Assembly (NCBI GenBank): GCA_963664395.2
Contig: OY761159.2
Coordinates: 3,840,001-3,904,000, forward strand
Reading direction: 5' to 3'
Length of the DNA: 64,000 bases
Origin: Candidatus Binatia bacterium
Lineage (GTDB): Bacteria; Desulfobacterota; Binatia; Bin18
The notes under the pieces are model-generated. The model was not told the origin of the DNA and ran no database searches. It saw nothing but the letters and a program-made list of their open reading frames with translations. Positions 1-64,000 of the stretch are shown here, piece after piece. How positions within the stretch are numbered: the first letter of the stretch is position 1; each line of letters begins with the position of its first letter. A program made the translations under genes and the position numbers.

Positions 1-2
1 GC

Positions 3-251
3 GGCCGTTTTGTTGAGGGCGGCCGTATTGAGTTAGGCGGTGAGCTCCCGGTGAACACGCATGGCGGGATGATGTCGCATTGCCATCCCGGTCATCCCGG
101 CTCGATGTTTTCAGTGACTGAAGCGGTCTTTCAACTGCGGGGAACATGTGGACCGCGTCAGGTCAAAGACGCCACCGTCGCTTTTGTCCATGCGCAGGGT
201 GGGATCATGTCCACCCATTGCTCCATGATTCTTGGGAAGGAGGGTGCGTAA
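3..251 (+). CDS. SCP-x-type thiolase family protein, C-terminal part (5' truncated by window edge)
   Basis: Frame open from position 3: GRFVEGGRIELGGELPVNTHGGMMSHCHPG...EAVFQLRG...RQV; NTHGG and EAVxQLRG motifs; followed by a DUF35 partner. Confidence 0.85.
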   Translation, partial: GRFVEGGRIELGGELPVNTHGGMMSHCHPGHPGSMFSVTEAVFQLRGTCGPRQVKDATVAFVHAQGGIMSTHCSMILGKEGA

Positions 252-667
252 TGACAACGCCACTAGAAAAGGTCCTGCCCGTTCCGACTGGCGAAACGCA
301 ACCTTTCTGGGAGGGCTGTCGGAATCATGAGCTGCGTATCCAGCAGTGCATCGCCTGCGGCCAGTATCAATTTTACCCCCGTCTCTACTGTACTGCCTGC
401 ATGAGCGAGCAGGTCGAGTGGGTCAAGGCGTCCGGCCGTGGGACGGTATTATCGTATACCGTTGTCTATCGCCCTGTGACCAAAGCGTTTGCTGAGGATG
501 TGCCGTATGTTGTGGCTCTTGTCACTTTGGAGGAAGGCCCGCAGATGATGAGTAATATTGTCGAGTGTGACCCTGAGCGGGTGGCGATTGGGATGCTGGT
601 GACGATTACTTTTGAAGACTGGTCCGAAGATATCTCGGTGCTGAAGTTTCGACCGGTCGCGGCCTGA
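251..667 (+). CDS. Zn-ribbon/OB-fold protein (DUF35, ChsH2-like), thiolase partner
   Basis: PFWEG...QQCIACG...YPR..CTAC, GTVLSYTVV, PYVVALVTLEEGP; ATG at 251 overlaps the thiolase stop. Confidence 0.9.
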   Translation: MTTPLEKVLPVPTGETQPFWEGCRNHELRIQQCIACGQYQFYPRLYCTACMSEQVEWVKASGRGTVLSYTVVYRPVTKAFAEDVPYVVALVTLEEGPQMMSNIVECDPERVAIGMLVTITFEDWSEDISVLKFRPVAA

Positions 668-808
668 ATATGGCGAGGGGTGCAGCCAGGGCGCGTGCCC
701 GAGGCTCTTGTTTGGGTAGGTCTTGTCTGCACAGGTATGGAAGCCGGGGCGGTTGGTCTGCCGCTTGGCCGCGGTGTCTCTCTCCCCGTTAGGAATAACG
801 GAGTGACT

Positions 809-1294
809 TTAGAGCATGTCTTCTGACACCGGCCGAAAACCTTCAAGTTCCGACAGGCGGCCCTGTCCCAAGACTTGAACAACCCACTGATGCCCCTCTT
901 GTGCTTCTTGGTGTTCCCGCCACTGTAAGCCATACTCTGCCTGAGCGTCCTCTGCGACTTCTTGGTCTGCTCCGTGCACGGCATAGACGGCTGTTCCGAA
1001 CTGCATGCCTCCCTGCCTTTTCGACTGGCGAACGAGATACGGCGGGTACCGCTGCGTTGACACAATATACTGCTGATCGTTATGAGCGACCTGTTCTTCC
1101 CACCCGCGCGGTTGCCATATGGGACTAAAGCCATAATACCAAGACAAGAGACCGCTGGCGAAAAGGAGTACGAAACTGCCGAGAGCCATGGATGCCCCAA
1201 ACGGAGAATTGTACACCCAGGCTAAGCCGCCAAAGAATAAGCCGGCGAGTCCGGTGACAACGCCGGTATGAGCAAAAATAGTAATGAGTCGCAC
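809..1294 (-). CDS. Hypothetical membrane protein (two N-terminal hydrophobic segments)
   Basis: 161-aa ORF filling the gap between DUF35 and yebC; family not recognised. Confidence 0.55.
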   Translation of the reverse strand: MRLITIFAHTGVVTGLAGLFFGGLAWVYNSPFGASMALGSFVLLFASGLLSWYYGFSPIWQPRGWEEQVAHNDQQYIVSTQRYPPYLVRQSKRQGGMQFGTAVYAVHGADQEVAEDAQAEYGLQWREHQEAQEGHQWVVQVLGQGRLSELEGFRPVSEDML

Positions 1295-1490
1295 TCGAAA
1301 TGCCCTTCTCTACAAAAAGCCGGTGTCGACGAGGCTCGGGTGTATCGTGTTTTTTTGTCCCCGACCACTCCCCTCTTATAGTGGGCTCTTCCTGCATATG
1401 GTAAATATACGAGGAGCGGCTTTGTGCGTTTACCCTCCAAGAGGAATATGTTATCCATGTCAGGAAATTCTATGCCGGGAGGAGACGGTC

Positions 1491-2243
1491 ATGTCCGGCC
1501 ATTCCAAGTGGAGCACGATTAAGCATAAGAAGGCAGTCAAGGATGCCCGCCGCGGCAAGATGTTCACCAAACTGATTAAGGACCTCTCTATTGCGGCCCG
1601 GATAGGTGGGAGCGACCCGACTGCCAATCCCCGCCTGCGTACGGCGATTGCCGCGGCCAAGGCTGCCAGCATGCCCGGAGATACGATAGACCGCGCCGTA
1701 AAAAAGGGTGCTGGCGAGCTTGAGGGCGTGAGCTATGAAGAGGTGATCTACGAAGGGCACGCGCCAGGTGGGGCGGCAATCCTGCTTCAGACGCTGACGG
1801 ATAATAAAAATCGAACCGTTTCTGAAGTGCGCCATCTCTTTACCAAAAACGGTGGGAATCTGGGTCAGCCCAATTCGGTCGCGTGGATGTTCACCCTCAA
1901 GGGCATCCTGACCATAGAAAAAGATCAGGTGGATGAAGACCAACTCATGGAGGTCGCCCTTGATGCCGGGGCAGAGGATATCATAGCTGGTACGGACATG
2001 TTTGAGGTGGTGACCGCCCCGGACGATCTCGAAGAGGTCCGTCAGGCCCTGGAGCACGCCAGTATTACTTTACTGTCTGCCGAAGCGACCATGGTCCCCC
2101 AAAACACGGTCAGTCTGGCCGGCAAAGAAGCCGAGCGGGCGTTACGTCTGCTCGACGCACTCCAAGAGCTTGATGATGTCCAGACCGTTTCAGCCAATGT
2201 AGAAATTGCCGAAGAAGAGATGGAACGATTCAGCGCGGCCTAG
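1491..2243 (+). CDS. yebC: YebC/PmpR family protein
   Basis: MSGHSKWSTIKHKKA start, YEG and TDNKNRT motifs; GGAGGAG RBS upstream of ATG 1491. Confidence 0.96.
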   Translation: MSGHSKWSTIKHKKAVKDARRGKMFTKLIKDLSIAARIGGSDPTANPRLRTAIAAAKAASMPGDTIDRAVKKGAGELEGVSYEEVIYEGHAPGGAAILLQTLTDNKNRTVSEVRHLFTKNGGNLGQPNSVAWMFTLKGILTIEKDQVDEDQLMEVALDAGAEDIIAGTDMFEVVTAPDDLEEVRQALEHASITLLSAEATMVPQNTVSLAGKEAERALRLLDALQELDDVQTVSANVEIAEEEMERFSAA

Positions 2244-2303
2244 GTAAGGGGGCAGACAATCGACTCTTCCGACTCTCGCGACTCTCGTAACCCGCGTGCT
2301 CCA

Positions 2304-2921
2304 CTGCGTGTGTTGGGGGTAGACCCTGGCACGCTCCGGACGGGGTGGGGTGTGGTTGATAAGACGCGCCAGGGGCTGACCTTCTGTGCCGGGGATGTCG
2401 TCTCCGTCAAAGGATTCCGCTCTCTCCCCGAACGCCTGCGTCTCATCTATGAAGAGATCGTTGCTGTTATTGACCACTGGACTCCCCATGTCTTGAGTCT
2501 TGAAAAAGCCTTTGTTGCGTATAACGTTCAGAGCGCTCTTCGCCTGGGCGAGGCGCGTGGCATTGTTCTCCTTGCGGCCGCCCAAGCCGGTCTGCGGATT
2601 GCCGAGTATAATCCGACGGAGATTAAAACGGCTGTGACCGGCTATGGCCGGGCAGGAAAAATGCAGGTCCAAAAGGCTGTCTTTGCCCAACTTCGCCATC
2701 CGGATGGCAAAGTTGGCGTCTTTCCGTCAAGCCAGGATGCAACGGACGCGCTAGCCACAGCCATTTGTTACTGCGGTGCTGCTGGCTTGCCCGACATGCT
2801 CCGCCAGGCTGGCGCGCAGCAGCGGCATACTAGCGGGAGGCAGGCTCGTTCCTTGCGTGAGGTCTTTACCGAACAGAGGGTAGCCCAGATGCTTGCCGCA
2901 GAACAGAAAAAGCGTGGATAA
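2304..2921 (+). CDS. ruvC: Holliday junction resolvase RuvC (start CTG 2304 or GTG 2310, uncertain)
   Basis: RVLGVDPG, LSLEKAF, LGEARG, VTGYGRAGK, DATDALATA motifs; upstream of ruvA. Confidence 0.93.
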   Translation: MRVLGVDPGTLRTGWGVVDKTRQGLTFCAGDVVSVKGFRSLPERLRLIYEEIVAVIDHWTPHVLSLEKAFVAYNVQSALRLGEARGIVLLAAAQAGLRIAEYNPTEIKTAVTGYGRAGKMQVQKAVFAQLRHPDGKVGVFPSSQDATDALATAICYCGAAGLPDMLRQAGAQQRHTSGRQARSLREVFTEQRVAQMLAAEQKKRG

Positions 2922-2942
2922 CAGGCTCGCATGGCAATACGT

Positions 2943-3530
2943 ATGATTGCGCGCCTGCACGGAGTGCTACACGAAAAGACCCCTGAGCAGCTTATTGTCG
3001 ATGTGGGCGGGGTAGGCTATCAGGTGTTAGTGTCGTTACAAACCTTCTATCATCTGCCAGGAGTCGGGGAACAGGTCAGCCTGCTCATCCATACGCATAC
3101 GCGAGAAGATACGCTCCAGCTGTTCGGCTTCCTTGAAGAAAAGGAAAAGTTGTATTTTCTGCTGCTTCGGAGCGTGAGTGGTATTGGTCCACGCTTGGCC
3201 TTAAACATTCTGTCGGGCATTTCAGTTGATGAGCTTGAGACGGCGCTTCACGCTCGCGACGTGACACGCTTGGTCGCAACTCCGGGTGTCGGAAAGAAGA
3301 CGGCTGAGCGTCTGGTGGTCGAATTGCAGGAAAAGGTAGGGGCGGGGGAAGCGGGGAGCGGCACTCTCCCGGAAACGCCCAGTCCACTCTCGACTGAAGC
3401 GGTCTCTGCTCTGGTGCATCTTGGCTATCGTCAGGCTCAAGCGGAGCGGACGGTGCGGGTGGTCGTACAGAATGGAGCAACTGCCATTGCAGATGTTATC
3501 CGAGAATCGTTACGGAGGCTCAGCGCATGA
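2943..3530 (+). CDS. ruvA: Holliday junction branch migration protein RuvA
   Basis: [34 protein letters not shown]. Confidence 0.96.
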
Positions 3531-4639
3531 GCCAGGAAGTGAAGGACCTGAAAAACGGGCAGGACGAAAGTCTGGAAAGTCCAGGCTGGGACCTGCTTGA
3601 TCCGACCCGCGCTCCGCTCGACGTCGGGCTGGAAGAAGAGGCTGTCTGGCCTAACGAACACCGCGTCAAGGGATCGCTCCGCCCCCGCAGCCTTGAAGAG
3701 TATATCGGCCAAGAGGGAACAAAGCAGAATCTTGCGATAGCGATTGAAGCGGCCAAGCAGCGGGCTGACGTCCTTGACCATCTGCTCTTCTGTGGGCCGC
3801 CCGGATTAGGAAAGACGTCCCTGGCGTATATCATTGCGCGTGAAATGGACGTCGCGATTCGAGCGACAACCGGACCGGTCGTTGAGCGGCCCGGCGACTT
3901 GGCCGCTATTCTGACCAACCTTGAAGAAGGGGATGTCCTCTTCATTGACGAAATCCATCGACTCAACCATGTGGTTGAGGAGTTTATGTATCCGGCAATG
4001 GAGGACTTTGAACTTGACCTGGTTGTTGGCCAAGGCCCATCCGCGCGGACGGTAAAGTTGCCCTTGAAGCATTTCACCCTAGTCGGCGCCACTACTCGTG
4101 CCGGGCTCTTGACCTCACCGCTCCGGGATCGTTTTGGAGCAACGTTTCGATTGGATTTTTACCAGGTGGCCGAGTTGGAACAGATCATTCGTCGATCGGC
4201 CTCAATTCTTGAGGTCGAAATCGATGCGGGCGGAACCGTGGAAATCGCGCGTCGCGCGCGGGGAACGCCTCGGATTGCCAATCGCTTACTCCGACGGGTC
4301 CGTGATTATGCCCAAGTGAAGAAAGAGCCTGTTGTGACTCAAGAAGTGGCCCATGTCGCCCTCACGCTGGTTGAAGTGGATGAGGCCGGGTTTGACAAAA
4401 TGGACCTGGCGATTCTGCGGACGATTATCGAGAAATTCAATGGTGGACCGGTCGGTGTCGAGACCATAGCCGCGGCCATTGGCGAAGAGAAGAACACAAT
4501 TGAAGATGTCTACGAGCCGTATCTTTTGCAAGAGGGTTTTTTGCAGCGCACGCCACGGGGACGTTTGGCCACCCTCAAAGCATACCAACATTTGCACATT
4601 GACCGACCTGGTAAAAAAGAGCGGGGCGATTTGTTCTAA
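3527..4639 (+). CDS. ruvB: Holliday junction branch migration ATPase RuvB
   Basis: [43 protein letters not shown]. Confidence 0.97.
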
Positions 4640-4819
4640 CGAAAGCGTCCAAAACGAACGATGGTGGAACGTGACAGAACATTTTGGCTCGGGCACCGTG
4701 GGGGTCTCTCGATTCAAGGCGAGCGGGTCGCATTCCACTTCCCCTTCACGACCGGTCTGATTGTGAGTATTGATATATCCCTGTTTTTCTTGCTGCCGAG
4801 ACGATAAGAGCGAGAGAGT

Positions 4820-7144
4820 ATGGAAGCCTCAGTCCACGAGAGTCGTTCACACGAGAGTCGCTCACACGAGAGTCGCTCACACGAGAGTCGTTCAGGGGAG
4901 CACAAACGCCGCCAGCTCCGAGAAATATTTGTCATCCTCGCCGCTGCCCTCGGCGTTTTCTTGTTTGCCTTTCTCCAAAGTCGGTCTCCACAATTAAGCG
5001 ATAGCGAAAGCCTGGCCAGCAATATCATTTTCATTCTGCTGATCAATCTCAATATCATTCTGCTTGTTTTGCTCGTTTTTCTTGTTTGTCGGAACCTGCT
5101 GAAGCTGTTCTACGAGCGACGAGGGAAGCTCCCCGGTGCCCACCTCCGTTCTCGGCTCGTTCTCGCTTTTTTAGGAATTTCCCTTTTCCCGGCGGTACTC
5201 CTGTTTTTTATCGGTATCGGCTTTATGACGAAGTCGATCGAGAATTGGTTCTCTTTACGTGTTGAGCACTCGTTAAGTAGTTCGCTTGAGGTCGTTGATG
5301 GTGTCTATACGCGTCTTGCTGATGAGGCGCTCACGCACGCACGGGCAATCGCCCAGACGATTATCTCCCAAGATTTCCTTGAGCCGACGCGCTACGAGAG
5401 TCTGCAAGCCCGTATGAGTATCGAGCAGCACGAACGTGGCTTGGCTCAGCTCGTTGTGTATTCTCCTGCTCTCACCCTTTTGGCCAACGCGCCGGAGACA
5501 AGTGGGGCGCTGACGGCTCCCCAGCTCACCGAGGCCCTCTTGGAACGTGTCCGGTCTGAGACCCAAGAGGTTCAGCAAATCGTGACCATGGAGCAGGCAG
5601 AGCTGGTGTACGGAGGTGTACCGGTCATCGTTGGAGAACACCGTGTTGGTATTGTCGTGGCCGGCACTCAGGTTCCCGTGGACGTGGTCAGACAAGGCTT
5701 GCAGGTGGTTGAGGCGTTGAGGGAGTATCGCCAACTCAAAATTTTGAAACAGCCAATTAAAAACAATTATGTGATTACGATGTTCCTGGTCACCCTCGTC
5801 GTCATCTTCTCGGCGATCTGGGTCGGCGTGTATGTCGCGAAAAAAATTACTGTTCCGCTCCAACAATTATCGGCTGCGACGCGGGAGGTTGCGCGGGGCC
5901 ACTGGGCGCACCGGATTGAGGGAGAAGGGGAGGACGAAATAGGCACGCTCGTCTCCGCGTTCAATCGGATGACCGTCGAACTCCAGCAGAGTCACCAAGA
6001 ACTTGAGGCCCGACGGCGCTATATGGAGATTCTGCTCGGGAATATCAATGCTGGCGTGGTCTCGTTTGATCGGGACGGGCGGCTCTCCACCCTGAACCGG
6101 GCGGCAGAGCAGTTGCTTCATTTGCGTGCAGACAACGTGATTGGCCAGGACTATCGTGTCATCTTCTCCTCAAACGAGTTCCAAGAAGTGCAGCGCATCG
6201 TGCGCGAGCTCCTTCCGGTGCAATACGGCAATGGTAACGACGACAGCCACGAACAGCAGGGCCAGCTCCGTTTGGATCACCATGGACAAGTCCATTCCCT
6301 CTTGATAACAGGAACCCCTTTGCCTGATGACCGGGATAATGCGCTCGGTGTGCTGTGCTTTTTTGAGGATGTGACTCAGATCGTCCAAGTCGAACGCCTG
6401 GAAGCCTGGCGAGAGGTAGCCCGTCGGATTGCGCATGAAATTAAAAATCCGCTCACGCCCATTCAGCTTGCCGCTCAGCGTCTACACCGCCGCTTTGCTC
6501 CCCAGATTACAGACGGGAGCGGGGTGTTTGACGAGTGCGTGCAGAGCATTGTGCATGAAGTCGATGCTATTAAAAAACTCGTCAACGAATTTTCCACCTT
6601 CGCTCGTCTGCCGGCCGGAGAGCATAGTCCGCATGACGTGAATGCGTTGGCGCAAGAGACGCTTGTCCTGCTCGCTGAAGCCTACCGTGATTTGGATTTC
6701 GTCTTTACGCCGGATCGTTCGTTGCCGGTGTTCGAGCTTGATCGCGAGGGTATGCGTCGTGTCATTCGCAATCTGTTAGACAATGCAGTCGTAGCGTGTC
6801 GGGAAGGCGCGAATGGGACTCCGGGACGTATCGAAATCACGACTCGATATTTGCGCCCGCTTGGCATTGTACGCATCGAAGTCGCCGATAATGGCTGTGG
6901 GATCCCGCCCGAAGTAAAGGGACGATTGTTCGAGCCGTATTTTTCAACCAAAAGGGACGGGACCGGATTAGGGCTGGCGATTGTTGCAACCGTGGTGGCT
7001 GATCATCAAGCCTTTATCCGGGTGCGGGACAATGCGCCACGCGGCAGCCGGTTTGTGATTGAAATGCCGGTGCGCAGAAGTGCGCGTCAGACAAATCTGA
7101 GGCGTGAGAGACCCTCGTCGCCATCAATTGAAAACGTAGCGTGA
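4820..7144 (+). CDS. NtrY-like sensor histidine kinase (TM, periplasmic, HAMP, PAS, HisKA, HATPase)
   Basis: AWREVARRIAHEIKNPLTPIQL H-box typical of NtrY; NLLDNA, DNGCG, FEPYFSTK, GTGLGL boxes. Confidence 0.92.
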   Translation: MEASVHESRSHESRSHESRSHESRSGEHKRRQLREIFVILAAALGVFLFAFLQSRSPQLSDSESLASNIIFILLINLNIILLVLLVFLVCRNLLKLFYERRGKLPGAHLRSRLVLAFLGISLFPAVLLFFIGIGFMTKSIENWFSLRVEHSLSSSLEVVDGVYTRLADEALTHARAIAQTIISQDFLEPTRYESLQARMSIEQHERGLAQLVVYSPALTLLANAPETSGALTAPQLTEALLERVRSETQEVQQIVTMEQAELVYGGVPVIVGEHRVGIVVAGTQVPVDVVRQGLQVVEALREYRQLKILKQPIKNNYVITMFLVTLVVIFSAIWVGVYVAKKITVPLQQLSAATREVARGHWAHRIEGEGEDEIGTLVSAFNRMTVELQQSHQELEARRRYMEILLGNINAGVVSFDRDGRLSTLNRAAEQLLHLRADNVIGQDYRVIFSSNEFQEVQRIVRELLPVQYGNGNDDSHEQQGQLRLDHHGQVHSLLITGTPLPDDRDNALGVLCFFEDVTQIVQVERLEAWREVARRIAHEIKNPLTPIQLAAQRLHRRFAPQITDGSGVFDECVQSIVHEVDAIKKLVNEFSTFARLPAGEHSPHDVNALAQETLVLLAEAYRDLDFVFTPDRSLPVFELDREGMRRVIRNLLDNAVVACREGANGTPGRIEITTRYLRPLGIVRIEVADNGCGIPPEVKGRLFEPYFSTKRDGTGLGLAIVATVVADHQAFIRVRDNAPRGSRFVIEMPVRRSARQTNLRRERPSSPSIENVA
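4835..4894 (+). repeat. 15-bp tandem repeat x4 (CACGAGAGTCGYTCA) encoding HESRS x4
   Basis: Read directly from the sequence. Confidence 0.95.
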
Positions 7145-7163
7145 GGAAGGGGAGGGACGCCTA

Positions 7164-8474
7164 ATGGAAGAGCTGATTCTCATTGTAGATGACGAAGAAC
7201 AAATCCGGACGACGTTACGCGGGATTTTACAAGATGAAGGGTTCCGTACGCTCGAAGCGGACTCGGGTGAGGGCGTGGTAAACTTAGTCGCCACGTGGCA
7301 TCCGCGTCTCGTGCTCCTCGACATCTGGATGCCACACATTGACGGGATCGCCCTCCTTGAACAGCTTCAGTCTCAAAACCCCGACTTGCCTATTATTGTG
7401 ATTTCCGGCCATGGAACGATCGAAACAGCAGTCCGTGCCACAAAACTAGGAGCGGCCGATTTCCTTGAAAAACCCTTCTCGCTGGAAACCTTACTCCGTT
7501 CGGTCCATCGTGCCCTGGGAAAAGAGCCGGGCCACACCACCTCTGCACAGATAGCCGCCGCTACGGCTGATGCTGACTTCCCTGCGGTGCACGCTACGCG
7601 AAAAATCCCGGCTCGGACCATTCGTCAGAGTGTTGTCGTGCATGGCCGGGGGCTCCACTCGGGGGTCCGCACGGGAATTATTTTCCATCCCTTATCGCCG
7701 GGTAGCGGCATTGTTTTTGGCACGTTGTCCTCAGACATTATGATTCCGGCCACCGTCGAGTATGTCCAATCGACCGGCTACGCAACCAGCCTGTATCGAG
7801 CGGGTACGGGGGTGAAAACGGTTGAACATCTGCTCTCGGCCTTGCATGGCTATGGCATCACTAACCTCCTCATTAAAATGCAAGGAGAGGTTCCCATTCT
7901 CGATGGCTCGGCGCTGGAATTTTGTCAATTGCTCGAGAGTGCTGGCATTGTTGAACAAGACGAAGAGGTGGAAGCCTTGAGTGTGGACCGGACGTATCAG
8001 GTCGGCGACCACAGTGCCGGGAAGTTCCTCCGCATTGAGCCCTCAGAGCAGCTTGAGATATCCTACTGCTTAGAATATCCGGAGCCAGTTGGGAGACAGG
8101 AGTTCCACTACGTCCATGGTGATGCTGACCGCTACCGTGAGACTATCGCGCCGGCGCGTACATTTGGCTTTCTCAAGGAGATTGAGGCACTTGAAGAGAT
8201 GGGCCTTGCCAATGGGGGTCGGCTGAATAACTGCCTCGTGATAGGCGAGCAAGGCATCATCAATCCGCCCCTCCGCTTTGATGATGAGCTTGTCCGTCAC
8301 AAGATTCTTGATTTGCTCGGCGATCTCTATTTATTAGGCCAGCCCATCCGCGGCAAAGTGACTGCCTACCGGACAGGACATGGGGACAACGTCGCTTTGC
8401 TGCGGGCAATTCGAGAGGAGCAGACGCCGCGCGTGCCAGAGCCTCCGTCAAGGGTACCCTCGGCTCTCCAGTGA
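7164..8474 (+). CDS. lpxC: Fusion of NtrX-type response-regulator receiver domain and UDP-3-O-acyl-GlcNAc deacetylase LpxC
   Basis: N-term LIVDDE, LLDIWMP, ISGHG, EKPF; C-term RTI..G.GLHSG, TVEHLLSAL, EVPILDGSA, APARTFGF, HKILDLLGDL, TGH. Confidence 0.93.
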   Translation: MEELILIVDDEEQIRTTLRGILQDEGFRTLEADSGEGVVNLVATWHPRLVLLDIWMPHIDGIALLEQLQSQNPDLPIIVISGHGTIETAVRATKLGAADFLEKPFSLETLLRSVHRALGKEPGHTTSAQIAAATADADFPAVHATRKIPARTIRQSVVVHGRGLHSGVRTGIIFHPLSPGSGIVFGTLSSDIMIPATVEYVQSTGYATSLYRAGTGVKTVEHLLSALHGYGITNLLIKMQGEVPILDGSALEFCQLLESAGIVEQDEEVEALSVDRTYQVGDHSAGKFLRIEPSEQLEISYCLEYPEPVGRQEFHYVHGDADRYRETIAPARTFGFLKEIEALEEMGLANGGRLNNCLVIGEQGIINPPLRFDDELVRHKILDLLGDLYLLGQPIRGKVTAYRTGHGDNVALLRAIREEQTPRVPEPPSRVPSALQ

Positions 8475-8478
8475 CCCC

Positions 8479-9780
8479 TTACGGTGTCACCCGCTCTAAC
8501 ATTCTGGGAAATGGAATTGATTCTCGGACGTGATGCAGACCGCACAGCCAGGTGACCAGCCGCTCAATACCCATGCCGAAACCTGCATGGGGAACGGAGC
8601 CGTAGCGTCTCAGGTCAAGATACCAAGAGAAGGCTTCTGCGGGCAGGTCATGCGCCTCTATCTTCCCTTGTAGGACGGAGAGGTCGTCTTCACGTTGTCC
8701 GCCCCCTATGATCTCGCCATAGCCCTCTGGCGCTAAGACGTCCATGCATAAGGCAACTCTAGCATCATGAGGGTCGGTCTTCATATAAAAGGCTTTGTTT
8801 TCTGTCGGGTAGCGATGGATCATAACCGGACGGTCAAATTGTTCGGATAAGATGGTCTCGTCATCGCCGCCAAAGTCATCCCCCCACTGAATGTCAACGC
8901 CTTTCGCTTGCAGGCGTTCGACAGCCTCGCTGTAGCTAATACGTGGAAACGGCTTCTTCACCTGAACGAGTTTGGCCGTATCACGCTCAAGTGCTTGGAG
9001 TTCAGCTTGTCGGTTGGCCAGGACGCGCTGGACAACGGCCTCCAGAAAATCTTCGGCGAGATCCATGTCGTCATTCAAGTCGCAGTAGGCAACTTCGGGC
9101 TCAATCATCCAGAACTCGGTCAGATGGCGACGCGTTTTGGATTTCTCGGCACGAAAGGTAGGACCACAGCAGTAGACTTTGCCAAACGCCATGGCGCCGG
9201 CTTCCATATAAAGCTGGCCGCTTTGGGTGAGATAGACGGTGTCATCGAAATATTCGACCGGAAAAAGTGTGGTTGTCCCTTCACAGGCGGCGGGCGTGAA
9301 GATCGGGGCATCGAGGAGGGTAAAGCCATGAGCATCGAAGTAGTCTCGACAAGCCTTTATGACTTCACTGCGAATACGAAGCAAGGCATGCTGGCGTGAG
9401 GAGCGAAGCCACAGGTGGCGGTGGTCGAGCAGAAAGGCAATACCGTGTTCTTTGGGGGTAATGGGATAGTCGTGGGCCTGCTGAGTGACTTTTAAGTCGG
9501 TCACGCCGAGTTCAAATCCAATGGGTGAGCGGGGATCAGCCCGGACCGTGCCCTGTACGACAACGGACGATTCCTGTGTAAGGTCATGCCCTAAGGCAAA
9601 TGTCTCAGCAGAGAGGTCACCCTTGAATACCACACACGGGATCGTGCCGGTGCCGTCGCGGACTTGAAGAAAATGCAATTTTCCGCTGGATCGCTTGTTA
9701 TACAGCCAGCCTCGGAGCTCGACCTCTTGCCCTTCGTATGGCGCGATATCCCTTACATAAACCCACTCAGGCATAGGCAT
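8479..9780 (-). CDS. asnS: Asparagine--tRNA ligase
   Basis: OB-fold RGW...[50 protein letters not shown]. Confidence 0.95.
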
Positions 9781-9842
9781 TCCCTTCCTGGATTGTCGGA
9801 TGCTACTCGGAGGAGCACTATAGCATAAAGGAAAAGGAAGAC

Positions 9843-10841
9843 ATGCGGCCGAGTCGGATAGTCGTATATGCCTCTCTGTTGCTCTTCCTGCTCACGACAG
9901 GTGGAGCACCGACACACGTGTGGTCGTCGGAGTGCATCTCTTCGTGGGACTATCTCCGCTGTCAGTTGCATATTGTTCAAATAGAGCGGGTTGCACGGCG
10001 TCTGCTTGAAGCGGTTCCTCAGCCGCCTCCTGTCCAGTTTATACTGGCCGTCGGCGAGCCGACGATTAACGCTGGAGCAACCTTTGGCAAAGTCATACTC
10101 TCCTCTGGAATGATGGAATTCCTTCGCTCGGACGATGAACTGGCGATGATTCTGGGACACGAACTGGCGCATATTACCCAGGGACACGTTGCCCGAGGAG
10201 CGACGAACAACGTCCTGTTGGATATCGGAAATGCCTTAGCCAGCGCTGTTCTCCCTGGATCGGGTGTGTTGGTCGATATGGTTGGCCAGCTTTTTCTGAA
10301 TCATTTTAATCAAGATCAGGAGATGGAAGCTGACCGGGTAGGGCTCCAGTATGCGGCTGATGCCGGCTATGATCCACGAGCGGGTGAGGCGGTGATGCGC
10401 CGCCTGGCCGAAGAGGTTCCTCAGAGTGCGACTGCGGGGTTTTTCTCTTCTCATCCGTCTTCCGTAGAACGGGCGAGCGCACTGAAGAAGAGGGCGGGCC
10501 GGCTGACCAGGCGAGCGGACGGCGTGCGGCGAACGAAGAGCGTGACCCGGTTTGGCCGGGATGAAGCGGCGTGTCGCCGGGCAAAGCCATATTTTTACCG
10601 TGCTCGGGAGAGTCTGAATTTAACCTGGAAAGCCGCGCTCTATCGTCGAGGCTTAGGCCAGTGCCCGGAGAGTCCACGCGCCCATTTTGAACTGGCCGAG
10701 ACCTATATCCAGCTGGGCCAGGATCGGCGGGCTGCTGCGGAACTGCGCGCGGTGCTGCGCTATGACTCGGGGTATCCGCGCGCCCAACGTCGGCTGCGTG
10801 AAGTTGAGGGCCGTCTCGCGTCGGGAAAAAGTCGAAAATAA
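9843..10841 (+). CDS. Exported M48 family zinc metallopeptidase with C-terminal TPR
   Basis: Signal-like N-term, [22 protein letters not shown]; TPR-like AHFELAETY...AAAELRAVL. Confidence 0.88.
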
Positions 10842-10876
10842 GCGGGCAAACGCCCGGCGACCTCGTCCTGTGAGTG

Positions 10877-11473
10877 CTATTGTTCCGGTTGAGCGTGCGT
10901 CCGAGCCAGGAGGACCTCTTGCACCATAGAAGACAATGATTGAGGTGGCTTTTCTGGCGTCTGCGAGGGTTTTGCGGTTGGAGCGACGAGGAGGCGAAAG
11001 AGGCTGGACTCGCGCTGGAAGAATCCCTCAGTGTGGTAGGATTCCCGAAAGTGGAAGTAGGTATAGTCCAAATGGTGGCAGATTTCATGCAACAAGGTCC
11101 GGAGAAAGGTTCGAAACGCAACCGTTTGTTTTCGTTTTGCCGTTCGCATCCAAACTTGGATCGAATCATTTTTACTGCCACCGCTGTATTGCGTATAGAG
11201 CCCGTGGAGTTCTCCCTGTCGGTTTGACGGACGAGTCCCGTGTACGCGGACCTGGACCGTGCGGACATTCAGCCGCCAGCAGATGTGATTGACAATTGTT
11301 TGGGAGAGCGCTGCGACGCGTGCTTGTTCTTCTGCCACGAGAGCTGCAGGTAATGCCTTTACCGCCGCTCGAAGTTGCGACGTGAGGTCAAGTTCAATCG
11401 TTGTGACCGCAGTGCTACGGTCAAAGATCCGCTGCTGAAAAGGAGTAAGTTTTGCACGCCAGTGTTGCCGCAT
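10877..11473 (-). CDS. Hypothetical protein with HExxH zincin motif (SprT-like)
   Basis: ELHGLY...RTLLHEICHHLDY...SYHTEGF; probable ATG at 11473 with GGAGG upstream. Confidence 0.7.
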   Translation of the reverse strand: MRQHWRAKLTPFQQRIFDRSTAVTTIELDLTSQLRAAVKALPAALVAEEQARVAALSQTIVNHICWRLNVRTVQVRVHGTRPSNRQGELHGLYTQYSGGSKNDSIQVWMRTAKRKQTVAFRTFLRTLLHEICHHLDYTYFHFRESYHTEGFFQRESSLFRLLVAPTAKPSQTPEKPPQSLSSMVQEVLLARTHAQPEQ

Positions 11474-11583
11474 TGCACCCTCCTGTACACCCCAACTTAT
11501 TGTGACCTGAAAGGAGCTGGACGGCAAGAGAGGGGGAGGGGTAGAAATCCTTTTCTTTTGTCTGAAAATTACATAGACTGCGA

Positions 11584-12156
11584 GTGGCAAGCTTTTGGAA
11601 AAAGGACAAGACGATACGGGTATGTCGAACAGCTGCGCTCTGGGTCCCTCTCTTCACCGGGGCGGTATTCCTCTATCTCAGCGTGGAGGTGTGGGCTGAT
11701 GCATTTGTTCGCTTTTTTGCAAACCAAAAAGTCGGACAAGAGATTACTGTCACAGGCGGTTTCCGACGTTTCCCTGATCGGGACAAACGACGGTATTTTA
11801 TACGAGATACCCAGACTGGTGATGTCGAGTATGTGGAATACTATGGGATGACGATGCTCCCGACACTGGTTGTAGGCAATGGTGCCGTTTCCATGAAGGC
11901 AAGTATCATGGACAGGATGCTGCTGTTCTACTCGGACCGGGATATTGTGAAAGATATCCCCCTCAAGGGTGAGTCCTACTGGTTTACCGGGACGTTGATC
12001 GGCTACCAGTATGGGACTATGGGGATCACGCGGGGAATGGGCATTGGTGGAGACCCGTATATTTTGCTCAGGAGTGTCTCGGCCAACCCCCCGGATCATC
12101 TCCCTTCGCCACCGCAAAAGAAAGAAAAAGAAGACTCTCCCCCAACTAAAAAATAG
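11584..12156 (+). CDS. Hypothetical exported or membrane-anchored protein
   Basis: 190-aa ORF with N-terminal hydrophobic segment and Pro/Lys-rich tail. Confidence 0.6.
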   Translation: MASFWKKDKTIRVCRTAALWVPLFTGAVFLYLSVEVWADAFVRFFANQKVGQEITVTGGFRRFPDRDKRRYFIRDTQTGDVEYVEYYGMTMLPTLVVGNGAVSMKASIMDRMLLFYSDRDIVKDIPLKGESYWFTGTLIGYQYGTMGITRGMGIGGDPYILLRSVSANPPDHLPSPPQKKEKEDSPPTKK

Positions 12157-12475
12157 AAAGGGCGCTGCCGGTTTGAAACCGTGGTTTCCCTCTTCTCGAA
12201 GTCCCCTTCATTGCGTACTCGTTCTGTCGTCATGATGGACGGTAGGCCGGGCAAAGATAGAGCTCGGCTCAGAGTCTGGGGGACGTGGCCAACTTTCACT
12301 CCTCCCCTCAGTCTCAGTACGCGTCTAATCAGCACGGCCCCACTATACGTTGCTGGTATATGAAAGTAAGCGTCCAGAGTCATCCGAGACTCACCGGAAC
12401 CTGGATGCCAGCGAGTAATTTTTTTACAGCTATGGACATGAGAGCCCGCTAGCGGAGGCGAAGGACACGAGCGGT

Positions 12476-13270
12476 ATGAGTTGGGAGGCGTGGTTTACGC
12501 TTGGTTATGACTGGGCTGGGCATCGTGGGGGACAGCGGATTAGTGGGAAAATTGGAGACATTGTGCTCCATGCTGGCGATACCCTGCTGCTTGAGACGGC
12601 GTCTAGATTTGCCCGCGCGTACCGGAATTCTCCGGATTTCTACCTCGTGTCAGAAATACATGACAGTGCGCCGCCACGCTACGAGAAAGCTGTTCCGGCC
12701 CTGATTGTCCTCATCATTCTGGTCGCAGCCGTGACCTTTGGCCTCTTGCCCATGGTCACGGCTGCGCTGCTGGCTGCATGGACGCTTGTTCTCCTGGGCT
12801 GCCTCTCTATTGGTGAAACGCGCGGCGTTGTGGATATGTCTGTCCTCATCCTTATTGCCGCAGCGTTTGGGGTAGGGAAGGCACTGGAGAAAACCGGAGC
12901 GGCAGAAATCCTTGCCTCAACCCTTGTTGATATCGGTACCGGCTTAGGTCCTATTGGGGTGCTGGCTGCGGTATACCTCGCCACCGCGGCCTTCTCGGAA
13001 GTCATCTCAAATGCGGCTGCTGTGGCTCTCGTCTTTCCCATAGCAGGTGAGGCCGCACTCCAGTTCGGGGTCGATGCCAGACCGTTTGCGATTGCCGTGA
13101 TCGCCGCCGCGTCGTCGAGCTTTGCTTCCCCACTTGGGTATCAAACCAACCTCATGGTCTATGGAGCGGGTGGGTACCGTTTTCTGGATTTTGTGAAGAT
13201 CGGTATTCCGCTCAAGATCCTCCTTTTTATGGTGTCTATGATTTGCATTCCGTACGCGTGGCCCTTTTAA
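12476..13270 (+). pseudogene. SLC13/TrkA-C family anion permease with large in-frame internal deletion
   Basis: Family-like N-terminus MSWEAWFTLG joined almost directly to the end of a TrkA-C domain (KIGDIVLHAGDTLLLE); C-terminal SNAAAV and SPLGYQTNLMVYG.GGYRF.DF motifs retained. Confidence 0.72.
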
Positions 13271-13440
13271 TGTGCAACGCAACCATTCTTGAATCGGTCA
13301 CCTGGGCTTGATAATGAGGACTCTACGGGTCTACATTTACACAGGTCTCATCGTATCCGATGTATTTACGCCACAAAGGCACCCAGAGGGTCAGTGAGAG
13401 CAGAGAGCAACAGCACATCCGACGCTGAGGAGGATACTGC

Positions 13441-14538
13441 GTGGGCGAACAAAACACTCCCGACATTCACACCCGTATTACTGAGCGACTCAAGCAGATT
13501 CAATATCCAGGCTCACAGCGGGATATTGTGACGTTGGGACTTGTTGGAAAGGTCCAAGTCCAGGCGGAGAGTGTTGTGATGCACATTCGGGCAAGCAGTA
13601 TCAAAGAAGAGGTACTCCGACACCTGCGCGGACGCATAACGCAGGAGTTGACTACCTTGCCTGAGATCGCGCACGTTCATATACACGCTTTCTCCGCTCA
13701 AACCGGGCAACCAAGCCAAGCTGGTCAAGCTGGTCAAGCTGGCAACCAAGCCGTGCGAGAGCGGGCGGATATTCCCGGTGTTCGGCGCATTCTTGCTGTG
13801 GCCAGTGGCAAAGGTGGGGTCGGGAAATCCACGGTTGCTGTCAACCTGGCCCTGGCGTTGGGATCGTTAGGACATAAAGTTGGGCTGCTTGATGCCGACA
13901 TCTATGGGCCGAGTGTGCCCCTTATGATGGGGACCGAAGCCACACCACGTGCCGGGCAGGATAAAAAGATTTATCCAGTTGAAAAGTATGGGGTGAGTCT
14001 CATTTCGATGGGCCTTTTTCTCGATGACCAATCACCGGTGATCTGGCGCGGCCCAATCGTTATGAGTATTGTCCGCCAATTCCTGCGCGACGTGATCTGG
14101 AATGACTTGGATTATCTCCTTGTAGATCTCCCGCCGGGCACAGGGGATATTGCCTTAACGCTAGCGCAGGAGGTTCCGCTGCATGGTGGGGTTGTTGTCA
14201 CGACGCCACAAGACGTGGCGTTGCTTGATGTCCAGCGTGGGATCGGCATGTTCAAACAAGTCAATGTTCCCATTCTCGGAGTAATCGAGAATATGAGTTT
14301 TTACGAGTGCCCGGTCTGCCACGAAAAAGAAGAGGTTTTTGGCCATGGCGGAGCGCGGAAGACGGGACTAAAAGTGCTGGGCGAGGTGCCTCTTGTTGAA
14401 GAGATACGGGCGGGCGGAGATAGTGGCAAACCACTGCTCCTTACAGACCCTGAACACCCTGTTTCCCTAGAGTTTTTTGGGATTGCCCGGCAGGTCGCAG
14501 AAGCAGAAGAAATGCAGTTGCGCCAGGCGATACACTAG
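13441..14538 (+). CDS. Mrp/ApbC/NBP35 Fe-S carrier ATPase, copy 1
   Basis: DUF59-like N-term, SGKGGVGKST, DADIYGPS, DLPPGTGD, ENMS..CPVC. Confidence 0.93.
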   Translation: MGEQNTPDIHTRITERLKQIQYPGSQRDIVTLGLVGKVQVQAESVVMHIRASSIKEEVLRHLRGRITQELTTLPEIAHVHIHAFSAQTGQPSQAGQAGQAGNQAVRERADIPGVRRILAVASGKGGVGKSTVAVNLALALGSLGHKVGLLDADIYGPSVPLMMGTEATPRAGQDKKIYPVEKYGVSLISMGLFLDDQSPVIWRGPIVMSIVRQFLRDVIWNDLDYLLVDLPPGTGDIALTLAQEVPLHGGVVVTTPQDVALLDVQRGIGMFKQVNVPILGVIENMSFYECPVCHEKEEVFGHGGARKTGLKVLGEVPLVEEIRAGGDSGKPLLLTDPEHPVSLEFFGIARQVAEAEEMQLRQAIH

Positions 14539-14572
14539 ACGTGCCCCTGAGGATTACGTAAGGATACCGGCT

Positions 14573-14890
14573 ATGCCTACCCCCCTTCTCCTGACACCGA
14601 TTCCGGAAGACGAAATTCTGCGTGTTCTGTGGGACGATGACGCTATGAGTGATTATCCCTTTGCCTATCTGCGGGGCTGGTGTCCGTGTGCGGTCTGCCA
14701 AGGTCATGGCGGTGAACGTCGCTTTGTTGAGGTTGAAAAACCACAGCTGGTGAGTATCAGTATGGTCGGCAATTATGCGCTCAACCCCACCTGGGACGAT
14801 GGCCACGAAACCGGTATTTATACGTTCGAATATTTACGGAGTTTGGGCGAAAACTTAGACGGTCAGGATACTGCGGAGGGGACACAGTAA
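14573..14890 (+). CDS. DUF971 (GBBH-like N-terminal) protein
   Basis: LRGWCPCAVC, VGNYAL...WDDGHETGIYTFEYL. Confidence 0.88.
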   Translation: MPTPLLLTPIPEDEILRVLWDDDAMSDYPFAYLRGWCPCAVCQGHGGERRFVEVEKPQLVSISMVGNYALNPTWDDGHETGIYTFEYLRSLGENLDGQDTAEGTQ

Positions 14891-14900
14891 AGGTTCACTT

Positions 14901-15968
14901 ATGTCAACACCGCCAACACCCCAGGAATTATTAGAAGCCCTTAAGCAGGTCAAATATCCTGGCTTTAGCCGAGATATTGTCGCCTTTGGTGTGGTTAAGG
15001 ACATCGCCGTCGGTGGAGCCGCCGTCACAGTGGAACTCGCACCTTCTACTGGTAACGCTGAGGTCATCGAAAATATTCGGCGGGGGGTGATTGAAGCGCT
15101 GCGCCCGCTTGTGCAACTTCCCGTGGAGATTTCTATCCAGCAGCCGGCGGCGCCAAAATCGGTGTCCAATGCCAAGCCTGAAATTCCGGGCGTGCGGCAC
15201 GTGATCGCGGTGGCCAGTGGAAAAGGCGGAGTTGGTAAATCAACGGTCTCTGTGAACCTTGCAACCGCGCTTGCCCAAATAGGTCAACGAGTTGGAGTAA
15301 TGGATGCCGACGTCTATGGGCCGAGTATCCCGCTGATGTTGGGGATTAGCGATAAACCCAAGAGTACCGAAGATAAGCGGCTGATCCCAGTCACAAAATA
15401 TGACATGCGGGTCATGTCTATGGGGTTTCTTGTACCAGACGGCCATGCCGTTATCTGGCGTGGGCCAATGATTGATAAGCTGCTGACTGAGTTCATCACA
15501 AAAGTAGAATGGGGAGAATTAGATGTGCTCGTCGTTGACCTCCCTCCGGGAACCGGTGATGCTCAGCTCACTATCATGCAAAAGGTACCCCTCGCTGGTG
15601 GTGTGATTGTGACAACGCCGCAGGACGTTGCTTTGCTTGATGTGCGTCGAGGCATCAAGATGTTTGAGGAAGTCGGAGTCCCGGTCTTAGGCGTTGTCGA
15701 AAATATGAGTTATCTGGTATGCCGTTCCTGTGGGCATAAGGCGCATGTTTTTGATCATGGCGGCGGTGCGAAGATTGCCGAGCAGTTTAACCTGCCGCTC
15801 CTTGGTGAGATTCCTTTAGTACGCGATATTGTGGCTGGCGGGGACGCTGGAACGCCGCTTGTTATAGCCCAACCAGACCACCCGCAGAGTCAGACTTTTC
15901 TTGAGATTGCACAGCAGGTCCTGAAGCAGATCGAAACACCGTCTGTCCACCCCGGGACTCTACAATAG
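14901..15968 (+). CDS. Mrp/ApbC/NBP35 Fe-S carrier ATPase, copy 2
   Basis: YPGFSRDIV, SGKGGVGKST, WRGPM, DLPPGTGD, ENMS..CRSC. Confidence 0.93.
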   Translation: MSTPPTPQELLEALKQVKYPGFSRDIVAFGVVKDIAVGGAAVTVELAPSTGNAEVIENIRRGVIEALRPLVQLPVEISIQQPAAPKSVSNAKPEIPGVRHVIAVASGKGGVGKSTVSVNLATALAQIGQRVGVMDADVYGPSIPLMLGISDKPKSTEDKRLIPVTKYDMRVMSMGFLVPDGHAVIWRGPMIDKLLTEFITKVEWGELDVLVVDLPPGTGDAQLTIMQKVPLAGGVIVTTPQDVALLDVRRGIKMFEEVGVPVLGVVENMSYLVCRSCGHKAHVFDHGGGAKIAEQFNLPLLGEIPLVRDIVAGGDAGTPLVIAQPDHPQSQTFLEIAQQVLKQIETPSVHPGTLQ

Positions 15969-15987
15969 ATCAACGTCCGTTCATTAT

Positions 15988-16341
15988 ATGGCAAAGTTAT
16001 ACGTCTCGTTTGAAAACGGAAATCCTGAACAGGTCATTGAATTTGATCCCTCCCAAGCGCCTTTTCATCATGACGGAGAGCCGGGTTCCATACTCGATAT
16101 CCTGCTCGGACATGGCATTGAGCTCGAACACGCGTGTGGCGGCAACTGTGCCTGCACAACCTGCCATGTGATTGTAACGCAGGGTATGGCGCATTTGACT
16201 GAGAACGAAGAGGAAGAAGACGACCTGCTCGACAAGGCACCTGGTTTGCGATTGACGTCGCGGCTTGGCTGCCAGGCGGTTATGGATGCAGGTGAAGTGA
16301 AGATTCGTATTCCGCGCTATACCATTAACCAACAGGTATAA
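15988..16341 (+). CDS. fdx: Adrenodoxin/ISC-type [2Fe-2S] ferredoxin
   Basis: EHACGGNCACTTCHV...SRLGCQ. Confidence 0.9.
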   Translation: MAKLYVSFENGNPEQVIEFDPSQAPFHHDGEPGSILDILLGHGIELEHACGGNCACTTCHVIVTQGMAHLTENEEEEDDLLDKAPGLRLTSRLGCQAVMDAGEVKIRIPRYTINQQV

Positions 16342-16350
16342 TCGAGAGCA

Positions 16351-17079
16351 GTGGCGCGCATGTCTTCCTCGCCGACCTTTGAAGCAACCATTGAGCGGAT
16401 TATTGAACGAACCCCAGATACCCGCTCCTTTTTTCTCCGTGTTGCGAATGGCCGGAATCTACCGTTTCTTCCGGGCCAATTCCTCTCGTTTCTGCTCCCG
16501 ATTGGTGGAGAGACGATAACCCGCGCATACACGATTGCTTCATTGCCTGAAGAAGAGGAATATCTTGAGATTTGTTTGAATCAGGTTGTTGACGGTCCTG
16601 GTTCCTCATACCTCTTTAGCCTGAAAGAAGCTGATGTCCTTCGCTTCACCGGCCCGTGGGGGACTTTTGTCCTTGGCCAACCAATGGACACTGAATATAT
16701 TTTTATTGCCGACCGAGTTGGTGTCGTGCCTTTTCGTTCTATGATTGCACGTCTACTGACTGCCAGCGGGAATAGTACCACCCAGTTGCTGTATGGTGCG
16801 CCACACGCAAGAGACTTGCTTTATACTCCTGAGTGGCAAGGGTGGGAACGCCGGTGCGCTCATTTTTCCTTCCGACCACTGATCAATGAGGGCGAGCCAG
16901 AGGGATATTCAATAGAAAATACACTTTTGCCTTATATCGAACAGAATTTTGTTAAAGAGGTCAGCCCTCGTAACCGGCAATTTTATATCTGCGGGCTAGG
17001 GAGGCCGATTCTGTTATTGAAAGACCTCCTCCGTGGAGCTGGCTATGAGCGCCGGGCTGTGAAATATGAGAAATGGTAG
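16351..17079 (+). CDS. FNR-like FAD-binding oxidoreductase
   Basis: PGQF, RAYTIAS, GPGSSYL, GPWG.F, YICG, terminal EKW. Confidence 0.85.
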   Translation: MARMSSSPTFEATIERIIERTPDTRSFFLRVANGRNLPFLPGQFLSFLLPIGGETITRAYTIASLPEEEEYLEICLNQVVDGPGSSYLFSLKEADVLRFTGPWGTFVLGQPMDTEYIFIADRVGVVPFRSMIARLLTASGNSTTQLLYGAPHARDLLYTPEWQGWERRCAHFSFRPLINEGEPEGYSIENTLLPYIEQNFVKEVSPRNRQFYICGLGRPILLLKDLLRGAGYERRAVKYEKW

Positions 17080-17146
17080 AGCTATGTTATGTTGAACAAC
17101 TTCTTCAGAGAAGAGCCCGTATCATGTTCTTCTCATAGCGGTACGG

Positions 17147-17176
17147 TTGACAAGTTGGATTTGAGAACTCTATCAT
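17147..17176 (+). promoter_or_regulatory. Putative sigma70 promoter of iscU-nuoB-rrf2
   Basis: TTGACA (17147-17152), 18-nt spacer, TATCAT (17171-17176). Confidence 0.55.
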
Positions 17177-17244
17177 CGAAATAACTAATGAACTAGGGAT
17201 TTTCTGCCTGAATACAGCTTTCTGTTTATGAGGAGGACATCGCG

Positions 17245-17658
17245 ATGGCATACACAGAGAAAGTGATAGCGCATTTTGAGCAGCCGCGGAACGTGGGAAG
17301 TTTTGGGGCGGGGGAAGGGAATGTGGGGACGGGCGTAGTGGGGGCGCCGGAGTGTGGGGACGTGATGAAGTTGCAGTTGAAGATCAATCCGGAGACGGAA
17401 GTGATCGAAGATGCGAAGTTCAAGACCTTTGGGTGTGGGTCGGCGATTGCGTCGTCGAGTTATGTGACGGAGTTAGTGAAGGGGAAGACGGTGGCGGAGG
17501 CGTTTGAGATCAAGAACACGGAGATCGTGGCGGAGCTATCGCTGCCGCCGGTGAAGATACATTGTTCGGTGTTAGCGGAGGATGCGATCAAGGCGGCGGT
17601 AGCGGACTGGCGGGAGCGGGGGGCGTCCAACGTCTCCATCTCGAAGAACGCCGCTTAG
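17245..17658 (+). CDS. iscU: Fe-S cluster scaffold IscU
   Basis: MAYTEKVIAHF..PRNVG, GAPECGDVMKLQ, FKTFGCGSAIASSS, LPPVKIHCSVLAEDA. Confidence 0.96.
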   Translation: MAYTEKVIAHFEQPRNVGSFGAGEGNVGTGVVGAPECGDVMKLQLKINPETEVIEDAKFKTFGCGSAIASSSYVTELVKGKTVAEAFEIKNTEIVAELSLPPVKIHCSVLAEDAIKAAVADWRERGASNVSISKNAA

Positions 17659-17699
17659 GATACCGAGCTCAACGCATTCAGTATGGATACGGGGAAGAT

Positions 17700-18230
17700 A
17701 TGGAAAACAACGCCACGCAAGTAACGGCCACACGGCTACAGGGCGGAGAGGAAGCCTTGCTGGGTGATGCGGCTGTTCTGACCCAATTGGATAAAGCCAT
17801 TGGTTGGGCCCGGAAGTATTCGATTTTTCCTTACCCATTCGCAACGGCGTGCTGTGCCATGGAGTATATGTCGCTGTCGATGACGCCGTATGATATCGAT
17901 CGTTTTGGTGCATTACTGCCCCGTTTTAGTCCCAGACAAGCCGATTTGCTGATGGTGATTGGAACGGTGACATGCCGTCAGGCCCCTATCCTGAAACGCG
18001 TATACGAGCAAATGACAGAGCCGAATTGGGTGATGGCTTTTGGGGCCTGTGCCTCAACCGGTGGGTTTTATGATAACTACACCACAGTCGCGGGCATTGA
18101 CCGTATTGTCCCTGTTGATGTGTATGTACCTGGCTGTCCACCCCGTCCTGAGAATGTTTTAGACGCCCTTATGGCTTTGCAACGTAAAATTCAAAGCCAT
18201 AAGCAGAAATTCCGTGGAGTTGAACTGTAG
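17700..18230 (+). CDS. nuoB: NADH-quinone oxidoreductase subunit B, second copy outside the nuoA-N block
   Basis: [36 protein letters not shown]. Confidence 0.9.
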   Translation: MENNATQVTATRLQGGEEALLGDAAVLTQLDKAIGWARKYSIFPYPFATACCAMEYMSLSMTPYDIDRFGALLPRFSPRQADLLMVIGTVTCRQAPILKRVYEQMTEPNWVMAFGACASTGGFYDNYTTVAGIDRIVPVDVYVPGCPPRPENVLDALMALQRKIQSHKQKFRGVEL

Positions 18231-18329
18231 AGATCATGTAACGAACGTAATTGGACCTCGACAGAGACACTGAAAAGTGAGGCTATGGGTATTGGAGCAT
18301 CCTCAAGATCAACTGAGCGCAGCTCTCTG

Positions 18330-18818
18330 ATGAATATCGGACGGCGGGTAGACTACGCTGTTCGTGCGCTGACGTATCTTGCCGCCCAGCCTCAGGACAG
18401 GGTTATCCCCAGGCGAGAGATCCAGACAAAACAAGATATCCCCGCGCATTTCCTGTCTAAGATTATGAAACAGCTTGCGAGTGGAGGATTGGTTGAGTCC
18501 CATATGGGGGCCCGTGGCGGGTTTACGCTCAAGAAGCCTGCGTCTGATATCAGCTTGCGAGCGGTGTATGAGTGTTTAGAAGGGCCCCTGCTGCTGATGG
18601 AATGTCTCGACGAAGACGGGAATGCCTGCTGCTATCATCCGGTGTGTAACCAGATCTCCGTATGGGGGGAGGCGCAACGATTGCTGGGATCGTATTTGGC
18701 TGATGTCTCCATCGGACAAATCGCAAATAAGATTGGGTTGCGAGAGGAGCTTGCCCATCGCGAGCAGGGAGAGTATACAGAATCTGCTCGTCATCACATT
18801 GCTGAGCCGCCGCTCTGA
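18330..18818 (+). CDS. Rrf2 family transcriptional regulator (IscR/NsrR-like, Cys-containing)
   Basis: DYAVRAL, FLSKIM, S.MGARGGF.L, C-terminal CLDEDGNACCYHPVC. Confidence 0.9.
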   Translation: MNIGRRVDYAVRALTYLAAQPQDRVIPRREIQTKQDIPAHFLSKIMKQLASGGLVESHMGARGGFTLKKPASDISLRAVYECLEGPLLLMECLDEDGNACCYHPVCNQISVWGEAQRLLGSYLADVSIGQIANKIGLREELAHREQGEYTESARHHIAEPPL

Positions 18819-18887
18819 AGGTGGAACACTCTCCACTGGAAGAATGGAAACCTAAGAGAGCCCCATTGAACCGAAGGAGCTTTTACG

Positions 18888-19328
18888 GTGCTGTTTAATC
18901 TCGGGAACGTCCTTGTTTTTTCCATCCTTGCAATTGCGTTCTGTGCCGTGCATCTCGCGCTGGGAAAGCTTTTGCGCCCGCACAATCCAGAAGCGAAGAA
19001 GCTGACCACGTATGAGTGTGGAGAGCCGCCTACCGGTAGTGCATGGATTAATTTTAATATTCGTTTCTATCTGATCGCCCTCGTGTTTGTGATCTTTGAA
19101 ATTGAGGTTGTCTTTATTTTCCCAGTTGCCGTAGCTTTTCGTGACTGGCTGCTCAAGGGGCAAGGGCTCTTTGCGCTCACTGAGATATTGATCTTTCTGG
19201 GTATTCTTGTTGTTGGACTGGTCTATGTCTGGGCCAAGCGTGATCTCGAATGGCTCAAGCGACTGCAACCAACCGCAGCCGAAGCTGAGACAGCAGTGGA
19301 AGAGTCCGAATTACCGAAGGCAGCCTGA
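18888..19328 (+). CDS. nuoA: Complex I subunit A
   Basis: YECGEPP, RFYLIALVFVIFEIE. Confidence 0.95.
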   Translation: MLFNLGNVLVFSILAIAFCAVHLALGKLLRPHNPEAKKLTTYECGEPPTGSAWINFNIRFYLIALVFVIFEIEVVFIFPVAVAFRDWLLKGQGLFALTEILIFLGILVVGLVYVWAKRDLEWLKRLQPTAAEAETAVEESELPKAA

Positions 19329-19337
19329 GGAGAAAGT

Positions 19338-19838
19338 ATGTCACTGATCAATAGCATTCCAGAGATGGTGGTCACAACCAAGCTTGATGAGGTCCTCAAT
19401 TGGACGCGTAAATCATCCGTATGGTACATGCTATTCGGCCTTGCGTGTTGTGCTATTGAGCTCATGCAAACCGGTGGCCCACGGGCGGATTTGGATCGTT
19501 TCGGGGCGGCTCCACGGGCCACCCCGCGCCAGTCTGACATGATGATTATTGCCGGGACGCTCACATTGAAGATGGCACTCCGGACTAAAGTCCTCTATGA
19601 TCAAATGCCTGACCCCAAATATGTGATTTCCATGGGGAGTTGTTCAAATTGTGGTGGGCTGTTTCAGTTAGCGTACTCAGTCTGTGATGGCGTCGATAAA
19701 GTGATTCCCGTTGACGTCTATGTTCCTGGATGTCCGCCCCGTCCCGAAGCCCTGACAGAGGGTCTGCTCAAACTCCAAGAAAAGATGATGCAGGAGCGAT
19801 GGCTGGTGAAGGGCTCTTCTGCGCAAGCTGCGGCATAA
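19338..19838 (+). CDS. nuoB: Complex I subunit B
   Basis: [29 protein letters not shown]. Confidence 0.95.
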
Positions 19839-19892
19839 AAGAGCTTGTAGACAAGCGACACAACAGGAAGAGCACGGCATTGTGTGTGAGCT

Positions 19893-20387
19893 ATGAGTCC
19901 CACAGAGATACACCGGAAATTACAAGACCAGCATAACGACGCAATTGAATCCTTTGATGCTGACGCCCTTGATCCTTTCGTGCTTGTCAAGCCAGACCCT
20001 ATCGTTGAGGTTTGTCAATTTCTTCACGACGATCCAGATTTGGCCTTCGACTGTTTGACTAATATGTCTGGGGTTGACTTCTTAAAAGAGAGACATATTC
20101 AAGTTGTCCTCCATCTCTACTCCTATACTCATCGACATATGATAGTGGTCAAGGTCAATGTTTCGCGCGAAGAGCCCAGCATGCCTTCTGTGGAAACGGT
20201 CTGGAAGGCAGCCAATTGGCTGGAACGCGAGATCTATGACTTGCTTGGTGTCATTTTTACCGGACACTCGGACTTGAGACGTTTGTTAATGCCGGAAGAC
20301 TGGATTGGGCATCCGCTCCGCAAGGATTTTGTCGAGCCCGAAGAGTACCATGGAATCAGCACGCGTCGAGAGAGCTTGCTGAAATAA
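19893..20387 (+). CDS. nuoC: Complex I subunit C
   Basis: [28 protein letters not shown]. Confidence 0.95.
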
Positions 20388-20462
20388 GTACACGCCCGTG
20401 TTCCACCCCACCCTCGTCTTTTCTATAGCCCCTTTTATTCAAACCCAAAGCGGGAGAAGCGT

Positions 20463-21617
20463 ATGAGCCTGGCAGGGTATGAGTTCGAAGTCCAACGTGA
20501 CGATGGTTTAGCAACGGAAGAAATGACTCTGAATATGGGCCCCCAACATCCGAGTACGCATGGTGTGTTGCGTTTTGTGGTCAAGGCTGATGGTGAAATC
20601 ATGCGTACGGCGCTCCCCGATGTTGGCTACCTGCATCGCTCCATAGAAAAGATATCCGAGAAGGTCGGCTATCACGGCTTCATGCCCTATACGGATCGAG
20701 TCGACTATGTATCGGCCATGCAGTGTAACCAAGGCTGGGCCATGGTCTGCGAGCGGGCTGCTGGGATTGAAGTTCCTCGGCGGGGGGAGTTTTGCAGAGT
20801 GATCGCTTGCGAGTTGGGCCGGATCGCCAGTCACCTGCTCTCGGTTGGTACCATGGTTATGGATATCGGTGGGATGACACCATTTACGCACGCGCTTCGG
20901 GAGCGGGAGAAGGTTAACAACCTGCTTGAAGATCTGTGCGGGGCGCGTTTGACCTTCAACTATATGCGCATTGGTGGCGTAGCCTGGGATTTGCCACCAG
21001 ACTACGAAGAACAAGTGACTGCATTCCTGGATCAATTTGAATCCTTCATCGCCGAATACAATGACCTGATCTCCTACAATAAGATCTATATCGAACGCTT
21101 AGCCAATGTTGCTGCGGTCAGTAAAGAAGAGGCGATTAACTACAACTTGGTTGGACCAAATCTGCGTGGCTGCGGTTTTCAGTATGATGTGCGCCGGGAT
21201 GAGCCATATTCGATTTACCCAGAGTTAGACTTTGATGTACCAGTTGGGACTGGAGAATTCGGCACCCTTGGCGATTGCTTTGACCGCTACATGGTGCGGA
21301 TTAAAGAGCTAAAAGAATCGTGTAAAATGGTCCGCCAATGCTTGAATATGATTCCTGAAGGGCCGGTCTTGGCGAAAGTTGCAAAGAAACTTAAACCGCC
21401 TGTTGGCGATGCTCACGTCCGTGTCGAAGCCTCTCGGGGGGATATGGGCTGGTATGTGGTCAGTGATGGGAGTGAGTTTCCCTACCGAACAAAAATTAGG
21501 ACCGGGTCGTTTTCAGCGATGGGTATTGTGGAGAAGCTCAGTCGCGGCCTTATGCTTGCTGACTTGATTGCGCTGATTGCCAGTCTTGATGTGGTGGCCC
21601 CTGAAGTTGACCGTTAA
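20463..21617 (+). CDS. nuoD: Complex I subunit D
   Basis: [24 protein letters not shown], terminal EVDR. Confidence 0.95.
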
Positions 21618-21644
21618 AGGGAAATAGGGTACGAGTGCGGCGCT

Positions 21645-22835
21645 ATGCAGAGCTTTATTGACGGCTTAATTGCCAGTGGAGCGTTTGGCGGGCTACCTGC
21701 GGAGGCAGTCTACCCCGCCATTATGTTTCTTTTTGCCTCCCTCGTTGTCTTCGGCTTTGTTTTACCCCTTGTGACCATCACTGTTTGGCTTGAGCGGCGG
21801 GTTTGGGCGCGCATCCAGTCGCGCGTTGGGCCAAATCGCGTTGGGCCACAAGGCGTTCTGCAAGGGCTGGCTGACGGGGTGAAAAATATCCTGAAAGAAG
21901 ATGTGGTTCCTGATGCTGCAGATCGTCCGCTGTTTATGTTTGCGCCCTATCTGCTGGTCTGGGGATTTTTGGCTACATTTGTCGTTATTCCGTTCAGCAG
22001 CGCGCTCATTATTGCTGACCTCAATGTGGGTATTCTCTATATCACGGCGATCGTTGCGCTCTCCGCCGTTGGTGTCCTCATGGCGGGCTGGGCATCAAAT
22101 AATAAATGGTCCCTGCTGGGCGGCATTCGATCTGCCGCCCAGGTCGTGAGTTATGAAATTCCTGCTGGGCTGGCGTTGCTACCCGTTGTGCTTCTGACTG
22201 GAACACTGAGCACGCAAGGCATTATTCAAGCGCAGGGCTGGGCCCCCTGGGACTGGTTCATGTTCCATAGCCCGTTTACGTTCATTGCCGCCTGTGCTTT
22301 CTACATTTCAGCTCTTGCGGAAACCAATCGTACGCCTTTTGACATTCCGGAGGCGGAATCGGAATTGGTGGCTGGATTTGCGACCGAGTACAGCGGTTTC
22401 CGGTTTGCTCTATTCTTTTTGGCAGAGTGGGGAAGCTTGTACGTGACGGGTGCCATCATGACCGTATTATTCTTAGGTGGATGGCAGATCCCGACCGGAT
22501 GGACACATAATACGGTTGTGTTGAACATCGCGCAGTTGGCGGTCTTTTTCCTCAAGGCATATTTCTGGGTCTTCCTCGCCATGTGGATACGCGGCACACT
22601 GCCTCGTATCCGGGTGGATCAGATGATGTCGTTGTGTTGGAAGTATTTAGTGCCGCTTGGATTTGTGAATTTGATTGGCACAGCGGTGTGGATGGTGATA
22701 TGGCCTGAGGGAAACCCGTTGGTACCGTATCTCATGGTTGTCGGTACGCTTGTTGTTGGTGTCATTTTCTTACGGCGAGTCCTGTATCATTTACGTCGGG
22801 CTAAGCCGGAACTCTATTTTAATCCAGCAATCTAA
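21645..22835 (+). CDS. nuoH: Complex I subunit H
   Basis: ERRV.ARIQSRVGPNRVG, PFDIPEAESELVAG, PRIRVDQ. Confidence 0.95.
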   Translation: MQSFIDGLIASGAFGGLPAEAVYPAIMFLFASLVVFGFVLPLVTITVWLERRVWARIQSRVGPNRVGPQGVLQGLADGVKNILKEDVVPDAADRPLFMFAPYLLVWGFLATFVVIPFSSALIIADLNVGILYITAIVALSAVGVLMAGWASNNKWSLLGGIRSAAQVVSYEIPAGLALLPVVLLTGTLSTQGIIQAQGWAPWDWFMFHSPFTFIAACAFYISALAETNRTPFDIPEAESELVAGFATEYSGFRFALFFLAEWGSLYVTGAIMTVLFLGGWQIPTGWTHNTVVLNIAQLAVFFLKAYFWVFLAMWIRGTLPRIRVDQMMSLCWKYLVPLGFVNLIGTAVWMVIWPEGNPLVPYLMVVGTLVVGVIFLRRVLYHLRRAKPELYFNPAI

Positions 22836-22858
22836 AGCAACTACTAAAGGAACTCTCC

Positions 22859-23440
22859 ATGGCGAATGGTATTGGCCAATATCTGAAGCATGCCAAAGAT
22901 GCGGTTGCCACGATTTTCGAAGGGATGAGTGTAACCATGTCCCACTTCGTGCGCAAGCCATATACTATTCAGTACCCTGACCGGATCGCGGTACGAGTCC
23001 AAGATACGCTTCCCCTGCGCTATCGAGGCATTCTTGAAGTTGACTTAGAGATTTGTACTGGCTGTTTGGCGTGCGAGCGGGCGTGTCCGATTGACTGTAT
23101 TGTTATTGATGCGCCAAAAGACAAGGAGACCCGGGTGATGCTCCTGAGCCGCTTTGACATAGACATTGCCAAATGCATGTACTGTGGTCTCTGCAGTGAG
23201 GTATGTCCCACCGGCTCGATCCATCATACGACCGAGTTTGAGGGGGCGGATTACTCACTGGAGAGTATGATCCGCCGTTTCGTGAAGGACCCTATATTGG
23301 CCTATAAGGCGAAGAAAGGGGAGGAGACTGATCCTCTGATTGCCCCGGTCTTAGACCGAGGCATGGAATTCCTTGCGGAATGGGCAGAGCCTGTTGATAT
23401 GAAGAAATATAAAAAAGGGCAAGAAGAGGCTGCCTCATAA
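22859..23440 (+). CDS. nuoI: Complex I subunit I
   Basis: Two CxxCxxCxxxCP motifs. Confidence 0.95.
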   Translation: MANGIGQYLKHAKDAVATIFEGMSVTMSHFVRKPYTIQYPDRIAVRVQDTLPLRYRGILEVDLEICTGCLACERACPIDCIVIDAPKDKETRVMLLSRFDIDIAKCMYCGLCSEVCPTGSIHHTTEFEGADYSLESMIRRFVKDPILAYKAKKGEETDPLIAPVLDRGMEFLAEWAEPVDMKKYKKGQEEAAS

Positions 23441-23463
23441 GTCGCAGGTGAGGAGATATAGGA

Positions 23464-23979
23464 ATGCCTTTGGAAGCGTTTATTTTCTATCTTCTGGCTG
23501 CCTTGACCATAGGGTCGGCGCTCATCGTAGCTCTCTCACACAACTTGGTGCACTCTGCCTTCGCTCTGTTGGGAACATTTATGGGAGTGGCTGGCTTGTA
23601 CGCTATGTTAGCCGCTGACTTTGTCGCGGTTATTCAGGTCATGCTCTACATTGGCGGCATTCTTGTACTCATCCTTTTTGCGGTGATGCTGACCCATCGT
23701 ATCGCTGACGTAGAGGTCTCGAATCGGACGGTCGGACGTATTCCCGCCGCGTTGCTTCTCGGTGTTGTCGGGACAGTCATGGGGGTCTGCATTGGGGAGG
23801 CTGAATGGGTACAGCATGCTGACCCTGCTGCCGAGCCTACGACGTTCGGTATTGGCCAGGCATTTCTTGGGCCGTATATCTTGCCGTTCGAGCTCGCTTC
23901 AGTCGTATTGCTCGTTGCGTTGATTGGGGCGGTTGTGGTGTCACGGAAGGAGCTGCGTGGGCCCATGGTTGACGGATGA
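23464..23979 (+). CDS. nuoJ: Complex I subunit J
   Basis: QVMLYIGGILVL.LFAVML, PFELASVVLL. Confidence 0.94.
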   Translation: MPLEAFIFYLLAALTIGSALIVALSHNLVHSAFALLGTFMGVAGLYAMLAADFVAVIQVMLYIGGILVLILFAVMLTHRIADVEVSNRTVGRIPAALLLGVVGTVMGVCIGEAEWVQHADPAAEPTTFGIGQAFLGPYILPFELASVVLLVALIGAVVVSRKELRGPMVDG

Positions 23980-24067
23980 TTGCCTGGTCAAGTACAGGCG
24001 ATCTCTCGACGGCCTCCCTTGATTTTTTTCCTACTCCCATTTAAGACGGGACAACCTCACTCTACGA

Positions 24068-24397
24068 ATGATTATGGATGGACTACTGCTCGATATAGGG
24101 CTACGGCACTTTCTGTTTGTCAGTCTTATTATTTTTGTGCTTGGCCTCTATTGTGTCCTGACCAGGAAGAACGCCATTGGAATTCTTTTGGGTGTGGAGT
24201 TGATTCTGAACTCCGCAAACATTAACTATATTGCCTTTTCACACTTTTCTTCCGGCAATTACGATGGCCAGGTGTTTGCGATCTTCGTGATTATGCTGGC
24301 TGCTGCCGAAGCGGTTATTGGCCTGGCTATCGTGCTTGGGATATACCAGAACTTTTCGTCGATCGACATTGAAGCAATCGATAGCTTGCAAGGCTAG
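24068..24397 (+). CDS. nuoK: Complex I subunit K
   Basis: GVELILNSANIN, AAAEAVIGLA. Confidence 0.94.
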   Translation: MIMDGLLLDIGLRHFLFVSLIIFVLGLYCVLTRKNAIGILLGVELILNSANINYIAFSHFSSGNYDGQVFAIFVIMLAAAEAVIGLAIVLGIYQNFSSIDIEAIDSLQG

Positions 24398-24400
24398 TCT

Positions 24401-26581
24401 ATGGATCACCCGCTTCTCGTGTCCTATCTGCGCTGGATCGTCCTCTTCCCCCTTTTAGGCGCCGTTATCAATGGTATTGTCGGTGCGAAGATCCAGGAGC
24501 GTTTTGGGAAGAACGGGATCAGTATCGTTGCCTGCTCTGCTGTTGGTCTTGCCTTTCTCTTTGCGCTGTGTGCCTTCTTTCAGCTCGCCAGCGTAGAACC
24601 TGAAGAGCGCTATCTTCTCGATACGCTCCTGCGTTGGATACATATCGGCTCGCTTCAGGTCGATATTGCGTTCGCTGTTGATCCCCTGTCCAGCATGATG
24701 GTCCTGATCGTCACCGGCATTGGCGGCCTGATTCATCTGTATTCGATCGGCTATATGCATGACGACGAAGCGTACTGGCGTTTTTTCGCCTATCTCAATC
24801 TTTTTACTGCGGCAATGCTGACCCTGGTGCTAGCCGATAACCTGTTGCTGATGTTTGTGGGCTGGGAAGGCGTTGGACTGTGCTCATATGGACTGATTGG
24901 ATTTTGGTATAAAGAGCATGCGAACACCACTGCTGGAAACAAAGCCTTTATTGTCAACCGGATTGGTGACGCAGGTTTTACGCTGGGTATTTTTATTATT
25001 TTCTGGAGTCTCTTTGAAGCGGGACACGGGACTACGGCGGTCTTTCGTGACCTGAGTCATCTTATTCATCATCTGGAAGGTCAGATGGTCTGGGGTGTCC
25101 CTGCGGCGACGCTAGCGGCGCTGTGTCTTTTTGTCGGGGCGACTGGGAAATCTGCCCAAATTCCGCTCTATGTCTGGTTGCCTGATGCTATGGCTGGACC
25201 GACTCCTGTGAGTGCCTTGATCCATGCGGCGACCATGGTGACTGCCGGCGTGTATATGATGGCTCGGATGCACTTTCTCTTTTCCATGTCGCCGGTTGCG
25301 CTCGGCGTGGTGGCGACGGTTGGGGCCCTCACCGCGCTGGTTGCGGCAACCATTGGCCTCGCCCAGTTTGATATTAAGAAAGTGCTCGCGTATTCAACTG
25401 TCAGTCAGCTCGGTTATATGGTACTTGGCGTCGGTGTTGGCGCGTATGGCGCCGCTGTTTTTCATCTGATGACGCATGCCTTTTTTAAAGCCTGCCTGTT
25501 TCTTGGATCGGGAAGCGTCATTCACGCCATGGGTGATGAGCAGGATATGCGCAAGATGGGCGGTCTCAGAGAGAAAATGCCGCTCACCTTTTGGACATTC
25601 TTGATCTCAACTATCGCTATTGCAGGTATCCCGCCACTGGCCGGATTTTTCTCAAAAGACGAAATTCTGTGGCTGACGTTTTCGGGTGGACATCCGCTCC
25701 TGTGGTTGATCGGATTTGCTGCTGCCGGGATGACCGCGTTCTATATGTTTCGTCAGGTCTTCATGGTGTTTTTTGGAGAGAATCGTGCGGATGAGCACAC
25801 CAAAGAGCATTTGCATGAGTCTCCTCCAGTGATGACCTCCCCCTTGATTATTCTGGCCGTGGGTGCGGTCTTTGCCGGTTTTCTTGGGGTGCCCCCAGCC
25901 CTCGGCGGGAGTAATATCTTGGAACACTGGTTGGCGCCCGTCTTTGCCGCTGGTCATGGCGGCGGCCATACTGCCCATCAGGTTGAAGCGATTGAGTATG
26001 TTCTTATGGCGGCCTCCGTTGGGATTGCCGCGGTCGGTATATTCCTCGCCTATCTGATTTACTATCGGCAGTCCGTATCCGCCGACACGTTTACTACGGT
26101 CGGAGGCGGTATACCGTATCAAGCCGTGTTCAACAAATACTATATTGACGAACTCTACCATGCGACGGCCGTCCGAGGGACGCTGGCTGTCAGCTGGTTG
26201 TGTTCCGCCTTTGACCGTCATGTCATAGATTTTATCGTAAATGGCGTTGCCAAGCTAACCGGCCTAGTGGGCTGGGCGGTTGGCCGGTTCGACCACTACG
26301 TCATTGATGGGCTGGTGAACGGACTGGCCGATGTCATTTTTGGTATCGGCAATCGGTTGCGTCAAATCCAGACTGGCAACCTCAGTATTTATCTGTATGT
26401 CATTGTTGGTACGATTGCCGTCTCCCAATTCTTACCGCGTATAGGAGCAGACGTATTATTTCCTGTCGTTATTGTGTTTCTCTCCCTGGTGGTCGTGGTT
26501 GGAATAGCGCTGTGGTTCTCCACCAGACGAATCCCGTGGCGTCTGATGTTTACAAAAGAGGGAGTCTCGGAACTCCGGTGA
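24401..26581 (+). CDS. nuoL: Complex I subunit L
   Basis: GWEGVG, NRIGD, KSAQIPL.VWLPDAMAGPTPVSALIHAATMV. Confidence 0.96.
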   Translation: MDHPLLVSYLRWIVLFPLLGAVINGIVGAKIQERFGKNGISIVACSAVGLAFLFALCAFFQLASVEPEERYLLDTLLRWIHIGSLQVDIAFAVDPLSSMMVLIVTGIGGLIHLYSIGYMHDDEAYWRFFAYLNLFTAAMLTLVLADNLLLMFVGWEGVGLCSYGLIGFWYKEHANTTAGNKAFIVNRIGDAGFTLGIFIIFWSLFEAGHGTTAVFRDLSHLIHHLEGQMVWGVPAATLAALCLFVGATGKSAQIPLYVWLPDAMAGPTPVSALIHAATMVTAGVYMMARMHFLFSMSPVALGVVATVGALTALVAATIGLAQFDIKKVLAYSTVSQLGYMVLGVGVGAYGAAVFHLMTHAFFKACLFLGSGSVIHAMGDEQDMRKMGGLREKMPLTFWTFLISTIAIAGIPPLAGFFSKDEILWLTFSGGHPLLWLIGFAAAGMTAFYMFRQVFMVFFGENRADEHTKEHLHESPPVMTSPLIILAVGAVFAGFLGVPPALGGSNILEHWLAPVFAAGHGGGHTAHQVEAIEYVLMAASVGIAAVGIFLAYLIYYRQSVSADTFTTVGGGIPYQAVFNKYYIDELYHATAVRGTLAVSWLCSAFDRHVIDFIVNGVAKLTGLVGWAVGRFDHYVIDGLVNGLADVIFGIGNRLRQIQTGNLSIYLYVIVGTIAVSQFLPRIGADVLFPVVIVFLSLVVVVGIALWFSTRRIPWRLMFTKEGVSELR

Positions 26582-26631
26582 ACCAGACTTTTTATCAAGC
26601 CCATTGTGTGGATGTGCGGTAAGGAGCTGCT

Positions 26632-28203
26632 GTGGAGTCCTCTATTCTTACCTTAATGATTTTCTTTCCCCTGGCGGGTATGGTCACCGTCTTCTGCCTG
26701 CCGAGCCAAGCGAAAGATTTAATCAGGTGGACTGCTTTTGCCTTTACCCTGCCAGCATTCTTTTTGGGAATCTGGCTCTACCAGAACTTTGATACCACGA
26801 CCACAGCGCTTCAGTTTGTGGTGAATGTCCCGTGGATTGAATCATTTAATATCCGCTACTTTGTTGGCGTCGATGGAGTCAGCATATCCATGATTTTGCT
26901 GACCGCCGTTCTGTGCCCTATCTGCATTCTTGCTTCGTGGAATATTGAGCGGGCCGAGAAGGGCTATTTCGCCTTGTTCCTGCTGTTGGATACGGCCATG
27001 ACGGGTGTTTTTTGCGCCATGGACTTCTTCCTGTTTTTTATCTTCTGGGAGTTGATGCTGCTGCCGATGTATTTCCTGATTGGCATATGGGGTGGGCCGC
27101 GGCGTGAATATGCCGCCATCAAATTTTTTCTGTATACCATGTTCGGCAGTGCGCTGATGTTGGTGTGTATGCTGGTCTTCTACTTTCAGGCTGGGGCTGT
27201 CGAAGGCGTCGGCTACACTTTTGATCTGACTCAGCTCCCCGCCGTGGCGCAGCACTTTCAGGCCGAGCCGGTCTTGTTTGGCTTCTCTTTGCCAGAGATC
27301 ATGTGGCTTGCGCTCTTTATTAACTTTGCCGTAAAAATCCCAGCCTTCCCCTTCCATACGTGGTTGCCTGACGCGCACGTCGAAGCGCCAACCGCGATCT
27401 CTGTCATTCTGGCGGGCGTGCTGCTGAAAATGGGAACATATGGGATTTTGCGCGTCAATTATCCCCTGCTCCCGGCAGAAACCTTCTTTTTTGCGCCGTA
27501 CTTTTTGGCGGCCTTAGGCGCCTGGAACATCGTCTATGGGGCCTTCTGCGCCTTAGCCCAGTGTTTTACCGAGCCCAAGGATCTGAAAAAGCTCGTGGCC
27601 TATTCCAGTATCAGCCACATGGGGTATGTCATGTTGGGTATGGCATCGTTTACTCCACAAGGGATCAATGGTGCGGTCTTACAGATGTTCAATCACGGCA
27701 CGATTACTGCCATGCTCTTCCTCATTGTCGGAGTAATCTATGATCGGGCCCACCACCGCCGCATTGACGGGTTTGGCGGCTTAGCTTCTGTCATGCCGGT
27801 CTATACCGGCGTGATGGGCCTCGCTTTCTTTGCCGCCATGGGACTCCCTGGTTTGTCGGCCTTTATTTCTGAGGTCCTGTGTCTACTCGGCGCATGGCAT
27901 ACGCATAAAATCCCCACCTTACTTGGCGCTCTTACCGTAATTATCACAGCGAGTTATCTACTCTGGACAATCCAACAAATGTTTCTCGGAAAACCACGTG
28001 ATGAGTACGCCGAGATGCATCTTTCGGAAATCAATACGAGAGAACTGTGTATGTTAGTCCCGCTTGGGGTTATTGTTGTGGTCCTGGGATTTTATCCGCA
28101 TGCCGTTCTGGACCTTATCGACGTCTCGCTCCAGGGGCTCAACGAGGTCGTGCTGTCTGCAAGTGCAAGCAGTCATGATGCAGCGGCAGTTGCTCTTCGC
28201 TAG
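26632..28203 (+). CDS. nuoM: Complex I subunit M
   Basis: FWELMLLPMYFLIG.WG, HTWLPDAHVEAPT, KMGTYG. Confidence 0.96.
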   Translation: MESSILTLMIFFPLAGMVTVFCLPSQAKDLIRWTAFAFTLPAFFLGIWLYQNFDTTTTALQFVVNVPWIESFNIRYFVGVDGVSISMILLTAVLCPICILASWNIERAEKGYFALFLLLDTAMTGVFCAMDFFLFFIFWELMLLPMYFLIGIWGGPRREYAAIKFFLYTMFGSALMLVCMLVFYFQAGAVEGVGYTFDLTQLPAVAQHFQAEPVLFGFSLPEIMWLALFINFAVKIPAFPFHTWLPDAHVEAPTAISVILAGVLLKMGTYGILRVNYPLLPAETFFFAPYFLAALGAWNIVYGAFCALAQCFTEPKDLKKLVAYSSISHMGYVMLGMASFTPQGINGAVLQMFNHGTITAMLFLIVGVIYDRAHHRRIDGFGGLASVMPVYTGVMGLAFFAAMGLPGLSAFISEVLCLLGAWHTHKIPTLLGALTVIITASYLLWTIQQMFLGKPRDEYAEMHLSEINTRELCMLVPLGVIVVVLGFYPHAVLDLIDVSLQGLNEVVLSASASSHDAAAVALR

Positions 28204-28230
28204 TGTATTGAACGAGATGGAAAGAGTGCC

Positions 28231-29745
28231 ATGAACCTCGGCAGTATTGAAAGCCTGGTATATTTCTACCCTGAAGGGACTCTCGTTCTCTCTATTCTGA
28301 CGGTTTTTATTGTAGACCTCTTTGTGGAAGATAAGGAGCGGCTCGGCAACATTGCACTTGTTGGAGCCGCTCTGGCCTTAGTCTTTACTTCAGGTCTGTC
28401 CTTCTTTGGTGTCCGCTTTATCGAAGGATTGCAAGGAGCTGGGGAAGGGTGGCTGTTTCATCGCATGATTGCGCTGGACAGTTTTGCGATTTTCTTTAAG
28501 GTGATTCTTTCCTTGTCTGTGGTGGGAGCCATCTGGATGTCTCTTGGCTCAAAGGAGATCAAGGGGCCAAATCAGGGGGAATATTATGGAATTCTGTTGG
28601 CGAGCGGACTCGGCATGTTTTTTATGGCCTCGGCAACGAATCTGCTCCTGGCCTACCTTTCTTTGGAGTTCGTCAGTCTGACATCTTATGTCCTGACGGG
28701 GTATTTGACGCGAAATCGAAGATCTGGAGAAGCCGCGCTCAAATATTTAATTTACGGTGGTGTGGCATCCGGAACCATGATCTATGGCATGAGCTGGATA
28801 TTTGGTTTGACCGGAAGTTTGGATTACGCGGAGATTAATGTTGCTCTGCTGCAAAATGCTCCAGATCAACTTACGCTATTTATTGCCCTTGTCCTCATGT
28901 TGGCAGGGTTCGGCTATAAGATTGCTGCCGTTCCCTTCCATATGTGGGCTCCCGATGTCTACCACGGGGCGCCCATTCCCGTGACGGCTTTTCTTTCGGT
29001 AGGCTCAAAGGCAGCTGGCTTCGCTCTCCTCATGCGATTTTTCTATCCAGCGCTCTCTCAACGTGGAGACGCCGGTATGTGGCAATTCGTCCCCGGTGTC
29101 GAGTGGCCACAGCTTATGCTTATCGTTGCTATGGTGACAATGACTCTTGGGAACTTAGCAGCCCTCAACCAGCATAATGTGAAGCGTCTCTTAGCCTATT
29201 CCAGCATCGCTCACGCCGGCTACATTCTTATGGGGTTCGTTGTTCTCAGCGACGAAGGGCTGCGGGCCATGTTGTTCTACATCATCGTCTATTATTTGAT
29301 GAACCTTGGCGCGTTTATCGTCGTCATGGTTGTGGCGAATAATACTGACCGCGAAGATATCGAGGGCTTTCGTGGGCTTGCCTGGCGAGGTGGCGCCTTG
29401 CCTGCAGCAGCGATGGCAATTTTCCTCTTTTCGCTTACGGGCCTTCCTCCGTTTGCGGGCTTCATCGGAAAATTTTATCTCTTTGCCGCCGTGATCAAAG
29501 GACAATTCTATTGGCTTGCCGTGGTTGGGATATTGAATAGTGTTGTGTCCCTCTATTATTACGCTCGCATTGTAAAGACGATGTTCCTTGATGAGCCGTC
29601 TGATGCAGAGGGTGAAGTTGCTCTCGACCCACACAATGGATCTTTACTTGTGATCCTGAGCGTTGCGACTGTTGTCCTTGGAGTGTATTGGGCACCTGTC
29701 TTCGATTTTGCTGACCGTTCGACACACTTTTTCCTAGGCAGCTAG
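28231..29745 (+). CDS. nuoN: Complex I subunit N
   Basis: EAALKY, KIAAVPFHMWAPDVY.GAP, KRLLAYSSIAH. Confidence 0.96.
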   Translation: MNLGSIESLVYFYPEGTLVLSILTVFIVDLFVEDKERLGNIALVGAALALVFTSGLSFFGVRFIEGLQGAGEGWLFHRMIALDSFAIFFKVILSLSVVGAIWMSLGSKEIKGPNQGEYYGILLASGLGMFFMASATNLLLAYLSLEFVSLTSYVLTGYLTRNRRSGEAALKYLIYGGVASGTMIYGMSWIFGLTGSLDYAEINVALLQNAPDQLTLFIALVLMLAGFGYKIAAVPFHMWAPDVYHGAPIPVTAFLSVGSKAAGFALLMRFFYPALSQRGDAGMWQFVPGVEWPQLMLIVAMVTMTLGNLAALNQHNVKRLLAYSSIAHAGYILMGFVVLSDEGLRAMLFYIIVYYLMNLGAFIVVMVVANNTDREDIEGFRGLAWRGGALPAAAMAIFLFSLTGLPPFAGFIGKFYLFAAVIKGQFYWLAVVGILNSVVSLYYYARIVKTMFLDEPSDAEGEVALDPHNGSLLVILSVATVVLGVYWAPVFDFADRSTHFFLGS

Positions 29746-29863
29746 CGAGCGAGTATTCGTTAGGGTGGTAGAAGAACCTGAATTGTCCGGTGCTTGACAG
29801 CATGTTACGGTAGGAGAGCGAGAACATGACACAATTTTACGTTCAGCAGGAACTGAACCATGT

Positions 29864-29937
29864 CGGGGCGTAGCGCAGCCTGGTAGCGCACCTGCCTTGG
29901 GAGCAGGGGGTCGGCCGTTCAAATCGGCTCGCCCCGA
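29864..29937 (+). tRNA. tRNA-Pro(TGG)
   Basis: Cloverleaf; anticodon arm CCTGC-CT TGG GA-GCAGG. Confidence 0.95.
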
Positions 29938-29994
29938 TACGACGTTACGGTCAGGAGGAAAAACCCAATGCCCCTGACCGGCTAGGTCTTGAGG

Positions 29995-30068
<74 letters not shown>

Positions 30069-30071
30069 TAG

Positions 30072-30145
30072 GGTGGGTGTAGCTCAGTCGGTAGAGCACT
30101 GGGTTGTGGTCCCAGGAGTCGAGGGTTCAATCCCCTTCACCCACC
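30072..30145 (+). tRNA. tRNA-His(GTG)
   Basis: Anticodon arm CTGGG-TT GTG GT-CCCAG; encoded G-1 and C73. Confidence 0.95.
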
Positions 30146-30237
30146 TCTTCCCTTCCCTCTATATCATGATTCTCTAGCTGACGAATGCTGCCGTGGCTCC
30201 AGTTGCCATGACCAAGAATAGTGGTTATGGTGCCCGT

Positions 30238-30310
<73 letters not shown>

Positions 30311-30340
30311 CCGCCCTTGGCTGGGGCATATGGGAGAGTG

Positions 30341-30425
30341 GCGAGAGTGGCGAAATTGGCAGACGCGCTAGACTTAGGATCTAGTCCGCTTGTAGCGGAT
30401 GGGGGTTCAAGTCCCCCCTCTCGCA
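30341..30425 (+). tRNA. tRNA-Leu(TAG)
   Basis: Anticodon arm CTAGA-CT TAG GA-TCTAG; long variable arm. Confidence 0.95.
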
Positions 30426-30489
30426 TTCACGTTTCATCCGAGCGGGATTGAGGGGTCCGTTTATATTCCGAAAATTAGGTAATTGCTGT

Positions 30490-31821
30490 ATGAATATTTC
30501 GATTGAGAGGCTGAGCTCGGTCCAGAAAAAAATTGCTTTCGAGATTCCTGCGGACCAAGTGCAAGCTGGGTTGGAGAAGGCGTATCGCGCTTATCAAAAC
30601 CACGTCCGACTGAAAGGCTTTCGTGCTGGACGGGTGCCAAGGCAAGTACTCGAACGTCGTTTTGGGGAGCAGATTGCTGCAGAAGTGAGTTCCTCTTTGG
30701 TTGAGGAGTCTCTTGCTAAAGCAATAGAAGAGCACGAACTTGCCATTGTCACAAAGCCCCACATTGTGACCGAGCGCCTGGTCGCGGGAAATCCTTTTTG
30801 TTATTCCGCAACTGTCGAGACTAAGCCTGAAGTCAAAAATGTCGATTACGAGGGGATAGAAGTTGAAAAAGTTGTCTCATCAGTAGAGGAGAAGGAGGTT
30901 GACGAATCCTTAGCTCGACTTGCTGAATCCCTTGCTCAGCTTCACCCCGTAACGGATCGCGATCAGGTTGAATCGGAAGATGTTATCACCCTGGACTACC
31001 GTGCAGCGCAGAATGGGCAATCCATTCCGGGGCTCGAAGGGAAGGGGCGATTGGTTGAAATGGGGAAAGAGTCTCTCCTGCCCGGGTTTCAGGAGCAGCT
31101 CATTGGCATCCAGAAAGGGCAGACTGTTGAATTTTCGCTGCCATTACCTCTACCTCAGGGGCCTCAAGAGGAAAACTCCGATCAGCAGGAGCAGGAGGCC
31201 ATTACCGCTCATTTTCGAGTAACAATACATGATATCGCTAAAAAGGAAGTACCTCTTTTAGACGATGAGTTTGCTAAAGACCACGGGGAGTGTGATACCC
31301 TTGAAGAGTTACGTGCCAAGGTTCGGGATAATATGGAAAAGATGGCGGAGCGGAGAGCCGAAGGGCAGATGTATGATGCTGTGCTGAGCCAAATGCTCAA
31401 CAAAAATCCCTTTGAGGTCCCTCCTGGTCTTATTCGTGAACAAGCGCAGCAGTTGTTCGTTGAATCGGGCATGCAGGGGCAGGGTAATATCACTTTTGAT
31501 GATCAGACTATTCCTGATGCTATACGTAAGGACTTTTCCCAGCGGGCCCAGAGGCAGATTGAGACGACAGTACTCCTCGATGCACTGGTGGAGCAACTGA
31601 GTGTAACAAGCACAGAGGAAGAGGTTGATCTGAAAATTGAAGATTTTGGATCGGTAAGTGCCGAACATCGACAGCAGATTGAAGCACTGTATGCTAATCC
31701 GACGAACCGTCAGATGCTGAAAGGGCGACTGCTCAGAGAAAAGGCGCTTCAGGCGGTTATAGAGAAGGTACACATTCGAACGGTCCAGAAAGACGTTGCT
31801 GGTGCCGAGGAAAACGATTAG
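30490..31821 (+). CDS. tig: Trigger factor
   Basis: GFRAGRVP ribosome-binding loop, FKBP-like domain, LDDEFAKD; position after tRNA-Leu and before clpX. Confidence 0.92.
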   Translation: MNISIERLSSVQKKIAFEIPADQVQAGLEKAYRAYQNHVRLKGFRAGRVPRQVLERRFGEQIAAEVSSSLVEESLAKAIEEHELAIVTKPHIVTERLVAGNPFCYSATVETKPEVKNVDYEGIEVEKVVSSVEEKEVDESLARLAESLAQLHPVTDRDQVESEDVITLDYRAAQNGQSIPGLEGKGRLVEMGKESLLPGFQEQLIGIQKGQTVEFSLPLPLPQGPQEENSDQQEQEAITAHFRVTIHDIAKKEVPLLDDEFAKDHGECDTLEELRAKVRDNMEKMAERRAEGQMYDAVLSQMLNKNPFEVPPGLIREQAQQLFVESGMQGQGNITFDDQTIPDAIRKDFSQRAQRQIETTVLLDALVEQLSVTSTEEEVDLKIEDFGSVSAEHRQQIEALYANPTNRQMLKGRLLREKALQAVIEKVHIRTVQKDVAGAEEND

Positions 31822-32025
31822 TATGGACCCTCAGTGAAGGACCTTTTCCACACCCTGTGCGATTGGGCTGACAGATGAAAACCTTTCTATATATCAGGCG
31901 ACTGTCCAGTAAGGGTAGGTGAGTTAGCATGGATACCGCTTTTTCTTCCGAGCGAGAGGACACAGCGATAACATGGAGCATGCATCTCTATGCCGTGTGG
32001 TATGAAAGCGACCCAAGGAGGAGAT

Positions 32026-33279
32026 ATGCCCAGAAATGGTGATGATCGTCCCGGAAACTTGGTTTGCTCTTTTTGTGGAAAGAGTCAGGATGAAGTTCGC
32101 AAACTGATCGCGGGCCCCACGGTCTATATCTGTGATGAATGTATAGATCTGTGTAACGACATTATCGCGGAAGAGTGTGACCAAGAAGACACTTTGGCGG
32201 CATCCTCAGCCGTCCCAAAACCGGCAGAGATAAAGCGTGTTTTAGACCAATATGTCATCGGACAGGAGCAAGCAAAGAAAATTCTCTCTGTCGCTGTCCA
32301 TAATCACTACAAGCGCGTTGATTCACAGTTGATGACGAGCGATGTAGAACTCCAAAAGTCCAATATTCTTCTTCTCGGCCCGACAGGATCAGGAAAAACT
32401 CTCCTCGCCCAAACTTTGGCTCGTTTCCTCCAAGTTCCCTTTACGATCGGTGATGCAACAAGCCTCACCGAGGCAGGGTATGTTGGAGAGGATGTCGAGA
32501 ATATTGTTTTAAGCTTATTGCAAAATGCTGACTATGACGTCGAGAAATGTCAGAAGGGAATCGTCTATATAGACGAGATCGATAAGATTGCCCGAAAGGG
32601 TGATAATCCTTCGATTACGCGAGATGTTTCCGGTGAAGGTGTCCAACAAGCGTTGCTAAAGATTATTGAAGGGACGGTTGCAAGTGTGCCTCCAAAAGGA
32701 GGCCGGAAACACCCGCAGCAAGAGTTTGTTCAGGTTGATACGACGAATATCCTATTTATCTGTGGTGGTGCGTTTGTCGGCCTGGAAGATCTCATTCAAC
32801 GACGGATTGGGGGGAAGAGCCTTGGGTTTGGGGCAGACGTTCGGAGTACCAACCAGAGTGGGAGCAGTCTTCTCACAGAAGTGCAGCCAGAAGACCTACT
32901 GAAATTTGGTATGATTCCGGAATTTGTCGGCCGCCTGCCCGTTTTAGCCACTCTCAAGGAGCTTGACGACCAATCGTTAGTCCGAATTTTGCGAGAGCCA
33001 AAAAATGCACTAGTTCGTCAATACCAAAAGCTCTTTGAGCTAGAGAACGTACACTTGCGCCTTACTGAGGGCGCTCTGACTGCGATTGCCCGTGAGGCGT
33101 TAGCCAGAAAAACCGGGGCTCGTGGGCTGCGCGCTATTATGGAAAACATCATGCTGGATATCATGTACGATATCCCTTCACAGCCGAATATTAAAGAAGT
33201 CCTCATTTCTGAAGAAGTTGTTTTACGCAACGTGCAGCCCATTGTGATGTACCAAAAAGCGACTGCCGAGAGTGCCTGA
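32026..33279 (+). CDS. clpX: ATP-dependent Clp protease ATPase ClpX
   Basis: CSFCGK zinc finger, [22 protein letters not shown] loop; GGAGG RBS. Confidence 0.97.
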
Positions 33280-33316
33280 CGACCTTACTTGGAAGGCAGT
33301 GGCGTGTTATTCTGGA

Positions 33317-35761
33317 ATGATAAAAAAGAGAAATCGTAAAGAAGGAGGGGCCGTGCGTCTACCGCTTTTACCGTTACGAGATATTATTGTTTTTCCTCAC
33401 ATGGTCGTCCCCCTCTTTGTCGGGAGGCAAAAGTCGATTAAGGCGCTCGAAGAATCAGTTGCCAGCGATAAACTGATTTTTCTCGCAACTCAGCGTAATG
33501 CGAAAGTCAACGATCCAGTTGCCAATGACATTTATTCTATGGGAACCATTGGGCATGTTGTTCAACTCCTCCGGCTACCAGACGGGACAGTGAAAGTCTT
33601 GGTTGAGGGGAAACAGCGCGGGAAGGTTGTCCAATATGTAGAGCAAGATGACTTCTTCTGGGCTGATGTTGAAGAGGTTGAAGAAGCGTCACAACGACAA
33701 GCCGAAATCGACGCGTTGGTGAGAAGCGTTAATACGGCATTTGAGAACTATGTGCGTCTGAATAAGAAAATTCCCCCAGAGATGATTATGTCGGTCTCGG
33801 CGCTTGATGACCCGTCTCGGCTCGCCGACACAATTATTGCGCACCTTGGTATTAAATTGGAGGATAAACAAACCCTGCTCGAAACGATTGATCCTGCTGA
33901 TCGTCTGGAAAAGGTGCTGAGCTTTACGCGTTCTGAGATTGAGATACTTGAAGTGGAGCGGAGAATACGAAACCGGGTCAAAAAACAAATGGAGAAAACC
34001 CAGAAAGAGTATTATCTCAACGAACAAATGCGGGCCATTCAGAAAGAACTCGGAGAAAAAGACGAATTCAAGAATGAGTTGCAAGAGCTCGAAGAAAAAG
34101 CTCGACAGAAAAAGCTGTCTCAAGAGGCTCGGGACAAGGTAGAAAAGGAGCTAAAGAAGCTCAAAATGATGTCTCCGATGTCCGCCGAGGCGACTGTTGT
34201 TCGAAACTATATTGATTGGCTGCTCGTTCTTCCATGGTATGAATACACAGAAGATAAACTGGACATTCAAGAAGCAGAAAAGGTTTTAGACGAGGACCAC
34301 TACGGCCTGGAAAAGGTCAAAGAACGAATCTTGGAATATCTTGCCGTCCAAAGTCTTGTTGGCGAGTTAAAAGGCCCTATCCTCTGCTTTGTTGGTCCTC
34401 CGGGTGTTGGGAAAACTTCCTTGGGGAAATCCATTGCACGGTCGACGGACCGAGAGTTTGTTCGGGTCTCCCTTGGTGGAGTACGCGACGAGGCAGAAAT
34501 CCGGGGGCACCGGCGGACCTATATCGGAGCAATGCCTGGAAAAATAGTCCAAGGGATGAAGAAAGCGGGATCAGGGAATCCGGTCTTTCTTCTTGATGAA
34601 GTTGATAAGATGTCAACTGATTTTCGAGGAGACCCGTCTGCCGCGTTGATGGAAGTCCTTGATCCGGAACAGAATACAGCCTTCAACGACCATTACCTTG
34701 ATGTAGATTACGATCTGTCAAAAATTCTTTTTATCTGCACGGCAAATAATCTTGAACGGATTCCACGCCCCTTACAAGATCGCATGGAGATTATTAGAAT
34801 TCCTGGTTATACCGAGTGGGAAAAATTAAATATCGCGAAGCATTTTTTGTTCAAAAAGCAACGTGAGGCAAACGGCCTCACTGAGGGTAATATCAGTTGC
34901 CCTGACCGTATCCTGTCCACCGTGGTGCGTTCCTATACTCGAGAAGCTGGAGTCAGAAATCTTGAGCGGGAAATTGCGACGCTATGTCGAAAGGTGGCAG
35001 TAGAAGTTGTCAAAAAGGGAAAAGATACGTATGTGCGGCTGAATCAGAAACGACTCGAAAAATATTTGGGGCCTACCCGGTACCGGGTGAGTAGGGGAGA
35101 GCAGGAAGACAAGGTTGGTGTAGTCACTGGCTTAGCCTGGACTGAGATGGGAGGTGAGCTGCTTGCCACCGAGGTGACAATTTTACCCGGCAAAGGCAAG
35201 TTAACTATTACTGGGAAAATTGGCGATGTTATGCAAGAGTCGGCCCAAGCGGCGATGAGCTATGTACGCTCACGTGCCGATGAATTAGGACTCGAAAAGG
35301 ATTTTTATCAGAAAATCGATGTTCATATCCATATTCCAGAAGGAGCTATTCCAAAAGATGGTCCATCGGCCGGCGTGACTATGACAACGTGCCTAGTATC
35401 AGCCCTGACAAAGATTCCAGTTCGGCATGACACCGCTATGACCGGAGAAATTACCCTTCGTGGTCGCGTGCTCCCCATTGGTGGCCTCAAGGAGAAGATT
35501 CTGGCTGCTCATCGCGGGGGGATAACAAGAATACTCATCCCGATTGAAAATGAAAAGGACCTGCAGGAAGTCCCAGCGAATATCTTACGGGCAGTTCATG
35601 TCGAACCAGTTGATCATCTTGACGAAGTGCTACGAAACGCTCTCGTCCTTACCGAGCCCGGTGAGTTCCTAGCAAAGAATGAGGCTGTGATTGATGAGGA
35701 TCCTCTCTATTCCTCCGATGTACCTGATCCGACAGAATCGACCGAGATTGTGACACATTAA
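33317..35761 (+). CDS. lon: Lon protease
   Basis: [32 protein letters not shown]. Confidence 0.97.
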
Positions 35762-35862
35762 TGAACATGAGGGGATTGACTAGGAAAGAGCGCAGTGGTA
35801 GATCTCAGAGCCTCATTTAGGGTAAGGCTCGCTCCCAGCTAAGCTCTTTCGTCCTTATAGTA

Positions 35863-35934
35863 GGGCGGTTAGCTCAGAGGAAGAGCATCGGCCTTACAAG
35901 CCGAGGGCCATCCGTTCAAATCGGATACCGCCCA
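35863..35934 (+). tRNA. tRNA-Val(TAC)
   Basis: Anticodon arm TCGGC-CT TAC AA-GCCGA. Confidence 0.93.
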
Positions 35935-35940
35935 TATGGT

Positions 35941-36018
35941 GGGGTCGTAGTTCAGCTGGTTTAGAACGCCGGCCTGTCACGCCGGAGGTCGCGAGTTCGA
36001 GTCTCGTCGGCCCCGCCA
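35941..36018 (+). tRNA. tRNA-Asp(GTC)
   Basis: Anticodon arm CCGGC-CT GTC AC-GCCGG; encoded CCA. Confidence 0.95.
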
Positions 36019-36053
36019 TCCCCCCTATACCTGTAGAGAAGGTATGATAGTCC

Positions 36054-36488
36054 ATGAAGAAAGAAACACAAATATTACCTCAAGAACAAGCGCTCTCCGC
36101 ACGTCGCTGGTATTTCATAGACGCGAAAGACCAAATCGTTGGGCGCCTCGCAAGTAACATAGCGAGCACCTTACGAGGCAAGGGAAATCCAGCCTTTTCT
36201 CCTCATACTGATAATGGAGACTTTATTGTCGTCATCAATGCGCGCCATGTGAGACTGACGGGAAAGAAGCTTCAGGACAAGCAATACTATCGACATACGG
36301 GGTACCCGGGCGGGATACGGCATAAGTCTGCAGCACAGATGATAAAATCGTCCCCTGAACGTATCCTGAAAAAAGCGGTGGCGGGGATGCTGCCGAAGAA
36401 CGCTCTAGGACGCAAGTTGGCAAAGAAATTAAAAGTCTATCCCGACGCAGCACATCCTCATGCTGCCCAGATGCCAGCCGCCGGATAG
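36054..36488 (+). CDS. rplM: 50S ribosomal protein L13
   Basis: WYFIDA, GRLAS, HTGYPGG, MLPKN.LGR. Confidence 0.96.
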
Positions 36489-36523
36489 CAGGGATCGAGA
36501 AAGAGAGAGGGAAGGCACTTCGT

Positions 36524-36922
36524 ATGGCTGAGAATCAATCGGAATATTGGGGAACTGGAAAACGAAAAACCGCGGTTGCCAGAGTTCGCCTTCTTCCTGG
36601 GGAGGGGTATTGTACAGTCAACAAAAAGTCCCTTGACGAATATTTTGGCCGTGAAGCGATTCGTATGATTGCGCGACAGCCGCTCATTGTTACACAAATG
36701 GAAGACCAATATGATGTCAAGGCCAATGTCCAAGGTGGCGGGAACTCTGCCCAGGCCGCTGCCATTCGTCATGGTATTACCCGCGCTCTTCTCAAAGCAA
36801 ACCCAGACTTCCGGCCACTCCTTAAAAAAGAAGGATTTATTACCCGCGACTCACGAGAAGTTGAGCGCAAGAAGTATGGCAGGCACAAAGCACGTAAGCG
36901 TCCCCAGTACTCAAAACGGTAA
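36524..36922 (+). CDS. rpsI: 30S ribosomal protein S9
   Basis: [21 protein letters not shown]. Confidence 0.97.
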
Positions 36923-36937
36923 CACCTCATGGGCCAA

Positions 36938-38032
36938 TTAGTCGATACCGAGAAGGAAATAAATACCGACTAAGCCTCCTGTCCCATTAGCGAGCCAAGC
37001 GGAGAGGGTCGGGGGAAGGACTCCACCATTTCCGAGGGAAACGGTGAGGGCGAGAAAGACCCAGTAGCCAAACCCGACAAGCAGCGCTGAAGTGAGTGCC
37101 ATTGGTATAGTAAGCTGCTTCGCGCCTGGTATTGTAAGTGCTATCCCTAATAATGTCATAACGAATGCTGCAAAAGGGACTGCGCCCTTGAGCTTGAGAT
37201 CTACTTGATACTCTGTTGTATCTAGGCCCTTCTGTTGGAGATCCTCAATATAATCTCTGAGTGCTTGTGATGAAAATTCTTCTGCTTTCATGGTGACAAG
37301 GGAGAAGTCTTCTGGCGTTTCCTTGAGCAGAAGAGCCGGAGAGAGAGGACGAAGCGCCTCTCCTTGCTCCAGTCCATTCTCCTGGACCCCTTCAAAATGC
37401 CATCTTCCGTCTCGCCAAGAGGCTTGGGCAATCTTTGTCAGAGACTGCACCTGAAAATTTTCACTGAGGGTGTAAATAGTGAGACCAGAAAGAATATTGC
37501 GACGTGAATCAAAGTGATTGATATGATAGAAGCTCCTTTCTCCATGGTACCAGAACCCTTGTGTCTGGAAGAGGCCTTTAAAGGTCTTTCCTTTGATCTC
37601 CACGGTATTGATATAGCGAGACTTGTGAAAAGCGTACGGAACGACACTCTCATTCCACACCCATCCACCAATACTTAATACACAGGCAGATAAGAGGAGT
37701 GGGGCAGCCATCTGCCAGGCACTAATACCACAAGATTTGAGTGCCAGGAGCTCCTTATGTCGGGAGAGAATTCCGAGGCTCAGCAGTGACCCTGCGAGTG
37801 CCGCGGCAGGAACAGCCTGTGTGACAAAGAGAGGTAATTTAAAAAGAAAGTAGCGCCCTATAGCGGAGAGGGGCGCTTCGTATTTTACGAAACTGTTAAA
37901 GCGGTCAAAAAAGTCGACCAGGAGCGAAAGCCCGAGAAAGAGGAGAAGACAGAGCGAAAAGAGACGAATAAATTCTTTACACAGATAGACTGCTATTAGT
38001 CGAGAGGGAAAAGGAAAGCCGTTTCGACCCAT
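36938..38032 (-). CDS. lptG: LPS export ABC transporter permease LptG (start uncertain)
   Basis: LptF/G architecture, ELLALKSCGIS, LG.GG.LPP.LSAWLAN; second gene of the pair. Confidence 0.85.
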   Translation of the reverse strand: MGRNGFPFPSRLIAVYLCKEFIRLFSLCLLLFLGLSLLVDFFDRFNSFVKYEAPLSAIGRYFLFKLPLFVTQAVPAAALAGSLLSLGILSRHKELLALKSCGISAWQMAAPLLLSACVLSIGGWVWNESVVPYAFHKSRYINTVEIKGKTFKGLFQTQGFWYHGERSFYHINHFDSRRNILSGLTIYTLSENFQVQSLTKIAQASWRDGRWHFEGVQENGLEQGEALRPLSPALLLKETPEDFSLVTMKAEEFSSQALRDYIEDLQQKGLDTTEYQVDLKLKGAVPFAAFVMTLLGIALTIPGAKQLTIPMALTSALLVGFGYWVFLALTVSLGNGGVLPPTLSAWLANGTGGLVGIYFLLGID

Positions 38033-38049
38033 GAGTCCGTGCGCCGGAG

Positions 38050-39228
38050 TCACTGGACAATAAAAGAGGAAAATGGACGCTTGGAAAGACATTGCGACAA
38101 CCAAGCCAAGAGAGGAAAAAGGGGTTTTTCTTGTGTCACCCGAGAAAAAAGATAGACACCGAGACCGCCTAATACGCCATTCGGTATCCACAAGGCAATC
38201 GCAGGAGGGAGCACCCCTCTTTTTCCAAATGTCTCCCCGGCAGTAAGGAGAAGATAGTATAGCAGGATAATCCCGAGGCTTACGCCAAATCCAACCGAAC
38301 GAAAGGACCAGGTCGTTCGTACACTGAGAGGAAGGGCGATCAGACTAAAGACAACACACGCGAACGGAAGGGCAAGGCGGCGGTGAAATTCGACGAGTGC
38401 GTTGTTGTGTTGTGACGATGCTTCTTGGCTCTGAGATAAGCGGTGTAAGAGTTCCACTGTTGTCATATCTTTTGGACTATGATTTGGCTCTTTCACGTGA
38501 GCGAGCAGTGCGGCAGTATCCAAAGTAACATCATAGACAGAAAAATGGGTTGTCTGATGACCCTTTTCTGTTTGTTGCATACTATGCACAGTCCCTTCGT
38601 TTAAGCGTAGGGTCAACATATTTCCTTCAGCACTAGGAACAATGAGGCCATTGTGAGCAAAAATGGTATCTTTTCTTTGTGGAGCTCGACTATCAGCGAT
38701 CATAATTCCTTTGAGAAGTGTACCTGGCGGTTTAATTTCTTCTGCATAGATCACCAGACCTGCAAATTCGCTATTGAACGTTTTTTCTTTTAACCCCGCG
38801 GTTGCCCGTGTTCTCGAAACATCGTAGAACACACGATCAAGTCCAGCGTTACTCCACGGACGGACAGAGAGGGTGAGGAAAAAAGAGCTCCCTAGAAGGA
38901 CCGCTGTCAACAAGTAAAGCGGCAAAGCCATTTGGGAGAGGCTGATACCACAACTCTTCAGCGCAATGACTTCTCTGTCTGTTGTGAGACGGCCAAATCC
39001 CCATAGAATGGCAAGGAGGAAGGCCATAGGCACTGTCACTTCGAGAAAAGAAGGAAGGACAAAAAACAGCATTTTACTGATATGCAGGATCGATACGCCT
39101 CGACTGATTACTAAATCAACGAGTTTAAGGATGCGAGTCGTGAATAAAATGCAGGTAAAGATGAGCAAGCTGAGACAGAAGGGCACAGTAATTTCGAGGA
39201 AGATGTAGCGTGTCAAGATTTTGCCCAT
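38050..39228 (-). CDS. lptF: LPS export ABC transporter permease LptF
   Basis: ILTRYIFLEI, GRLTTDREVIALKSCGIS, EFHRRLALP, WIPN. Confidence 0.88.
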   Translation of the reverse strand: MGKILTRYIFLEITVPFCLSLLIFTCILFTTRILKLVDLVISRGVSILHISKMLFFVLPSFLEVTVPMAFLLAILWGFGRLTTDREVIALKSCGISLSQMALPLYLLTAVLLGSSFFLTLSVRPWSNAGLDRVFYDVSRTRATAGLKEKTFNSEFAGLVIYAEEIKPPGTLLKGIMIADSRAPQRKDTIFAHNGLIVPSAEGNMLTLRLNEGTVHSMQQTEKGHQTTHFSVYDVTLDTAALLAHVKEPNHSPKDMTTVELLHRLSQSQEASSQHNNALVEFHRRLALPFACVVFSLIALPLSVRTTWSFRSVGFGVSLGIILLYYLLLTAGETFGKRGVLPPAIALWIPNGVLGGLGVYLFSRVTQEKPLFPLLAWLSQCLSKRPFSSFIVQ

Positions 39229-39979
39229 GAGACGAAGTCCTAAAAAAAATACATTACACTGTAAATCGCGCGTGATCTACGGACTACGCCCTCTCAATGA
39301 ATACCTCCGGACACAGCCAGAAACAATTGAGACAATTTATGCTCTTCGATTGCAGAAAACAGAGAGACTGATTCAATATGCTCAACAGTTTCACATTCCT
39401 ATTCAATACGAATCAGCAGCCTTCCTTGATGCCCTGACGCAAGGGGGGAATCACCAAGGAATCACCGCTCAGGTGCGTCCGTTTAAGTATGCTGTACTGA
39501 CTGATCTCATACAAAGCTCAATAGACTGTATTCTGGTACTTGACGAGATCTTGGACCCTCGGAATCTTGGAGCGTTGCTGAGAACAGCGGAATCAGCGAA
39601 TGTCGGAGGAGTGATCCTTACGAAACGACGTTCTGCGCCACTCTCGGCGAGTGCTGAAAAAGCAGCAGCTGGGGCAACGGCGTATCTTCCAATATGTCGA
39701 GTAGGAAATTTGCAGCAGGCGCTCATGACCTTAAAACAATCCAATTTCTGGCTCGTCGGGCTAAGCCCGCAAGCAACCCAAACGGTCTATGATCTCGATA
39801 TGCATAGAAAAGTCGCTTTCGTCTTGGGCGGCGAAGGTAAGGGCATTCGTCCGCTCGTCCAGAATACCTGTGATTACTTAATATCAATACCGATGGAAGG
39901 ACAGGTCTCCTCTCTCAATGTCTCTGTTGCCGGTGCCATCGTATTATATGAACGTCTCCGTCAGATTCGCAAACCATAG
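39227..39979 (+). CDS. rlmB: 23S rRNA (guanosine-2'-O)-methyltransferase RlmB (start uncertain)
   Basis: HQGI.A, DPRNLGALLRTA, GGEGKGIR, SLNVSVA. Confidence 0.9.
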   Translation: MRRSPKKNTLHCKSRVIYGLRPLNEYLRTQPETIETIYALRLQKTERLIQYAQQFHIPIQYESAAFLDALTQGGNHQGITAQVRPFKYAVLTDLIQSSIDCILVLDEILDPRNLGALLRTAESANVGGVILTKRRSAPLSASAEKAAAGATAYLPICRVGNLQQALMTLKQSNFWLVGLSPQATQTVYDLDMHRKVAFVLGGEGKGIRPLVQNTCDYLISIPMEGQVSSLNVSVAGAIVLYERLRQIRKP

Positions 39980-40109
39980 TATTATAAAGTCTTATGAGAG
40001 TGTACTCGCTTGTCGTCAGGTTGTTTTTCTGCTAGTTGTCCGCAAGGTATAGGAATTGAAGGCGATTCTCGTTTTCAAATAGCAAAAAGATAAGGAATTT
40101 TTATTGCTA

Positions 40110-40138
40110 TTGACTGTAGGAATGAGCTAGGGTAGGAT
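40110..40138 (+). promoter_or_regulatory. Putative sigma70 promoter of the tRNA-tuf operon
   Basis: TTGACT, 17-nt spacer, TAGGAT, with an AT-rich tract upstream. Confidence 0.55.
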
Positions 40139-40232
40139 GGACGGCTCTTCTGAGATATAACAAGGTTTCGTTTGGAAAGGTCCTGAAATCCACATAATTT
40201 TATTGAGCTACGGGAAATCATACTACTGGAAC

Positions 40233-40304
40233 GCTGGCGTAGCTCAACGGTAGAGCAACTGATTTGTAATCAGTAGGTTGTAGGTTCAATTCCTATCGCC
40301 AGCT
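40233..40304 (+). tRNA. tRNA-Thr(TGT)
   Basis: Anticodon arm ACTGA-TT TGT AA-TCAGT. Confidence 0.95.
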
Positions 40305-40336
40305 TTCGTAGAGATGAAAACCGTGCACGGACGTAT

Positions 40337-40419
40337 GGAGAGGTGCCCGAGCGGCCAAAGGGAGCAGACTGTAAATCTGCCGGCAGATGCCTTCGAAGGT
40401 TCGAATCCTTCCCTCTCCA
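40337..40419 (+). tRNA. tRNA-Tyr(GTA)
   Basis: Anticodon arm GCAGA-CT GTA AA-TCTGC; long variable arm. Confidence 0.95.
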
Positions 40420-40442
40420 CTGTAAAACAGAGAAGAGTTTGG

Positions 40443-40519
40443 GCGGGAATAGCTCAGTTGGCTAGAGCGCGAGCCTTCCAAGCTCGGGGTCGCGGGTTCG
40501 AGTCCCGTTTCCCGCTCCA
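40443..40519 (+). tRNA. tRNA-Gly(TCC)
   Basis: Anticodon arm CGAGC-CT TCC AA-GCTCG; encoded CCA. Confidence 0.95.
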
Positions 40520-40626
40520 CTATTCCGTAAGGAGGGGGCAGCGGTCTCCCTGCAATCCTCCGGGCACCTTATAGGACAGCTGTGCTATCCTGTAGGTTAT
40601 AGTAAAGTGAGGAAATTGAACTCAAC

Positions 40627-40699
40627 GCCCAGGTAGCTCAGTAGGTAGAGCACGTCCTTGGTAAGGACGAGGTCGGCGGTTCAAGCCCGCTCCTGGGCT
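40627..40699 (+). tRNA. tRNA-Thr(GGT)
   Basis: Anticodon arm CGTCC-TT GGT AA-GGACG. Confidence 0.95.
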
Positions 40700-40798
40700 T
40701 GTCCCATTTCCACAAGAGAAATAGGTTATTAAAAGCTTGGCTGTAGGGAAGGTCGAGGCAAGTTTCTCACAGCTGAGGGCGAGGGAAGGGAGAGAGCG

Positions 40799-41983
40799 AT
40801 GGCGAAGGAGCGGTTTAAGCGGACGAAGCCGCACATGAATGTGGGGACGATCGGGCATATTGACCATGGGAAGACGACGTTAACGGCGGCGATCACGAGC
40901 GTGTTGGCGGAGCAGTCGATGGCGGTGGCGGTGGCGTTTGACGAGATTGACAAAGCGCCGGAGGAGAAGGAGCGCGGGATCACGATCAACACGGCGCACG
41001 TGGAATACGAGACCGAGCAGCGGCACTATGCGCACGTGGATTGTCCGGGGCATGCGGACTATATCAAGAACATGATCACAGGGGCGGCGCAGATGGACGG
41101 GGCGATACTAGTGGTTGCGGCTTCGGATGGGCCGATGCCGCAGACGCGGGAGCACATTTTATTAGCGCGTCAAGTGGGGGTTCCGGCGATTGTCGTGTTC
41201 ATGAACAAGGTAGACATGGTGGATGATGAGGAGCTACTGGATTTAGTGGACTTGGAGATGCGGGAACTGCTGTCGAAGTATGATTTTCCGGGCGATGAGA
41301 CCCCGATCATTCGGGGGAGTGCGCTGCGGGCCTTAGAGGGGGAAGCGGAGGGGAAGGCGCAAGTGCTGGAGTTGATGGCGGCGGTAGACAGTTTTATTCC
41401 CGAGCCGGCGCGGGAAGTGGACCAAGAGTTTTTAATGTCCGTGGAGGACGTGTTTACGATTTCGGGGCGGGGGACGGTGGCGACGGGGCGCGTGGAGCGG
41501 GGGCGGGTCAAAGTGGGGGAAGAGGTAGAGATTGTGGGGATTCGGGAGACGCAGAAGACGACGGTGACCGGGGTAGAGATGTTCCGCAAGCTGTTAGATG
41601 AGGGCGTGGCGGGGGACAACGTGGGCTGTTTACTGCGGGGGATCAAGCGGGAAGAGATTGAGCGGGGGCAGGTTTTGGCGAAGCCGGGGAGTATCACGCC
41701 GCATACGAAGTATGAAGCCGAAGTGTATGTGTTGACGAAAGATGAGGGGGGGCGGCACACGCCGTTTTTCAATGGATATCGGCCGCAGTTTTACTTTCGG
41801 ACGACGGATGTGACGGGGGCGGTGACGTTGCAAGCCGGCACGGAGATGGTGATGCCGGGGGACAACACGCAGATGACGGTGGGGTTGTTGACGCCGATTG
41901 CCATGGATGAGGGGTTACGGTTTGCGATTCGAGAGGGAGGACGCACGGTGGGCGCGGGCGTCGTTACCAAAATCTTGGAGTAA
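40799..41983 (+). CDS. tuf: Elongation factor Tu, copy 1
   Basis: [28 protein letters not shown]. Confidence 0.98.
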
Positions 41984-42001
41984 GAGAAAAGAGAAGTCGT
42001 T

Positions 42002-42154
42002 ATGAGAGACCTTGTGGGACTTTCCTGTGAGCAGTGCAAAAATAAAAATTATACAGCAACCAAGAATAAAAAACTCACTCCCGATAAACTTGTTCGACGG
42101 AAATTTTGCCCAGTCTGTCGCTCTCATACCTCACATAAAGAAGTAAAAGTGTGA
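42002..42154 (+). CDS. rpmG: 50S ribosomal protein L33 (Zn-binding type)
   Basis: Hand translation, below ORF-track cutoff: MRDLVGLSCEQCKNKNYTATKNKKLTPDKLVRRKFCPVCRSHTSHKEVKV. Confidence 0.95.
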   Translation: MRDLVGLSCEQCKNKNYTATKNKKLTPDKLVRRKFCPVCRSHTSHKEVKV

Positions 42155-42161
42155 GATAGGA

Positions 42162-42236
42162 GGGTCAGTAGCTCGAATTGGATAGAGCACCGGACTCCAA
42201 ATCCGGGGGTTGCAGGTTCGAGTCCTGCCTGACCCG
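42162..42236 (+). tRNA. tRNA-Trp(CCA)
   Basis: Anticodon arm CCGGA-CT CCA AA-TCCGG; usual position between rpmG and secE. Confidence 0.95.
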
Positions 42237-42285
42237 TCTCTTTTGAGTAGGTGCGCTTCCTCTGGTGAGAGGAGATAGTTAGGAT

Positions 42286-42480
42286 ATGGGTGTGTTTGAG
42301 ACAGCACGGGCATATTGTCAAGAAGCGTGGGTAGAGACCAAGAAGGTCCATTGGCCGAGCCGCAAAGAGGTTCGCTCTGCGACGCTGGTTGTTCTCCTCC
42401 TTGTTGCAATCGTTGCGCTTTTCTTGTTCTCAGTAGACGCCGTACTGTCGTGGCTGTTTCGCTCGTTCCTTGGAAATTAA
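42286..42480 (+). CDS. secE: Preprotein translocase SecE
   Basis: ETKKVHWPSRKE plus one TM helix; synteny. Confidence 0.92.
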   Translation: MGVFETARAYCQEAWVETKKVHWPSRKEVRSATLVVLLLVAIVALFLFSVDAVLSWLFRSFLGN

Positions 42481-42506
42481 CTAGCGATATAAAGGGGCCT
42501 GAGGTT

Positions 42507-43046
42507 ATGGGCAAGCAATGGTATATCGTCCATACCTATTCTGGGTACGAACGCAAGGCGAAAGCCGCTTTAGAGGAACGTATTCGGACTCTGGGGAAGC
42601 AGGAAGCGTTCGGGGACGTTCTGGTACCAGAGGAGCAAGTTGTTGAGCTGGTAAAAGGAAGAAAGCGCACGTCGGCTCGGAAATTTTTCCCAGGGTACAT
42701 CCTCGTCCAGATGGAGATGAATGATGAGACTTGGCATGTTGTCAGGTCAACGCCGAAAGTGACTGGTTTTGTTGGCGGAGCAAATGACCCTCAGACCATT
42801 CCGTCAGTGTCGGAAGCTGAGGTTTCCGAAATTCATCAGCAAGTTGAAGAAGGAACCTTACGGCCTAAGCCAAAAATTTTATTTGAAACAGGAGAAGGCA
42901 TTAAGGTTGTGGATGGCCCCTTTCGGGATTTTACTGGTGTTGTTGAGGAAGTGAAGCCGGATAAAGGGAAGTTGCGCGTTTTGATCAGTATATTTGGTCG
43001 TGCAACTCCGGTTGAGCTTGATCTTGTCCAGGTTGAAAAAGCATAA
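42507..43046 (+). CDS. nusG: Transcription factor NusG
   Basis: WYIVHTYSGYE, FFPGY, KOW DGPF, IFGRATPVEL. Confidence 0.97.
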   Translation: MGKQWYIVHTYSGYERKAKAALEERIRTLGKQEAFGDVLVPEEQVVELVKGRKRTSARKFFPGYILVQMEMNDETWHVVRSTPKVTGFVGGANDPQTIPSVSEAEVSEIHQQVEEGTLRPKPKILFETGEGIKVVDGPFRDFTGVVEEVKPDKGKLRVLISIFGRATPVELDLVQVEKA

Positions 43047-43062
43047 GTGGCGGTGAGAAACG

Positions 43063-43488
43063 ATGGCAAAGAAAATAGACACAACGATTAAACTTCAGAT
43101 CCCGGCCGGACAGGCGAATCCCAGTCCTCCCGTTGGTCCTGCCCTTGGGCAAAGGGGGGTCAATATCATGGAGTTCTGTAAAGCGTTCAATGCGAAAACT
43201 CAGGACCAACAAGGGTTGCTGACACCGGTTGTCATCACAGTCTACGCAGACCGGTCATTCTCCTTCATTACAAAGACGCCGCCGGCTTCTACGCTCCTGA
43301 AAAAGGCTGCCGGACTGGAAAAAGCCTCCAGTGAACCGGCGCGGCAGATGAAGGGCTCCGTTACTCGAAAACAGCTTGAAGAGATCGCAAAGACGAAGAT
43401 GCCGGATCTGAATGCGCAAGACCTCGAGGGCGCAATACGCATTGTTGCAGGGACGGCGCGCAGTATGGGACTTGAGGTGGTGAATTAA
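43063..43488 (+). CDS. rplK: 50S ribosomal protein L11
   Basis: [20 protein letters not shown]. Confidence 0.97.
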
Positions 43489-43489
43489 T

Positions 43490-44188
43490 ATGGCTCGACA
43501 AAGTAAAAGCTATCGTTCTGCAGAGGAGAAGGTTGACCGGACCCATCGTTATCCTTTAGAGGAAGCTCTTGCCCTCGCAAGCGAGACGAAACGCGCCAAG
43601 TTTGATGAGAGTGTCGAACTCGCGGTCCGGCTCGGCGTTGACCCGAGGAAGGCCGATCAGAACATCCGTGGGACGGTTTTGCTTCCTCACGGAACCGGTA
43701 AATCAATATGTGTTGCCGTTTTCGCAAAAGGGGAGAAGGCTCAAGAGGCAAAGGAGGCGGGTGCTGATATTGTCGGCGGTGAAGAACTCGCAAAGCGGAT
43801 TAGCGATGAAGGATGGCTTGAGTTCGATAAGGCTGTTGCCACTCCAGACATGATGGGAGTTGTTGGGCGACTAGGAAAAATTCTCGGACCGCGAGGCATG
43901 ATGCCAAACCCAAAGGTTGGTACTGTGACGGTAGATATTGCCCAGGCGGTTCAAGACCTTAAAGGGGGGAAGGTCGAATATCGAGTTGACAAAGCTGGAA
44001 ATGTTCACGTTCCTATTGGTAAAGCGTCATTTGAAAAGGCGCAGCTCGTTGACAATGCTCAGTCTCTTCTTGAGAGCTTAGTGCGTGCGAAACCTGCCTC
44101 AGCAAAAGGCACATATCTAAAGAGTATTACTGTGAGTACCAGCATGGGACCAGGAGTCCGAGTCGACCCTGCCGGACCCTTCGGCTAA
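43490..44188 (+). CDS. rplA: 50S ribosomal protein L1
   Basis: [18 protein letters not shown]. Confidence 0.97.
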
Positions 44189-44236
44189 GGCGAGGAAAAG
44201 CGACGCCATTCCTCTAGGTGAGACGAAAGATAAACG

Positions 44237-44758
44237 ATGGACCGACAAACAAAGGAAGAAACGGTTACTGATCTGCAGAATCGATTTGCTAGTGCGACTG
44301 CAGCAGTGGTGACTGAATGTAAAGGTTTAACAGTCGAAGATCTCAACAGCCTGCGGCGCGAGCTGCGCGAAGTGTCTGGAGAATATCGCGTTGCAAAGAA
44401 TACTCTCGTAGCGCTCGCTATTGATGGGACTCCGTACCTGTCCTTGAAAGAGCTCCTTTCTGGTCAGAATGGATTTGTCCTTGGATATGGTGATATCGTT
44501 GGGCTCACAAAGGTTGTTTCTCGCTATGCCTCTAAAAACGAGAAGTTTACTATTAAGGGTGGGGTCACAGAAGGGCAATTCCTTGAGACTGCAGGCATAG
44601 AGGAGTTAGCGACACTTCCAAGTCATGAGGCGCTCCAAGCGCAATTGTTAGGGATGCTCTCTCAACCTGCGACCCGTCTTGTTGGGGTGTTGTCTGCCCC
44701 TGGGGGCCAGCTCGCTCGATTACTGAATGAACGCATGTCCCAACTTAATTTAGACTAA
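44237..44758 (+). CDS. rplJ: 50S ribosomal protein L10
   Basis: GLTV..L..LRREL, VAKNTL, LATLPS; synteny. Confidence 0.94.
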   Translation: MDRQTKEETVTDLQNRFASATAAVVTECKGLTVEDLNSLRRELREVSGEYRVAKNTLVALAIDGTPYLSLKELLSGQNGFVLGYGDIVGLTKVVSRYASKNEKFTIKGGVTEGQFLETAGIEELATLPSHEALQAQLLGMLSQPATRLVGVLSAPGGQLARLLNERMSQLNLD

Positions 44759-44788
44759 GTGGAAGTTACTTTCCTGAAGGAGGAATGT

Positions 44789-45181
44789 ATGGCTCTGACA
44801 GAAGAGAGGATAGATGAACTCATTACCACGCTTTCTGATCTCACGATTCTTGAAGCTTCCGATTTAGTAAAGAAGCTCGAAGAGAAATGGGGAGTCAGCG
44901 CGTCTGCCCCTGTTGTTGTTGTTGGGGGAGGACCTGGGGGTGATGCTGAACCTGCTGCGGCAGAGGAGAAGACCGACTTTGACGTTATCCTGACCGGTCC
45001 GGGCGAGAAAAAGATTCAGGTCATCAAGGTTGTCCGTGAATTGACAGGGCTCGGGCTCAAAGAAGCCAAGGGACTGGTGGACGGTGCGCCAAAGGCAGTG
45101 AAAGAGGGGGCGTCCAAGGAGGAAGCCGAAGAAATCAAAAACAAGCTGGAAGCGGCCGGGGGCTCAGTCGAGTTGCAGTAG
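44789..45181 (+). CDS. rplL: 50S ribosomal protein L7/L12
   Basis: [28 protein letters not shown]. Confidence 0.97.
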
Positions 45182-45212
45182 AAACGGAGCGTTAGGGAGA
45201 GGGAGAGCATTT

Positions 45213-48200
45213 ATGGCTGATATGGCTGGAAATCTAGCGCATAACTTCCGTATTCGACGGTCCTTTGGTCATATCGAAAAAATCATCGAATTCCCACATC
45301 TGCTGGAAATTCAACGTCATTCATATGACGAATTTCTCCAGCGGCTGCTCACCGCTGACCGGAGGACCGATGCCGGACTCCAAGGGGTTTTTCGGTCTGT
45401 TTTTCCGATTAAGGACTTCAACGAGACGGCGTCACTTGAGTTTGTGAATTATACACTTGGAGAGCCAAAATACTCAGTCGAAGAGTGTCACCAAAGAGGG
45501 ATGACGTATGCTGCCCCTCTCAAAGTCACAATTCAGCTTGTTTTATGGGATGTTGATTCGAGTAGCGGCGCTCGAACGATCAAAAACGTAAAAGAGCAGG
45601 AAGTCTACTTTGGCGAGGTCCCTTTAATGACCACTCATGGCACATTCATGATCAACGGGACTGAGCGTGTTATTGTGAGTCAGCTCCACCGGTCCCCTGG
45701 GGTCTTTTTTGATCATGATAAGGGAAAAACGCACGCGAGTGGGAAATTACTCTACTCTGCGCGCGTCATTCCATACCGTGGGTCTTGGATCGATTTTGAG
45801 TTTGACCCAAAAGACATTCTGTATGTCCGGATTGACCGCCGCCGCAAGTTTCACGCAACCGTACTCTTACGGGCGTTGGGTATGTCAACCGAGGATTTGC
45901 TGAATTATTTCTACCGAAGGGATACTATCTTTCTCAGTAGAAAGGGTGGACAAACGCCAGCAAAGGCTTTTCTGCCCGACCATCTCCTCGGTATGCGGGC
46001 AACGCAGGACGTTCGCAACCCTGAAACAGGTGACTTGTTAGTGAAGGAAGGACGGAAGTTCACCCGCGGGGCGCTGAGACAGTTAGAGGCGGCTGGTCTT
46101 GAGCGTATACCCATCACCGCAGAGGAAATTATTGGTCGTGTGGCTGCACGCGATATTATCGATCCCTCGACACAAGAAGTACTCGTACAATGTAATGAGG
46201 AGATTTCGCAGGAACAAGTTGATCTTCTCATTGAGCGTGGCGTGCACCAGTTTGAAGTCTTGTTCATTGACGATGCGCATACAGGCTCTTCGCTTCGCAA
46301 TACACTCCTCCAAGACAAGGTCACTTCTTCAGCCGAAGCGATGATTGAGGTCTATCGACGTCTGCGCCCTGGCGATCCACCGACCAGCGAGGCTTCCACG
46401 TCGTTTTTTCACAACCTGTTCTTCAATCCCGAGCGGTATAATCTCTCCCGAGTGGGGCGTCTGAAGCTCAACCATAAGCTTGGGATAACGGCTCCTCTGG
46501 ACCAGGGTACCTTGCGCGGTGAAGATATCTTAGAGACCGTTCGCTACGTAGTCGAACTCAAAAATGGCAATGGCGTCGTTGATGATATTGACCACTTAGG
46601 AAATCGTCGTGTCCGTGCGGTCGGCGAGCTCGTCGAAAACCAGTTTCGTATTGGCTTAGTACGGATGGAGCGGGCGGTGAAAGAGCGGATGAGTCTCCAG
46701 GATGTTGAGACGTTAATGCCGCAAGAATTGGTCAATTATAAGCCGGTTTCAGCAGCTCTCAAGGAATTTTTCGGGTCGAGCCAGCTCTCCCAGTTCATGG
46801 ACCAAACGAATCCGTTGTCGGAGGTAACGCACAAGCGGCGGCTTTCCGCGCTAGGGCCTGGCGGGCTGACGCGGGAACGTGCTGGCTTTGAGGTGCGTGA
46901 CGTTCACCCTACTCACTATGGCCGCGTCTGTCCTATCGAAACACCGGAAGGGCCAAATATTGGGCTGATTTCAAGTCTTTCAACATATGCTCGTGTCAAT
47001 GAGTTTGGGTTCATTGAGACGCCCTATCGGACAGTGGAAAGTGGACGAGTCACTGAGAAGGTCCACTATTTATCTGCCTTAGAGGAAGAGAGTCAGACAA
47101 TCGCGCAGGCGAACGCGCCGGTCGATGCAACAGGCAATTTTGTCAACCCATTGGTCTCTGCCCGACTTGGTGGGGAGTTTGTGATGGTGCAACCTGACCA
47201 AGTCCAGCTCATGGATATATCTCCCACTCAGCTGGTCAGTGTTGCCGCCGCCCTGATCCCTTTCCTGGAACATGATGATGCCAACCGGGCACTGATGGGG
47301 TCTAATATGCAGCGGCAGGCTGTACCCTTGCTGCGGACGGAAGCCCCGCTTGTTGGAACTGGAATGGAGCAGATTGTGGCCCGAGATTCCGGGGCTACCC
47401 TTATCGCTCAGCGTGACGGAATTGTTGAGAGTGTGGATTCCACTCGGGTGGTGATTAAAGCCGAATCGCATACCACACCGGGAGACGTTGGTGTTGACAT
47501 GTATAGTCTCACGAAATACCAACGCTCTAACCAAAATACGTGTATTAACCAACGGCCTATTGTTCAGATTGGTGATCGGGTAGAGGAGGGCGATGTCATT
47601 GCTGATGGCCCAGCTACAGAAATGGGAGAACTCGCGCTAGGGAGAAACGTCCTGGTCGCGTTTATGATCTGGGGGGGCTATAACTTCGAGGATTCTATCC
47701 TGGTGAGTGAGCGACTGATTCGCGACGATGTTTTTACATCGGTCCATATTGAAGAGTTTGAATGTGTCGCTCGGGACACAAAACTCGGCCCAGAGGAAAT
47801 CACCCAAGACATTCCGAATGTTGGAGAAGAAGCACTCAAGGATCTTGACGAGAGTGGCATTGTCAGAATCGGCGCCGAAGTGAGGCCGGGCGATATTCTC
47901 GTTGGCAAAATAACGCCCAAGGGAGAGACTCAACTTTCTCCAGAAGAGAAACTGCTCCGAGCAATTTTTGGTGAAAAAGCCGGAGAGGTTCGTGATACCT
48001 CGCTCCGTGTTCCCCCTGGGGTCGAAGGCGCGGTGATTGATGTCCGCGTGTTCTCACGTAAAGGCGTCACCAAGGACGAGCGTAGCCAGTATCTCGAAGA
48101 GGCCGAGATTCAGCGGCTCCAACAAGATCGGGATGAAGAGATCCGCATTATCCAAGACAGTACGCGCGGAAAGATCAAGCAATTGTTGGTCGGAAAGACG

Positions 48201-49343
48201 GCAACGATGCGGGTCAGTGACGATGATTCTCGACGCGTAGTCATAGCGAAAGGGCAGGAGATTACAGAAGAGCTGCTGGACACACTGTCAGCTCAGTTGT
48301 GGAGCAGGGTCCGAGTGGAAGACGAGGCGGTAGAGGAGGAGATACGAAAGACGACGGATTCTCTCGCCGACCGTGTCGGCTCTATCCGCGGAGAATGCGA
48401 AAGAAAAATCGAGAGACTCAAGAGTGGAGACGAGTTGCCCCCTGGGATTATCAAGATGGTGAAGGTCTTTGTCGCCATAAAACGCCGCCTCCAAGTTGGT
48501 GACAAGATGGCTGGGCGACACGGGAACAAGGGGGTCCTGTCTCGGATTCTACCAGAAGAGGACATGCCGTATCTTGAGGATGGCACTCCGGTCGATGTTG
48601 TCCTCAACCCTCTGGGGGTGCCCTCTCGTATGAATGTTGGGCAAATTCTGGAAACCCATCTGGGTTGGGCGATGCAGTCCCTTGGCCGGCAGATCGGGAA
48701 CGATGCAGAGGAAGATGGAAAAGCTGCTGCCGACAGTCTCCGTGCGCGGCTCAAGGACCTCGCTCGTTCAACCGATGTTTCTCGACTTATTGATGGACTC
48801 TCGGGGGCCGAGGTCAAAGAGCTGGCCGGTCGATCGAAGCACGGCTCTCACGTTGCGACTCCGGTCTTTGATGGTGCCCCGGAGGCGGAGATTTTCTCTT
48901 TGCTTGCGCAGGCAGGCCTTCCCGATACCGGGCAGACGACGCTCTACGATGGGCGAACAGGAGAACCTTTCAGCCAGCCAGTGACCGTCGGTGTAATGTA
49001 TATCTTAAAACTGCACCACCTTGTTGAAGATAAGATTCACGCACGATCAACTGGACCCTACTCCCTTGTGACGCAACAGCCTCTTGGTGGAAAAGCGCAA
49101 TTTGGGGGACAACGGCTTGGAGAAATGGAAGTGTGGGCACTTGAAGCCTATGGTGCCGCGTACAGCTTGCAAGAGATGCTCACGGTAAAATCGGACGATG
49201 TTGCCGGTCGAACTCGTATGTATGAAGCGATTGTAAAGGGAGAAAATATCCTGGAACCTGGATTGCCTGAGTCGTTCAATGTGATGATCCGCGAGCTCCA
49301 GAGTCTGGCGCTCAATGTCGAACTGATTGAAGAAACTGAATAA
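45213..49343 (+). CDS. rpoB: RNA polymerase beta subunit
   Basis: [34 protein letters not shown]. Confidence 0.99.
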
Positions 49344-49360
49344 GGTGAGGTGAGGACAAA

Positions 49361-52300
49361 ATGGAAGATTTTCTGGGTCTTTTTGAAAAACCCCAAAATC
49401 CGCTCCGTTTTAATGCGATCCAGGTCTCGTTGGCATCTGCTGATATGGTCCGCTCTTGGTCCCATGGTGAGGTCAAGAAGCCTGAAACCATAAATTACCG
49501 AACTTTTAAGCCTGAGCGCGACGGGCTTTTTTGTGCGAAAATATTCGGGCCAACCAAAGACTATGAATGCAATTGTGGCAAATACAAACGTATGCGCCAT
49601 AGAGGCGTCGTCTGCGAGAAGTGCGGGGTTGAGGTCATTCAGTCGAAAGTCCGTCGTGAACGAATGGGCCATATTGACCTTGCCAGTCCAGTGGCACACA
49701 TTTGGTTTTTGAAGAGCCTCCCCAGCCGGATTGGGACACTCATGGATATGCCGCTCAAAGAGCTTGAGCGTGTTCTATACTTCGAGTCCTATATCGTTCT
49801 CGATCCGGGTGAAACCCCGCTCAAGAAAAAAGAACTATTGAGTGAGGTCCGTTATCGGCAAGCGGTTGAGGAGTTTGGTCCGGGTAGCTTCCGAGCAGGA
49901 ATGGGTGCAGAAGCGGCCCGTGAGTTATTGCAAGACTTTGATCTGGAGCAGCTGGCGCGGGAGCTCCAGGTTGAAATGGTTGACACATCGAGCGAAGCCC
50001 GGCGGAAGAAAGCTGCGAAACGCTTGAAGGTCGTCAATGCCTTTCGTCACTCCAGCAACCATCCGGAAGAGATGATTCTGGAAGTCATTCCTGTCATTCC
50101 GCCCGACCTACGTCCCCTCGTCCCGCTCGATGGGGGACGCTTTGCGACTTCTGATCTGAATGACCTGTATCGTCGGGTTATTAATCGGAATAACCGTCTC
50201 AAACGACTCATAGAGCTGAGCGCTCCGGATATTATTATCCGCAATGAGAAGCGCATGCTTCAGGAAGCAGTTGATGCCCTCTTTGATAACGGTCGCCGTG
50301 GCCGACCACTCACCGGTCCCAATAAACGTCCACTCAAATCCTTGTCTGACATGTTGAAAGGAAAAGGGGGGCGTTTTCGTCAAAATCTTCTTGGGAAGCG
50401 AGTAGATTATTCAGGTCGTTCAGTCATTGTTGTTGGGCCGGAATTGCGTCTCCATCAATGTGGTTTGCCGAAATATATGGCTTTGGAATTGTTCAAACCC
50501 TTCATTTACAACAAGCTTGAGGAGCGCGGTTACACAACGACGATCAAGAGTGCCAAAAAGATGGTCGAAAGTGAACGGCCAGAAGTCTGGGATATCCTAG
50601 ATGAAGTGATTCGCGAGCACCCAGTCCTCCTGAACCGAGCTCCGACACTGCACCGGCTCGGCATCCAAGCCTTTGAACCAATCCTTATTGACGGAAAGGC
50701 AATTCAACTGCACCCCCTCGTCTGCATGGCCTATAACGCCGACTTTGACGGCGACCAAATGGCCGTGCATATCCCGCTGTCAGTTGAGGCACAGGTTGAA
50801 GCGCGCAGCTTGATGATGTCGACCAATAATATTCTTTCTCCTGCGAATGGCCGGGCGGTGATTGCCCCAACTCAGGATATGGTTCTGGGGTTGTATTCCA
50901 TGACGCGGCACCGCGCCGGAGCCTTAGGGGAAGGGAAAACGTTTGGTCATCCAGAAGAAGTTCGTATAGCCTACGATCAAGGCGCGGTCGATTTGCAGGC
51001 AAAGGTCATTGTGCGCCTGGATGGTGAACGGGTCGAAACGACAGTTGGCCGTATCTTGCTGGCTGAAATTGCACCGCCTGAGATTCCCTTTTCAGATATG
51101 AACCGGGTGATGAAGAAAAAAGAGCTCGGTGCCTTGATTGATGCGGCCTTTTTGAAAGCGGGAAACAAGGCCACCGTGATTTTCGCGGACCGTTTGAAAG
51201 ATCTTGGATTCGAGTATGCCACTCGGGCTGGAATATCAATTGGAATCAAGGACATGGTGATTCCGAAAGAAAAAGGCCCTCTCTTGGACAAAGCCCAAAA
51301 GGCCCTGCAGGAGATTCAAGACCAATATACAAAAGGTCTGATTACGGATGGTGAGCGTCATAATAAGGTTATTGATACCTGGGCATCAGTCACCGATGAC
51401 GCGGCCAATGAGATGTTCAGAGGACTCCAAGAGGACAGAGCCGGGTTTAGCCCTATCTATATGATGGCGGACTCTGGATCGCGTGGGAGTGCTCAGCAAA
51501 TTCGCCAGCTGGCGGGTATGCGCGGATTAATGGCAAAGCCATCGGGGGAAATCATCGAAACGCCGATCACTGCCAACTTCCGTGAAGGACTCTCCGTGCT
51601 TCAGTACTTCATCTCAACACACGGGGCGCGGAAAGGTTTAGCTGATACCGCACTCAAGACGGCTAATTCTGGCTATCTGACCCGACGGCTTGTTGATGTG
51701 GCTCAGGACTCAATCGTGAGCGAAGAAGACTGTGGCACGATTGATGGCATCGAGATGACCCCTTTGGTTGAGGGTGGGGAAATAATAGAAGGCCTTGGCG
51801 AGCGTGTCCTGGGACGTGTTGCCCTCGACGATATTCGTGATCCTTTTACCCAAGAAGTTATTGTTCGCGCAAACGAAGAAATTGACGAAGACCGTGTCAC
51901 GCGCATCGAAGAAGCCGGGATTGAGCGTGTATGGATACGGTCTGCTCTGACCTGTACGACCAGGCGAGGCATATGTGGGCGGTGCTATGGTCGGGATCTT
52001 GCCCGTGGACGGATAGTGCACTTGGGAGAGGCCGTTGGCATTATTGCTGCGCAGTCAATTGGTGAGCCAGGCACCCAACTGACAATGCGGACGTTCCACA
52101 TCGGTGGGACGGCGAGTCGACGAGCCGAGCAAACGACCCTGACGGTTCGCAACGAAGGGGTCCTTCACTATAACAACCTTAAGACCGTGGTTGACCGGGA
52201 TGGTGATTTGGTCGTGATGAACCGGAACGGGGAGGTTGCTGTTGCTGAGATCCTAGAGCCGGGACGGGAGCGTGAAAGAGAACGCTATCCCATCGTCTAT

Positions 52301-53458
52301 GGTGCAAAGCTGAAAAGGAAAGATGGCGCAAAGGTGAAAACCAATGACTTAATCGCGGAATGGGATCCCTATACGTTCCCGATTCTGACCGAGGTCAGCG
52401 GTGAGGTAAAATTCGGTGATATCGACGACAGGACCATGCAGGAAAAAGTGGATGAGCGGACGGGTTTATCCACGCGCGTCATTATTGAATTCCGAGACCC
52501 GAATATGCGTCCACGGGTGTCAATCAAAGATGAGAGTGGCAAGACGGCCAAGCTGTCGAACGGGTTGGATGCCCGCTATCTCCTCCCTGTTGGTGCCAAT
52601 ATTAATGTGCGCGCGGGTCAACGCGTCGAAGCAGGGGATGTGCTCGCAAAGATCCCACGAGAAACCACAAAAACAAAGGATATCACTGGTGGATTGCCTC
52701 GGGTTGCCGAGCTCTTTGAGGCACGCAAGCCGAAAGGGTTCGCCGTTATCAGTGAGATTGAAGGGGCCGTCTCTTTTGGTAAGGATACAAAAGGGAAAAG
52801 GAAGGTATTGATTACTCCTGAGGTTGGCGAAGCGCGGGAGTATCTCATTCCTCGGGGAAAACACATCAGCGTGCGAGAAGGCGATTATGTTCGGCCAGGA
52901 GAGCCGCTGATGGCCGGCTCCTCAAATCCCCATGATATCCTTGGCGTTCTCGGAGAACGCGAGCTCGCAAAGTCTCTCGTGGACGCGATCCAAGAAATAT
53001 ATCGTCTCCAGGGGGTGCGCATCCATGATAAGCATATCGAAGTGATTGTGAGACAAATGATGCGGCGCGTTCTCGTGACCGAAGTCGGAGATTCTCATTT
53101 CTTAATTGGCGAGCAAGTAGAGAAGTGGCGTTTCCAAGAAGAGACTGAACGTGTGCTGTCTGATGGAGGGACTCCACCAGAAGCGAAATCGCTCTTGATG
53201 GGAATTACAAAGGCGAGTCTCTCAACGGATAGTTTTATCTCAGCCGCTTCGTTCCAAGAAACGACAAAGGTGCTGACGGAAGCGGCCATTAACGGCAAAG
53301 TAGATCACCTGCTGGGACTTAAAGAAAATGTCATTATGGGCCGGCTCATTCCTGCTGGGACAGGAACTCCGAGTTACACGCAGCTGACTGCCGGGAGCCC
53401 AGAGGCTGTGCCTGAGGAAGAAGAGCCTTTGCCAATTTCCCAAGTGCTCGAAGCATAG
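49361..53458 (+). CDS. rpoC: RNA polymerase beta' subunit
   Basis: [12 protein letters not shown], zinc finger, [11 protein letters not shown]. Confidence 0.99.
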
Positions 53459-53491
53459 GGAACGGAAGGCCGAGTGTCGTAAGGAGGATGA

Positions 53492-53863
53492 ATGCCTACA
53501 GTTCAGCAACTGGTACGAAAAGGAAGAGAACAACAACGCAGAAAAGTGACCGCTCCGGCTTTGCAAGCCTGCCCCCAACGGCGAGGAGTGTGTACTCGAG
53601 TTTATACGACGACTCCGAAAAAGCCGAATTCAGCCTTGAGAAAGGTCGCCCGTGTTCGACTGACCAACGGTATTGAGGTGACAGCTTATATCCCAGGAAT
53701 AGGGCATAATCTGCAGGAACATTCGGTTGTGCTCATCCGTGGCGGTCGAGTCAAGGACTTACCTGGCGTCCGGTATCATATTATACGTGGCACTCTTGAC
53801 TCTATCGGTGTTCAGGAGCGAAGGCAGGGACGGTCAAAATACGGCGCAAAGAAGCCAAAGTAA
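53492..53863 (+). CDS. rpsL: 30S ribosomal protein S12
   Basis: [19 protein letters not shown]. Confidence 0.98.
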
Positions 53864-53878
53864 GCGAGAGGGAGCAGC

Positions 53879-54349
53879 ATGCCACGTAAAGGACCTGCCG
53901 CACGACGCGAGATCACACCAGATCCGAAGTACCACGACGTGAGTGTCTCAAAATTCGTCAATATGATGATGCTCGATGGAGAAAAGGGAAAGGTCGAGAA
54001 GATCATATACGGAGCAATGGACCTGATCCAGCAAAGAACCGGGGAGGGGGCGCTTGAGGTTTTTAAGCGCGCATTGGAAAATATAAAACCCCTTGTTGAG
54101 GTTCGGTCACGCCGAGTTGGTGGCGCGACGTACCAGGTGCCGATTGAAGTACGCCAAGTTCGGCGGAATTCTCTGGCTATGCGCTGGCTTGTCCAATCTT
54201 CCAGGCAGCGGTCGGAAAAGAGTATGGAAGAGAGGCTGGCTGGTGAACTCTTTGAAGCGTCTCAGAATCGAGGCGGTGCTGTGAAGAAACGTGAAGATAC
54301 GCATCGCATGGCGGAGGCGAATAAAGCATTTGCCCATTATCGCTGGTAA
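53879..54349 (+). CDS. rpsG: 30S ribosomal protein S7
   Basis: [24 protein letters not shown]. Confidence 0.98.
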
Positions 54350-54399
54350 TAAAGATATGTATGTACTCAGCTGCTTTTTTTATATTTTGATCAAATATG

Positions 54400-54590
54400 A
54401 ACGCCACTGGTGACCATGAGGAAAGAGCAGAAGGGGAACGGTCCTGGACATCTATTGATGCAGGCGGTTGACTCTTCTGAAATAGCATTTAGAATTGCGA
54501 ACTCCAGAATAAAGCGGTATGCCAGATAGTTGGCTTCTGCTTCGAGGACGAGCCCCAACGATGAAGTGGTCGTACGGCCCCTCTCTATTC
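54400..54590 (+). pseudogene. fusA: Decayed remnant of elongation factor G (boundaries approximate)
   Basis: 54467-54499 translates VDSSEIAFRIA, matching the EF-G domain IV motif VDSSEMAFKIA, at the usual fusA position between rpsG and tuf. Confidence 0.7.
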
Positions 54591-54634
54591 ATACGTAGAC
54601 ATTTTTATCGCGAGGCGAGGGAAGGGAGAGAGCG

Positions 54635-55819
54635 ATGGCGAAGGAGCGGTTTAAGCGGACGAAGCCGCACATGAATGTGGGGACGATCGGGCATATTGAC
54701 CATGGGAAGACGACGTTAACGGCGGCGATCACGAGCGTGTTGGCGGAGCAGTCGATGGCGGTGGCGGTGGCGTTTGACGAGATTGACAAAGCGCCGGAGG
54801 AGAAGGAGCGCGGGATCACGATCAACACGGCGCACGTGGAATACGAGACCGAGCAGCGGCACTATGCGCACGTGGATTGTCCGGGGCATGCGGACTATAT
54901 CAAGAACATGATCACAGGGGCGGCGCAGATGGACGGGGCGATACTAGTGGTTGCGGCTTCGGATGGGCCGATGCCGCAGACGCGGGAGCACATTTTATTA
55001 GCGCGTCAAGTGGGGGTTCCGGCGATTGTCGTGTTCATGAACAAGGTAGACATGGTGGATGATGAGGAGCTACTGGATTTAGTGGACTTGGAGATGCGGG
55101 AACTGCTGTCGAAGTATGATTTTCCGGGCGATGAGACCCCGATCATTCGGGGGAGTGCGCTGCGGGCCTTAGAGGGGGAAGCGGAGGGGAAGGCGCAAGT
55201 GCTGGAGTTGATGGCGGCGGTAGACAGTTTTATTCCCGAGCCGGCGCGGGAAGTGGACCAAGAGTTTTTAATGTCCGTGGAGGACGTGTTTACGATTTCG
55301 GGGCGGGGGACGGTGGCGACGGGGCGCGTGGAGCGGGGGCGGGTCAAAGTGGGGGAAGAGGTAGAGATTGTGGGGATTCGGGAGACGCAGAAGACGACGG
55401 TGACCGGGGTAGAGATGTTCCGCAAGCTGTTAGATGAGGGCGTGGCGGGGGACAACGTGGGCTGTTTACTGCGGGGGATCAAGCGGGAAGAGATTGAGCG
55501 GGGGCAGGTTTTGGCGAAGCCGGGGAGTATCACGCCGCATACGAAGTATGAAGCCGAAGTGTATGTGTTGACGAAAGATGAGGGGGGGCGGCACACGCCG
55601 TTTTTCAATGGATATCGGCCGCAGTTTTACTTTCGGACGACGGATGTGACGGGGGCGGTGACGTTGCAAGCCGGCACGGAGATGGTGATGCCGGGGGACA
55701 ACACGCAGATGACGGTGGGGTTGTTGACGCCGATTGCCATGGATGAGGGGTTACGGTTTGCGATTCGAGAGGGAGGACGCACGGTGGGCGCGGGCGTCGT
55801 TACCAAAATCTTGGAGTAG
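54635..55819 (+). CDS. tuf: Elongation factor Tu, copy 2
   Basis: Protein identical to 40799..41983. Confidence 0.98.
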
Positions 55820-55837
55820 AGTCCTATGACCAGCATA

Positions 55838-56146
55838 ATGAATGAAAAAATCCGCATCCGCCTGAAAGCATACGACCACCGGGTACTTGATCAATCGGTC
55901 AAAGAGATTGTCGAAACAGTCAAGCGGACCGGGGGGCGGGTCGCTGGTCCTATTCCACTTCCGACACGGATTGAACGGTTTACGGTGAACCGTTCACCTC
56001 ATGTTGACAAGAAGTCCCGGGAACAGTTCGAGATACGGACCCACAAGCGTTTGCTCGATATTCTTGACCCAACCCAGCAAACAATTGACGCGCTTGGAAA
56101 ACTGGAATTAGCTGCTGGAGTCGATGTTGAGATCAAGCTGGGGTAG
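55838..56146 (+). CDS. rpsJ: 30S ribosomal protein S10 (alternative start 55826)
   Basis: [23 protein letters not shown]. Confidence 0.97.
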
Positions 56147-56157
56147 TGAGGGAGCAG

Positions 56158-56784
56158 ATGATGCAAGGGTTAATAGGAAAGAAGCTTGGTATGACTCAGG
56201 TTTTTTCCGCTGATGGAGATCTTGTCCCGGTTACCGTAGTACAGACTGGTCCATGTACAGTTGTGCAAAAGAAGACTCAGCAAACAGATGGCTATACTGC
56301 TCTCCAGCTGGGGTTTGGGAATCAAAAACCACAACGTGTTTCTCGGCCTGTCTTAGGACATAGTCAGAAATCTGGCGCAGGCCCATTCGCCGTCCTCCGC
56401 GAGTTCCGGGTAGATAACGTTGATGGCTACGAGGTCGGCGGTGAAATCACGGTTGGGCAAGTCTTCCAGTTTGGGGACCGGGTCAACGTTGTCGGTCGGA
56501 CGAAAGGTCGAGGCTTTGCCGGAGTGGTGAAACGACATGGGATGAGTGGGTTTCCCAAGAGCCATGGAACGCATGAGTACTTTCGTCATGGTGGGGCTAT
56601 TGGAAACCGCTCGTATCCCGGAAAAGTTTTTAAAGGTAAGAGAATGGCAGGCCATTACGGGAATGATCGGATGAAGGCGTTGAACCTGCAAGTGGTTGAT
56701 GTCCAGCCGGACGAAAACCTCCTCTTCCTGCGTGGGTCTATACCGGGGGCGAGAGGACAGGTTGTCCTCATTCACAAGCCATAG
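56158..56784 (+). CDS. rplC: 50S ribosomal protein L3
   Basis: [27 protein letters not shown]. Confidence 0.96.
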
Positions 56785-56797
56785 GTAAGGATAATCA

Positions 56798-57439
56798 ATG
56801 GCAGATCAAGAAAGGTCTATGGACGTTCTCTCTGCTCAACGAGAGAAGGTCGGAGAGATTCCTCTTCCCGCTGTGATCGCTGAGCAGCCGCAGCGGGAGC
56901 ATTTATTGTTCGAAACGGTTAGAATGCAGTTGGCAAATCGTCGTGCTGGGACGGCGGCTACAAAGACGCGGGCGCAGGTGCGTGGCGGAGGAAGAAAACC
57001 TTGGCGACAAAAAGGAACAGGGCGGGCGCGGGCGGGAAGTAACCGGTCTCCAATATGGGTCGGTGGAGCAACGGTATTTGGTCCTCAGCCGCGCTCTTAT
57101 GCGTACCGTATGCCGCGCTCAGCTCGGAAGACCGCTCTGCGAGCAGCACTCGCGCAGAAGCTGCGCCAAGACGAGATGGTTGTCATCGATGCGATTCAGT
57201 TTGATGAGCCAAAAACGAAGCAGATGATCGCCCTTTTGGCTCAGCTTGAGATGGGAAACAGTGTCTTGATTATCCTGGCGGACGCAGATGCCAACGTGCA
57301 GAAATCTGCACGCAATTTGTCCGGGGTAAAAGTTCTCTTGAGCCAAGGACTTAATGTGTATGATCTGCTCCGGTACCGGAAGGTGTTAGTGACACAGGCT
57401 GCTATGCAACGGATAAGTGAGAGGCTCGGGGGGCAGTGA
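56798..57439 (+). CDS. rplD: 50S ribosomal protein L4
   Basis: KPWRQKGTGRARAG. Confidence 0.97.
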   Translation: MADQERSMDVLSAQREKVGEIPLPAVIAEQPQREHLLFETVRMQLANRRAGTAATKTRAQVRGGGRKPWRQKGTGRARAGSNRSPIWVGGATVFGPQPRSYAYRMPRSARKTALRAALAQKLRQDEMVVIDAIQFDEPKTKQMIALLAQLEMGNSVLIILADADANVQKSARNLSGVKVLLSQGLNVYDLLRYRKVLVTQAAMQRISERLGGQ

Positions 57440-57726
57440 TGGATGCCTATTCTGTCCTTGTGGCACCGTTGATCACCGAGAAATCAACATTGGCAAGTGA
57501 GGTAGGGAATCAGGTGGTTTTTCGGGTACATCCGCAGACCAACAAGGCAAGTATTAAAAACGCAGTTGAAGCGCTTTTTGATGTAAAGGTGAAACAGGTC
57601 CGGACCATTCAATATATCGGAAAGCGACGGCGTGTCGGTCGGTCTCAAGGGAGAAAGGCAGCCTGGAAGAAAGCTTATGTCACCCTACGTGATGGCGATC
57701 GTATAGACTTTTTTGAAGGGGCGTAA
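57439..57726 (+). CDS. rplW: 50S ribosomal protein L23
   Basis: PLITEKS, WKKAYVTL. Confidence 0.96.
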   Translation: MDAYSVLVAPLITEKSTLASEVGNQVVFRVHPQTNKASIKNAVEALFDVKVKQVRTIQYIGKRRRVGRSQGRKAAWKKAYVTLRDGDRIDFFEGA

Positions 57727-57729
57727 CTC

Positions 57730-58557
57730 GTGGCTATCCGACAGTACAAACCAACGTCTGCTGGTAGACGCCTCCAGAGTGTTTCCGGCTTTAGTGATAT
57801 TACGAAGACAAAAAAGGGGCCGGAGCGGTCTTTGTTGGCGCCGCTCCATAAGCATGGTGGGCGGAATAACAGAGGACGGCTCACTACCCTTCACCGGGGG
57901 GGCGGGCATAAACGGCGGTACCGTTTGGTTGACTTCCGCCGCGACAAGGATGGCATTGAGGCGAAGGTTGCTGCTATAGAGTATGATCCAAACCGCTCTG
58001 CACGCATTGCCCTACTCCATTATGGCGACGGGGAGAAGCGCTACATCCTTGCCCCTGTCGGTCTTGCTGTGGGTAATGTTGTGATGTCAGGAGAATCAGC
58101 AGACATTCGCCCTGGTAATTGTTTACCGTTGCGGCGTATTCCGGTTGGTACGATCATCCACAATATCGAGCTGAAGATAGGCAAAGGGGCTCAGATTGTC
58201 AGGAGTGCCGGGACTTCTGCGCAACTCATGGCTAAAGAAGGTGTGTACGCAACAGTGAAGCTCCCTTCGGGAGAAGTGCGGATGGTGCATCAAAACTGTA
58301 AAGCCACCATCGGTCAGGTTGGCAACCTTGACCATGAGAACATCTCGTATGGGAAGGCTGGCCGTAGTCGGTGGTTCGGCCGCCGGCCGCGCGTGCGAGG
58401 AATCGCTATGAATCCGGTGGACCACCCACTTGGGGGAGGCGAAGGAAGAAGTAAGGGCAATCATCCCATGAGTCCGTGGGGTGTACTAGCCAAGGGGTAT
58501 AAGACCAGGCGACACTCAAGGTCAGACAAGTATATTGTACAAAAGAGAAAGAAATAA
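57730..58557 (+). CDS. rplB: 50S ribosomal protein L2
   Basis: [24 protein letters not shown]. Confidence 0.98.
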
Positions 58558-58558
58558 C

Positions 58559-58843
58559 ATGCCCCGCTCAGTCAAAAAAGGTCCATTCATTGATGACCAT
58601 TTATTGAAGAAGGTCGATACCGCTGTGCAGAGCGGTGATAAAAAAGTGATTAAAACGTGGTCGCGCCGTTCAATGATTATCCCTGACATGATTGGATTGA
58701 CATTCGCCGTGCACAATGGAAGAAAGTTCATCCCCGTCTATGTGACTGAAAATATGGTTGGCCATAAACTCGGTGAATTTTCTCCAACCCGGACATTCTA
58801 TGGCCATGCAGGGGATAAGAAGGGCGAAGTAAGAAGGAAGTAA
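58559..58843 (+). CDS. rpsS: 30S ribosomal protein S19
   Basis: [21 protein letters not shown]. Confidence 0.97.
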
Positions 58844-58856
58844 GGGGGGATATGTA

Positions 58857-59189
58857 ATGGAGGTTCGCTCAATTACTCGTCAGGTGCGGATAGCGCCGCG
58901 GAAGGCCCGTTTAGTGGCGGACCTCATCCGTGGAAAGCAGGTCGAAGCCGCGCTTATGGCCCTGCGCTTTTCTCAAAAGAAGGCGGCGCGCATTTTTACA
59001 AAAACTCTGCAATCTGCTATTGCAAATGCAACAGATACGCAGAATGTTGATCCCGACACGTTGTATGTGAAGCAGGCCACCGTAAACGGGGGAGCGACCC
59101 TCCGGCGCTTTACCCCCCGTGCGCATGGACGGGCCACTCCGATCCGAAAGCGGACGAGCCACTTTACCGTTGTCGTAGACGAGCAATAA
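58857..59189 (+). CDS. rplV: 50S ribosomal protein L22
   Basis: [19 protein letters not shown]. Confidence 0.97.
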
Positions 59190-59205
59190 ACGAAAGAAGA
59201 ACAGA

Positions 59206-59868
59206 ATGGGTCAAAAAGTACACCCGAAAGGGTTTCGAGTCGGGATTCTCGAAGGGTGGGAGTCTCGCTGGTATGCAGAAAAAGAGTACGCCACGCTACT
59301 GCATGATGATATCCGTATCCGGGAGTTCATTAAGAAGCGTCTCTATCATGCTGGCATTGCAAAAATTGAAGTGGAGCGGGCCGCCAACAAAGCCAAGATT
59401 AATATTTATACAGCTCGCCCCGGCATTGTGATTGGAAAAAAAGGGGTAGAGATAGAAAAGTTGAAAGTCGAGCTTGCCAAGCAGACCGATGGGGAAGTCT
59501 ATTTGAATATTCACGAAGTACGGCGTCCCGACCTGGACGCACAACTCGTCTCTGAAAATGTAGCACTGCAACTCGAACGGCGAATCGCCTTTCGGCGTGC
59601 TATGAAAGAGTGCGTTGCGCGGGCTACTCGTATGGGAGCACAAGGGGTGAAGGTGCGTTGTTCGGGTCGGCTTGGTGGGGCTGAGATCGCCCGCACCGAG
59701 TGGTACCGAGAAGGGCGAGTTCCGCTCCATACGTTGCGTGCCGATATTAGCTATGGTGTGGCAGAAGCCCGAACCACGTATGGCGTTATTGGTGTGAAGG
59801 TGTGGATCTTCCGAGGTGAGGTCCTCACTAAAGAGGAAGAGCAACAACGCTCAACCGTAAGTGCGTAA
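59206..59868 (+). CDS. rpsC: 30S ribosomal protein S3
   Basis: [22 protein letters not shown]. Confidence 0.98.
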
Positions 59869-59880
59869 GGGACGTCAGGT

Positions 59881-60309
59881 ATGCTCTCTCCGAGGAAAAC
59901 GAAATTCCGAAAACAGCAGCGCAGGCGCATATATGGCAACGCCCAACGTGGTGCTACCCTCTCGTTTGGTGACTATGGCCTGCAAACGCTTGAACGTGGA
60001 TGGGTGACTGCACGACAAATAGAGGCGGCCCGGATTGCCTTGACCCGTCACGTACGACGGGGTGGTCGTATTTGGATACGCATCTTCCCTGATAAGCCAG
60101 TGACCAAAAAGCCGGCAGAAACGCGAATGGGGAAGGGCAAGGCGGCGCCTGAGTTTTGGGTCGCCGTTGTCAAGCCGGGACGGATGCTCTTCGAAATCGA
60201 AGGAGTTCCGCGCGAGACTGCCCGGGAGGCTCTGCGGCTTGCTGCAAACAAACTGCCCGTCAGCACGCAGATACGAGAGCGGCCAGGAGCGACATATGCG
60301 GGCGAGTGA
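59881..60309 (+). CDS. rplP: 50S ribosomal protein L16
   Basis: [14 protein letters not shown]. Confidence 0.97.
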
Positions 60310-60505
60310 AGTCCGAGACTTGACAGACGAAGAAATACAGGGAAAAGCGCGAGATCTGAGTGAAGAGCTCTTTCGTCTCCGCCTGAGGAGGGGGGCAGGG
60401 CAAATTGAAGATCCCATGCAGATCCGAAAAATTCGTCGAGACATTGCTCGGGTGAAGACTATCCAAAGCGAACGTGTTCGCACCGCGAATAAAGAACGGA
60501 GCTAG
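60296..60505 (+). CDS. rpmC: 50S ribosomal protein L29
   Basis: [24 protein letters not shown]. Confidence 0.94.
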
Positions 60506-60507
60506 GT

Positions 60508-60765
60508 GTGCCTGGAAACCGGAAAGTCAGACAAGGGGTTGTCGTCAGTGATAAGATGGACAAAACTGTCACGGTCCAAGTTGAGCGGCTTGTACGTCAC
60601 CCTATGTACAAGAAGTATATTCGCCAACGGAAAAAATACAAAGCGCATGACCCCGCCAATGAATGCCAGACCGGAGATATTGTCACAATCACAGAAACGA
60701 GACCCCTCAGTCGAGATAAACGCTGGCGCGTGCGAGCAGTATTGAAGTCGGAGACGTCAGGGTAA
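60508..60765 (+). CDS. rpsQ: 30S ribosomal protein S17
   Basis: [20 protein letters not shown]. Confidence 0.96.
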
Positions 60766-60785
60766 GAAAGTAGAGAGGTAGGAAT

Positions 60786-61154
60786 ATGATTCAGGTAGAA
60801 TCAGTGCTTGACGTCGCTGATAACTCGGGAGCGCGCCGCGTTCGCTGTATTCGCGTCCTGGGTGGGACACGTCGGAGGTATGCGTCGGTTGGTGATGAAG
60901 TTGTTGTTTCGGTACGGGAAGCTATCCCCAATGCTAAAGTGAAAAAAGGCGATGTGATGCGAGCTGTTGTTGTCCGGACAGCTAAAGAGCTCGGTCGTCC
61001 AGATGGCTCGTATATTCGTTTTGATACCAACTCCGCTGTGTTGCTAGACAACCAGCGTGAGCCGCTTGGAACACGTATTTTCGGGCCTGTAGCGCGTGAG
61101 CTACGAGCGAAGCGTTTTATGAAAATTATTTCCCTCGCCCCAGAGGTATTGTAG
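60786..61154 (+). CDS. rplN: 50S ribosomal protein L14
   Basis: [19 protein letters not shown]. Confidence 0.98.
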
Positions 61155-61162
61155 GACAGGCA

Positions 61163-61477
61163 ATGGCTGCACGCATTAAAAAAAATGACTCTGTGATGAT
61201 TATCGCTGGAAAAGAGCGAGGGAAAATTGGGAAGGTCATCCGGGTACAGCCGGAACGGGGGCGTGCAGTTGTTGAGCGCCTCAATATGGTGAAGCGCCAC
61301 GTTAAGCCGCGTGGGCCGCAGGATCCTGGGGGGATATTGGAAAAAGAAGCTTCCATTCACCTCTCGAATTTGATGTTGGTTGACCCCCAAGACGGCCACC
61401 CGACGCGTATCGGATTTAAGGTTGTTGATGGCAGAAAGATGCGTGTAAGTAGGCGGACTGGTAATGTGTTGGACTAA
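61163..61477 (+). CDS. rplX: 50S ribosomal protein L24
   Basis: [19 protein letters not shown]. Confidence 0.96.
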
Positions 61478-61482
61478 AGAAT

Positions 61483-62022
61483 ATGGTTCGTATTAAAGAT
61501 ATTTACTATAAACAAGTGCTCCCTGCCCTGAAACAAGAGTTGGGGTGCGCCAATATTATGCAGGTCCCCCGTCTGTCAAAAATTGTTGTCAATATGGGCT
61601 TAGGGGAAGGGGCCACGAACGCCAAGTTGCTGGAAGGTAGTGTGGAGGAAATCGGGCTGATTGTGGGACAAAAGCCTGTTGTCACTCGGGCGCACAAATC
61701 TATTGCGAATTTTAAACTTCGAGAAGGAATGACGATCGGTTGTGCTGTCACGTTACGTGGAGAACGGATGTATGAATTTTTTGATCGTCTCGTTAATGTA
61801 GCGCTCCCCCGAGTGAGAGATTTTCGAGGTATATCTGATAGTTCTTTTGACGGCAGAGGTAATTACTCTCTAGGGATTCGGGAACATACAATTTTTCCTG
61901 AAATAAATTTAGATAAAGTTGATCAAATAAAGGGGTTCACTGTCTCTATGGTAACCACGGCAAAAACAGATATAGAGGGGCGTGCGTTGCTACGGGCACT
62001 TGGCATGCCTTTTCGGAGTTAA
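61483..62022 (+). CDS. rplE: 50S ribosomal protein L5
   Basis: [22 protein letters not shown]. Confidence 0.97.
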
Positions 62023-62027
62023 GGGCT

Positions 62028-62213
62028 ATGGCACGAACATGTTTGCGCGTAAAGGCACAACGGAAGCCTAAGTTTCGCGTTCGGGAATATAATCGCTGTC
62101 CGCTGTGTGGACGCTCTCGTAGCTTCTACCGTCGGTTCCGTATGTGTCGTATCTGCCTACGGACCTATGCACTAAAGGGCCAGATCCCTGGTATGACTAA
62201 GGCAAGCTGGTAG
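62028..62213 (+). CDS. rpsN: 30S ribosomal protein S14, type Z
   Basis: 61 aa with CPLC and CRIC, terminal KASW. Confidence 0.96.
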
Positions 62214-62224
62214 GGAAGAGGATT

Positions 62225-62620
62225 ATGCAAACTGATCCTATTGCAGATCTGTTGACGTGTGTTCGCAATGCGTTACGCGCACGGAAAAAGACGGTCTCTG
62301 TGCCGCGCTCCCGGGTCAAGGAGGCTATTGTTAAAATCCTTGTAGCTGAGGGATTCATCCAGAATTATCGGAGTGTTGAGCACAACGGATTTCCCTCTCT
62401 CACCATTGATCTCAAGTACGACGCAGCCGGTCGCCCCGCACTCCATGGCGTGCAGCGCGTCAGTAAGCCGAGTCTGCGAACCTATGTACGGGCGGATGCG
62501 ATTCCAGCCGTGCGTAACGGACTCGGGGTGAGTATTCTGTCGACCTCTCGCGGAGTAGTGGTTGACCAGGAGGCCCGCACGCTTCGTATCGGTGGGGAAG
62601 TGCTGTGTAGTGCGTGGTAA
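62225..62620 (+). CDS. rpsH: 30S ribosomal protein S8
   Basis: DPIADLLT.VRNA, RVSKPS.R.Y, GGEVLC. Confidence 0.96.
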   Translation: MQTDPIADLLTCVRNALRARKKTVSVPRSRVKEAIVKILVAEGFIQNYRSVEHNGFPSLTIDLKYDAAGRPALHGVQRVSKPSLRTYVRADAIPAVRNGLGVSILSTSRGVVVDQEARTLRIGGEVLCSAW

Positions 62621-62642
62621 ATTAGAAAGAGAGAAATAACGT

Positions 62643-63191
62643 ATGTCTGGTGTTGGGCACAAGCCGATCACGCTACCGGATGCAGTGAAAATATCACATG
62701 TCGAGGAAACGCTAACGGCTGAAGGGCCAAAGGGGGTCCTGCAAGTACCGGTTGACGCTGCGCTTTCAGTCGAAATTACGACAGCCAGTGTGATGTTGAG
62801 TCGGCCAGACGACTCTCGCCGTTCTAAAGCGAGGCAAGGGCTTACCCGGAAGCTTGTCGCCAATGCGGTTCAAGGGGTCTCGACTGGATTCTCGAAGGTG
62901 CTAGAAATTAACGGGGTGGGATATCGGGCGGACGCTGTGAAGGACATCTTACATCTGAGCCTTGGGTTTTCTCATCCTATTTTCTTCCAACTTCCTGCGG
63001 GCATCAGCGTTAAGGTAGACCGGCAGACGCAGATTACAATTGAAGGAATTGACAAACAACTTGTCGGAGAAGTTGCTGCATCAATCCGTCGGTTACGTCC
63101 GCCTGAGCCATACAAGGGAAAAGGGATTAAATACGTAGACGAGCATGTGCGGAGAAAAGCTGGAAAGACCGCTGTTGCTGCTGGAGGATAA
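62643..63191 (+). CDS. rplF: 50S ribosomal protein L6
   Basis: GVGYRA, LGFSHP, PEPYKGKGI. Confidence 0.97.
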   Translation: MSGVGHKPITLPDAVKISHVEETLTAEGPKGVLQVPVDAALSVEITTASVMLSRPDDSRRSKARQGLTRKLVANAVQGVSTGFSKVLEINGVGYRADAVKDILHLSLGFSHPIFFQLPAGISVKVDRQTQITIEGIDKQLVGEVAASIRRLRPPEPYKGKGIKYVDEHVRRKAGKTAVAAGG

Positions 63192-63193
63192 GA

Positions 63194-63565
63194 ATGGCAG
63201 GGACGAACCCTCGCGAACGGAGCCGCCTACTCCGTCAAAGGCGGATGAGACGGAAAGTGCGTGGAACGGATATTCGACCGCGCTTATGTATCTACCGCAG
63301 CAATAAACATCTCTATGCCCAGGTTATTTCTGATGAGAGCGGTCGGTCTTTAGCATCTGTCTCAACTCTTTCAGCAGATCTCAAGGAACGTGTTCAGCAA
63401 AAGACGGCGACCGTCTCTGCAGCAAAAGAAGTGGGGCAGCTCATTGCTAAAAAGTGCCAAAAACAGGGGATACAGACGGTCATTTTTGACCGGAACGGAT
63501 TCCTCTTTCATGGACAGGTTCGCGCTGTCGCCGAGGCGGCGCGCGAAGCTGGCCTACAATTCTAA
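63194..63565 (+). CDS. rplR: 50S ribosomal protein L18
   Basis: RPRL..YRSNKH.YAQ, FDRNG, AREAGL. Confidence 0.96.
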
Positions 63566-63576
63566 GGAGTATGCCT

Positions 63577-64000
63577 GTGGCGGCTGACGATGATCGGATT
63601 AATCCTGACGCGCTCGATATTCAAGAGAAGGTCGTTCATATCAATCGTGTGAGCAAGGTGGTCAAGGGCGGGCGCCGTTTCAGTTTTAGCGCCGTTGTTG
63701 TGGCTGGGGATGGTGCTGGACATGTTGGCTACGGCTTGGGGAAGGCCCGCGAAGTCCCGGAAGCCATCCGAAAAGGCGTTGAACGCGCGAAGAAGTCTTT
63801 GATTCGTGTGCCTCTCGTCGAAGATACGTTACCGTATGCGGTTATTGGTCGGCATGGTGCGGGTAAAGTGCTGCTCAAACCCGCCGCAGCTGGCACTGGT
63901 CTCATAGCGGGCGGCGGTGTACGTATCGTGATGGAATTGGCCGGCGTACGCAACGCTCTTACAAAATGTCTTGGATCGACCAATCCACATAATTCTGTGA
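63577..64000 (+). CDS. rpsE: 30S ribosomal protein S5 (3' truncated by window edge)
   Basis: Hand translation: [30 protein letters not shown]...GTGLIAGG; GTG 63577 downstream of AAGGAG. Confidence 0.95.

Follow-up and report, generated by a model that had tools for sequence, protein, structure and literature searches.

We suggest that positions 4820 to 8474 of the window (the whole 64,000-nucleotide stretch of Candidatus Binatia DNA analysed here) encode a dedicated two-component system in which LpxC, the enzyme committing the cell to outer-membrane lipid A synthesis, is itself the output; we put the probability of this reading, with the phospho-switch on the enzyme that the sequence points to, at roughly two in three. 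A signal-controlled switch is suggested because the only LpxC found in an LpxC search of this 95.9%-complete genome is fused to a receiver domain and is encoded directly behind a membrane sensor kinase. In the literature searched, we found no published description of such a REC-LpxC fusion or of its control, in line with the first-pass annotation, which knew of no description of this mode of LpxC control.

Architecture of the locus

The fusion gene (7164 to 8474; 436 residues; on the plus strand, as are all features of the locus) was identified by ORF, Pfam, TIGR00325 and genome searches and forms a single open frame without stops in the ORF list of the window. Its receiver domain (residues 5-114; 7176 to 7505) matches Response_reg (PF00072) with an E-value of 3.4e-31 and 108.1 bits against a cut-off of 30.2, and the active-site residues are all there: D9/D10, the phospho-acceptor D53 in LLDIWMP (codon 7320-7322), S81 in ISGHG, F100, and K103-P104 in EKPF. 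The best whole-family match of the receiver is NtrX, at 125.3 bits and over the receiver part only, which misses the NtrX equivalog cut-off of 600 bits (NF051870), and the best related solved structures are 4d6x and 5m7n, which we take to be the Brucella NtrX receiver. An Ala/Thr-rich linker (residues 119-150; 7518 to 7613), delimited by homologue alignment and pLDDT and predicted to be disordered (pLDDT <50 for residues 121-143 of the predicted structure), leads into the LpxC deacetylase domain (residues 151-416; 7614 to 8411). This domain matches PF03331 over residues 151-416 with an E-value of 8e-87 and 291.6 bits against a cut-off of 27, and the fusion scores 261.6 bits against a TIGR00325 lpxC cut-off of 187.25.

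The LpxC motif residues comprise E221/H222 in TVEH, T333/F334, H379/K380/D383 in HKxxD, D387, and G405-H406. In LpxC, the zinc ligands are two His and one Asp, and the catalytic residues are Glu and His; by alignment with Aquifex aeolicus LpxC (1xxe), in which H222, H379, D383, E221 and H406 have identical counterparts, both sets are complete in the fusion. A variable C-terminal tail (residues 423-436; 8430 to 8471) is predicted to be disordered, with pLDDT <50 and low identity among homologues. No AAA+ or HTH domain was found in the 436-residue protein by the Pfam scan. The agreement of motifs and domains is far beyond chance and bears out the first-pass annotation, which had described a complete receiver 19 nt behind a kinase gene, a full-length LpxC with its zinc and catalytic residues, and no AAA+ or HTH output domain. 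The known LpxC/FabZ fusion (NF009667) resembles REC-LpxC in being an LpxC fusion, but its partner is a second enzyme at the C-terminus rather than a signalling domain; REC-LpxC scores 208.6 bits against that model (cut-off 465) and has no FabZ part.

The upstream gene (4820 to 7144; ORF and Pfam) encodes a sensor histidine kinase of 774 residues with an NtrY-like architecture, sharing HAMP, PAS, HisKA and HATPase_c domains, together with a borderline NtrY_N region, with the NtrY/NtrX systems of R. sphaeroides, Caulobacter crescentus and Brucella. Its membrane/sensor region (NtrY_N, residues 39-325; 4934 to 5794; Pfam and hydropathy) reached 22.9 bits with hmmscan, where the cut-off is 23.2, and 24.4, above the cut-off, in the genome search, in which it was the only NtrY_N match. 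In a hydropathy scan, a loop of ~170 residues, presumably extracytoplasmic, is flanked by hydrophobic segments (about residues 32-141 and 313-346), the predicted topology comprising about four transmembrane segments. HAMP (residues 339-390) and PAS (residues 405-518) domains follow at 5834 to 6373, and the kinase core, HisKA (residues 530-600) and HATPase_c (residues 641-752), at 6407 to 7075 (all Pfam), with the predicted phospho-His H539 (codon 6434-6436) in the H-box HEIKNP and with the N-box at 651, G1 at 690 and G2 at 714. At the N-terminus, four tandem 15-nt units visible in the sequence (4835 to 4894) encode (HESRS)x4; relatives of the kinase align from residue 27 only, i.e. beyond this repeat, and the contig of one independent run lacks 30 nt at 4862, within it.

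A 19-nt intergenic spacer (7145 to 7163) with an SD-like GGAGG in its sequence separates the two genes, which probably form one operon. An RNA-library contig (X15 record 7; 6798-7811) bridges the spacer and is compatible with co-transcription, short of proof. Elsewhere, the genome holds two copies of lpxA, and the window, as the first-pass annotation had noted, contains lptF/lptG (36938-39228, minus strand).

Conservation and kinase pairing of the fusion

Out of 41 related genomes, 39, spread over 12 families, carry the fused protein at full length, with no unfused LpxC match in any of the 39; the two exceptions are a genome with a 61-residue fragment only (G015) and a 65%-complete genome without an LpxC match (G010). 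In an even sample of the phylum comprising 151 genomes, 37 carry the fusion, and in 36 of these a search at E<=1e-35 gave no further LpxC match. The best 120 of 7997 database matches all combine PF03331 with PF00072. Homologues that are 64-70% identical overall are 64-75% identical in the receiver, 69-76% in LpxC and 6-28% in the linker; by this comparison, the conservation of the receiver equals that of the enzyme. More widely, linker identity to the window protein is 0-28% in homologues whose receivers are 29-76% identical, and it reaches 31-81% in the five closest homologues. Across 56 diverse fusions, extending to ~30% identity, D10, S81, K103 and P104 are kept in 56/56, D53 in 55/56 and D9 in 54/56, and E221, H222, H379, K380, D383, D387 and H406 are kept in every one. 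The single departure at the phospho-site is an N (P0143).

These data leave practically no room for an error of assembly or gene calling, or for a pseudogene in decay. Apart from the fragment in G015 and the missing match in the incomplete G010, we found nothing that speaks for such an origin, and we rejected it on the basis of the full-length copies in relatives, the strong residue conservation, the recurrence of the same stop-free frame in closed single-contig genomes, and contigs obtained independently. Specifically, a 5824-nt contig of an independent run spans 4700-8600 unbroken, and three contigs, from three RNA libraries of two studies, bridge receiver, linker and LpxC; the latter may include DNA carry-over and are no proof of a single transcript.

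The kinase accompanies the fusion in many genomes. Among L014-L039, it lies directly upstream in 23/23 fused loci that hold upstream DNA, including those in which the fusion is 48-54% identical and the RuvAB/AsnRS synteny is lost, and the kinases upstream of other fusions are 38-58% identical to the window kinase; one further fused locus (L037) is without a kinase. In the phylum sample, 22 of 37 fused loci lack a kinase in the 3.3 kb or more examined on the upstream side, so that kinase adjacency is not universal. Within the genome itself, kinase-like ORFs number about 11 and receiver ORFs about 10, and they mostly adjoin or neighbour a partner; for the 774-residue kinase, this neighbour is REC-LpxC. 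One receiver ORF of 142 residues has no adjoining kinase.

Could the receiver be a mere passenger, i.e. a relic, an aid to folding or solubility, or a sink for phosphate from the kinase, with LpxC constitutive and the kinase signalling elsewhere? The 22 loci without a kinase directly upstream, the family member without a phospho-Asp and the repeated loss of AAA+ and HTH domains in this family (see below), which shows decay in parts of the old regulator, would fit such a reading. Nevertheless, we consider it improbable: all full-length members retain the receiver, whereas the AAA+ and HTH domains around it decay, it is conserved like the enzyme, its signalling residues persist down to about 30% identity, and the 774-residue kinase has REC-LpxC as its neighbour, the other kinases of the genome mostly having their own receiver nearby.

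Kinship with lpxC-linked sigma-54 systems

The first-pass annotation had assigned the pair to the NtrY/NtrX type. This assignment stands for the architecture, including a receiver that scores best against NtrX models and structures, but not for the closest relatives, which belong to a family of lpxC-linked kinases and sigma-54 regulators. NtrX, a transcription factor with a broad regulon, consists of REC, AAA+ and a Fis-type HTH, whereas the regulator of the locus matches it over the receiver part only and has no AAA+ or HTH; a genome search found no true NtrX. True alphaproteobacterial NtrY proteins are 23-25% identical to the window kinase, over the C-terminal half only, whereas members of the lpxC-linked kinase family reach 33-45% identity along the whole length, with about 300-560 bits. 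Likewise, the upstream kinases of loci L040-L092, which were found through NtrX-like receivers and many of which are alphaproteobacterial, are mostly 23-32% identical, mostly from about residue 370 on, with 52-122 bits; L041 stands apart, with 31% identity over residues 109-750 and 219 bits.

Unfused clusters in the order lpxC, kinase, regulator occur at 18 of 80 metagenome loci and in four genomes of the same phylum. In the latter, the kinase is 38-42% identical to that of the window (residues ~90-752) and the receiver 57%; in the 18 metagenome clusters, kinase identity is mostly 33-39% and extends over the greater part of the protein, or over a shorter part in five cases. By these identities, the window kinase is a member of a distinct lpxC-linked family, and the unfused lpxC-kinase-regulator clusters are the closest relatives of the kinase and receiver of the locus. 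A precedent has been described: one report (PMC3333781) gives lpxC as the single target of the D. vulgaris regulator DVU2934 and places lpxC directly upstream of the orthologous operon in S. fumaroxidans, the same order as in the unfused clusters. The kinase DVU2931 and the sigma-54 regulator DVU2934 resemble these clusters in tying a kinase and an NtrC-type regulator to lpxC, and the clusters are probably of the DVU2931/DVU2934 type, as judged by the published description of the DVU proteins. In systems of this type, the regulator is a protein of its own, a sigma-54 activator that carries GAFTGA, binds DNA and controls transcription, whereas the regulator here is fused to the enzyme and has neither AAA+ nor HTH.

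Some fused proteins are longer (650-750 residues) and consist of REC, Sigma54_activat, AAA_lid, in some cases HTH, and LpxC. In trees of LpxC domains, all fused forms group in one clade (SH-aLRT 98 with 112 rows; support 87 with 186 rows), within which short and long forms are interleaved. The GAFTGA motif contacts sigma-54; G[AS]FTGA is present in 0/15 long fused representatives and 0/36 fused loci, as opposed to 19/21 unfused regulators beside lpxC. This single clade of fused LpxC domains, including long forms without GAFTGA, is new here. Because the fused clade holds these long forms and the unfused clusters are the closest relatives, the most likely ancestor of the fusion is a transcriptional two-component system linked to lpxC, which turned post-translational. 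We tentatively propose that a kinase/sigma-54-regulator system linked to lpxC became joined to LpxC, that the sigma-54 contact was then lost and that AAA+ and HTH were afterwards lost repeatedly, REC-LpxC being the minimal remaining form and the Binatia gene an example of it. The detailed path is only a proposal: the receiver tree (117 columns) gave no resolution, the LpxC tree does not place the LpxCs of unfused clusters as sister to the fused clade, and lpxC comes first in the unfused clusters and last in the fusion. The idea of the first-pass annotation that the fusion arose by loss of output domains thus gains support from the existing REC-AAA+-(HTH)-LpxC proteins with short forms nested among them, but the ntrY-ntrX-lpxC order from which it started is not that of the unfused clusters.

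Possible modes of LpxC control

From the observed architecture, intact motifs, sole LpxC, conserved kinase pairing and family history, the following chain of events can be proposed. The kinase would sense an envelope or membrane signal and autophosphorylate on H539, the phosphoryl group would pass to D53 of the REC-LpxC receiver, and the phosphorylation state of the receiver would alter LpxC output and, hence, lipid A flux. The signalling face of the receiver may act directly, either by docking on LpxC in cis, as in CheB, or by driving receiver-mediated dimerisation. As in CheB-type regulators, a single REC-LpxC chain comprises receiver, flexible linker and enzyme, and CheB, PleD/WspR and RpfG all share with the window locus an N-terminal receiver, a flexible linker, a C-terminal enzyme and a paired kinase; their outputs, however, are signalling enzymes, whereas LpxC, a zinc deacetylase, serves an essential biosynthetic pathway. 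In CheB, the unphosphorylated receiver blocks the active site and phosphorylation lifts the block, and a similar occlusion of LpxC could be a candidate mechanism by analogy.

As for the sign, we propose that phosphorylation would activate LpxC by relieving inhibition, by analogy, if a weak one, with the unfused relatives, which are intact activators of the sigma-54 type and turn their target on when phosphorylated. NtrYX affects the lpxC transcript and the LPS level (PMC7240162, PMC12444477), and in R. sphaeroides it lowers the lpxC transcript, which points in the direction opposite to activation, the effect of NtrX on lpxC being reported as indirect (PMC7240162).

The receiver might instead set the lifetime of LpxC rather than its rate, with phosphorylation exposing or hiding a degradation signal or recruiting a protease or adaptor; RssB and CpdR are parallels for such recruitment. 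The FtsH/LapB/YejM system of Enterobacteria controls the same step with the same aim of setting lipid A flux, and control of this kind at the receiver would replace it. According to PMC12444477, proteolysis controls LpxC in the organisms investigated to date, and Lon-dependent turnover is proposed in Alphaproteobacteria, in each case via separate proteins, whereas the receiver is built into LpxC here. The 95.9%-complete genome gave no match to the YejM N-terminal domain (PF11893) and none above the cut-off to the LapB zinc-ribbon, but the latter model is unspecific, scoring above the cut-off in 10 of 14 control genomes. The tail of LpxC is disordered and variable, and in one Spirochaetota MAG the fusion adjoins a Lon substrate-binding-domain protein; against this, the Binatia neighbours of the fusion locus are ruvB and asnS, with no protease or adaptor gene conserved beside it, and no degron is marked in the sequence. 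We regard control of LpxC lifetime as unlikely, if the most serious of the alternatives.

Finally, signalling could run in reverse, the LpxC domain sensing substrate or product and tuning phosphate gain or loss at the receiver, so that the status of lipid A precursors is fed back to the kinase or to other regulators. The flexible tether and the HExxN motif of the kinase, which in HisKA kinases is associated with phosphatase activity, are compatible with this, although nothing supports it directly. As the sole LpxC, with all catalytic residues intact, REC-LpxC certainly serves in catalysis, and because related full-length regulators have lost their sigma-54 and DNA outputs, no downstream output but LpxC remains; we consider reversed signalling very improbable.

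With LpxC as the output of its own two-component system, we lean, if narrowly, towards a broader meaning: the family would possess an LpxC with a built-in phosphorylation switch, driven by a dedicated envelope-sensing kinase, and the deletion series from REC-AAA+-HTH-LpxC via REC-HTH-LpxC to REC-LpxC may record how the switching of a gene became the switching of a protein.

A receiver-LpxC fusion as the LpxC of the cell

Two genes on the forward strand, separated by 19 nt with a Shine-Dalgarno-like GGAGG in the spacer, encode a 774-aa sensor histidine kinase (4820-7144) and a 436-aa protein (7164-8474) in which Pfam identified a receiver domain (REC; residues 5-114, 108 bits) followed by an LpxC domain (residues 151-416, 292 bits). 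This protein, REC-LpxC, satisfied the NCBIfam lpxC equivalog (261.6 bits; cut-off 187), and the top NCBIfam score for its receiver part was to NtrX. The receiver motifs (D9/D10, D53 in LLDIWMP, S81 and K103-P104) and the LpxC motifs (E221/H222, H379-K380-x-x-D383 and H406) are intact, and the Pfam scan of the 436-aa protein detected neither an AAA+ nor an HTH domain. ORF calling, Pfam and NCBIfam thus confirmed the anatomy proposed in the first-pass annotation, i.e. a kinase gene followed by a fusion with all named motifs and without such an output domain. Among structure matches, the LpxC part aligned most closely with Aquifex aeolicus LpxC and the receiver part aligned best with two solved entries, which we take to be the Brucella NtrX receiver; none of the matched chains spanned both parts. 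An AlphaFold2 model built from a 56-row alignment (mean pLDDT 85.8, pTM 0.73) has two confident domains, while the linker (residues 121-143) and the tail (423-436) are disordered.

The linker, for which the first-pass annotation had called for read support, is spanned by independent sequence. A single 5824-nt Logan contig from an independent run covers 4700-8600. Two metatranscriptome studies add three libraries, each with a contig that runs from the receiver through the linker into LpxC: X15 (6798-7811), which also bridges the kinase-fusion spacer, X16 (7128-7800) and X17 (7145-7684). These contigs document presence in RNA libraries and are no proof of a single transcript; parts of the kinase gene have no such cover, which is uninterpretable. 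Moreover, 39 of 41 related genomes, from 12 families of the class, encode REC-LpxC at full length, the exceptions being a 65%-complete genome and one with just a 61-residue fragment, and none of the 39 has an unfused LpxC match. In the genome of the window itself (5.04 Mb, 95.9% complete), the only PF03331 match is the fusion gene, which answers the question of a second stand-alone lpxC. We conclude that the fusion is real and is the LpxC of the cell; the chance that receiver and LpxC were joined by an artefact is negligible.

The genome has two copies of lpxA, and lptF and lptG were located within the window, as had been noted from the sequence. Just past the divergent asnS, a gene on the forward strand (9843-10841) encodes a 332-aa Peptidase_M48 and TPR protein, an architecture that in our view resembles BepA, a periplasmic protease/chaperone for LptD. 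This gene is syntenic in 7 of 19 close relatives (at least 79% identical) and is also matched in L030, one of the fetched homologous loci (67% identical). Elsewhere in the window, two forward-strand ORFs of exactly 394 aa each (40799-41983 and 54635-55819), both with an antisense ORF of identical length, flank two large ORFs at 45213-53458 (1376 and 1365 aa); the pair has the appearance of a duplicated gene whose position is tuf-like.

The fused family and its unfused relatives

A homologue search of 1.84 billion representatives gave 2043 matches at E<=1e-30. Among the top matches were long forms of 650-750 aa composed of REC, Sigma54_activat, AAA_lid and LpxC (Pfam), as well as a 491-aa form (REC, HTH_8 and LpxC) and a 505-aa form with a middle part lacking Pfam assignment. 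The source names of long and intermediate forms are Nitrospinota and Entotheonellia; those of short forms, in which REC is joined to LpxC as in the window, also include Methylomirabilota, Deltaproteobacteria and Binatia. A further database search yielded 7997 hits, of which the best 120 all combine PF03331 with PF00072.

In trees of the LpxC domain, all fused forms make up one clade (SH-aLRT 98 with 66 unfused LpxCs outside, 87 with 100 outside). Because short and long forms interleave within this clade, AAA+ was lost repeatedly. Also in the clade are six 'AAA-LpxC' and four 'LpxC-only' representatives, which resemble truncated gene calls; L108 and L123, two loci of a comparable kind, begin at contig ends. 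At six positions, T170 and G171 (7671-7676), K238 (7875-7877), C254 (7923-7925), E292 (8037-8039) and Y389 (8328-8330), the window's residue is present in 85-99% of 80 fused LpxC domains versus 1-23% of 100 unfused ones, with a charge reversal at position 238 (K in fused versus E in unfused LpxC). These six residues, sought as a candidate docking patch, may outline a surface particular to the fused clade.

In an alignment of 56 short fusions with 33-90% identity to the window protein, D10, S81, K103 and P104 of the receiver and E221, H222, H379, K380, D383, D387 and H406 of LpxC are conserved in all 56, D53 in 55 (one has N) and D9 in 54. In homologues 64-70% identical overall, identity to the window is 64-75% for the receiver, 69-76% for LpxC and 6-28% for the linker. 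Receiver and enzyme are conserved to a similar degree, a pattern suggesting that selection maintains a working receiver; a receiver carried merely as a passenger, for which the single loss of D53 would speak, is improbable.

To estimate frequency, we searched an even sample of the phylum, 151 genomes with a completeness of 80% or more. An LpxC-type match was found in 144, and 37 (window included) carry a fusion, 11 as REC-AAA+-LpxC and 26 as REC-LpxC. No second LpxC match (E<=1e-35) was present in 36 of the 37; the single carrier of both, G072, has a REC-LpxC (40% identical; C11:39482-40762) and a plain unfused LpxC (C33:20144-20956). A kinase lies directly upstream in ten, comprising all five sampled Binatia-class genomes with the window among them and five long forms; 22 have no kinase within 3.3 kb or more upstream, and the flanking sequence of the remaining five is too short to judge. 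At locus L037 of a Spirochaetota MAG (coordinates 5179-5856 and 5992-7272), a stand-alone Lon substrate-binding-domain protein precedes a 426-aa REC-LpxC that has no kinase beside it.

An unfused arrangement, lpxC, kinase and REC-AAA+ regulator in this order on one strand, was found at 18 of 80 metagenome loci. At one such locus, LpxC is 319 aa long, the kinase carries NtrY_N (35.5 bits) and the regulator, of 450 aa, has a complete Sigma54_activat domain (240 bits) as well as HTH_8. The cluster also occurs in four genomes of the window's phylum, where identity to the window's proteins is 38-42% for the full-length kinase and 57% for the receiver. These clusters agree with a published system, the likeness being one of arrangement, target and description only: according to PMC3333781, lpxC is the only mapped target of the NtrC-type regulator DVU2934 of D. 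vulgaris, and the orthologous operon of S. fumaroxidans is immediately preceded by lpxC. Contrary to our expectation, the fused clade does not have the LpxCs of unfused clusters as its sister; 15 of 15 fall among ordinary unfused LpxCs. The receiver tree (116 rows, 117 columns) is too poorly resolved for monophyly or a sister group of the fused receivers, and its smallest clade with all fused receivers (98 rows, support 84) contains 17 of 17 lpxC-adjacent regulators. As for the proposal that the fusion arose by loss of NtrX output domains from an ntrY-ntrX-lpxC order, the existence of REC-AAA+-LpxC forms speaks for domain loss, but the unfused order of lpxC, kinase and regulator does not match the proposed ancestor.

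A probable cognate kinase

The kinase comprises NtrY_N, HAMP, PAS, HisKA (H539 in HEIKNP) and HATPase_c, with a loop of ~170 aa between hydrophobic segments. NtrY_N is borderline (22.9 bits in the Pfam scan, 24.4 bits in the genome search). This is the sole NtrY_N kinase of the genome, and no regulator in the genome reached the NtrX cut-off. Most of the ~11 kinase-like and ~10 receiver ORFs of the genome adjoin or lie near a partner, and the neighbour of the window's kinase is REC-LpxC. In the searched genome G000, an identical kinase/NtrC-type regulator pair is present at C7:10029-13060 and C1:2127406-2130437 with equal scores, which suggests a duplicated or redundantly assembled region; the reported contamination of the MAG is 5.4%.

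Of the fetched loci L014-L039, 23 hold both a fusion and upstream DNA, and each of these has the kinase directly upstream, including distant ones in which the fusion is 48-54% identical and the RuvAB/AsnRS synteny is lost; one more fused locus, L037, lacks a kinase. The window kinase shares 38-45% identity over its full length with kinases upstream of distant fusions, mostly 33-39% with those of unfused lpxC clusters, and mostly 23-32%, over the C-terminal part only, with those upstream of alphaproteobacterial-type NtrX-like regulators. By these comparisons, the kinase is probably the partner of REC-LpxC and not a true NtrY; of the initial designation as NtrY-type, the domain architecture stands.

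Four tandem 15-nt units at 4835-4894 encode (HESRS)x4 at the N-terminus of the kinase. Two units (30 nt at 4862) are missing from a contig of one independent run, so the copy number differs between strains. Alignments with kinase relatives begin no earlier than residue 27, and translation may in fact start at a codon downstream of the one assigned.

A putative mode of direct LpxC control

In the mechanism that we propose, H539 of the kinase would transfer a phosphoryl group to D53 of the receiver, and the state of the receiver would directly affect LpxC. Because the flexible tether between the two domains varies from ~25 to >300 aa across the family, rigid helical coupling is argued against. 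The candidate routes that remain are dimerisation driven by the receiver and CheB-like docking in cis. A predicted complex of receiver 1-120 and LpxC 146-422 (score 0.00; mark 0.32) speaks neither for nor against docking. The aligned long forms lack the GAFTGA loop; their Walker A and B motifs are in many cases degenerate and only some possess a Fis-type HTH, while REC and LpxC are retained in every one. G[AS]FTGA is present in 19 of 21 unfused regulators, but in none of 15 long fused representatives and none of 36 fetched fused loci. Since AAA+ and HTH decay and the receiver is always kept, the receiver itself would act on LpxC rather than through AAA+ assembly or DNA binding.

We favour activation of LpxC by phosphorylation, by weak analogy, because the unfused relatives are sigma-54 activators. 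The opposite direction is described for Alphaproteobacteria, where NtrYX lowers the lpxC transcript (PMC7240162, PMC12444477). That receiver state instead controls the stability of LpxC is unlikely. A search with a LapB zinc-ribbon model gave no match over the cut-off, a result of little diagnostic value because this 28-position model also scored high enough to pass in 10 of 14 control genomes. Signalling in the reverse direction, from LpxC to the receiver, is highly unlikely. Direct control of the enzyme through its receiver is the reading we retain; the original interpretation finds partial support and is now more precise.

Lipopolysaccharide synthesis is controlled at the LpxC step, and the enzyme has long been pursued as a target for antibiotics. 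What is understood of its regulation comes mostly from a few Proteobacteria, in which it proceeds by proteolysis or indirectly by transcription. In the available text of a 2025 JBC review of lipid A regulation (PMC12444477), two-component control of lpxC is at the transcript level only, the two-component systems listed are not LpxC-specific, and neither 'response regulator' nor 'fusion' occurs. In line with the initial claim of an undescribed mode of control, our searches of freely available full texts found no description of a receiver-LpxC protein. We class the system as a putative new mode of LpxC control and REC-LpxC as a response regulator whose enzymatic output is new. Because source databases label these fusion proteins as plain LpxC only, this feature is invisible in genome annotation. 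If the proposal is true, a receiver on the sole LpxC of whole lineages, together with its own kinase, would feed a direct and specific signal into outer-membrane synthesis, and the family would be a rare, well-sampled case of a transcriptional regulator turned post-translational by fusion to its target.
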